Below, piece by piece: positions 1-33,348 of a stretch of DNA of 33,348 bases (within the stretch, counting starts at the first letter, position 1; the number at the start of each line of letters is the position of its first letter). The position numbers and the translations under genes were made by a program. Source of the DNA: Microcystaceae cyanobacterium (GTDB taxonomy: Bacteria; Cyanobacteriota; Cyanobacteriia; Cyanobacteriales; Microcystaceae). The stretch spans positions 1 through 33,348 of the forward strand of contig JBGTGT010000090.1 in NCBI GenBank assembly GCA_041746575.1. Reading direction: 5' to 3'. Below the pieces are notes generated by a model that was not told where the DNA came from, did not search any database, and saw only the letters and a list, made by a program, of their open reading frames with translations.

Positions 1-187
1 CTAAGCCGTGGGTGTACCATGAACTGACGAAGGTGGTTCCGGTTAACCATCCCCCCAACGCTAAGTAGGCACAGGGGAATAATAATAAACCTGACCAACC
101 AACGAAAACGAAGCGATCGCGCTTTAGCCAGTCGTCGAGGGTATCAAACCACCCTCTTTCTGGGGCGCGTCCCACTGCAATAGTCAT
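1..187 (-). CDS. psbD: Photosystem II D2 protein, 5' part (runs off window start)
   Basis: Reverse strand from ATG at 187 reads [62 protein letters not shown], the canonical D2 N-terminus; not in ORF track. Confidence 0.98.
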
Positions 188-498
188 CAGAATCTAATCC
201 TTTCGCTTAACAGCAATTTGATGGCAAGATTTATCAAGGTTTGTCAGTCATACAAGTCCTATTCTCTTATAGGATGAGACCGTTGAAAACCCGTTCCGTT
301 ATTGAACTTGTTTTCACAGGCGGGGAAATGCCTTTCCCCTTTGCTTTTGGGGTTTTCTTAAAGCGAAGACCTTTGCCATTGTCCCTCACGGGAGGGTTAA
401 TCCTCAAGGGGAGGCGTTCGGCTAGGGTTAAGCTATCTTTAACATTATTAGCAAAAAATTTACAATTTGACACATCCTTTCTCATAATACTGAAAACT

Positions 499-1311
499 TT
501 ATGACTGAGAGGGGGGTTCAAAATCGTCATAAATTCGAGCCGCAATCAATTGTCCTTCGTCGTTCTGCTGATAAATAGCGATTCCAGCCTGATGAGGGAC
601 AGTAAAATCTCCCAAACGGATGATGTTGTACTCAATTGCACAGTTTTCGCAATTTTCAGTTACACAGCAATGATCTAAATGCGCCCCACCACCAAAGGAA
701 AATAAAAAATTATAAAATTGTGTTAGACCGGCTAGTCCTTGACAAACGTAGTCCTCGCCACTGGGTTGCTGAACGTAAGCTTTTTCTACGTCAAATGACG
801 CAAGAATCGCCGCTAAATCGCCTTTTGTTAAGGCATCTTGATAGCGTTGAACTGCAATGGGTAACCGTAAAGCTGGATTTTTAGCTAATAAAGGAGGTCT
901 AATGCGATGAGACTGAAATAAAAGCCAAGTAGTGTGGTAAATCCTCACTCGCACTAATTTTTTCGTAATGGGATGATGTTCTCCTACCATGGCAACGGGC
1001 AATTTTTTGAGAGTTCCCTTAATACTTAGGGGAATCAAACTTTCAACCACCACCCGATGGCAAGAATCATCAGAATCTTGAATCGTTGCGATGATCTCAA
1101 TGCCGGTGGAATAGGGAGATAGCCATTGCTCAAAAGCATCGAAAAATTGGTTCAAACCCTCTATTCCCACCATTTTCCCTAAAACAGGATCGTCAATTGT
1201 CGGGGACAGTGTGCCTTCTGTGGCAAATAAATTGAGAAATTCGTCTCTTTTTCGAGTCTTAAACGGCTCAAAGAAGTGAGTTAGAGATAATGGCATAAGT
1301 TTAACGCTCAC
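499..1311 (-). CDS. Tandem NTF2/SnoaL-like domain protein
   Basis: 270 aa; two ~120-aa halves, each with the SnoaL-like pattern (LNLFA..DDPV.G...GIEGLNQFF; LASFD..QQPSG....GLAGLTQFY) and ending in VRIY / ARIYDD. Confidence 0.65.
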   Translation of the reverse strand: MSVKLMPLSLTHFFEPFKTRKRDEFLNLFATEGTLSPTIDDPVLGKMVGIEGLNQFFDAFEQWLSPYSTGIEIIATIQDSDDSCHRVVVESLIPLSIKGTLKKLPVAMVGEHHPITKKLVRVRIYHTTWLLFQSHRIRPPLLAKNPALRLPIAVQRYQDALTKGDLAAILASFDVEKAYVQQPSGEDYVCQGLAGLTQFYNFLFSFGGGAHLDHCCVTENCENCAIEYNIIRLGDFTVPHQAGIAIYQQNDEGQLIAARIYDDFEPPSQS

Positions 1312-1465
1312 AAAAAAAAGGAGACGATGGCAAAAGAATGACGCTATCTCACTGGACTAGCGGTAAAAGTTTATGTTACTTTGAAATATACTAAAAATTT
1401 GTGCAATCTGCTTGATCTCCGTCTAAAATAATAACGATAAATGGCGTAAAACGACAAAACTTAAA

Positions 1466-1882
1466 ATGACCTTTTTAGAGAATTATCGCCCCAAACAGCT
1501 TTCGTTAGGTCCTTTAGAGACAGAAATTCTTAACATCGTCTGGGATCTTAGTGCCGCAACCGTTAAAGACGTTCATGACCACATTTTGGCGGATCCTGAT
1601 CGAGAATTAGCCTATACCTCCGTCACCACCGTACTCAATCGCTTGACTCAAAAAGGATGGTTACGCTGTCAAAAGGAAGGACGAGCCTTTCGTTGGATGC
1701 CCTTAATTTCTCGTCAACAAGCCGAAGCCATAAAGGCGTATGAGCAATTACACCAATTTTTAGCTGTGAATAATCCGGACACGGTGGCGGCCTTTGCCGA
1801 TCAGCTAGATACAGCCAGTATTGAACGCTTAGAAGCGATCGCTTTACGCTTAAAAACCATTCGTCAACAACGGAAAGGATAA
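1466..1882 (+). CDS. BlaI/MecI/CopY family transcriptional repressor
   Basis: LGPLETEILNIVW...TVKDVH...LAYTSVTTVLNRLTQKGWL...EGRAFRW winged-HTH signature. Confidence 0.93.
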   Translation: MTFLENYRPKQLSLGPLETEILNIVWDLSAATVKDVHDHILADPDRELAYTSVTTVLNRLTQKGWLRCQKEGRAFRWMPLISRQQAEAIKAYEQLHQFLAVNNPDTVAAFADQLDTASIERLEAIALRLKTIRQQRKG

Positions 1883-1889
1883 CCCAATT

Positions 1890-2741
1890 ATGCACCTGTT
1901 GCTCCTTTCAATCGCTTTAATTATCACAGGGGGAATGCGTTATTTTTTCTCTCAGAAAGTCGGCAAGACGTGGAACGAACGCTGGGAAAATGCCCTTTTT
2001 GCTTTGATTTTTCCGCCCTTATTTTTAATCATTACGGCGTTTTCTGTGTTTTGGATGGGACATCACGGTCAGATGTTAGGGTTTCACGCCAGTCGTTGGG
2101 GATGTCATTTGGCGATCGCTTTTTTAGGATGGGGCAGTCTGGTGTTAGGATATCAAGTTTATCGTAGTTATCAAACTTTAGATAAAATCAAAAAATATCC
2201 GACGATTCAATTAGAAAACACGTCAGCGAGATTAATTAAAAGTGATTTGCTCTATAGCGCACAAATTGGCTTTTGGCAATCAGAGTTAGTGATCAGCCAA
2301 GGGTTATTAGACGCATTAGACAATGACCATTTAAAAGCTGTTTTATGCCACGAAACTGCCCATTCCATGTACAAAGATACCTTTTGGTTTTTTGGGTTAG
2401 GTTATTTACATACCTTAACTTCATGGCTTCCTTATTCTCAAAAATTATGGCGCGAATTATTACTTTTAAGAGAAATTAGAGCCGATCAAGTAGCTCTTAA
2501 AACGGTTGATTCTCTGATTTTAGCAGAATCACTATTAGAAGTCGCTCAACTTTCAGCAAATCCGTTTTCCCGAAATCCTAGCATTGCCACTTTTAATCAG
2601 GATGATCTAGAAAACCGTTTAGAACAACGAATAGATGCCATTCTTAATCCTTCTTCTCCATGGCCGTCTTTTTCCTGCCATAGCGGTCTTTGGTTACTCG
2701 GAATTTTTGTACCTTTATTAACCATTCCTTTTCATCATTGA
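1890..2741 (+). CDS. M56 family (BlaR1-like) membrane zinc metallopeptidase
   Basis: TM helices, HETAH (HExxH) motif, downstream REIRAD motif; follows BlaI gene. Confidence 0.9.
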   Translation: MHLLLLSIALIITGGMRYFFSQKVGKTWNERWENALFALIFPPLFLIITAFSVFWMGHHGQMLGFHASRWGCHLAIAFLGWGSLVLGYQVYRSYQTLDKIKKYPTIQLENTSARLIKSDLLYSAQIGFWQSELVISQGLLDALDNDHLKAVLCHETAHSMYKDTFWFFGLGYLHTLTSWLPYSQKLWRELLLLREIRADQVALKTVDSLILAESLLEVAQLSANPFSRNPSIATFNQDDLENRLEQRIDAILNPSSPWPSFSCHSGLWLLGIFVPLLTIPFHH

Positions 2742-2766
2742 ACGATTATTTCTTTTAGCTTAGAAA

Positions 2767-3243
2767 ATGAATTCCTTACCTGAAATCAATCAAGCCACAC
2801 CAACCTTTGAAGCAGGGGATCAAAACGGCTCAAGAGTGACGTTAGAGCAATTTGCAAATCAATGGTTAATTCTTTATTTTTACCCCAAAGATAACACGCC
2901 GGGATGCACCACAGAAGCAAAAGAATTTAGCCAATTTTTAGAGGAGTTCAAAGCTCTCGGTGCTAACATTGTAGGGGTAAGTCCTGACTCTGAAAAGTCC
3001 CATTGTAAATTTATTGAAAAGCATGATCTAGCCATTCAGTTATTGAGTGATCCTGACCATAAAATAGCTGAAAGTTATGGTGTTTGGGGATTGAAAAAAT
3101 TTATGGGTAAAGAATATATGGGGATTATTCGTTCAACTTTTCTGATTAACCCACAGGGAGAGATTGCCTATATTTGGACAAAAGTAAAAATTAAAGGTCA
3201 TGTTGAAATTGTATTAAATCAATTAAAAAAATTAGCCCTTTAG
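2767..3243 (+). CDS. bcp: Thioredoxin-dependent peroxiredoxin (Bcp/PrxQ)
   Basis: LYFYPKDNTPGCTTEA active-site motif; GVSPDS; RSTFLINPQG. Confidence 0.95.
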   Translation: MNSLPEINQATPTFEAGDQNGSRVTLEQFANQWLILYFYPKDNTPGCTTEAKEFSQFLEEFKALGANIVGVSPDSEKSHCKFIEKHDLAIQLLSDPDHKIAESYGVWGLKKFMGKEYMGIIRSTFLINPQGEIAYIWTKVKIKGHVEIVLNQLKKLAL

Positions 3244-3592
3244 CTTTATCTTATTTTTTTTTCGATCTATCCCTTAAAAATAAAAAATAGGGGTATGAAC
3301 CTTAAATACTATGATTTTTCTCTTTCTTCGCAGACTAATAGTACTATACCATTAGTAATTTTAGCAAAAACAAAAACTTTCAGTCTTCATCCTGCGCTCA
3401 GCACATTCATTTTTGAATCATTCCGTGTTCTATTCCCAAGGAGATAGGGGTAGCATAATTTTCCCTCTTTAAAATTCTTGTTGTTCCTGATGCGCTGACC
3501 CCTTATAAAATTAGGAAAATCTTTAGATTTCCCCTGCCTTCAAAATTTGATCTTACCCTAGATTAATAACAAGTGTCTTAAAGGAATCAACA

Positions 3593-3904
3593 ATGGATAA
3601 AGACGTTCAGAGATATCGCATGGTGTGTGACCTGCAATTTGGAGATATTTATGGCCAGATTATTATCTGGTTAATCGTGATTTTTATCACCCTCGCATCG
3701 GCCTTTGCCTTGTGGAGTACAACCCGTCAAGCTTATGCCTTAGCGGTAGTAGGGATGGTGGTTGTTATTTCTTTTCCTTTCCTCCTATTTACCTTTGTCA
3801 CAACCCTATTTAATCATATTGAGTTTGTGCCGATGGAAGAAGCGGACAAAACCCCTAAACTCAGACCAACCAAAACAGGAAGAACGGCCGAAGTCCCCAG
3901 TTAA
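3593..3904 (+). CDS. Small two-TM hypothetical membrane protein
   Basis: 103-aa ORF with two hydrophobic helices and AAGGA RBS upstream. Confidence 0.7.
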
Positions 3905-3924
3905 CCCCAAAAGGCTTAAGATTA

Positions 3925-3947
3925 TAGGGTGGGTTTTGCCCACCTTA
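3925..3947. repeat. REP-like palindrome / possible terminator hairpin
   Basis: TAGGGTGGGTTTTGCCCACCTTA inverted repeat, resembling cyanobacterial GGTGGGC..GCCCACC intergenic repeats. Confidence 0.5.
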
Positions 3948-3980
3948 TTTTTAGGTTCTTTGTTTCTTTTTATCCTCAAA

Positions 3981-4853
3981 ATGGTACAAGCAAAAATCGG
4001 CATTATCGGTGGTAGTGGACTGTATCAGATGGATGCTTTACAAAACATTCAAGAAGTACAGTTAGACACCCCTTTTGGTTCTCCTTCCGATGCGTTTATC
4101 GTAGGAGATTTAGAAGGAATTTCAGTAGCATTTTTAGCACGTCACGGACGAGATCACCGCTTATTACCGTCAGAATTGCCTTTTCGAGCCAATATTTATG
4201 GGATGAAACAGTTAGGCGTAGAATATATTATCTCTGCTTCGGCAGTAGGGTCTTTACGAGAAGCCGTTAAACCATTGGACTTAGTGATTCCTGACCAATT
4301 CATTGACCGTACCCGTTATCGGGTTTCTACCTTCTTTGGGGAGGGAATTGTCGCTCATATTAGCTTTGGTCACCCTGTGTGTCGTCACTTGGCTCAAATA
4401 CTAGCAGAATCAGCAGAAAGCTTGGATTTAGTCGATGCTGAAGTCCATCAAGGGGGAACCTATGTTTGCATGGAAGGGCCGGCTTTTTCGACCATTGCGG
4501 AATCGAATTTATACCGCAGTTGGGGGGCAACCGTCATCGGGATGACTAATTTGCCTGAAGCAAAACTTGCTAGAGAAGCAGAAATCGCCTATGCGACGTT
4601 AGCGTTAGTGACCGATTATGATTGTTGGCATCCTGACCATGATCACGTTACTGTTGAGATGGTGATTGATAATTTGCGCCGTAATGGTATTAACGCTCAA
4701 AAAGTGATTCAAGAAACGGTTAAAAAAATCCAACAATCTCTTTTTATTTCAGAAGCTCATTCCGCCTTAAAATATGCAATTCTTACGCCTGTTGATAAAA
4801 TTACACCCGAAGCCAAAAAACGACTTAAATTATTATTAAACAAATATCTATAA
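3981..4853 (+). CDS. mtnP: S-methyl-5'-thioadenosine phosphorylase
   Basis: Start reassigned to ATG 3981 ([15 protein letters not shown]); motifs [42 protein letters not shown]. Confidence 0.95.
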
Positions 4854-4945
4854 AAATTGAATACGATCAAGACCCTTTTAATTCATTTTAGCGATCAACT
4901 CCTAAAATAAAAAAAATATCGTCATGTTTATGGATTGAAAATACT

Positions 4946-5437
4946 TTGTCTAATTCTACTGCTCATAACAAATCCCTATCCCCCACTCGCGCCATCATCC
5001 CCAAAGATGACTTAAATGCTACTACCGACAAGTGGTTTGAATATTCCGTCAAAGTCTATCCCCACCACACTGATTATAATGGTGCAGTCTGGCATGGAAC
5101 GTACATCACTTGGCTAGAAGAAGCAAGGGTAGAATGCCTACAAACAATTGGTGTAAATTACGCCGATTTAGTGACTCAAGGCTGTGAATTGCCCGTGGTT
5201 GATTTATCTATCCGATTTCATCGGGCTATTCGTTTAGGAGAAGAAATCCTCATTAAAGCGAGGATGCTAGAAATGACAAGAGTCAGACTCAATTGGGATT
5301 ACCGTATAGAGTCGCGGAATGGTCAACAATTATATGCTACAGCTAAGGTTACTTTAGTGGCAATTGACCGAGAGAAAGGCAAAATTATGAGACAACTACC
5401 GCCCAGCGTTAAGGATATTTTAGTTAAATGGGTTTAA
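4946..5437 (+). CDS. Hotdog-fold acyl-CoA thioesterase (4HBT/YbgC family)
   Basis: VYPHHTDYNGAVWHGTYITWLEEAR motif. Confidence 0.88.
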   Translation: MSNSTAHNKSLSPTRAIIPKDDLNATTDKWFEYSVKVYPHHTDYNGAVWHGTYITWLEEARVECLQTIGVNYADLVTQGCELPVVDLSIRFHRAIRLGEEILIKARMLEMTRVRLNWDYRIESRNGQQLYATAKVTLVAIDREKGKIMRQLPPSVKDILVKWV

Positions 5438-5439
5438 AA

Positions 5440-5883
5440 TCACGCTAATTTTTCTAGTAATGAAATGTCTTGAGAATTGGCACTAGGATGAACACTAATA
5501 ATTTCCAACTTCGCCGATTGATGAGTATGATAATTGATAATTTTGTCTGCAATATTAGCCGCCTCTTCTACATTCGTACGAGGTAGCACTAATACTACTT
5601 TGTCATTAGAACTTAAACCGACAAAGTCTTCCGTTTGATGGCTAACAGAACGCATTATTTTTGTCAATTGAGCGAGACAAATTTGTATCTCAGAGGCATC
5701 CCCCATAACTTGACAAACAATCACCGATAAAGGAGCATTGTTTTCTGCCATTATCTGCCACAATTCGGCAATATAGTCCCGCAAACTCATTTTGAGACGA
5801 GACGGATGGCAAAAGTTAGAAGGCACAGAAGAGAGGAAATCCAAAGAAGTAAGGGAATGTTCAACAGTAGGGAGAGAAATCAT
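5440..5883 (-). CDS. Degenerate GGDEF-like domain protein
   Basis: PLSVIVCQV...EDFVGLSSNDKVVLVLPRTNVEEAANIADKI follows the GGDEF fold pattern, with the motif replaced by SSNDK. Confidence 0.6.
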   Translation of the reverse strand: MISLPTVEHSLTSLDFLSSVPSNFCHPSRLKMSLRDYIAELWQIMAENNAPLSVIVCQVMGDASEIQICLAQLTKIMRSVSHQTEDFVGLSSNDKVVLVLPRTNVEEAANIADKIINYHTHQSAKLEIISVHPSANSQDISLLEKLA

Positions 5884-6083
5884 ATCGTAAAATCACAACG
5901 GTTAGCTTTTGTTATCTCTTATTTTAGGTGTTACATTACTTTACAGTCTATGATGAGATCTGCGCCTTATGGTGATTTTGGGTTGCTTTAAAGTTGATAA
6001 AAAGCACTGATTGTAAGTGATCATCGTCATTGAGCCATTTAATAGTAACAAATAGCGACTTTTTCTAATTCAATCCTTTCTCT

Positions 6084-7541
6084 CTATTCATCCTTAGCTC
6101 CTGCTTGCTCGAGCAAATCAACAACTTCGGGATAGTTATTAAATTTTGCCAACATCAGGGCAGTATATCCCCCTTTATTGCGCTCATCTAACTGAACTTG
6201 TTGCGTATTTAATAATAATTGAACTGCCTCAATGTAACCGCGATGACTCGCCCACATGAGAGGGGTTGCTTGAGAAACATCCTTCGCATTGACATCAGCT
6301 CCGGCGATGATTAAACATTGCATGAGGGCTAAATTTCCCCAATCGGCTCCTTTCATCAGGCCTGTTTTACCATCTTGAAAAGGGATATCGGGATCAGCTT
6401 TTGCTTCTAGCAGTAAACGAACAATATTAAGATAATTTTGCGTAATTGCTAGGGTTAAAGGACTTTCATGTCCATTTTTGAGATTGGGATCTGCCCCTGC
6501 TTGTAATAAGTCTTGTACAATGTGTTCATATCCCTGTAAGGCGGCTATCATTAAAGAAGTATCGCCCATATAATTTCGTTGATCGGCGTTTGCCCCTGCC
6601 TTGAGTAAAATCTGCACAATTTCCCGATGATCTTCGACGGTGGCTAAGTGAAGGGCTGTTTCTCCATCTCTATCGGGTTTATTCACCTCAACTCCCATTC
6701 CTAGGAGAGTGGCGACCATCTCCAGATGTCCTTCTCCTGCGGCGAGAATAAGGGCATTATCAGGCATTTCAAGCCCCTTTTGCTGTAAAAGCTGCACTAG
6801 GTTAATATCGCCTCCTTCGATCGCATACGTTAGCCCATTGTTCCCTTCATCGTCCACGATCTTAAGCTCAGCACCCGCTTGGATTAACTGCCGAGTAATG
6901 GAGAGATTTTTGTGGGTAATCGCTTCAATAATGGGAGTATACCCTTGAAAATTAGGTTTATTGAGGTCAATTCCCCAATCAATTAAGAATTTCACCATCT
7001 CTTCATAGCCTTCTCGAATAGCAACTGTTAATGCGCCGATACCTAAATAAGGATCTGCCCCTTTTTCTAAGAGGAATCGCGTAATCTCCAGATTATTTGT
7101 TTTAATTACTAAATTTAATGCAGTATCGCCATCTTTATCTATAAGGTTAATATCTGCTCCATTTTCCCACAGCAACTTAACCATGTCAGCATAACCGCGA
7201 TAGGCCGCTATCATAAGGGCAGGTGTGCCATCTTGATTTATTTGATTAAGATTGGCCCCCGATTTGATTAGAAATTGAACCACCGTCAACTGATTAGCGG
7301 CAGTCGCAAACATTAAGGCAGTTATGCCATTAGGCGTTTGAACTTGGTTAATATTCGCCCCAAATTGAATGAGGATTTCTGCGATCGCTAAATGACCGCC
7401 AGCCGAAGCATACATCAAAGCAGTGGTATTCTTCTGATCGGTGATATTGGCATCAATTCCAGAATTTAAGGTTGTTTCTACCCCTTCTCTATCTCCCTGC
7501 ATAGCGGCTTGAATCAACCGTAATTCCTTTGGAGAAATCAT
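6084..7541 (-). CDS. Ankyrin repeat protein
   Basis: Many ~33-aa repeats of G.TALMxAA..G...VV..LL..GAD.N. Confidence 0.95.
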   Translation of the reverse strand: MISPKELRLIQAAMQGDREGVETTLNSGIDANITDQKNTTALMYASAGGHLAIAEILIQFGANINQVQTPNGITALMFATAANQLTVVQFLIKSGANLNQINQDGTPALMIAAYRGYADMVKLLWENGADINLIDKDGDTALNLVIKTNNLEITRFLLEKGADPYLGIGALTVAIREGYEEMVKFLIDWGIDLNKPNFQGYTPIIEAITHKNLSITRQLIQAGAELKIVDDEGNNGLTYAIEGGDINLVQLLQQKGLEMPDNALILAAGEGHLEMVATLLGMGVEVNKPDRDGETALHLATVEDHREIVQILLKAGANADQRNYMGDTSLMIAALQGYEHIVQDLLQAGADPNLKNGHESPLTLAITQNYLNIVRLLLEAKADPDIPFQDGKTGLMKGADWGNLALMQCLIIAGADVNAKDVSQATPLMWASHRGYIEAVQLLLNTQQVQLDERNKGGYTALMLAKFNNYPEVVDLLEQAGAKDE

Positions 7542-7805
7542 GCGTTTGCCCCCAATTCCTTCGCTTTAACCCTTCTATGTCTAAGCGTAAAGGAATTTGG
7601 CACAAAAAAATGATTAAGATATATTTTTTAATGGGTTATCACTCTCCGTTAATGATTCTGGGAATCCTGTAAAATTCCTAACAAAAATCCCTTTTTTTGA
7701 CAGAGCCCCTTATAATTTTTGGGTTAGAGTTTCAGTAAAAAAGGGTCAAAGCCCTCGAAAGATTTAGCTATCTTAACTTAGTTGAAGATAAAGGAGAAAA
7801 AATTC

Positions 7806-10181
7806 ATGCCTCTCGATGAATATAAACCCGGAACTGCTTTTCCCGGTGTCATTGGACGAACGGCCGACGTTTCAACCCCCGCCTGGCCAGAACCGAACCG
7901 CGCTAAAGAAGGTGCGCCTAATGTTCTGTTTATTGTCTTAGACGATATGGGTTTTGGTCAACTGGGTTGTTATGGAAGTCCTATTAAAACGCCGAATTTC
8001 GATGCTTTAGCGGCGGATGGCTTACGCTATACCAATATGCACACCACCGCTCTTTGTTCCCCTTCTCGTTCTTGTATGATTACAGGACGTAACCATCACT
8101 CTAATGGTCTTGCTTGTATTACGGAAGGATCAATGGGTTATCCTGGGTCAAATGGTTATATTCCCTTTGAAAATGGCTTTTTATCCGAAATTCTTTTGCA
8201 GAAGGGCTATAACACCTATGCAGTTGGGAAATGGCACTTAACCCCCGCCGAACAAACCAGTGCGGCAGGTCCTTATGATCGTTGGCCGTTAGGACGGGGT
8301 TTTGAGCGTTATTATGGCTTTTTAGGGGGAGATACCCATCAATATTACCCTGAACTGGTGCGAGATAACACCCAAGTTGAACCCGAAAAGACCCCAGAGG
8401 AAGGTTATCATTTAACAGTGGATTTGGTAGAAAAAGCTAAAGCAATGATTGCCGATTCTAAGCAAATTGCCCCCAATAAGCCCTTTTTTATGTATTTCTG
8501 CACTGGTGCAATGCATGCCCCCCATCATGTGCCGAAAGAATGGGCAGATAAGTATAAAGGTCAATTTGATGACGGTTGGGATGCCTATCGAGAGAAAGTC
8601 TTCGCTAAACAGCAAGAAATGGGCATTATTCCCTCCAATACGGTGTTATCTCGCCATGATCCGGATGTGCAGGATTGGAATTCTCTCTCCGATGATGAAC
8701 GGAGATTATACGCCCGCATGATGGAGGTTTTTGCCGGATTTTTAGAACATACCGACCATTACATCGGTGAATTAATCCAGTTTCTCAAAGATTTAGGGGA
8801 ATACGAAAATACCCTTATTATGGTGATTTCCGATAATGGGGCAAGTGCTGAGGGAGGCCCCACGGGTTCAGTCAATGAAGGGAAGTTTTTTAACAATGTA
8901 CCCGATAATTTAGCACAAAATCTCGCCGCCATCGACGATATTGGAGGGCCGAAATACTTTAATCATTATCCATGGGGTTGGACTCATGCCGGAAACACCC
9001 CCTTCCGTCGTTGGAAACGGGAAACCTATCGAGGGGGAACAAGTGATCCCTTTATCGTCTGTTGGCCGCAAGAAATTGCCGCCAAAGGAGAAATTCGGAC
9101 GCAATATGCCCACGCCATTGATCTCGTTCCCACCGTTTTAGAGGCGTTAGGGCTTGAAGCACCAACCACAATTCGGGGTGTGACTCAGTCTTCCCTTGAG
9201 GGATTTAGCCTAGCAGATTCTTTCAAGGATGCCGATGCTCCCAATAAGCATATTACTCAGTATTTCGAGATGTTTGGTCATCGATCGCTCTATCATGACG
9301 GTTGGCGGGCGGTTTGTCCTTGGCCAGGAACGTCTTTTACGGAGTCTAATTTGACATTTGGTGCGCCGATTTCTTACGAAAAGCTAATTGAATTGGATGC
9401 TCACGGGTGGGAATTGTATAATTTGACTGAAGATCCCGCAGAAACAAATAATTTAGCGGAAACAGAGCGTGATGCCGAAGGCACGTTTCGCGCACGCTTA
9501 ATCGCCATGATTGGGATGTGGTACGTTGAAGCCGGAAAATACAACGTTTTACCGATTGATAGTCGGGGAACAGCCAGATTTGCGGAAGAACGTCCTCAAA
9601 TTGCCCCTGATCGCAAACGTTATACTTATTATTCCGGTACGCAGGTTGTACCTGGTAATGCTGCACCACGAGTTTTAAATTGCGCTCATTCGATTTCTGT
9701 TGAAGCTTTTGTACCAGAAACAGGAGCTGAAGGGGTTCTATTCAGTATGGGAGGTAATGATGGCGGATTTTCCTTCTATGTGCAGGATGGCAAGTTAACC
9801 TACGGTTACAACTATGTAGCAGATACTTATTTTAAAGTAGAGTCATCCCAACCCTTACCCAGTGGTCATCATATTTTTAGTGTTCAGTTTGAACCCACCG
9901 GTGAGGCAGATATTGCCAAAGGAAAGGGAACACCGGCAAAAATTACCCTTTTAATTGATGGGCATCCCGTAGGCGAAGGGGATCTTCCTGTTACGATTCC
10001 TTTACAGCTTGGTCTAGCGGCTGGCGTGGCAATTGGGTCCGATCCCGGCTCTCCCACGATGCTGGATTATCAACCTCCCTTTAAGTTTACAGGCACAGTG
10101 AAAAAAGCCCTTGTAGATGTAACAGGGGAAGCAGTAGAAGACTATGAAGCAAAAATGCGGATGTATTTAGCTCGTCAGTAG
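7806..10181 (+). CDS. Cys-type arylsulfatase (formylglycine-dependent)
   Basis: Likely start ATG 7806 after AAGGAG RBS; PNVLFIVLDDMGF, CSPSR (CxPxR), ITGR, VGKWHL, SDNG motifs. Confidence 0.93.
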   Translation: MPLDEYKPGTAFPGVIGRTADVSTPAWPEPNRAKEGAPNVLFIVLDDMGFGQLGCYGSPIKTPNFDALAADGLRYTNMHTTALCSPSRSCMITGRNHHSNGLACITEGSMGYPGSNGYIPFENGFLSEILLQKGYNTYAVGKWHLTPAEQTSAAGPYDRWPLGRGFERYYGFLGGDTHQYYPELVRDNTQVEPEKTPEEGYHLTVDLVEKAKAMIADSKQIAPNKPFFMYFCTGAMHAPHHVPKEWADKYKGQFDDGWDAYREKVFAKQQEMGIIPSNTVLSRHDPDVQDWNSLSDDERRLYARMMEVFAGFLEHTDHYIGELIQFLKDLGEYENTLIMVISDNGASAEGGPTGSVNEGKFFNNVPDNLAQNLAAIDDIGGPKYFNHYPWGWTHAGNTPFRRWKRETYRGGTSDPFIVCWPQEIAAKGEIRTQYAHAIDLVPTVLEALGLEAPTTIRGVTQSSLEGFSLADSFKDADAPNKHITQYFEMFGHRSLYHDGWRAVCPWPGTSFTESNLTFGAPISYEKLIELDAHGWELYNLTEDPAETNNLAETERDAEGTFRARLIAMIGMWYVEAGKYNVLPIDSRGTARFAEERPQIAPDRKRYTYYSGTQVVPGNAAPRVLNCAHSISVEAFVPETGAEGVLFSMGGNDGGFSFYVQDGKLTYGYNYVADTYFKVESSQPLPSGHHIFSVQFEPTGEADIAKGKGTPAKITLLIDGHPVGEGDLPVTIPLQLGLAAGVAIGSDPGSPTMLDYQPPFKFTGTVKKALVDVTGEAVEDYEAKMRMYLARQ

Positions 10182-10231
10182 GTTTTATGGCTCAGTTGAT
10201 CGCTCTCTATCTGGGGGGCGATCGCTTTTTA

Positions 10232-10395
10232 ACGTAAGTTCGACCATCAGAAAATCTACGAGAATTCTTTATTTAATTTTTTTTGTGCAGGGGGTTTGGG
10301 GGGCTAGTCCCCCAATCAAGAATTTGTTTTTCTTTTCCTGATCCCAACGAGAATGGACAAAAAAATTGAGATAATTGCCCTCGTCGAACTCACGT
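10232..10395. mobile_element. MITE (164 bp, non-coding)
   Basis: Terminal inverted repeats ACGTAAGTTCGAC (10232-10244) and GTCGAACTCACGT (10383-10395), 12/13 match; flanked by the 7-bp direct repeat CTTTTTA (10225-10231, 10396-10402). Confidence 0.85.
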
Positions 10396-10410
10396 CTTTT
10401 TAATATAGTA

Positions 10411-12153
10411 TTATTTCAAAATTTCTTCTAATTGATGTTGTTGCCATAACGATTGATACAATCCCGCTTGGTGCAGTAACTGCTCGTGAGTGCCTATCTG
10501 GACAATTTCTCCTTTATCCATCACAAAAATGCGATCGGCTTTAGCGGCGGCCGATAATTGATGGGAAATGAAAATAACGGTTTTTCCTCGTTCACTCGAT
10601 AAATTCTCTAAAATTTCCGTGGCGGTTTGGTTATCAACACTGGATAAAGCATCATCCAAAATTAACACAGGCGCATCGACTAATAATGCTCTTGCTAAAG
10701 CAGTTCGTTGCCGTTGTCCACCTGATAGCGTAATACCCCGTTCTCCGACTAAGGTTTCATAGTCTTGAGGAAAATTAATGATTTCGGCATGAATTTGCGC
10801 TTTTTTGGCGGCATACTCTATTTCAGAAGATTCATTGAGGGGATCACCGTAGCGAATATTATTCTTAATCGAGGTACTGAATAAAAAGCTATCCTGAGGT
10901 ACGTAGGCGATCGCTTTTCTCAATTGGCTTAAGGGAATCTGGATGATATCTTTCCCGCCAAAAAAGACTTGATTAGAGTTAATATCCAATAAATGGGGTA
11001 AAATATTCGCCAAAGTTGATTTACCTGCTCCAATCGTTCCAACAATGGCGACGGTTTCCTGAGGCTGAATCGTAAAATGAAGATTTTTTAAAGCGGGGAT
11101 TTTCGCGTCGGGATAGGTATAAGTTAAGCCTTTAGCCGTAATTTCGCCTTTTGTTAATTCTTCTAATAAAATAGGTCGAGAACTGTCTTTAATGGCTGGT
11201 TTAACGCTAAAAATCGATTCAACCCGATCGACACTTACTTCACCCCGTTGATAGGCGGTAATGGTAAATCCTAATAAAGCAGTCGGAAAAACAAGGCGTT
11301 CAACTAATAATAATAAAGCGACAAAATCTCCTATGGTAATTACTCCGTTACGAATTGAACGGATGCCAAGCATTAATAAAATAAGTAAACTGAGGTAGGA
11401 TAATCCCTCGATGACGGGAAATAAAAAATTACGAGTTCGAGCTAATTTTAAATTGGCTTTTAATAAGCGTTGATTTTTCTGAGCAAAGGCTTCTCGTTCT
11501 TGCTCTTCTTGGGCATAAATTTTAATCAAAGAAATGCCACTTATATCTTCTTGAATTAAGTCACTAATATCGGATAATTTTTCTTGAACTTCTGCTTGTT
11601 GATCTCGTAACTTTCCACTGAATAATTGAACGGTAATTAACATTAAAGGGTAAACGGCGATCGCCCCTAGTGTTAGCGGCACACTGATTGCTAACATAAC
11701 AGGTAAAGTTAACCCGTAGGCGAAAATAGTATTCACTAAGCTAAGAACGGCAAAACCCACTAAACGGCGAATATTATCGACATCACTGGTGGCGCGATTA
11801 ATCAAATCTCCGGTTGGATGAAGATTAAAATAAGAGGGTTCAAGCTTTAATAAATGCTCAAAAATACCTTGTTTAAGGGCAAACTCTACCTGACGACCGA
11901 TGCCAAAAATAGAAAGACGAGACAGCATCCGAATAAACCACATTAAACAGGCCAATAGAAAGATTTGCCAGACATAAGGCTGAAGATCTGAAAAGCGAAA
12001 ATCGACTTTTAGGTGGTCAATACTATCACGTAGTAATAAGGGAAGATAAACCCCTAGGCAGTTAACAAGCAGTAAGGCAAAAATGCCGACAATGAGTTGT
12101 TTAGAATAAGGACGTAAATAAAGCCAAAGTTGATGAAGTCTTGAGCGCGCCAT
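10411..12153 (-). CDS. ABC transporter, fused permease/ATP-binding exporter (MdlA/MsbA-like)
   Basis: N-terminal TM domain; Walker A GTIGAGKST, signature LSGGQRQR, Walker B LILDD. Confidence 0.95.
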   Translation of the reverse strand: MARSRLHQLWLYLRPYSKQLIVGIFALLLVNCLGVYLPLLLRDSIDHLKVDFRFSDLQPYVWQIFLLACLMWFIRMLSRLSIFGIGRQVEFALKQGIFEHLLKLEPSYFNLHPTGDLINRATSDVDNIRRLVGFAVLSLVNTIFAYGLTLPVMLAISVPLTLGAIAVYPLMLITVQLFSGKLRDQQAEVQEKLSDISDLIQEDISGISLIKIYAQEEQEREAFAQKNQRLLKANLKLARTRNFLFPVIEGLSYLSLLILLMLGIRSIRNGVITIGDFVALLLLVERLVFPTALLGFTITAYQRGEVSVDRVESIFSVKPAIKDSSRPILLEELTKGEITAKGLTYTYPDAKIPALKNLHFTIQPQETVAIVGTIGAGKSTLANILPHLLDINSNQVFFGGKDIIQIPLSQLRKAIAYVPQDSFLFSTSIKNNIRYGDPLNESSEIEYAAKKAQIHAEIINFPQDYETLVGERGITLSGGQRQRTALARALLVDAPVLILDDALSSVDNQTATEILENLSSERGKTVIFISHQLSAAAKADRIFVMDKGEIVQIGTHEQLLHQAGLYQSLWQQHQLEEILK

Positions 12154-12317
12154 TCGATTCGAGATAAATAAAATAAATGAGTTAGTTAAGATTATAACGT
12201 TATCTCAAATTCTAAAAATAAGAGAATAGCCATTTAGTTTAAGGTCAAAGCCTTCGCTAAAGGGTGACCAAAATTTGTTAAAGTTTTAAAAGAGCAGCAC
12301 CTTAAACAGGAGAAAAC

Positions 12318-13748
12318 ATGACTGAGTTTGACTATGATTTAGTAATAATTGGAGCAGGTGTCGGTGGTCATGGAGCGGCCTTACACGCAGTTAAATGTGG
12401 CTTAAAAACCGCTATTATCGAAGCAAAAGACATGGGAGGAACTTGTGTCAACCGCGGCTGTATCCCTTCAAAAGCCTTACTTGCCGCTTCTGGTAGAGTC
12501 AGAGAATTTCAAGATCAAGATCATCTCAAAGAATTAGGCATAGAGGTGGGCAATATTGCCTTTCAACGTCATAAAATCGCTAATCATGCCAATACTTTAG
12601 TCAATAAGATTCAAAGCGACCTCACCAATAGCCTCAAACGCTCAAAAGTGGATATTATTCGCGGTTGGGGAAAAGTGATTGCTCCTCAGAAAGTCAGTGT
12701 TTTGACGGATGAGGGAGAAAAAACGTTCACCGCTAAGGATATTATGCTTTGTCCGGGATCTATTCCCTTTGTGCCAAGAGGGGTAGAAATTGACCATCAA
12801 ACGGTCTTTACCAGTGATGAAGCTGTTAAATTAGAAACACTACCTCAATGGATTGCAATTATTGGGAGTGGTTACATCGGTCTTGAATTTTCGGATATTT
12901 ATACGGCTTTAGGGTGCGAGGTGACGATGATCGAAGCTTTAGATAATTTAATGCCGGGATTTGACCCTGAAATCTCAAAATTAGCCGAACGAATCTTAAT
13001 TAAACCGAGAGATATTGAAACCTATGTTGGGGTTTTTGCGACTAAAGTAACCCCCGGTTCTCCCGTTACCATTGAATTAACGGACGCCAAAACCAAAGAA
13101 GTGATGGATATCCTAGAAGTCGATGCTTGTCTGGTGGCGACAGGTCGTATTCCTGCGACCAAAAACTTGGGTTTAGAGAGTATCGGTGTCGAAATTGATA
13201 AACGGGGCTTTATTCCGGTTAATGATCGCATGGAAGTCTTGAAAGACGATCAACCCGTTCCCCATCTATGGGCAGTCGGCGATGCGACAGGTCAGATGAT
13301 GTTGGCTCATGCGGCTTCTGGGCAGGGGGTGGCGGCAGTAGAAAATATTTGTGGTCGTCCGACAACGATGGATTATCGCGCTATTCCGGCGGCCGCTTTT
13401 ACCCATCCCGAAATTAGCTATGTGGGATTAACAGAACCGGCGGCTCTTGAATTAGGACAAAAAGAAGGATTTGCGGTCAAATCGGTCAAAACCTATTTTA
13501 AAGGCAATTCTAAAGCCTTAGCAGAAGGGGCAACAGATGGAGTGACTAAGGTGATTTACCGCGAAGATACGGGGGAATTATTGGGAGTACATATTATTGG
13601 CATCCATGCGTCTGATCTTATTCAAGAGGCGGCTAATGCGATCGCTCAACGGCTTCCAGTGCAGAAGTTAGCTTTTAATATTCATACCCATCCGACCCTA
13701 TCTGAAGTGTTAGATGAAGCCTACAAACGGGCGGAAATTGCTGTTTAA
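12318..13748 (+). CDS. lpdA: Dihydrolipoyl dehydrogenase
   Basis: GAGVGG FAD motif, [13 protein letters not shown] redox disulfide, GSGYIGLE, C-terminal HPTLSE. Confidence 0.97.
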
Positions 13749-14067
13749 GAAGAAGGATTTTAAGTGATCGGTTTTGTGCCTATTGCGCTTTAATTTAAGT
13801 GATTTGCGGCGAGCGGGTCACTTTTAATCCCATCTTGATTTGCGATTTAATAATTGACATAGCTTTGACTATGACGAGGTTGATATTTTTGACTTTAATC
13901 TGCAAGTTGACGGGCAAGCAAACCTCGCTGATACGCTTTTTTTGGAGGTCATTGCTGATCAGTCCGCTCTACTCTTTTCAGTAGAAACCGATCCCGATAT
14001 CTACTTTGAGCGAATCCAAGTTCCGTTAGGCGGCTTGTGGGCTGATGATGAAACAGATATTGACAAT

Positions 14068-15099
14068 AGACATCTCCAAAAATCTGTAATCCAGTCGCAT
14101 TAATCAGGATTTGAAGCCACAAAATCTAATTTCGGACTAAAATTATGACTCATTATAACGTCAATTACTTGACCGGATTCAGCCGATTCTATGACTTCTA
14201 AAATTAGCGAACCTATTCTGAATCTTACTAAACTACAAACAGTTAAAATCACTGAATTATATAGACTTTTTTGCAAGCGAAATCTTTCTCGAACAATTTT
14301 AAATATTTTCACCACTCTAATCAGGTGCTCAACAAAAATTCGCCCTGATGATAAAGGTTTATTTTCTGCTTTTTCGACGGGGTCGTTATTTGAGATTCTC
14401 CGATATAGGCTTTATCGCCACTAAAAAGTTGTTGAGTATCAAATCGATTTAAGGTTTGCCGACAAATTTTTATATCACTCATTGGGCTAGGCTTGCCCAC
14501 CACTACATCAACAATATTCCCTCCCTTTGGTAAGACAATAAACTAACTTTTAAAAGTATGTCTTTTTGGTTTCCCTGAATAGTATTTTTTTTGAGCTTCA
14601 TAGTCTGAAGGTCTTTCTATAACTTGCTCTGCACTATCTACTATTAATTCATATTGAGTTAATTCTTCACGAATCTTTTCCATTTCTTCTGGGGACTTTT
14701 TTACTTGTTCTAAAAGACTTGGAGGTAAATCTTCTTGAAAAATATTCTGCCAATAGTTAAATAAGTTATGCGCTGTTGATTCACTCACTTGAAACAGCAA
14801 TCCTAAAATTTGAAAACTTAAGTTATGCCTCAGATAAACTAACATTAAAATAATTTGTTCTTCCTCTGAAAGTTTTGGATGATTACCTCCACTTCTTCTT
14901 GCTTTTTTTGGCGCAGAATTTTTCCTTTTTCTATCAATTGTCTTAATTGATTATAATCAATCCCCAATAATCTTTTTGTTTCTTTAGGATGTTTCTGTAT
15001 ATAATCCCATGTGTAGTTGTCCATTTTAGCGGTTACTCAATTGACTTTCATTATAATTATACTCTATTTTCTAAGTTTTATAGTATTATGGAGAAGTCT
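14068..15099 (-). mobile_element. IS5-family (ISL2-type; HTH_Tnp_4 + DDE_Tnp_4-like) insertion sequence, decayed
   Basis: Inverted ends AGACATCTCCA... / ...TGGAGAAGTCT; flanking direct repeat ACAAT (14063-14067, 15100-15104), or CAA if the terminal TA is counted as element. Confidence 0.85.
14100..15024 (-). pseudogene. Transposase pseudogene
   Basis: Fragments MDNYTWDYIQKHPKETKRLLGIDY.., LVYLRHNLSFQILGLLFQVSESTAHN, LIVDSAEQVIERP..YYSGK, GDKAYIG, KIFKIVRERFR, split by a deletion/frameshifts and an in-frame stop at 14543. Confidence 0.88.
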
Positions 15100-15175
15100 A
15101 CAATATGAATACCATTTTTGATCTCGATGGCTTGATGACATCTTACTGCCTTTGAAAAAGGGGATAAAAAGAAGA

Positions 15176-15700
15176 TTAATGCTGAATCACCAAAACCGAA
15201 CAAGGAGCATGATGCACAACATAATTACTAACACTGCCTAAAATGAATTCGGATAAACCTGTTTTGCCACTTCTGCCTACAATAATTAGATCGGCTCCCC
15301 ATTCTTTTGCTGTTTTGCAAATTTGCTTTCCTGCGTCTCCACTGCAGTAACTCACTTCTGCTTCTACCCCTTCTACGTTAGCTTGTTGCACAAATACATC
15401 TAACCACTCTTGAAATTGTTCTGTTGCTTCGCGAATCAATTTTTCTTCTAATTCCAGCATTTCGAGAGAATGTACGCCCGCATAGAGGTTAACATAAAAA
15501 GGATATTCGGGAGCGGCAGGTATTTCTCCTTGCAAGCAATGGAATATTATCAAATGACTACCCTCTTTTTTAGCCATTTCCAAGGCTTTTTTAAAGATTT
15601 CTGGGGTAGGCTCAAGATAGTCAACGGCGACTAAAATTCGCTGATATTCTTTCTGGAAAGGAGACAGGGTATAACGATTTTGTGTCAAGGTTTTTAACAT
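15176..15700 (-). CDS. Universal stress protein (UspA family)
   Basis: YQRILVAVD N-terminus; ADLIIVGRSGKTGLSEFILGSVSNYVVHHAPCSVLV. Confidence 0.95.
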   Translation of the reverse strand: MLKTLTQNRYTLSPFQKEYQRILVAVDYLEPTPEIFKKALEMAKKEGSHLIIFHCLQGEIPAAPEYPFYVNLYAGVHSLEMLELEEKLIREATEQFQEWLDVFVQQANVEGVEAEVSYCSGDAGKQICKTAKEWGADLIIVGRSGKTGLSEFILGSVSNYVVHHAPCSVLVIQH

Positions 15701-15853
15701 AAATCTTCTCCCTAATTCTAATGCTATTTATATCGATATGATGACATAATTTCTAAATTTTTGTTATTTTTGTTACAGAAATCATTAGATTTTCATGTAG
15801 TTTTATCGATTATTTTAATTCTGCTAGAAGTCTGTAAAGTTTATTTTTGAAAA

Positions 15854-16933
15854 ATGTCTCATTTACTAATTAATCTTGCTTTCTTACTGGATAAACCAAC
15901 AGGAATTACGACTTATGCCACCAATGTTTATCCTTATTTTAAGTCACTTCAGCCAACACTTTTAATTGCCCAATCTCAACCCCATTTTAACTGTTATCCT
16001 GTGTCCTCGGATATGTCACCCGCTTCGGGAACAAAAGGTCATTTACGCCGTTTATTATGGACACAAGTGAAATTACCAACAATATACCGCAATTTAAAAG
16101 CTTCTCTTTTATTTTCACCGATTCCTGAAGCTCCGCTTTATCAGAAGATTCGCTGTGTGGTGATGGTGCATGATTTAATTCCGCTTCGTTTTCCTAAGCG
16201 ATATTCCCCTTTGACGCCTTATTTTCGCGATTATATTCCTCAAGTTTTGAGGCAAAGCGTTCATATTGTCTGTAATTCTCAAGCAACTGCTGACGATATT
16301 ATTGATTTTTGGCAAATTCCAGCACAAAAAATTACCCCCATTTGGTTAGGTTATGATAAAAGCCATTTTCGCCCTTTAGAAGCAAAAAAGTTGGTTCAGC
16401 CCTTAGTTCCTTATTTTCTCTACTTGGGACGCTGTGATCCGTATAAAAACTTAAGTCGCTTAATTGAGGCATTTTCTCGACTGTCGGGAGAGGTTGAATT
16501 ATGGATAGCTGGCCCTTATGATGAGCGCTATACACCTAATCTGCAAAAACAAGTGGAAGAATTAGGGATTGCTCATAAAGTAACGTTTTTATCCTATGTA
16601 TCTCACCAAGATTTGCCCATTTTGCTCAATCAAGCGCTGGCTTTAGTTTTCCCTACTCTATGGGAAGGATTCGGCTTACCCGTTGTTGAAGCGATGGCCT
16701 GCGGAACACCGATTATTACGTCAAATTTAGCATCCTTGCCAGAAATTACAGGAAATTCAGCTTTACTTATTAATCCTTATGATATTGCTTCGATTAGAGA
16801 TGCAATGCAACAAGTTTGGCAGGATGAACAATTGCGATCGCACCTTCGTCAAAACAGTTTACAACGAGCGAGTCAATTCAGTTGGCAAATCACGGCTGAA
16901 AAAACACAAAAAGTGCTAGAAGCCTATTTATAA
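15854..16933 (+). CDS. Glycosyltransferase family 4 (GT-B)
   Basis: VHDLIP, PYKNL, LVFPTLWEGFGLPVVEAMACGTP motifs. Confidence 0.93.
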   Translation: MSHLLINLAFLLDKPTGITTYATNVYPYFKSLQPTLLIAQSQPHFNCYPVSSDMSPASGTKGHLRRLLWTQVKLPTIYRNLKASLLFSPIPEAPLYQKIRCVVMVHDLIPLRFPKRYSPLTPYFRDYIPQVLRQSVHIVCNSQATADDIIDFWQIPAQKITPIWLGYDKSHFRPLEAKKLVQPLVPYFLYLGRCDPYKNLSRLIEAFSRLSGEVELWIAGPYDERYTPNLQKQVEELGIAHKVTFLSYVSHQDLPILLNQALALVFPTLWEGFGLPVVEAMACGTPIITSNLASLPEITGNSALLINPYDIASIRDAMQQVWQDEQLRSHLRQNSLQRASQFSWQITAEKTQKVLEAYL

Positions 16934-16996
16934 AGGATCAGAAATCTTGACTTTTCAAGCTATATCTATTACTTATTGAAAATTGCTGCAATTGCC

Positions 16997-18130
16997 ATGA
17001 ATTCACGACTTAAATCTTTTTCTATTTTCCATTACATGATGATGGCTGCGGTTATTGTGGTGGCGATCGCGTTTTGGATGTATTATGGCAAATTTTCGGG
17101 AAATATTACAGGATTTTTTCGTATTGGTTCAGAACTTGGGCTTTCTCCTTATTTAATTCCAGAAAAGATTATTATTTTTCAAGGAGAAGTCGGTTATGAC
17201 GGTCAACAATTTCTCAGTTTAGCTTTAGATCCTTTTTTAGGCAATCCCAACACATTAACCGCGCTAGATCATCCTGCTTATCGTTATCGCCGTATTTTTT
17301 ATCCTTTCTTGAGTTATTGCTTAGCTTTTGGTAATCGTACTTTAATTCCCTATATGATGGTCTTAATTAATAGTTTAAGTATCATCGGATTAGTGGGATT
17401 TATCGGTCGATTTTGTCGAAAAGCGCAAATTCCTGTCGCATCATGTCTTTTCATGCTGTGTATTCCGGGGGTATGGATGGTTTTATCCCTATCTACGGCA
17501 GATTTATTGAGTAGTTTATTATTGGTTGCCGCTATCTATGGTTTTCGTCATCAGAAACCCCATTTTACCGCTATTGGCTTAGGGTTAGGCTGTCTTACCC
17601 GTGAAACATTATTTATTGCATGGGTAGCGATTTTAGGTCTTTCTCTGTTAGAAAAACGTAAATCAGATATCAAATGGTTATTATTGGCGATCATACCCAG
17701 TTTTTTATGGAATTTATATGTTATTTACCTAAAGATCCCCGGATATACGGGCGTTAAATCGAATTTCGGCTTTCCTTTTTGGGGGATGCTACAGAAGGGG
17801 TTAACGCTATTTTCTGAGATAAGTGTCAATCGGTTATTTGAGATGTATATGTGGGGATTAATTTTAAGTATTTTTGGAGCAGTGTTGTGGCTTTGTTGGC
17901 AGTTTAAAAGAGATAATAAGGTTATGCGATGGATTGCTTTATTTTATGGTGTTATGTTTGTCTGTAGTACCATAGCGATTTTAGGTTATTATTTAGACTA
18001 TTCACGGGTTTATATGGATATTTATTTTTTACTTTTATTGTGTATTAATTACAGTAGAATTCCAGTAAAAACAGTTTTAATGATGGCTTCTGGTGTAGCA
18101 AGTGTTGCTTTTTTAGTTTTTCATTCTTAA
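16997..18130 (+). CDS. Polytopic membrane protein, GT-C-like / AZOBR_p60025-like surface glycopolymer protein
   Basis: GYDGQQF..LALDPF..LDHPAYRYRRIFYP loop motif, ~10 TM segments, LTRET; directly follows the GT4 gene. Confidence 0.55.
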   Translation: MNSRLKSFSIFHYMMMAAVIVVAIAFWMYYGKFSGNITGFFRIGSELGLSPYLIPEKIIIFQGEVGYDGQQFLSLALDPFLGNPNTLTALDHPAYRYRRIFYPFLSYCLAFGNRTLIPYMMVLINSLSIIGLVGFIGRFCRKAQIPVASCLFMLCIPGVWMVLSLSTADLLSSLLLVAAIYGFRHQKPHFTAIGLGLGCLTRETLFIAWVAILGLSLLEKRKSDIKWLLLAIIPSFLWNLYVIYLKIPGYTGVKSNFGFPFWGMLQKGLTLFSEISVNRLFEMYMWGLILSIFGAVLWLCWQFKRDNKVMRWIALFYGVMFVCSTIAILGYYLDYSRVYMDIYFLLLLCINYSRIPVKTVLMMASGVASVAFLVFHS

Positions 18131-18157
18131 AATATTAAAGGAGAATTAAATATATAA

Positions 18158-18430
18158 TTAATTACTTTTTAAATTATAAATATCTCTACGATGACCGATT
18201 TGATGTACTGTCATTCATTTTAAGGTATTATCGAAAGTATAAATAGCACGATAGTCTTCTATTCTTAATTTAAAGAATCTTTTTAAGTTAGCCGTTAAAG
18301 GAAGAGGAGGAATATGTTCAAAGTTATTAGCTAACCAGTGTAGTTTTTTAAGAATTATAGATTGAAGATTAGGTGTAATCTTTTTCAAGTCCGTTAATGC
18401 TTCTGCTTTAATTTTCAATTGATACGACAT
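18158..18430 (-). pseudogene. RelE/ParE family toxin with premature stop
   Basis: MSYQLKI..ALTDLKK..KLRIEDYRAIYTFDNTLK*MTVHQIGHRRDIY; TGA at 18215-18217 precedes the conserved GHRRDIY C-terminus; natural stop at 18158. Confidence 0.8.
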
Positions 18431-18432
18431 TA

Positions 18433-18645
18433 TCAATCTAACCCTAGTTCTTGCATCACTTCTTCGAGAGACATTCCTGCTTCCCCTTTATCTGTTCGTT
18501 GTTTAGAAGTAATCAATCGTTGTTTTACTTTTTCTTTTAATTCTAAACCTGTATCAGGATCATTAAGATAATCTTCTAGGGTTTCTAACACAGTTGCTCG
18601 GATTAATGTTTTGAGTTGTTCGATAGTTAAATCTTTGACTTTCAT
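18433..18645 (-). CDS. Putative type II antitoxin
   Basis: 70-aa ORF directly upstream of the RelE-like gene, ending in SLEEVMQELGLD; AAGGA RBS. Confidence 0.75.
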   Translation of the reverse strand: MKVKDLTIEQLKTLIRATVLETLEDYLNDPDTGLELKEKVKQRLITSKQRTDKGEAGMSLEEVMQELGLD

Positions 18646-18684
18646 TGTTTATTTCCTTAAAATCAAGTTTATTTTGCGAAGGTG

Positions 18685-19419
18685 CTATTCATCAATTTCA
18701 ATTTGAGTTAATACATTTTCCATCCAAGTAATCCGTAGATCATAGTTTATAAAATAGTAACCAAACAATAAGGGTGTAAATATCAGAGAAAAGCTTCCAA
18801 ATTTATTCAATTCTATTAATTTAAAAAAATCCACATTAATCAAAGCTTCTTGAAAATTACTGTCAGGCAAACAACCAATAAAAATACTTCCCCAAAGAAG
18901 ATTGATCATTACATTGAGAGAGTATCCTTTCCTTTTATAATACAAAATAGACCTTTTTATATTTTGCTTGGCTCCATTTATATCTTTATCTAAATCTAAC
19001 TGGTATAAATAATATCCTAATACCTTTGGCCAAAGCCTATCCCATCCTATTTCAAATCGAGGTGTCCATTGATTTAAAAGCAATGGTAAAATTATCTGAA
19101 ATCCTAAAAATAGAACAATAAAAATTAATCGTAACTCAATTTTTTGTTCTTTAAGATTTAAAATATTAGCAATAATTGAGAATAGGATCAAAATTGAAAG
19201 TTGAAATAAAAGAATAAAACAAGGATGGATAAATAAAAAGAATTGAAGTCTTCTAAAGATCAATTTTATAATGTTTCTCGATCTGATGTCTTGTGCTTGT
19301 CTTAACTCATCGATAAAAATCTCTCGATCAAATTGTTTATTACTATTTATTCCTTCTTTGATAATTTGGAAAGTTTTTTCATGGGGATGACGAAAATTAG
19401 ATAAAGTAAGATTTCGCAT
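18685..19419 (-). CDS. Hypothetical membrane protein (AT-rich)
   Basis: 244-aa ORF with ~4 hydrophobic segments; no recognisable family. Confidence 0.6.
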   Translation of the reverse strand: MRNLTLSNFRHPHEKTFQIIKEGINSNKQFDREIFIDELRQAQDIRSRNIIKLIFRRLQFFLFIHPCFILLFQLSILILFSIIANILNLKEQKIELRLIFIVLFLGFQIILPLLLNQWTPRFEIGWDRLWPKVLGYYLYQLDLDKDINGAKQNIKRSILYYKRKGYSLNVMINLLWGSIFIGCLPDSNFQEALINVDFFKLIELNKFGSFSLIFTPLLFGYYFINYDLRITWMENVLTQIEIDE

Positions 19420-19574
19420 AATAGTTTATTGATAATTATCTTACGCAAAGAAAAATACAACGTCATTTTTAATGATAACTAAAATCGGTCATATAGAAAG
19501 TTTGTCTCTTATTCCTACAACTTTATCAAGACTCCCTTACAATAGAAGTATGAAGAAAGGTAACAGGGTGAGTT

Positions 19575-22500
19575 ATGGGACGTATTGTTTTAATTGCTGG
19601 ATTTGAATCTTTTAACGCCAATTTATATCGTCAAGCGGCAAAGCTAGCCACATCTCGCTGTTCTGAATTGGAAATCTTAGTTTTCAGCGATACTTCTTTA
19701 TCAAGCGAACCTAAAACGGTCGAAAATGCTTTAAAAGACGCTCAAGTTTTCTTTGCCAGCCTTATCTTTGACTACGATCAAGTGGTATGGTTGCGGGAAC
19801 GAGTACAGCATATCCCTATTCGCCTCATTTTTGAATCTGCCTTAGAATTAATGAGTTTAACCCAATTAGGCAAATTTGTGATTGGGGATAAACCGAAAGG
19901 AATGCCAAAACCGATTCAATTTATTTTAAGTAAATTTTCCAGTGGTAAGGAAGAAGATAAACTGGCAGGTTATCTCAGTTTTCTCAAAACAGGACCTAAA
20001 TTATTAAAATTTATCCCTGCCAAAAAAGTTCAAGATTTGCGTAACTGGTTAATTATTTATGGGTATTGGAATGCAGGGGGTTCAGACAATTTTGCGGCGA
20101 TGTGTTGGACTATTGCGCAGAAGTATTTAGGTTTAACTGTCGGGGAAATTCCACTACCGATTGAAACGCCAAATATGGGATTATTACATCCTGATTATGA
20201 AGGATATTTTACTTCACCCAAGGATTATTTGAATTGGTATTATCAACTCCCTTATTATCACAGAGAATTGCCTATTGTTGCCATTCTTTTATATCGAAAA
20301 CACGTGATCACAAAGCAACTTTATATTAAGCAATTAATTCGTTATTTTGAAGCAGAAGGATTAATTCCTGTTCCCATTTTTATTAATGGTGTGGAAGGCC
20401 ATGTTGTTGTCAGAGATTGGCTAACCACTGCAGATGAAACCTATCAACGTCAACAAGGAAATATTGAAATTCTTTCTTTATCTAAAGAAGCTATTGAAGT
20501 TAATTGTATCGTTTCTACTATTGGTTTTCCCTTAGTTGGTGGCCCTGCCGGTTCGATGGAAGCCGGTCGACAAGTAGAAGTTGCTAAACGCATTTTAACG
20601 GCAAAAAATATCCCTTATCTAGTTGCCGCACCCTTATTAATTCAAGATATTTATTCTTGGACGAGGCAAGGAATTGGCGGCTTGCAAAGTGTGGTTTTAT
20701 ATGCGTTACCTGAATTGGATGGTGCAATTGATACGATACCTTTAGGCGGATTAGTCGGTGAAGATATTTATTTAGTTCCCGAAAGAGTAAAACGGTTAAC
20801 AGGAAGGATTAAAAGCTGGGTGAAGTTGCGTCAAAAAGATCCTTCAGACCGTAAAATTGCGATTATTTTATATGGATTTCCCCCCGGATATGGTGCGACA
20901 GGAACGGCCGCCTTACTCAATGTTCCTCGCAGTTTAATAAAGGTCTTATCTGCTTTGAAAGAACAAGGTTATACGGTTGGAGAATTTCCTGAAGAGGGAG
21001 AAGCATTGATAACTAGAATAAAAGAATCAGATGAAATAATTACCCTTGCCAAAGAAAATTCAGTTACAGTGAAAACTTTAGAAAATTGGCTAGGATATTT
21101 ATTAACCTCTAAAATAGAAAAGCAATGGAAATCTCTAACAGATACGGGAATCAAAACGTATGAAGAGGATCTTTTAGTGGGTGGAATTACATTAGGCAAT
21201 ATTTGGATAGGGGTACAACCTCCTTTAGGAATTTCAGGTGACCCTATGCGCTTAATGTTCGAGAAAGATTTAACGCCTCATCCTCAATATACCGCTTTTT
21301 ATAAATGGTTACAAAATGCGTTTCGAGCAGATGCGATTGTTCATTTTGGGATGCACGGAACAGTAGAATGGTTACCGGGTTCGCCCTTAGGAAATACAGG
21401 TTATTCTTGGCCAGATATTCTACTGGGAAATTTACCGAATCTATATCTTTATGCGGCCAATAATCCTTCAGAATCCATGTTAGCAAAACGACGAGGATAT
21501 GGCGTTTTAATTTCTCATAATGTTCCCCCCTACGGACGAGCAGGATTATATAAGGAATTGATGATCTTAAGGGATTTAATTACGGAATTTAGAGAAGATC
21601 TGGATAAAAATTATGCCCTCAGAGATGTCATCTGTCAAAAAATTATTGATACCGGATTAGAGAAAGATTGTAAATTCATCGAAGGGGAAAAGCAAGGAAT
21701 TGAATTTACGTTTGAAAATGCTAAGTTATTTAGTAAACAGGCAATATTGAATTATTTTATTAACGTTTATAATTATCTCCAAATCGTAGAACAAAGACTC
21801 TTTTCCTCAGGATTACATACTTTAGGAGAAAGTCCCAATGAAGAGGGATTAGATTCTTATTTAGAAGCTTATTTTGAAGACAAACTTTCTGATAAAGAAC
21901 GAAAAGCAATTGTTACTCAAGATGAAGAATTAAAGTATCTCTTAGAATCTGCTAATGGACGTTCAGAAATTATTCAAGAAGCAATAAATATTCGAGAATT
22001 ATTAAAGCAAAATACTCAAGAATTAGATAATTTATTACGAGGGTTAAATGGAGAATATATTCCTCCTGCACCGGGAGGTGATTTACTCAGAGATGGTAGT
22101 GGCGTTTTACCGACAGGACGAAATATTCACGCTTTAGATCCCTATCGTATGCCTTCTCCTGCCGCCTATACAAGAGGTCGAGAAATAGCTCAAAAACTCA
22201 TACAACAACATTTGGAAGAAAAGGGTAAATATCCTGAAACCATCGCTGTTCTTTTGTGGGGGTTAGATGTCATTAAAACTAAGGGGGAATCATTAGGAAT
22301 TCTCTTAGAATTAGTGGGTGCGGAAGCCATTAAAGAAGGTACCGGAAGAATTGTTCGTTATGAATTAAAGTCTATTGATGAGGTAGGACATCCTAGAATT
22401 GATGTTTTAGCGAATTTATCGGGAATCTTTCGAGATACGTTTGTCAATATTATTGAGTTATTAGATGATTTATTTTTACGAGCGGCGCAAGCAGATGAAT

Positions 22501-23282
22501 TGGAAGAAGATAATTATATTCGTAAGCATTATTTAGCTTTAGAAAAACAGGGGGTTAAGAATGCTTCAGCACGTCTATTTTCTAATCCTGCTGGTGATTT
22601 TGGATCTTTAGTTAATGATCAAGTAGTTGATGGAAATTGGGAAAATGGGGACGAATTAGCAAGTACATGGGAAAAGCGCAACGCCTTTAGTTATGGAAGG
22701 AAAGATAAAGGTCAAGCTAGACCTGAAATTCTACAACAATTATTACAAACCAGTGAACGAATTGTACAAGAAATTGACTCGGTAGAGTATGGTTTAACAG
22801 ATATTCAAGAATATTATGGCAACACAGGAGGACTAAAATTAGCCGCCGAAAAACAAAGCGGGAAAAAGGTGACAGCAAGTTTTATTGAAAGCTTTTCTAA
22901 AGATACTACCCCTCGTAAATTGGAAGAGGTTTTACGCCTAGAATATCGTAGCAAATTATTAAATCCTAAATGGGCAAAAGCAATGGTAGATCAAGGTTCG
23001 GGTGGTGCTTACGAAATCTCTCAACGGATGACTGCTTTAATTGGATGGGGAGGGACGGCAAATTTTACGGACAATTGGGTATATGATCAATCAGTAGAAA
23101 CCTATGCTTTAGATCCAGAAATGGCGGATAAATTACGTCAAGCCAATCCCGAAGCATTTCGCAATATTGTGGGACGAATGTTAGAAGCACACGGTCGAGG
23201 TTTTTGGGAGGCGGATGAGGATAAACTGGAAAAATTAAAACAATTATATGCTTTAACAGATGAAGAAATCGAAGGGGTTTGA
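19575..23282 (+). CDS. Magnesium chelatase subunit H family protein (CobN/ChlH/BchH superfamily)
   Basis: GFPLVGGPAG, ALPELDG, HFGMHGTVEWLPG, YAANNPSE..AKRRG, LPTGRNIHALDP, SGIFRD, RSKLLNPKW. Confidence 0.92.
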   Translation: MGRIVLIAGFESFNANLYRQAAKLATSRCSELEILVFSDTSLSSEPKTVENALKDAQVFFASLIFDYDQVVWLRERVQHIPIRLIFESALELMSLTQLGKFVIGDKPKGMPKPIQFILSKFSSGKEEDKLAGYLSFLKTGPKLLKFIPAKKVQDLRNWLIIYGYWNAGGSDNFAAMCWTIAQKYLGLTVGEIPLPIETPNMGLLHPDYEGYFTSPKDYLNWYYQLPYYHRELPIVAILLYRKHVITKQLYIKQLIRYFEAEGLIPVPIFINGVEGHVVVRDWLTTADETYQRQQGNIEILSLSKEAIEVNCIVSTIGFPLVGGPAGSMEAGRQVEVAKRILTAKNIPYLVAAPLLIQDIYSWTRQGIGGLQSVVLYALPELDGAIDTIPLGGLVGEDIYLVPERVKRLTGRIKSWVKLRQKDPSDRKIAIILYGFPPGYGATGTAALLNVPRSLIKVLSALKEQGYTVGEFPEEGEALITRIKESDEIITLAKENSVTVKTLENWLGYLLTSKIEKQWKSLTDTGIKTYEEDLLVGGITLGNIWIGVQPPLGISGDPMRLMFEKDLTPHPQYTAFYKWLQNAFRADAIVHFGMHGTVEWLPGSPLGNTGYSWPDILLGNLPNLYLYAANNPSESMLAKRRGYGVLISHNVPPYGRAGLYKELMILRDLITEFREDLDKNYALRDVICQKIIDTGLEKDCKFIEGEKQGIEFTFENAKLFSKQAILNYFINVYNYLQIVEQRLFSSGLHTLGESPNEEGLDSYLEAYFEDKLSDKERKAIVTQDEELKYLLESANGRSEIIQEAINIRELLKQNTQELDNLLRGLNGEYIPPAPGGDLLRDGSGVLPTGRNIHALDPYRMPSPAAYTRGREIAQKLIQQHLEEKGKYPETIAVLLWGLDVIKTKGESLGILLELVGAEAIKEGTGRIVRYELKSIDEVGHPRIDVLANLSGIFRDTFVNIIELLDDLFLRAAQADELEEDNYIRKHYLALEKQGVKNASARLFSNPAGDFGSLVNDQVVDGNWENGDELASTWEKRNAFSYGRKDKGQARPEILQQLLQTSERIVQEIDSVEYGLTDIQEYYGNTGGLKLAAEKQSGKKVTASFIESFSKDTTPRKLEEVLRLEYRSKLLNPKWAKAMVDQGSGGAYEISQRMTALIGWGGTANFTDNWVYDQSVETYALDPEMADKLRQANPEAFRNIVGRMLEAHGRGFWEADEDKLEKLKQLYALTDEEIEGV

Positions 23283-23302
23283 GTAGAATTATGAATTATC
23301 AA

Positions 23303-23770
23303 TCAATCTAAATTAGAAGATTCTTCTTCTGGTTTTTTCCGTGCAAAACAAGGCAGTCCTAATAATTGATCAAGCACTTCAATTTTTTTATTTAAGGAAA
23401 GATAAGCTTCTTTCAGAATCGCTTCATCTTCTTCTGCGATTTCAGGATCTTGATTGATTAATTTATCTATGTCTATAAGAGGAATTGCTTTTAATAAAGA
23501 AGTCACTAAACAGGTTAATTCATGTTCTAAGCGAGGAGAATATAATAAGGTATCTTTATCGCTTAAATAGCTTTGTGCTTCGCCAAAAATATCTCTTTCA
23601 CGACTTAAGCATTCTCTAATAAACATATAGTAACTACTAGCGATTTTATAAGCATTTTCTACTATCGAACAAGAAATCGATTTTTGTCCTGACTCTGATA
23701 ATTTACTTTTAAATGAGTAAAATTCACTTAAGTTTTTATGAACATTGATAATATTAAGCCTAGTAATCAT
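23303..23770 (-). CDS. Hypothetical protein
   Basis: 155-aa ORF; its 3' region is duplicated at 23872-23938. Confidence 0.55.
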   Translation of the reverse strand: MITRLNIINVHKNLSEFYSFKSKLSESGQKSISCSIVENAYKIASSYYMFIRECLSRERDIFGEAQSYLSDKDTLLYSPRLEHELTCLVTSLLKAIPLIDIDKLINQDPEIAEEDEAILKEAYLSLNKKIEVLDQLLGLPCFARKKPEEESSNLD

Positions 23771-23871
23771 ATTTGAATCGAGCTAAAAAGCATTATATTC
23801 ATAATCAACGAGAGATATTCATGGAATTTATATCAAATGATATAGTAGAGTTATGAAACTATTATTCTACC

Positions 23872-23938
23872 TTTTTCCATGCAAAACAAGGAAGTCTTAA
23901 TAATTAATCAAGCACTTCAATTTTTTCTTTAAGGAAAG
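23872..23938. repeat. ~67-bp imperfect direct repeat of 23334-23401
   Basis: TTTTTCC(G/A)TGCAAAACAAGG(C/A)AGTC(C/T)TAATAATT(G/A)ATCAAGCACTTCAATTTTTT..TTTAAGGAAAG at both sites. Confidence 0.85.
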
Positions 23939-24027
23939 TAAATCGTTAACCCTTGAAGATTTATTATGAGAATAAGGTTAAAGACTAACGTCTTAACGAC
24001 AAAATCATGAGCAAATAAGCAAAAGCA

Positions 24028-24990
24028 ATGAATAAAGATGTTACTATATCGGGTTTATTAGGAGTCTGTGTGGGAGATGCGTTAGGTGTCCCTGTCGAAT
24101 TTAGTCCTAGAAATACCCTAATTCAGGCACCTGTCACCACTATGCAAGGTTATGGAACCTATAATCAGCCTCCCGGTACTTGGTCTGATGATAGCTCATT
24201 AACCCTCTGTCTTGCACAAGCATTGAGTGAAACTTTACTGCAAGATAAATTATATCCGTTGTTAGGAACGTATTTTTGCCGATGGTATCAAGATGCCTAC
24301 TGGACACCCCATAATAAAACATTTGATATCGGAAATACGACAGAACGGGCAATTAGTCGTATTTTAAGCGGAATTTCGCTCACTGAAGCAGGAGGAAGCG
24401 ACGAACATAGTAATGGTAATGGTTCTTTAATGCGAATACTCCCAATGGCATTTTGTTATGAATTAACGGGATTTTCTGACTTAATTGAGAAGATTCATCA
24501 AATTTCCGCTTTAACGCATGCTCATCCTCGTTCACAGATTGCTTGTGGTATTTACACTTCTATTGCGATACAGTTGCTACAAGGCAAGACACCAATGACT
24601 GCTTATCAACAAGGACTGAAACTGGCTTTACAAATTTATCAAAATCCTCCTTATCTTCAGAAAATTGAGCATTTTAGGCGTATAATAACTAAAAATATCG
24701 CAGAATTACCCATTAATCAACTTAATTCAAGTGGTTATGTCATAGATACCCTAGAGGCATCCTTATGGTGTTTTCTAAATAGTCGTAATTATACCGAAGC
24801 GGTGTTGCAAGCCGTTAACTTAGGGGAAGACACTGACACCACTGCTGCCGTAACAGGAGGATTAGCCGGTATTTATTACGGTTTAGAGTCAATTCCGCTT
24901 GAATGGCTTAAAATTTTAGCGAGAAAGGACGATATTATTCAGTTAGGGGAAAAATTAGCCAATGCAATCAAAGTAGCAGTAAACCGTTAA
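24028..24990 (+). CDS. ADP-ribosylglycohydrolase family protein (DraG/ARH-like)
   Basis: GDALG, WSDDS, GNGSLMR, THAH, GEDTDTTAAVTGGLAG motifs. Confidence 0.93.
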   Translation: MNKDVTISGLLGVCVGDALGVPVEFSPRNTLIQAPVTTMQGYGTYNQPPGTWSDDSSLTLCLAQALSETLLQDKLYPLLGTYFCRWYQDAYWTPHNKTFDIGNTTERAISRILSGISLTEAGGSDEHSNGNGSLMRILPMAFCYELTGFSDLIEKIHQISALTHAHPRSQIACGIYTSIAIQLLQGKTPMTAYQQGLKLALQIYQNPPYLQKIEHFRRIITKNIAELPINQLNSSGYVIDTLEASLWCFLNSRNYTEAVLQAVNLGEDTDTTAAVTGGLAGIYYGLESIPLEWLKILARKDDIIQLGEKLANAIKVAVNR

Positions 24991-25039
24991 TATTAGACAG
25001 TATTAGGTGTTTTGCTCAATAGCAAGATTAATAAGACGA

Positions 25040-25732
25040 TTACTGTACCCCAATCGTTCTCCCCCCCGAACCAAATATAATAGGAGTATCGGGGGTAAAT
25101 GGTTCCCATCCGACATCAAATCCTAACTTATCTGCTTCTTTTCTCGCAGTACGAAAGGCGGCAAAACTGTCAGGACGAACGATAAAAGCAAGGTAATCGT
25201 GATTGGGATTTAGTTCTTTTAAGACTTGATTAAACTCTGAATTATCTTTTGTCATTTCTTCGGGTAATTCTCCCCCCTTCTCATTAATCGGTTCGTAAAT
25301 CATTGAGCCTAAGTCAGAAAAACGTGCCGTATAATATTCTGTTCTTCCCCGAAAGTTTTGTAAGGTGTCAATTAAACTTAATCGACAAGTTTGATAAGCT
25401 TCAATTTGATTGAGATAATAATAATAATCTTCTTCATTAACTGATTTCGGAATATCTGGACTTTTGCAGTTTGGTAAAACTTGATTCAGTTGACGATCAA
25501 TTGTTTGATCATCAATAAACATTAGGCGATTATTTCTTACTTCAAAAAAACGGGGTTTCTTATCTGTTTTAGACACTAAAGGGGTACGGACAATATTACT
25601 AGATTCAACTGCTACTAAGGTAATAAAAAGCGTCATGAACATTAAAACGCCTACTGTATTTGTCAGAATATCTAAAAAAGAATCAAGATTTTGAGTGGGT
25701 AAACTAGCTTTACGATAGCGTCGCTTTCTCAT
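25040..25732 (-). CDS. ExbD/TolR-like single-TM protein 2
   Basis: Basic N-terminus, TM SFLDILTNTVGVLMF with Asp, C-terminal AFIVRPDSF..GFDVGWEP. Confidence 0.65.
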   Translation of the reverse strand: MRKRRYRKASLPTQNLDSFLDILTNTVGVLMFMTLFITLVAVESSNIVRTPLVSKTDKKPRFFEVRNNRLMFIDDQTIDRQLNQVLPNCKSPDIPKSVNEEDYYYYLNQIEAYQTCRLSLIDTLQNFRGRTEYYTARFSDLGSMIYEPINEKGGELPEEMTKDNSEFNQVLKELNPNHDYLAFIVRPDSFAAFRTARKEADKLGFDVGWEPFTPDTPIIFGSGGRTIGVQ

Positions 25733-25736
25733 CGTT

Positions 25737-26204
25737 TTACTTCCTAGGTGCTTCTTGAATTTTTAATTTCCAGTTTTGATCAATGGGTTCGTAGCCAATA
25801 TCTATTCCTTCTTCTTCTACCAATTTTCGTATCTTTTGAAAAACGTCTATTCCATCAGGACGCATTGCTACAATTAGATACTCTCTATCCCGATTTTGTT
25901 GTAATTCAGATAGCAATTTACTTAAGGAACTATTATCGGTAGTTAATTGATGAGAAGGAACAAATTTTTGACTGGGATGAATAAGAATTCCATCGGCGCG
26001 GCATTCAATATAACGAGGCGTTTTACCGCGATTTTTTCCCCCTTCTGAAGTTGCAACAAGGGTAATTTCTCTATTATTACTAAATACTTGAGTGGTGAGA
26101 ACAATAATCAGTAAAATTAACGTGCCAATGGTACAAGCAAGGATAGATAGAAAGGGAAACAGTTCGATATTAATAGACGATTGAGTCCGCAAACGACGAC
26201 GCAT
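25737..26204 (-). CDS. ExbD/TolR-like single-TM protein 1
   Basis: MRRR N-terminus, TM IELFPFLSILACTIGTLILL, C-terminal IVAMRPDGI..GIDIGYEP (paralogous to neighbour). Confidence 0.65.
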   Translation of the reverse strand: MRRRLRTQSSINIELFPFLSILACTIGTLILLIIVLTTQVFSNNREITLVATSEGGKNRGKTPRYIECRADGILIHPSQKFVPSHQLTTDNSSLSKLLSELQQNRDREYLIVAMRPDGIDVFQKIRKLVEEEGIDIGYEPIDQNWKLKIQEAPRK

Positions 26205-26206
26205 TT

Positions 26207-27541
26207 TTACACTTCTCCTTCTTCTGGATTAAGATAAGAAACAATTCGGGGACGACTCATTTTTTCAAGAATTGGATTTAATTGTAATAGTTGATTTTGA
26301 ATAGATTGGTTGACCGTTTGATTCCTCTCCAGAAAAGTTTTTAATTGTTCTAAGGTTTCTTTTAGTTGGGATAATTCAATGAATTTTTCTGTAGATTGAT
26401 TTAACCCTTGAATCCGAATATCTAGTATTTTGGTCATTTGATCGAGTTGTTCAATAAACCTTTGATGAGCGTCTCTATGCTCATTTAAACTATCAGCAAA
26501 ATAATGGCGATCGCTATCAATATTTTGCTTCATTTTTTCGATCTGACTTGCCAATTGTAAGCCTAAATTTTGCAAACTTTCTAATTCAATAACTAATCCT
26601 TGAATAAATTGAGAAGCAGCTTGTTTAGCAAATTCTTTTGCTGGTTCAATTAAACTTTCTGGGGTAGGTAAATGCTGTTGAAAAGCTTGATTGACGACTC
26701 GATTTAATACCCTTTCATCTAAATTCTCACCACTTTCAGGAAAACGGGGCAATAGATAATCATTAATAAAAATATCAATTCTGAGCAAAAATCGAGATTC
26801 CCATCTTTCTACTAAAACCAAAGGAATCATGACGACAACACTTAAAAAGAGAGCCAATAATGTTGTATCAAACGCTACTGCTAACCCGCTAGTAACGGTG
26901 CCGATTCCTGCTTTGATTTGCTCTACATCTGCTGTATTTTCTAAGAACCCCGAAAAGCCATTCACAGCTTGACTAATACCGATAACCGTGCCGATAAATC
27001 CTAACAGAGGAATTGCCCAAACTAGAATACGAGGAAAGGCATAAGAAGACTCAGAAGCAGTTAGGTAAAATGCCCCATCATCTAAGGCAAATTCGGTAGC
27101 AGATTTGCGACTTCCTGACTGAATATAAGCACCGATAATTCGGCTACAACGGATTGCTGCTAAATAGGGACTACGGGCTAAATTTTGTTGAAAATTAATT
27201 AAACTTTTGCTATTCGATTGGCCAAAATCCACCGCTTGAGGAATTGAAATTTGACGAACGGCTTGACTTTCTTGTAATATTTTGATCCATTTGATCACCG
27301 TAAAAGCAAAAACAGCGCACGCTAAACCCACCGTTAAATATTGTGTAAATCCTCTTTCAAGTAGTAAGATTCCTAGATAACTCTTTTGAAAGAGGGTTAA
27401 TAATGCGTAGATTGCTAAGGTTAAACCACAGGCGATCGCAATCACTAATAAAAGGCTAACATCTAGCTTTTTTCGTTCATAATCCCCAGTATTAAAGGGT
27501 ATTTTGCTGCTAATCATAAATTTTACTGAGAAAGCATTCAA
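26207..27541 (-). CDS. MotA/TolQ/ExbB proton channel family protein with long helical C-terminal tail
   Basis: AIPLLGFIGTVIGI..GLAVAFDTTLLAL channel motifs followed by ~190 aa of Q/E/L-rich coiled-coil-like sequence; start uncertain (27541 or ATG 27517). Confidence 0.88.
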   Translation of the reverse strand: MNAFSVKFMISSKIPFNTGDYERKKLDVSLLLVIAIACGLTLAIYALLTLFQKSYLGILLLERGFTQYLTVGLACAVFAFTVIKWIKILQESQAVRQISIPQAVDFGQSNSKSLINFQQNLARSPYLAAIRCSRIIGAYIQSGSRKSATEFALDDGAFYLTASESSYAFPRILVWAIPLLGFIGTVIGISQAVNGFSGFLENTADVEQIKAGIGTVTSGLAVAFDTTLLALFLSVVVMIPLVLVERWESRFLLRIDIFINDYLLPRFPESGENLDERVLNRVVNQAFQQHLPTPESLIEPAKEFAKQAASQFIQGLVIELESLQNLGLQLASQIEKMKQNIDSDRHYFADSLNEHRDAHQRFIEQLDQMTKILDIRIQGLNQSTEKFIELSQLKETLEQLKTFLERNQTVNQSIQNQLLQLNPILEKMSRPRIVSYLNPEEGEV

Positions 27542-27981
27542 GAGTTCTAAACAGTTTAACGCAAATTGAGCCTGAAAAATAGACGAGCTTCAGAAGCGAT
27601 CATTTCTATTTTATAAAAAACACTTTCTTTTTATTCAAATAATAACTTTTTGCTCAAACTCAAATGTCATCAGACGCCCGTTAAGAAAATTGAATCTCTG
27701 AAAACAGAATATTTTACAATAAAATGTCAGTCACTATTGAATCAGATTTAAAAGAGATTATCTAAGACTTAAAGTTTAATAAAAGCACCATAATCAGCAT
27801 AGCTTCCCTTTCGTCCAAAAGTAAACGCTGAGTAAAGCAACAGTCGTTAAAGCACAAATGACATTATTTACTTGAGGATTTGGGGGAATTTAAAGGTTAG
27901 AAAAAATTATGATAGCAAACGCCAAAAGAAGCCGGAAGTTAAATGGGTGGAGAGATTCAAAAAACTTCCGAAAAACAACAT

Positions 27982-28191
27982 TTAATTAAAAACAGGATAA
28001 AAACATCTGATGGTGTTAGTCTGACTCTGAAGATAAGGAACACCCCGATAGGTTAATTTAGCTTTAGGGGTAACAGCAACCGTCGTAGAATGTTGATAAG
28101 ATTGGCCTCGATAAGTTAAGGCAGATTGAACATTAACAAAAGCAACGGTATTAGACGGAATGTAAGCTTGTCCACGATAAGATAAGTTCAT
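27982..28191 (-). CDS. YRG-repeat small protein (DUF4278-like)
   Basis: MNLSYRGQAY..LTYRGQSY..LTYRGVPY; GAGGA RBS before ATG 28191. Confidence 0.85.
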   Translation of the reverse strand: MNLSYRGQAYIPSNTVAFVNVQSALTYRGQSYQHSTTVAVTPKAKLTYRGVPYLQSQTNTIRCFYPVFN

Positions 28192-28314
28192 TTTGGCTGT
28201 CCTCAAATAGAGTTGTTGATTTGATTATTATTCTGAAAAATTAAAGAGAAACCCGTTAACTTTAGGAACTTAAGAAAGAACTTTAAAGAACACTTTCTTT
28301 AACCCAACGACCCA

Positions 28315-28503
28315 TCAGACGACCTTCTTAATCTTTTTCGCAGACGTTAAATCATTGATGCGTTTCTGCTGTTTAATCATTTGGGAAAATTGTAAAACGG
28401 AGCATTCAGATTCAGATTGATGAAGAGTATCAGTATCAGAAGCAGAAGAAGGAGCTAAAAAGGCTAAAATTCGAGCAAGGGGGCAATTTGTGGTCAGATC
28501 CAT
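28315..28503 (-). CDS. Small hypothetical protein (62 aa)
   Basis: GGAG RBS 8 nt before ATG; co-oriented between two DUF4278-like genes. Confidence 0.5.
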   Translation of the reverse strand: MDLTTNCPLARILAFLAPSSASDTDTLHQSESECSVLQFSQMIKQQKRINDLTSAKKIKKVV

Positions 28504-28568
28504 GATAAAAACTCCATTTTTGATTAAAGGTTTAATGCGTTAAAGCAGTCAGAAAACGAGAGAAGGAA

Positions 28569-28805
28569 CTAAACAGGAAGGGGACAAGATAAAGCGACTT
28601 GATGATGTTCAAACCCCATTATTGTTGCTAATTTACTCACTTCCCCCTTTCTATAGGAAACGCCACGATAAACGAGGTTCGTTTTCGGGGGAACAGCCGC
28701 AGAAGCAGAAGATTGATAAGATTGACTCCGATAGGTAAAAGATTGACGCTTAACAGCAGGGGTGTCAGAGGAAGTGTAAGCTTGTCCGCGATAGGTCAGT
28801 TGCAT
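28569..28805 (-). CDS. YRG-repeat small protein (DUF4278-like)
   Basis: MQLTYRGQAY..FTYRSQSY..LVYRGVSY; GGAGA RBS. Confidence 0.85.
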   Translation of the reverse strand: MQLTYRGQAYTSSDTPAVKRQSFTYRSQSYQSSASAAVPPKTNLVYRGVSYRKGEVSKLATIMGFEHHQVALSCPLPV

Positions 28806-28991
28806 GGTGTTGTCTCCGTTTGTTTGTTTTCGATGCTTACAGTATCTCGGAAACTCCCAGCAGAAAAAATCCCGTTTTCGTCAGTTAATCTCAGGAAAAA
28901 TGTCAGGTTTTGTCAGGGGTTATTATTATTGGAGATGGGAGATTGAAGATTTTACCAAGCTGGTTTGATTCGGTTTTCACCTTTGAGAGCC

Positions 28992-29005
28992 GTACACAAC
29001 GATAG
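28992..29005 (+). promoter_or_regulatory. Possible NtcA site (imperfect GTA-N8-TAC)
   Basis: GTA-CACAACGA-TAG upstream of a TAAAGT -10-like hexamer (29018-29023), in front of gifA/pirA-like genes that are NtcA-repressed in model cyanobacteria. Confidence 0.3.
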
Positions 29006-29044
29006 GAGATCGCCTGTTAAAGTAATAGTAGTGAGAAAGGATAA

Positions 29045-29104
29045 ATCGTTCATCTGTATCATCACAGATGGAAGTAGGAAGAGACTCTTCCGAAGGAACG
29101 CACC
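29045..29104 (+). ncRNA. Glutamine riboswitch (glnA motif, class I)
   Basis: ATCGTTC-ATCTGT/ACAGAT stem-GGAAGTA-GGAAGA/TCTTCC stem-GAAG-GAACGCACC: P1 CGTTC/GAACG, E-loop-type AGUA/GAA and three-way junction. Confidence 0.9.
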
Positions 29105-29133
29105 TCTAATAACCCTACAAATGAGGTGAATCA

Positions 29134-29277
29134 ATGAACAATCAAAATCTTAAAACCCAGTCATTACGTCCGATTAACCGTCAAGCCCGTTTCTTGATGA
29201 GTAATCATCGGCAAGCGCAACGGAATCGTCAATTTTCCTTATTGCAACGTGCCGCCGAAGAAATTGGACAAAAGTAA
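29134..29277 (+). CDS. gifA: Glutamine synthetase inactivating factor IF7-like (short, 47 aa)
   Basis: MNNQNLKTQSLRPINRQARFLMSNHRQAQRNRQFSLLQRAAEEIGQK aligns ungapped to the IF7 core QARALMMRHHQFIKNRQQSMLSRAAAEIG (recalled); GAGG RBS; below ORF-track cutoff. Confidence 0.75.
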   Translation: MNNQNLKTQSLRPINRQARFLMSNHRQAQRNRQFSLLQRAAEEIGQK

Positions 29278-29306
29278 TTAAAAATCATCAGAAAGGACAA
29301 ATCATT

Positions 29307-29435
29307 ATGAATACTAGACAAGTGCATCGTGTCAGTTTGCTAAAAAATCTAGAGCGTCGTCTAGCAGTAGCCAATAAAACAGGTAATATGGCTCTAATTA
29401 AGCAATTGGAAGCAGAAAAACGTTACTACCAATAA
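29307..29435 (+). CDS. pirA: PII-interacting regulator of arginine synthesis, PirA-like (42 aa)
   Basis: MNTRQVHRVSLLKNLERRLAVANKTGNMALIKQLEAEKRYYQ matches the HR..I.KNL..RL.VA...GD..LI.QLEAE PirA pattern; AAAGGA RBS; below ORF-track cutoff. Confidence 0.75.
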   Translation: MNTRQVHRVSLLKNLERRLAVANKTGNMALIKQLEAEKRYYQ

Positions 29436-29508
29436 TAATTCTGAAACTGAAAGGGGTTCTCAAAACGAAAATCCCTTTTTAATTAAGAATAATTCCATCC
29501 ATAAGGAA

Positions 29509-30720
29509 TTAACGAGTAATACGCAAGATTCTATCTCTATTCGGCGGACAAGTCCCTCTGCCATCACAATTACTGGTGGTTACATAAAGCTCCTTGTCAG
29601 GACCCATTATTACTTCTCGTAAGCGGCCTAATTCTCCTTGAAAATAAACCTCATGGCTTTGAACACGAGCAGGGTTGTTCGAATCAAAAACCACCCGATG
29701 CAAATGTCTCGCACCTAATGCGCTAATCATAAAATTTCCTTGCCATTCAGGAATAACTTCACCCGTATAAATTGCCGCTCCTCCCGGTGGAACGGCTTCT
29801 TGCCAAGTCAGGGAAGGAGTAATCATTCCTTCTTGGTCTTCGCAAGCGTAAATTGGTGGCCACCCTAAATTATCTCCAGAATTAGCCACACTGATCTCAT
29901 CGTGTCCGCTTCTGCCTAATTCGCCGCTAGGGCCATGATCGCTAATCCAAAGAGTAGAATCATTATACCAATCAAATCCTTGGGTGTTGCGAATTCCCAT
30001 GATAAAGACGGGATCATCCGGAAAAGGATTATCGGCTGGCACTTCCCCTTCGGGAGTCACCCGCAGAATCTTTCCCGCTAAACTTTTAATATCTTGAGCT
30101 TCACTCGGTTCTCTAGCATCTCCTGTCCCAATATAGAGCATTCCATCGGGGCCAAAACGCAACCGACCTCCATTGTGAAAGCGTGCAACTGGAATATTAT
30201 TGACGATAATGCGCTCTGGTTCTGCACTGCGATTATTTTCCGAGAGTTGCCAGCGTTCTACCCGATTTACCAGCGAGCCATTCTCCTGAGTCGTATAGTA
30301 AATATAAAAGAGGCGATTGCTCTCAAAGTCAGGATGAGCGGCAATTCCTAATAATCCCCCTTCCCCTTGTGAGGCGACATTAACCGTGGCAATGGTGGCT
30401 AATTGTCCATTTTTTACTAAACGAATGCGTCCAGGACGTTCGGTGACCAACATTTCAGTCTCAGAAATAAAGAGAATTCCCCACGGAACTTCTAACCCAT
30501 TAACGACTTCTTCTGCTCGTACCTGAACGTGTCCTTGAGGGCCAAAACCTTCCTGTACATAAAGACAAGTATGATTATTGGTCTCTACTCTCTCTGCGGC
30601 TAAACTGGGTGAGGATTGGGAATTAACGGTATCGGATGAAGAGGATGAGGAATGACATGCCATCAATCCTACAGCAATCAATAGAGCAGTAACAAAAGAA
30701 TTCAGGAATTTCATGAGCAA
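29509..30720 (-). CDS. PQQ-dependent sugar dehydrogenase (glucose/sorbosone dehydrogenase family) lipoprotein
   Basis: Lipobox LMAC; GLEVPWG, TERPGR, GEGGLLG, HNGGRLRFGPDG, GIRNTQG, DHGP, GRLR. Confidence 0.92.
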   Translation of the reverse strand: MLMKFLNSFVTALLIAVGLMACHSSSSSSDTVNSQSSPSLAAERVETNNHTCLYVQEGFGPQGHVQVRAEEVVNGLEVPWGILFISETEMLVTERPGRIRLVKNGQLATIATVNVASQGEGGLLGIAAHPDFESNRLFYIYYTTQENGSLVNRVERWQLSENNRSAEPERIIVNNIPVARFHNGGRLRFGPDGMLYIGTGDAREPSEAQDIKSLAGKILRVTPEGEVPADNPFPDDPVFIMGIRNTQGFDWYNDSTLWISDHGPSGELGRSGHDEISVANSGDNLGWPPIYACEDQEGMITPSLTWQEAVPPGGAAIYTGEVIPEWQGNFMISALGARHLHRVVFDSNNPARVQSHEVYFQGELGRLREVIMGPDKELYVTTSNCDGRGTCPPNRDRILRITR

Positions 30721-30929
30721 TATTTCGGTTTCTAACGCATTTTGTTAAAGGCTTCGGGTAATCTAGAAACCTTTTAAAAGCATCGAAGAAAAACCAACTT
30801 CTAAGAATTTTTTCCTAAAAGCTGGCTCCTCTAAGAGCCTTGTGACCGTTTTTGAATGACGGGTAACGTTTAATCCCTAAACATTAGGCCAAGCAAAAAC
30901 AAAAAATGGATCTTCAATTTTCTGCCTTT

Positions 30930-31344
30930 TTATGGCTGTGCTTGAAGCTGAGAGACTAACCGTTGGCGCAGTTCGCTGGGTAGTAATACTCTATTAATGG
31001 CGTGAATAACGCCGTTGTCTGCCTGAATGTTAGCATAGACCACCTAGCATTATTGACAATTACTCTATCCGACTGAGTTAAGATAGAAACTCCACCCCCA
31101 AGGGTATCCACATTCCCTGTTGATAGCTCACTGGCAGTTACTTCTGCAGGAACAACGTGATAAGTTAGGACTTGCCTTGCTTAAGCAAATCTTTGTTCTC
31201 AGGCTGAAGCAACTATTCTAAGGCACCATCAGGTAGCTCGTTGAAGGCTTCATCGGTTGGGGCAAAAACAGTGTAAGGCCCTCCAGAAGCTAGCGTATTT
31301 TTGAGACCTGCGGCTTCTATCTCCTTGACTAGGGTATCAAATTC
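30930..31344 (-). pseudogene. Fasciclin (FAS1) domain gene, 5'-truncated and decayed
   Basis: [43 protein letters not shown]..(shift)VLTYHVVP..(shift)..DNGVIHAINRVLLP; stop at 31213-31215 and frameshifts near 31175 and 31043; homology begins abruptly at ~31344. Confidence 0.9.
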
Positions 31345-31385
31345 ACTCTAATCGATTCAAGGTACATACTGCCATAAGGACAAAA

Positions 31386-31420
31386 TAAAACCCTGAAACG
31401 CTTCTGAATTCAGGGTTTTA
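31386..31420 (-). terminator. Hairpin downstream of the IS110 ORF (terminator-like, within the element right end)
   Basis: TAAAACCCTGAA ... TTCAGGGTTTTA 12-bp stem followed by a T-rich tract on the minus strand. Confidence 0.55.
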
Positions 31421-31441
31421 GCGATTTATACTAGATTTAAG

Positions 31442-32689
31442 CTACAAACAGTATTGCTTTAACTCACGATATAAAAGGCGGGTTTCGTAGAAAAGTAAGC
31501 GACATATTCCATCTTTACCTAATGATTGGAAAGAAGGATGCTTAACAACTTCTAGCTTCTTTTTATGTCGGTTGTCGTAGGATGTCACTTCTCGTTCTCG
31601 TTCGTTAAACCATGCGTCTTTGAGTTCAGCAACAATTGCCGTTTGCGGCGGTCTTCGTCTCATACAAATAGTAACTAGTGCGTGTGCGTATAAATGACTC
31701 CGTACAATATCAGAACCTGACCAAGACTTCTTAATCTTGTTATCCTTGGCGGAAGTATCTCCAGATTTCTCGTAAGTAAAACCTAACCCTAAGAAGTGTT
31801 GAAACTGTCTCAATGATTGATCATGGCCATTTTTGCGATAAGGTTTTCCCTCAATCATAAAACGGTCAAAAGGATAACAATGAAGCAATAATAGGCTTTT
31901 CAAGACGATTCCATATTGAAAATTATCAAATACAGGATCATAGTTATTAAATTCTTTGATGATCTGGTTCAGATTTCTCTCTCTTTCTAAGATTCTCAAA
32001 GAATCTCTGACAATATCCTCTGCTAGGTCTTTAGAATAATGGTTTATTCCCGTTCCTATGGTAAAGTTTGGGAATCTTCGGTTAACAGTTTTACCTAGAA
32101 TATGCCCTAAAGTCGGGTTAACTCCATTTTTCCCAATATTTAAGAAGTTACGTTTAGCGATTTCGGGGTGTTCTCGTTCTAGGCGTTGCCTTAGTTGATT
32201 TATAAGGATATTTCGGTGCTTACAGATTTGTTCTCTTTCGTAAAATATATCCCTTACTTCATTAATTTTGTCATGGTTATATCTGAGCAGTAACGGCGGT
32301 CTGTCGTGTTCATCGTATCCTGTCTTAGCAAAATACATCATAGCAATGGTAAAAGCATCACTAGCATCGTCTTTATTTTTAAATTTGTAGTGTTTACGGT
32401 GCCATTTGACCGATTGATGGCTAACCCATCCAATTTCTATATCTAGCTTCTTGGCCTGATCGACCCAAAATTGAGAATACCAGTAACCTGTCGGCTCTAG
32501 GATAATCATCTTCGGCGCAAGTTCTGCCAAAAGCGCTAAACCTTCAGCGTTGTTGTTAAACCTATGTAGGTTTTTCTTCTTCAATTTCTCAAAAAGATTT
32601 ATGGGGGCGGTTTCTCCGTCGTACTCTTCTAGTAGAAAACCGACAGCAAAATTACGGCTTATATCTAAGCCTAAAACACGTTTTTTCAT
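31442..32689 (-). CDS. IS110-family DEDD recombinase/transposase
   Basis: RuvC-like motifs VLGLDIS, LEPTG, KDDASDA; coiled linker; C-terminal FLGLG...EKSGD with the catalytic-type serine; ORF intact. Confidence 0.9.
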   Translation of the reverse strand: MKKRVLGLDISRNFAVGFLLEEYDGETAPINLFEKLKKKNLHRFNNNAEGLALLAELAPKMIILEPTGYWYSQFWVDQAKKLDIEIGWVSHQSVKWHRKHYKFKNKDDASDAFTIAMMYFAKTGYDEHDRPPLLLRYNHDKINEVRDIFYEREQICKHRNILINQLRQRLEREHPEIAKRNFLNIGKNGVNPTLGHILGKTVNRRFPNFTIGTGINHYSKDLAEDIVRDSLRILERERNLNQIIKEFNNYDPVFDNFQYGIVLKSLLLLHCYPFDRFMIEGKPYRKNGHDQSLRQFQHFLGLGFTYEKSGDTSAKDNKIKKSWSGSDIVRSHLYAHALVTICMRRRPPQTAIVAELKDAWFNEREREVTSYDNRHKKKLEVVKHPSFQSLGKDGICRLLFYETRLLYRELKQYCL

Positions 32690-32720
32690 AGTAGAATTGG
32701 AGTTAATTAGATAAAGTGAT

Positions 32721-32890
32721 CCGTCAATGCCTTACGAAACTCCCGTAAGTATTCCTCTTACTTCACTCTAGAAGGCTATAGACGGTAAAAAAGCACCTAA
32801 TTAGCCTTACGAATGGTTTGCAAGCTATAAATAGCTTGATTTCTTTGTAAAAGGCAGTCTAGGACTAGGATAGGGTTTGGAAGCCTATCC
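32721..32890 (-). ncRNA. Bridge-RNA-like ncRNA of the IS110 element
   Basis: 5' hairpin (32868-32890), then two internal-loop modules (32804-32855; 32721-32785), each closed by GCCUU/AAGGC with a central hairpin between two single-stranded guides. Confidence 0.85.
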
Positions 32891-33095
32891 CCTTAGTCTC
32901 TCAATTCAATTGAGTTAAGAGACTAAGGGGGTGGGTTTCATTTGTTGAGATAAAGTATTGCCATCCTCCTTAAGTAATTCAATTTTTGTCTGTGTCATCT
33001 TTTTTTATCGATGTAGAATGAGAACATCATACAAAAAAAACGCCAAAAGCAATACTTTTTGTATGTAAATTTCTCTTAATATTTGAGGTTTAGGT

Positions 33096-33260
33096 ATGGT
33101 AGGTCGTAAAGGTGCTTCGGGTCGTCGTTTTGGCGTTCGCTCATTAAAAGTCAGAAAAATCCAAAGTAATATTACTATGACTCCAGAAGCTTGGGCTATA
33201 TTAGCTAAAAATGCTTACTTTTTAGCTCACCGCAGAGAAGCCCCGCGCTGTACCCGATAG
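33096..33260 (+). pseudogene. Small basic CopG/ribbon-helix-helix-like gene, probably interrupted at ~33225-33230
   Basis: MVGRKGASGRRFGVRSLKVRKIQSNITMTPEAWAILAKNAYFL then reads into the IS end; GAGG RBS. Confidence 0.45.
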
Positions 33261-33348
33261 GGTCAGCGTCGGGATGAAAGGCGGGTCATCGGTACTCCGG
33301 CTTGGAAAGCCGAGGCTTCCTCTGACTTCGTCAATTGAGGGGTTCAAT
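33226..33348 (+). mobile_element. IS200/IS605-family element end (runs off window)
   Basis: GAGAAGCCCCGCGCTGTACCCGATAGGGTCAGCGTCGGGATGAA subterminal imperfect hairpin typical of cyanobacterial IS200/IS605 ends; abrupt GC rise; second hairpin CGGCTTGGAAAGCCG. Confidence 0.65.

Follow-up and report, generated by a model that had tools for sequence, protein, structure and literature searches.

Where, to the base, did an IS110-family element join host DNA in the fasciclin (FAS1) gene of a hot-spring cyanobacterium, and can that place be read from the guide RNA encoded beside the recombinase? The initial annotation had put the right end of such an element inside the gene, at TAGAGTGAA. The window analyzed here comprises positions 1-33,348 of contig JBGTGT010000090.1 and is called C90; other contigs of the same genome are given as C-numbers and other genomes as G-numbers. 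The genome is a metagenome bin from hot-spring cyanobacteria, and its contigs could derive from different strains. The features discussed below are collected in Table 1.

TABLE 1 Features at and around the right end of the element in the window
Feature	Position	Strand	Basis or remark
Fasciclin (FAS1) pseudogene, 3' fragment	30933..31341	-	Pfam Fasciclin on three pieces, tblastn
Core dinucleotide AA, right junction (most likely core)	31342..31343	-	GAA at positions 8-10 of both 5' loop sides
Non-coding right end of element	31344..31441	-	Identical (C46) or 80% alike (C38) in other copies
Left donor TAGAGTG	31344-31350	-	Right end of element
TTGAAT hexamer	31355-31360	-	Within right end
Recombinase terminator hairpin	31382-31419	-	Within right end
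IS110-family (DEDD) recombinase, 415 aa, intact ORF	31442..32689	-	Pfam, PHROG
Second (donor) loop	32721..32785	-	Consensus fold of three homologous elements
Second loop, 3' side GGGAGTTTCGT	32734-32744	-	
Second loop, 5' side CTAGAGTGAA	32762-32771	-	Contains left donor guide
First (target-binding) loop	32804..32855	-	Consensus fold
First loop, 3' side CAAACCATTCGT	32809-32820	-	Reverse complement ACGAATGGTTTG
First loop, 5' side TTACAAAGAAAT	32839-32850	-	
Left target guide TACAAAGAA	32841-32849	-	Matches C89 TACGAAGAA 8/9
Two hairpins upstream of loops	32868..32930	-	MFE fold
Small upstream hairpin, CCAAAC in loop	32868-32890	-	
Large upstream hairpin	32889-32930	-	
81 bp shared with C66:1837-1917 at 100%	32880..32960	-	BLAST
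Phage-like module	32961..33207		DNA alignment to C66
Degenerate small ORF, ATG at 32998	in 32961..33207	-	Divergent promoter region beside
5' part of gene like C66 116-aa ORF	33096-33207	+	tblastn, 50% identity over 42 aa
End of TnpB (IS605-family OrfB) element, closes contig	33208..33348		Pfam OrfB_IS605, Cas12f1-like_TNB

The right end of the element

The minus strand reads ..GAT TAG AGT GAA TTT GAT ACC CTA across the boundary, exactly as annotated. The nine bases of TAGAGTGAA at this boundary (31350..31342, minus strand) are identical at 9/9 positions to the left guide in the second loop of the upstream RNA (32770..32762, minus strand). Only two matches to TAGAGTGAA occur in the 33,348-base window, compared with a mean of 0.18 in shuffled sequence, and two or more matches were reached in 0 of 100 shuffles. 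The flank GAAT was also correctly related to the first loop, being the reverse complement of ATTC in its 3' side (32820..32809).

The annotation further held that FAS1 homology starts at GAA. This is true of the Pfam Fasciclin match, which starts at the E encoded by GAA and places profile position 2 on residue 2 of SEFDTLV (E 1.8e-11), while tblastn with the closest intact relative as the query gave identity from the F onward. Such a start proves no junction by itself, because the Pfam model begins at that very residue. With high confidence, we regard the observation as confirmed and the right junction as secure on the strength of other element copies, which stop at exactly this base. When the element was compared with its own genome by BLAST, two further right ends were found, one on C46 (9554-9608, 100% identical over 55 bp) and one on C38 (505-592, 80% identical). 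The comparison of ends that had been proposed gave a uniform result, since 3/3 right ends in the genome have ...ATCGATTAGAGTGAA and then diverge; the next bases are T, T, and A, followed by unrelated sequence. In an alignment read by eye, the likeness of the C38 copy appears to reach the 3' end of the recombinase. A 617-nt contig from run X4 combines 283 nt of element DNA (recombinase 3' end and right end, as far as 31341) with 334 following nt unlike the fasciclin flank; that sample may contain a complete copy inserted elsewhere. The fasciclin junction itself is spanned by a 151-nt contig from a different study.

TAGAGT or AGT in an intact ortholog was to be taken as a sign of host sequence; intact relatives instead read AAC AGC AAT CAA TTT GAT, with neither motif. 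The proposed core, (G)AA, gains support from the left junction on C89 (see below), which also ends G-AA. In every 5' loop side, a G at position 8 precedes AA (AT in G081), and TTC is present in the 3' sides of both loops. The G at 31344, before the core, is conserved in all guides of the recombinase subfamily. The exchanged core is most likely the dinucleotide AA.

The two remnants differ in their surroundings. The C46 remnant (locus L045) directly precedes the start codon of cas1, which is followed by cas2. Its flank, TGGTTTT, matches the right target guide of the window element at 6/7 positions, and this looks like the cognate site of a copy that later lost most of its length. The C38 remnant (C38:460-592, locus L004) lies between a likely tRNA gene, recognized by eye, and an ORF of 434 aa, and is flanked by AA/AGGGAAATC. 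No further copy of the element was found by a recombinase protein search of this genome's contigs, and a search for the right-end pattern in the contigs of the genome and the metagenome yielded no additional one. A promoter and terminator scan was uninformative (5 promoter-like sites versus 4.9 expected).

Recombinase

The recombinase ORF is open, as had been claimed. Its RuvC-like DEDD domain was recognized by Pfam (DEDD_Tnp_IS110, 30.9 bits versus a cutoff of 29); Transposase_20 reached 15.1 bits, below its cutoff of 21.3, and the transposase family PHROG 2199 matched at E 6.9e-12. E65, D108, D111, and S309 are invariant in six relatives. So is the pair S309-G310, which a weak profile hit to the ISCro4 transposase (E 0.14) places on the SG of that protein; the E and DxxD motifs are aligned in this hit as well. 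S309 is the candidate for the catalytic serine of a C-terminal Tnp domain. D9 is seen in the motif GLDIS and is absent from the list of invariant residues; one of the six sequences starts later, at its first M. E65, D108, D111, and D9 are presumably the catalytic residues, by analogy with IS621.

A PDB sequence search with the recombinase (phmmer) gave no hit, the profile search giving only the hit at E 0.14, and a phage collection contained no match to the recombinase or to the Rep protein of C66. The best recombinase match was 52% identical in 61 relatives and 53-57% identical in 401 genomes of the order. Three related copies in G401 and G081 (loci L037, L038, and L039) begin at query residue 151-152, one in a complete genome and two at contig ends; this start may be a common internal truncation point, or the result of assembly breaks.

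Bridge RNA and its guides

Two units, each made of a stem (GCCTT/AAGGC), an internal loop, and a hairpin, lie upstream of the recombinase. When the window element was folded with its homologs from G030 (52% amino acid identity) and G081 (53%), RNAalifold returned the two-loop architecture, with conserved stems, variable loop sides, and compensatory changes in 3/20 pairs. Between two G081 copies that are 93% alike, the first loop differs throughout both sides and the second by one base, as would be expected if the first binds the target and the second the donor. The layout of the two hairpins farther upstream is repeated on C66 and in the G081 copies, where the small stem contains a compensatory change. 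No Rfam family matches the bridge-RNA region or those of its relatives. A hammerhead-like CUGAUGA...GAAAC upstream of the G030 loops, likewise with no Rfam match, is therefore unsupported.

In the available part of Durrant et al. (2024, PMC11208160), the published bridge-RNA rule includes the core in all four pairings. Under this rule, the identity of TAGAGTGAA is that of the left donor guide with the element's own right end plus core. The same identity is found at 9/9 positions in the window, 10/10 in G030, 8/8 in G081, and 8/8 in the C66 element. The predicted right donor is G-AA-ACTCCC, for which there are three candidates, ACCCAC (4/6), ACCCTA (3/6), and TCTCTT (3/6, or 5/6 if G-T pairs are counted), and these are not separable by pairing counts. 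At the validated G030 junction, ACCCCA agrees with the predicted right donor at 4/6 positions. The predicted full target site is TTACAAAG-AA-TGGTTTG.

The interrupted gene and the probable left junction

The fasciclin fragment in the window covers Pfam profile positions 2-55, 55-99, and 103-123 in three frames, and tblastn with the intact relative L017 gave 75-81% identity in frames -1, -3, and -2. The three further lesions of the host gene that had been reported are present, namely an in-frame TAG at 31215-31213 and frameshifts near 31177-31180 and 31043-31046. Downstream of the pseudogene, a 403-aa ORF with a signal-peptide-like N terminus (29509-30720, minus strand) appears intact. The closest intact fasciclin relatives are those of G034 and G073 (80% amino acid identity). 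The same-genus genomes G001 and G002 are without the locus, and there is therefore no close empty site for the fasciclin gene. Among the Logan contigs aligned to the window, neither an empty site nor a circle joint (right end to left end) was found.

The DNA beside the left side of the element is not fasciclin. The 5' fragment of the gene lies on C89 (11123-11320), where a tblastn query made of the first 66 residues of the intact relative hit 11123-11269 (E 5e-8), the genome's only hit at E≤0.01. The ORF on C89 ends ...GAA GAA ACC CCT ACG AAG AA/T CTC TTT TTG CTG TAA, the slash marking the junction. The left target had been predicted as TACAAA-GAA, which was nearly right: the gene fragment on C89 ends TACGAAGAA (TACGAAG-AA), a match of 8/9 to TACAAAGAA. 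Sites with at most one mismatch to the left target guide number 1,533 on both strands of the 4.2-Mb genome, a rate of 1.8e-4 per base per strand, which corresponds to about 0.004 for a 21-base window at the break. The target prediction was largely right and essentially borne out. The right target guide TGGTTTG, by comparison, agrees with the window flank TTTGATA at only 2/7 positions beyond the core. A left match of 8/9 with a right match of 2/7 fits a half-match rather than a full match.

The expectation that the joined gene stays in frame was not upheld. When ...ACG AAG AA is joined to TTT GAT, the 5' ORF is left one base off the FAS1 frame. Moreover, N-[IL]-V-x-x-A-x-x-x-x precedes F-x-T-L in 5/5 intact relatives and is in neither fragment here, and about nine conserved codons are missing between the two gene halves.

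Related elements with empty sites

Two related elements could be compared with uninterrupted target sites. The first occupies C66:1-8884 (8.9 kb) and contains Rep_trans, a Zot-like ORF, small ORFs, and a recombinase at its end; on the right it runs on into C123, and C66:8884 marks the opposite end. It splits a DUF347 gene into halves with two repeats each, which join in frame as W Y L N E/K T L A M H. The corresponding empty site in G005 is an uninterrupted DUF347 gene reading W Y L S E K T L A M H. Between the left flank, TTAAACG-AA, and the guide TTAAATG-AA there is one mismatch; the right flank, AAGACAT, matches at 4/7. The first inside bases, TGACCCA, match the right donor guide at 6/7, and the guide AGTAGGAA matches the element's own right end.

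The second element, G030:C120:34009-46247 (12.2 kb), has its recombinase and RNA at the right end. Its empty site in G016, a sister species of G030, reads ...TACAATAGAA AACTAGCC... and lies between a membrane-protein gene and thrC. On the left, the element is flanked by TACAATAG-AA (guide TTCAATAG-AA); the right flank ATTTAGC matches the right target guide at 5/7, and the left donor guide is TTAGATAGAA. In G030, GAAATTTAG occurs twice (locus L010, 1228-1237 and 2811-2820): one copy closes the last cargo ORF, some 90 nt ahead of the loops, and the other comprises the core and right flank at the right junction.

Three copies in G081 and one in G401 have right ends that stop at GTAAAGTGAT, with the guide TAAAGTGA. 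The DNA upstream of the loops in G081 is repeated with the element on another contig; this DNA was not found in 11/12 other genomes of the genus, and G012 had only a 26-base match. Judging from these sequences, in every relative with a judgeable upstream side the unit is several kilobases long, with the recombinase/RNA module at its right end, as has been reported for the filamentous proviruses of Neisseria (Nf) and Thermus and for expanded IS110 loci. Four G028 copies (35% identity), which have far-upstream DNA in common and end TAGAATAAA, are too distant to help.

The inserted DNA

A simple 1.5-kb IS inside the gene is not supported by the neighboring DNA. Positions 32880-33207 of the window are homologous to a module of the C66 element, and the gene fragment on C89 precedes a Rep_trans gene. 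The part of C66 identical to the window over 81 bp lies upstream of a second IS110-like recombinase (27% amino acid identity), which has its own two-loop RNA and borders the module on its other side. The Logan unitig depth of 32880-32960 is 71.7, versus 26-30 for the neighboring pieces. The small ORF and promoter region beyond it are, by eye, roughly 80-85% alike in C66. There, the module is followed by the 116-aa ORF, the adjoining Rep_trans gene, a 201-aa ORF, small membrane ORFs, the Zot-like ATPase, and a pilin-like ORF.

On C89, TACGAAG-AA is followed by 240 AT-rich bases, a Rep_trans gene, and a 184-aa ORF that is cut by the TnpB element at the contig end and to which the C66 201-aa ORF is 41% identical. 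Both rolling-circle Rep genes match PF02486 (E 3.5e-15 on C89, 1.2e-15 on C66), a family also used by plasmids. The Zot-like ORF of C66 is recognized by PHROG (E 2.4e-4) and by an Atlas feature score of 0.97 to Zot clusters. By its gene content, the C66 set would be inovirus-like. A tblastn search with its Zot-like ORF revealed no second copy in the genome, and none for the element bordering the window.

In the C66 element, a stretch of 83 nt between AAATG-AA and AA-TGACCAAC consists of the shared hairpins and 26 further bases (C66:1812-1917), and may represent a miniature element that entered at a left junction. AA-TGACCAAC is a perfect match to the right donor guide of the C66 element, and a guide of that element matches AAATGAAAC at 9/9 positions inside the shared 81 bp.

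The TnpB element cuts the 116-aa-like phage gene in the window. The end of it that closes the window is common to C91, and its other end is common to the ends of C89 and C88; a full copy of about 1.5 kb is present at C55:17431-18961. C90 and C91 have 14 more bases in common at the TnpB end than the C55 copy. A link from C89 through the TnpB element to C90 would be the economical reading, but this repeat also terminates C88 and C91. In four relatives, the 1.5 kb on either side of the hemH-like gene of C91 did not contain the SbcD-like gene of C88, and synteny thus favored no pairing of the contig ends. Relative to the recombinase, the Rep gene points the other way from its counterpart in C66, which calls for either an inversion or a cointegrate route in which the IS right junction served as a half-matched donor.

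Weighing the explanations

The account that we consider probable combines the end of a bridge-RNA element, a guide-directed hit in the fasciclin gene, and a larger, phage-like insert. Positions 31342-31350 are the right end, made of the left donor TAGAGTG and the core AA, of a mobile element that is presumably moved by the IS110-family recombinase and the bridge RNA 5' of it, with its two internal loops (32721-32855). Recombination directed by the guide, matching mainly the left half of the target, would have struck the fasciclin gene. The inserted DNA was probably a larger, inovirus-like element, now degraded, whose right end carries the recombinase and bridge RNA. The Rep_trans gene and the following ORF on C89 and the module at 32880-33207 would be its parts. 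We infer this from two relatives that were validated by empty sites. The TnpB element would have inserted later into the phage-like element, and the host gene would have decayed afterwards (one stop, two frameshifts, halves out of frame, and about nine codons gone). Against the account, TCTCTT after the C89 junction matches the right donor at only 3/6, two internal sites match as well or better, the right target half is matched at 2/7, and the gene halves are out of frame with about nine conserved codons missing. The reversed direction of the Rep gene, the lack of any match in the phage collection, the repeat common to the ends of C88 and C91, and a possible mixture of strains in the bin also speak against it.

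The two internal sites lead to another explanation, in which only a minimal IS of about 1.5-1.6 kb moved, with its left end at AA/ACCCACC (32936) or AA/ACCCTATCC (32876), inside or joined to a phage-like replicon. Either a cointegrate of phage and IS entered the gene, with the IS right junction as a half-matched donor, or a later guide-directed inversion or deletion brought the 5' gene fragment beside the Rep region. Both sites follow AA and begin with ACCC, like the validated ACCCCA of G030, whose right donor guide is the same. C66 has, besides its distal site, the perfect right-donor match AA-TGACCAAC 15 nt before its first loop, and the 9/9 match of its left guide to AAATGAAAC lies in the shared 81 bp. 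With the left end at 32876, a circle would place TTGAAT, 17 nt, and TATCCT across the junction, although this promoter-like match is only 8/12. That left end (TTGAAT-N17-TATCCT) was ranked lowest of the candidates, as it would cut the small hairpin, which is conserved and covaries in the G081 copies. In those copies, moreover, homology runs upstream into an ORF, which makes for a larger unit in G081. Neither internal site has a left flank that matches the left target guide, and no second copy or solo minimal element was found in the genome. We judge a minimal IS unlikely, while giving it some weight.

Two further explanations dispute the junctions themselves. If the match on C89 to the left target guide were due to chance, an unrelated rearrangement, involving the TnpB element or phage recombination, would have broken the gene, and the right junction alone would be a product of the recombinase. 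The missing nine or so codons and the differing frames would then be accounted for, the contig ends do lie in repeats, and the K-N-L at the end of the C89 ORF resembles the N-N-L of relatives, which would move the break 4-6 bases past AA. By our estimate, however, N-[ILV] would follow AA by chance about 1 time in 10, whereas a match with at most one mismatch in the 21-base window has a chance of only about 0.004, and the same one-mismatch pattern stands exactly at the left junctions of the two validated relatives. This explanation is improbable. It is hardly credible that TAGAGTGAA at 31342-31350 is host sequence and its identity with the loop a coincidence. The last five right-end codons, I D stop S E, do give 4/5 positives against V N S N Q, but the same bases end the C46 and C38 copies beside unrelated flanks, relatives read AGC AAT CAA at the place of TAGAGTGAA, and the excess of this 9-mer over expectation was noted above. 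As an observation on the last 15 element bases (31342-31356, minus strand), their conservative likeness to the intact relative may be fortuitous, or may reflect microhomology that aided a secondary deletion.

Comparison with known systems

Bridge-RNA IS110 elements, expanded IS110 loci, and IS110-type transposases in filamentous prophages are already known. A literature search found no publication that joins the terms "bridge RNA," "filamentous phage," and "IS110." Tentatively, and with rather less than even confidence, we propose that the bridge-RNA module serves as the integrase of small phage-like replicons (the C66 element, C89/C90, and the 12-kb G030 element). The target loop would pick the attachment site, a match to the left half would suffice, and the donor loop would recognize the element's own junction. 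If so, changing a few bases of RNA would be enough to redirect where an entire phage attaches, the internal sites that match the right donor almost perfectly would allow exit as a minimal IS, and phage integration modules would be linked directly, in evolution, to IS110 insertion sequences. Guides read from raw DNA here predict both junctions, including a left junction assembled on another contig. Natural left-half targets with one mismatch and weak right halves, two of them with empty sites, bear on the off-target rules of bridge editors. Should the phage link hold, filamentous prophage integration by IS110-type transposases would receive an explanation at the level of guides, and the arrangement would be extended to hot-spring cyanobacteria.

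As far as IS621 is described in the available part of PMC11208160, the window element resembles it in three respects: a DEDD recombinase is preceded by a non-coding RNA with two internal loops, the 3' side of a loop is predicted to pair with the right half-site plus core, and the donor loop is constant while the target loop varies between copies. In contrast to IS621, the recombinase is distant, the AA core follows a conserved G, there are two extra hairpins upstream, the RNA has no Rfam match, and the moved unit appears to be several kilobases long.

Half-match insertion, in which only half of the target is matched, is described for IS621 in the accessible text of the preprint by Xie et al. 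(2026). The preprint by Hu et al. (2026), in the part available, describes expanded, cargo-bearing IS110 loci, part of whose boundaries match guides. Like those loci, the unit here would be large, bounded by guide-matching junctions, and loaded with plasmid- or phage-derived cargo. Unlike the loci in that part of Hu et al., whose supplements may list such cases, its cargo would be an inovirus-like replicon (Rep_trans, with a Zot-like gene on C66), and no resistance genes were seen.

The closest likeness in gene order is to filamentous prophages. According to the portions available of the respective papers, the Nf/MDA prophages of Neisseria (PMC7058167) and the filamentous prophages phiOH16 and Zuza8 of Thermus (PMC11437467) have an IS110-family transposase at one end and a replication gene at the other. 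At 8.9 kb, the C66 element can be likened to these prophages in size, within what those portions report. If C89 and C90 are linked, the insertion in the fasciclin gene has the same arrangement, with Rep beside one junction and the recombinase beside the other. The passages around IS110 in those two accounts describe no guide RNA, whereas here the guides can be read against both junctions.

Follow-up and report, generated by a model that had tools for sequence, protein, structure and literature searches.

Does the DNA in front of a divergent recombinase gene of a Microcystaceae cyanobacterium specify the RNA that would guide the enzyme, and if so, which DNA do the guides describe? The window (the whole stretch of DNA analysed, 33,348 nucleotides) carries a 415-aa recombinase gene, and a first-pass annotation had read the stretch upstream of it as an IS110-group bridge RNA with a 5' stem, a target loop and a donor loop. 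We found that structure, covariation and matches between guides and DNA agree with this reading. Judged from its sequence, the segment at 32717-32895 (minus strand; 32717..32895 in all its parts) is a genuine two-loop bridge RNA of the IS110-group layout, and we infer that the RNA is produced. The same order, an RNA 5' of the gene with a 5' stem, then a target loop, then a donor loop, is described for IS621 and the IS110 group in the accessible part of Durrant et al. 2024 (PMC11208160; 8wt6, 8wt9).

All of the hairpins and loops that had been claimed are present on the minus strand, in the order 5' hairpin, loop 1, loop 2. Read from the sequence, the 5' hairpin pairs GGATAGG (32890-32884) with CCTATCC (32874-32868), and the closing stem of loop 1 pairs GCCTT (32855-51) with AAGGC (32808-04). 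This stem encloses the 5' side TTACAAAGAAAT (32850-39), an inner hairpin (32838-21) and the 3' side CAAACCATTCGT (32820-09). Loop 2 has both an outer stem, CCGTC (32785-81) with GACGG (32725-21), and a closing stem, GCCTT (32776-72) with AAGGC (32733-29), inside which the 5' side CTAGAGTGAA (32771-62), an inner hairpin (32761-45) and the 3' side GGGAGTTTCGT (32744-34) follow one another. The ATG of the recombinase gene, at 32689, lies 31 nt past the GACGG of the outer stem. Each 5' side finishes with GAA and TTC occurs within each 3' side, as had been stated from the letters. The fold energy of the 256-nt region was -78.7 kcal/mol, against -52.1 +/- 4.6 for shuffled sequences (z -5.8; 0 of 200 as good). 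Rfam, which has no family for this RNA, gave no meaningful match in this region of the window, and a search of the loci of six relatives at E <= 0.1 returned nothing. A promoter scan upstream of the RNA found five sites where 4.6 were expected from shuffles, none of which stood out.

The same layout was found upstream of Microcystis, Aphanothece and Chroococcidiopsis-like homologs of the gene, and a consensus fold computed from aligned homologous upstream regions contained compensatory changes in 15 of 33 pairs. A covariance model seeded with 9 homologous upstream regions was searched against 100 sources (427,616 bases) and gave 51 matches, with the same architecture in front of a recombinase gene; the window's match scored 133.4 bits, its own sequence being part of the seed. 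Among the 46 distinct rows, 92.4% of the cells were paired and 30 of the 33 pairs had changed on both sides, in an alignment that is fitted to the covariance model and therefore leans towards structure. None of 500 shuffles equalled these values, and no slid register of the alignment approached them. The guide plan is likewise shared across the family: 5' sides read N7-GAA (GAT in Microcystis), and 3' sides read N7-TTC (ATC) followed by G/A-T. Near-identical closing stems on both loops, which had been read at the outset as a hint of loop duplication, are also a family-wide feature.

The recombinase gene occupies 31442..32689 on the minus strand. Its product matched the NCBIfam model NF051857 ('transpos_IS110_2') with an E value of 1.6e-78 and 264.6 bits against a cut-off of 180, residues 4-411 covering profile positions 1-392 of 393. 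The protein, which had been put forward as a candidate new recombinase subtype, is thus a member of an existing family. That family is named only 'IS110 family transposase' and bears no RNA-guided label in the library, unlike NF033542, NCBI's RNA-guided model, to which the 415-aa protein scored only 45 bits. In Pfam it passed the cut-off for PF01548 (DEDD_Tnp_IS110; 30.9 bits, cut-off 29) and fell below that for PF02371 (Transposase_20; 15.1 bits, cut-off 21.3). Of 401 genomes sampled from the phylum, 49 contained a match to NF051857 (39 above the cut-off); this genome has three, one in the window and the others on contigs C26 and C66. The window protein is an outlier, with at most 34% identity to the relatives sampled from phylum genomes; a single-protein scan of the genome contigs found no relatives, and an alignment-based search was needed. 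In a large protein collection, 77 proteins reached E <= 1e-10, the best being 72% (a Xenococcus MAG) and 56% identical, with a large Microcystis/Aphanothece group at about 50%. Residues D9, E65, D108, D111 and S309-G310 are invariant in 18 aligned homologs and all intact here; by analogy, the four acidic residues would be the catalytic DEDD set, and S309 would be the nucleophile. The AlphaFold (AF2) model had a pLDDT of 88.9, with residues 309-314 below 50. A Foldseek search with this model returned as best folds ISCro4 (9t56) and IS621 (8wt9/8wt6), with E values of 5e-8 to 7e-7, followed by Nop5, TasH and RuvC, and the alignment to IS621 ran over about 430 columns, covering the whole protein. 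A sequence profile searched against PDB chains gave no true match to the protein. By the fold of the model, then, the enzyme appears to be a distant bridge recombinase.

Guides were read by the conventions given in the accessible part of Durrant et al. 2024 (PMC11208160), in which the 5' side of a loop has the sequence of the top strand, core included, and its 3' side pairs with that strand. The DNA 3' of the recombinase gene (31342..31441, minus strand) contains a terminator-like hairpin (31386-31420) and finishes in TTAGAGTGAA, its last bases being TAGAGT-GAA (31350-31342). The 5' side of loop 2, the left donor guide CTAGAGTGAA (32762..32771, minus strand), is identical to this right end TAGAGTGAA at 9 of 9 positions, in line with its first assignment. 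The end itself was placed by the divergence of flanks in about 28 Microcystis-type loci, whose copies are shared up to …TAAAGTGAT and then diverge; there the 5' side of loop 2 reads TTAAAGTGA. Copies within one genome behave in the same way, with long shared stretches upstream of the RNA and a sharp end after the gene. The identity between left donor guide and right end recurs with other sequences in Microcystis (TAAAGTGA), in Aphanothece (TTAGATAGAA), in locus L067 (TTAGAAAGAA) in L066 and in the G425 copies (AGAATAAA).

The right end abuts, at 31341/31342, the 3' part of a disrupted fasciclin-like gene (30936..31341, minus strand), which now contains stop codons and was matched by tblastn in three pieces. 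In two genomes of the same family, intact genes share 75-76% identity with this flank, starting exactly at the junction. The 5' part of the gene was found on contig C89, where it stops at …AAAAGTAGCGAAGAA|ACCCCTACGAAG…, so that the two halves of the gene end …AGCGAAGAA|ACCCCTACG (C89) and TAGAGTGAA|TTTGATACC (window). Excision of the insert between both GAA cores restores the fasciclin-like reading frame. The left end of the element, GAA|ACCCCTACG, which starts ACCCCTA, is thus located about 3.4 kb upstream on another contig, and the element measures about 5 kb rather than the 1.6 kb of a compact IS. Beyond the left end, C89 carries a Rep_trans gene (E 3.3e-15) and then a 160-aa ORF that belongs to no family; a phmmer comparison with 110 ORFs from upstream of the relatives' genes (E <= 0.01) returned a match to neither. 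The last 141 nt of C89 overlap one edge of a TnpB element present in multiple copies (OrfB_IS605, E 4e-24), the last 127-141 nt of the window overlap the other, and the two contigs can be linked through 141-nt graph overlaps. The shortest contig path gives an element of 5,053 bp; this path is presumed, since the TnpB repeat has other exits (C88, C91, C55). On this path, the element is a cargo-bearing unit that comprises a Rep_trans gene together with a nested TnpB element, instead of a compact IS. In the window, the interior upstream of the bridge RNA (32896..33348, minus strand) comprises a 27-aa ORF (32998-32915, minus strand), a 42-nt hairpin (32889-32930), a divergent 54-aa ORF (33096-33260, plus strand) and, at the contig end, the edge of the TnpB element. 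The order of the element would therefore be, on the proposed joining, left end ACCCCTACG (C89), Rep_trans, 160-aa ORF, nested TnpB, small ORFs, bridge RNA, recombinase and right end. It is single-copy in this genome. The stretch is present in five public sequencing runs, in all of them as contigs, and no RNA run is listed among them; the contigs of four of the five revealed the repeat structure only, with neither an empty site nor a joint of right end to left end as expected of a circle.

Knowledge of the left end also bears on the other half of the donor loop. The right donor guide GGGAGTTTCGT (32734..32744, minus strand; reverse complement ACGAA-ACTCCC) matched the core of the real left end at 3 of 3 positions. 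Past the core, the left end ACCCCTA agreed with the predicted ACTCCCG at 4 of 7 positions (1, 2, 4 and 5); position 6 might form a G-T wobble, which makes 2-3 mismatches in all. The predicted right donor half ACTCCC therefore has to give way to the ACCCCTA found on C89, which it fits at four of six positions plus the possible wobble, and the circle junction to be expected becomes TAGAGTGAA|ACCCCTACG (TAGAGT-GAA-ACCCCTACG). A similarly partial fit of the right donor guide to an ACCCCT left end was seen in Microcystis. The proposal of a GAA core in place of CT held: GAA is found at both junctions, at C89:11304-11306 and at 31344-31342 in the window. Both donor rules hold for a second, compact element of the same family in the same genome, on contig C66. 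The TGACCAA predicted by its right donor guide is present (7/7) about 60 nt upstream of its loop 1, and its left donor guide AAGTAGGAA corresponds, on direct reading, to the contig end TTAGTAGGAA.

Occupied and empty sites could be compared in Microcystis. One copy in genome G445 has a right flank that is matched in each of the other 16 genomes of the genus, and the empty site was present in all seven of the loci inspected, reading …CCGCCAGTTGAT|GTTCGG (CCAGTTGAT|GTTCGG); nine further flank-matching genomes lie outside this count. In G445 the left sequence was found 8.7 kb upstream, joined as …CAGTTGAT|ACCCCTCACG…, with (T)GAT on both sides of the occupied copy. This left end (ACCCCT) is 7 kb upstream of the bridge RNA, and the same left end follows another GAT, with another flank, in a second genome. 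Both junctions thus carry the short core without a longer target duplication, GAA here and (T)GAT in Microcystis, the latter by comparison with the empty site.

Several other candidate boundaries were discarded. The 81 nt at 32880-32960, which are repeated with 100% identity on C66, were considered as a target boundary, and GAA|ACCCACC at 32936 as a left end; the two halves of the fasciclin-like gene ruled out both. Near the bridge RNA we also searched for the left target guide joined to the core and the predicted right donor; allowing 2-3 mismatches, neither the window nor the genome nor the Microcystis loci yielded such a string. Inverted repeats between the right end and the upstream region of relatives gave nothing consistent.

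We then compared the target loop with the flanks. Loop 1 carries the left target guide with its core, TTACAAA-GAA (32841..32850, minus strand), at a position that is hypervariable in Microcystis-type relatives, and the right target guide CAAACCATTCGT (32809..32820, minus strand; reverse complement ACGAA-TGGTTTG). Among 16 distinct Microcystis-type RNAs, identity was 72.3% and 62.9% on the two sides of loop 1, 97.9% and 100% on those of loop 2 and 93.5% in the rest; these RNAs contained 13 and 14 different strings on the two sides of loop 1, against 2 and 1 on those of loop 2. The right target guide follows the right flank across the family: in 35 distinct pairs there were 129 matches, against 68.9 +/- 6.7 expected, and none of 5000 permutations scored as high (the count is taken out of 245, that is 7 x 35, of which 243 are real positions, two guides being 6 nt long). 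Loci L131 and L153 matched at 7 of 7 positions, and fifteen others over 4-6 contiguous bases from the core. Ten loci whose right end was not inside the fetched DNA had been dropped before this count, together with L021, L012, L015, L019 and L008, for which the model alignment gave only part of a loop-1 or loop-2 string; L013, L009 and L066, where the end is probably mislocated, were kept despite counting against the match. Because the left donor guide of loop 2 itself served to find the right ends, only the target-guide result of this test is independent. The check proposed at the outset, a covariance model of homologous upstream regions with covariation of guides and flanks, thus showed a structure that covaries and a right target guide that follows the right flank. 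On the left side, exact 10/10 matches of the left target guide to upstream DNA were found in relatives L128 and L072. Left junctions that have been located fit this guide poorly (4/7 in the window copy and, by our own reading, 2/7 in G445), and the left junction of L062 could not be scored, as that locus is without a bridge RNA.

With its own flanks, this copy fails the match that loop 1 makes on the right side at family level. The target encoded by loop 1, TTACAAA-GAA-TGGTTTG (TTACAAAGAATGGTTTG), compares with an actual site TAGCGAA-GAA-TTTGATA at 4 of 7 positions on the left and 2 of 7 on the right, so that the target predicted earlier, TACAAA-GAA-TGGTTTG, is not the site that the element now occupies. 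A genome search for the encoded 17-mer found no site with fewer than two mismatches. Loop-1 matches of only 0-2 of 7 were also obtained in L105, L116, L122, L138, L130, L136, L135, L066, L139, L013 and L009. The codons of the flank (F-D-T) are conserved in relatives, hence the mismatch did not arise by drift of the flank, and the poor fit suggests either that the element arrived by a poorly matched ('half-match') event or that the loop has changed since. A possible trace of the guide's use was found on contig C46, which carries a 55-nt right-end fragment, 100% identical, with GAA on both sides and then TGGTTTT, to be compared with TGGTTTG in the guide (6/7). An older right-end copy of 88 nt, 80% identical, is on C38. 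In the accessible part of Hu et al. (10.64898/2026.08.14.744561), IS110 cargo loci are described whose boundaries fit only half of the guides, along with partial circles in which one terminus is used again and fragments that have been reinserted; half-match recombination is the term used in the accessible part of Xie et al. (10.64898/2026.08.31.748434). By analogy, the C46 fragment may be a product of half-match or partial-circle reinsertion, and it is the sole hint that the target guide of this copy was used.

Taken together, these data make it probable that the bridge RNA works with the 415-aa recombinase and that this pair, placed at the right end of a mobile element about 5 kb long, serves as its integration/excision module; the element is lodged in the fasciclin-like gene. 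Loop 2 would be the donor loop, its 3' guide pairing with the core GAA and the first bases of the left end; loop 1 would serve as the programmable target loop, each side of which comprises about 7 nt and the GAA core; and this copy, presumably still active, would have arrived by a half-match or had its target loop altered afterwards. It is possible, if rather doubtful, that RNA and enzyme are of the bridge type while the copy itself is a stranded relic at an unrecognisable site and no longer mobile. The element is indeed single-copy, its own flanks mismatch loop 1, another element (TnpB) is nested inside it, and the hammerhead-like motif of relatives, described below, is not intact here; the stop codons gathered in the disrupted host gene indicate, moreover, that the insertion is not recent. 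Yet the ORF is intact with all the invariant DEDD and Ser-Gly positions kept, every stem of the RNA is intact, and the 100%-identical 55-nt fragment at a site that fits the guide at 6 of 7 positions suggests recent activity.

Two further explanations concern the extent of the element and the role of the RNA structure. We regard as very unlikely a compact IS of about 1.6 kb with its left end at 32936 (…CAACAAATGAA|ACCCACC…) and ordinary flank upstream. A GAA followed by ACCCAC does occur at that position, where GAAACCCAC is two mismatches from the prediction of the guide, and the ACAAA-T-GAA that precedes it resembles the left target guide ACAAA-GAA with one extra T. However, the left half of the interrupted gene lies on C89 at GAA|ACCCCTACG and the frame closes exactly, the 81 nt spanning 32936 recur with 100% identity on C66 in another context, and in Microcystis relatives the left end, again ACCCCT, is found 7 kb upstream of their bridge RNA. 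That the structure is a 5'-UTR regulatory element of the recombinase mRNA, guiding nothing, we consider hardly credible. Its position directly before the ATG would suit such a role, as would a motif before the ATG that is complementary to one strand of a loop, but this explanation leaves unaccounted for a loop strand that equals the right end in every clade, another strand that follows the right flank, and a hypervariability confined to loop 1.

Bridge RNA and recombinase are, then, genuine and belong to a known kind, in a distant family without an RNA-guided label and with a GAA core. As far as the accessible part of the IS621 description goes, the likeness extends to loops in which 5' sides read as top strand plus core and 3' sides pair with the top strand, and to a variable target loop and a conserved donor loop; the modelled enzyme would share the DEDD fold. 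The two systems differ in the core (GAA or GAT here, CT in IS621), in the contiguous stretch of up to 7 nt plus core on the 3' side (4-7 nt in all for IS621) and in protein length (415 aa against the 326 aa given in the available text of Hu et al., 10.64898/2026.08.14.744561). Unlike IS621, the element carries cargo, and its protein is too distant for a sequence match in the PDB. In having recombinase and bridge RNA at one end of a multi-gene element, it resembles the large cargo-bearing IS110 elements described in the parts of Hu et al. and Xie et al. that were available, as it does in its partly guide-matched boundaries and in the near-identical short terminal fragment reinserted elsewhere. 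It differs from the elements presented in that portion of Hu et al. in that its cargo is Rep_trans plus ORFs in an environmental cyanobacterium, not resistance genes, and in that no circle was seen for it. Our literature search on bridge RNA, IS110 and cyanobacteria together found nothing related. Hammerheads and bridge RNAs are dealt with separately in the available part of a preprint (10.64898/2026.10.21.760802), which also states that loci were chosen by PF01548 plus PF02371, a filter that the NF051857 family would mostly fail. If the sequence evidence is a guide, the whole annotated family NF051857 would be RNA-guided although its library name is silent on this, with a GAA/GAT core and a recognition of roughly 7+3+7 nt, and it would widen the set of natural bridge recombinases that can be tried as programmable tools. 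The locus also offers a natural case, outside clinical bacteria, of a bridge recombinase with cargo at a site half explained by the guides, and its corrected boundaries and predicted circle junction are those needed for any bench test.

The right donor guide has a single exact complement, which is internal to the element, close before the ATG and with no core adjoining: AACTCC at 32699..32704 (minus strand), 10 nt before the start codon. This 'anti-guide' changes with the guide by clade (ACTCCC, ACACCC, TCACC or TCTCCC) and is found in the family 8-20 nt past the RNA, shortly before the start codon. Of 43 distinct pairs, 22 contained the 6-mer proper to the guide and 33 its 5-mer, whereas 6-mers of the other kinds occurred in 4 of 129; in the TCACCC clade the full 6-mer occurred in 1 of 15 only, shorter matches being common. 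With no core alongside, the motif is doubtful as a recombination end, and it was rejected as the true left end on this ground and on that of an unfitting geometry of right end and left end. Within a long transcript, the motif might base-pair with the guide.

Directly 5' of the bridge RNA, relatives carry a hammerhead-like motif composed of CUGANGA, stem II, GAAA, stem III, a UH triplet and stem I. Its best Rfam match was RF03152 (RAGATH-1 hammerhead) with 28.4 bits, below the threshold of 56.3. Compared with type I hammerheads and RF03152, the relatives thus appear to share the core and the stems while scoring under the threshold, and the window lacks CUGANGA. Among 48 upstream regions, a looser pattern was present in 21, and a strict structural scan, which was too rigid, recovered 8. 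In the window, the DNA upstream of the RNA contained no CUGANGA, only GAAAC and a long hairpin, and Rfam found nothing there. The hammerhead GAAAC with stem III was also tried as core plus right donor and rejected, its fit across clades being too weak. Hammerhead fusion, anti-guide and fast rewriting of the target loop are proposed as traits of the cyanobacterial lineage that have so far gone undescribed in bridge systems, the last from 13-14 guide strings on near-identical Microcystis backbones. Quite tentatively, the locus may be the integrase module of a Rep_trans plasmid-like element, with the 5' end of the RNA cut by the hammerhead (decayed here), an anti-guide gating the donor loop or translation in cis, and target loops that are rewritten fast. 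The hammerhead-like and anti-guide motifs offer testable leads on the making and control of bridge RNAs.

Directly after the right end, ACCCC(T/A) was found in three relatives, L139, L130 and L066. These may be either tandem or circular forms, or insertions at donor-like sites.

The target loops of the Microcystis-type loci were compared across L057 to L143, a range in which near-identical elements carry 13-14 distinct target-loop strings. Several of these strings fit the right flank of their own element, with a score of 7/7 at L131 and of 5/7 at L133, L057 and L137. The left and right target guides vary independently of each other in these loci. L133 and L134 have the right guide alone in common, and L140 and L136 have only the left guide in common. 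On the donor side, a stretch ahead of the start codon of the window's recombinase gene (32699-32704, minus strand) is perfectly complementary to the right donor guide. At the equivalent position in relatives, a short motif is likewise exactly complementary to the right donor guide, and this motif covaries with the guide from clade to clade.

A hammerhead-like motif was observed in relatives' loci immediately 5' of the bridge RNA, to which it is fused (for example L011:1237-1315; L128:~2200-2280; L067:~1255-1305; also L016, L020 and L009). Its elements follow the order stem I, CUGANGA, stem II, GAAA(C), stem III, UH triplet and stem I, which leads into the 5' hairpin of the bridge RNA. Among 48 distinct upstream regions, a pattern scan detected the motif in 21, against 0 of 2400 shuffles, the free position N7 being occupied in these matches by U (12), C (6), G (1) or A (2). 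When a strict structural scan was applied, the motif was retained in 8/48 upstream regions, against 0/960 shuffles, and the predicted cut position was identical in all of these matches, 3 nt inside the start of the bridge-RNA covariance model. The top match of the motif in Rfam was the RAGATH-1 hammerhead, with 28.4 bits, under the threshold of 56.3. An intact hammerhead-like motif is absent from the window and from the Microcystis group; the window retains GAAAC and a long hairpin.

Ahead of the bridge RNA, many relatives also carry a conserved ORF of ~250-360 aa and, after it, two or three smaller ones of ~100 aa, as exemplified by L208 in a Microcystis genome (G445:C1:5263900-5272900). This set spans Microcystis to distant clades (L013, L016, L019, L012, L031 and L015), and the cargo of the window's element differs from it. 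No Pfam family was found for the ~250-360-aa ORF, and weak NikA-like matches were obtained from L016 and L013. Divergent XRE/cI-type HTH genes lie farther upstream in L129, L067 and L017.

The genome that contains the window (G000) holds further members of the recombinase family. A second, compact element lies on the minus strand of contig C66 (85-1837), which ends at position 1, and its recombinase is 25% identical to that of the window. All four stems of the C66 bridge RNA are built from one recurring stem motif (GAGTCT/AGACGC). The contig terminates in TTAGTAGGAA, the counterpart of this RNA's left donor guide AAGTAGGAA, and the TGACCAA predicted by its right donor guide is present ~60 nt upstream of its loop 1. 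An 81-nt sequence preceding the window's bridge RNA is also found on C66, where the element lies 25 nt after it. The third member lies at C26:2051-3424.

Two isolated copies of the right end of the window's element were also seen in this genome, each ending in GATTAGAGTGAA: one of 55 nt with 100% identity (C46:9554-9608) and one of 88 nt with 80% identity (C38:505-592). The C46 copy has a GAA triplet on either side, and the flank that follows it fits the window's right target guide with a score of 6/7.

The window also contains an 18-nt inverted repeat, 17/18 complementary (33046-33063 and 31443-31460), with one arm upstream of the small ORF and the other in the final codons of the recombinase gene. 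Four relatives were searched for a similar repeat, and none showed one. Finally, a multi-copy TnpB element (IS605 OrfB / Cas12f-like TNB), seen at 33222-33348 of the window and at C55:17431-18961, is nested inside the large element. Contigs C88, C89, C90 and C91 end in this element, over which read depth is 3-4 times that of neighbouring sequence.
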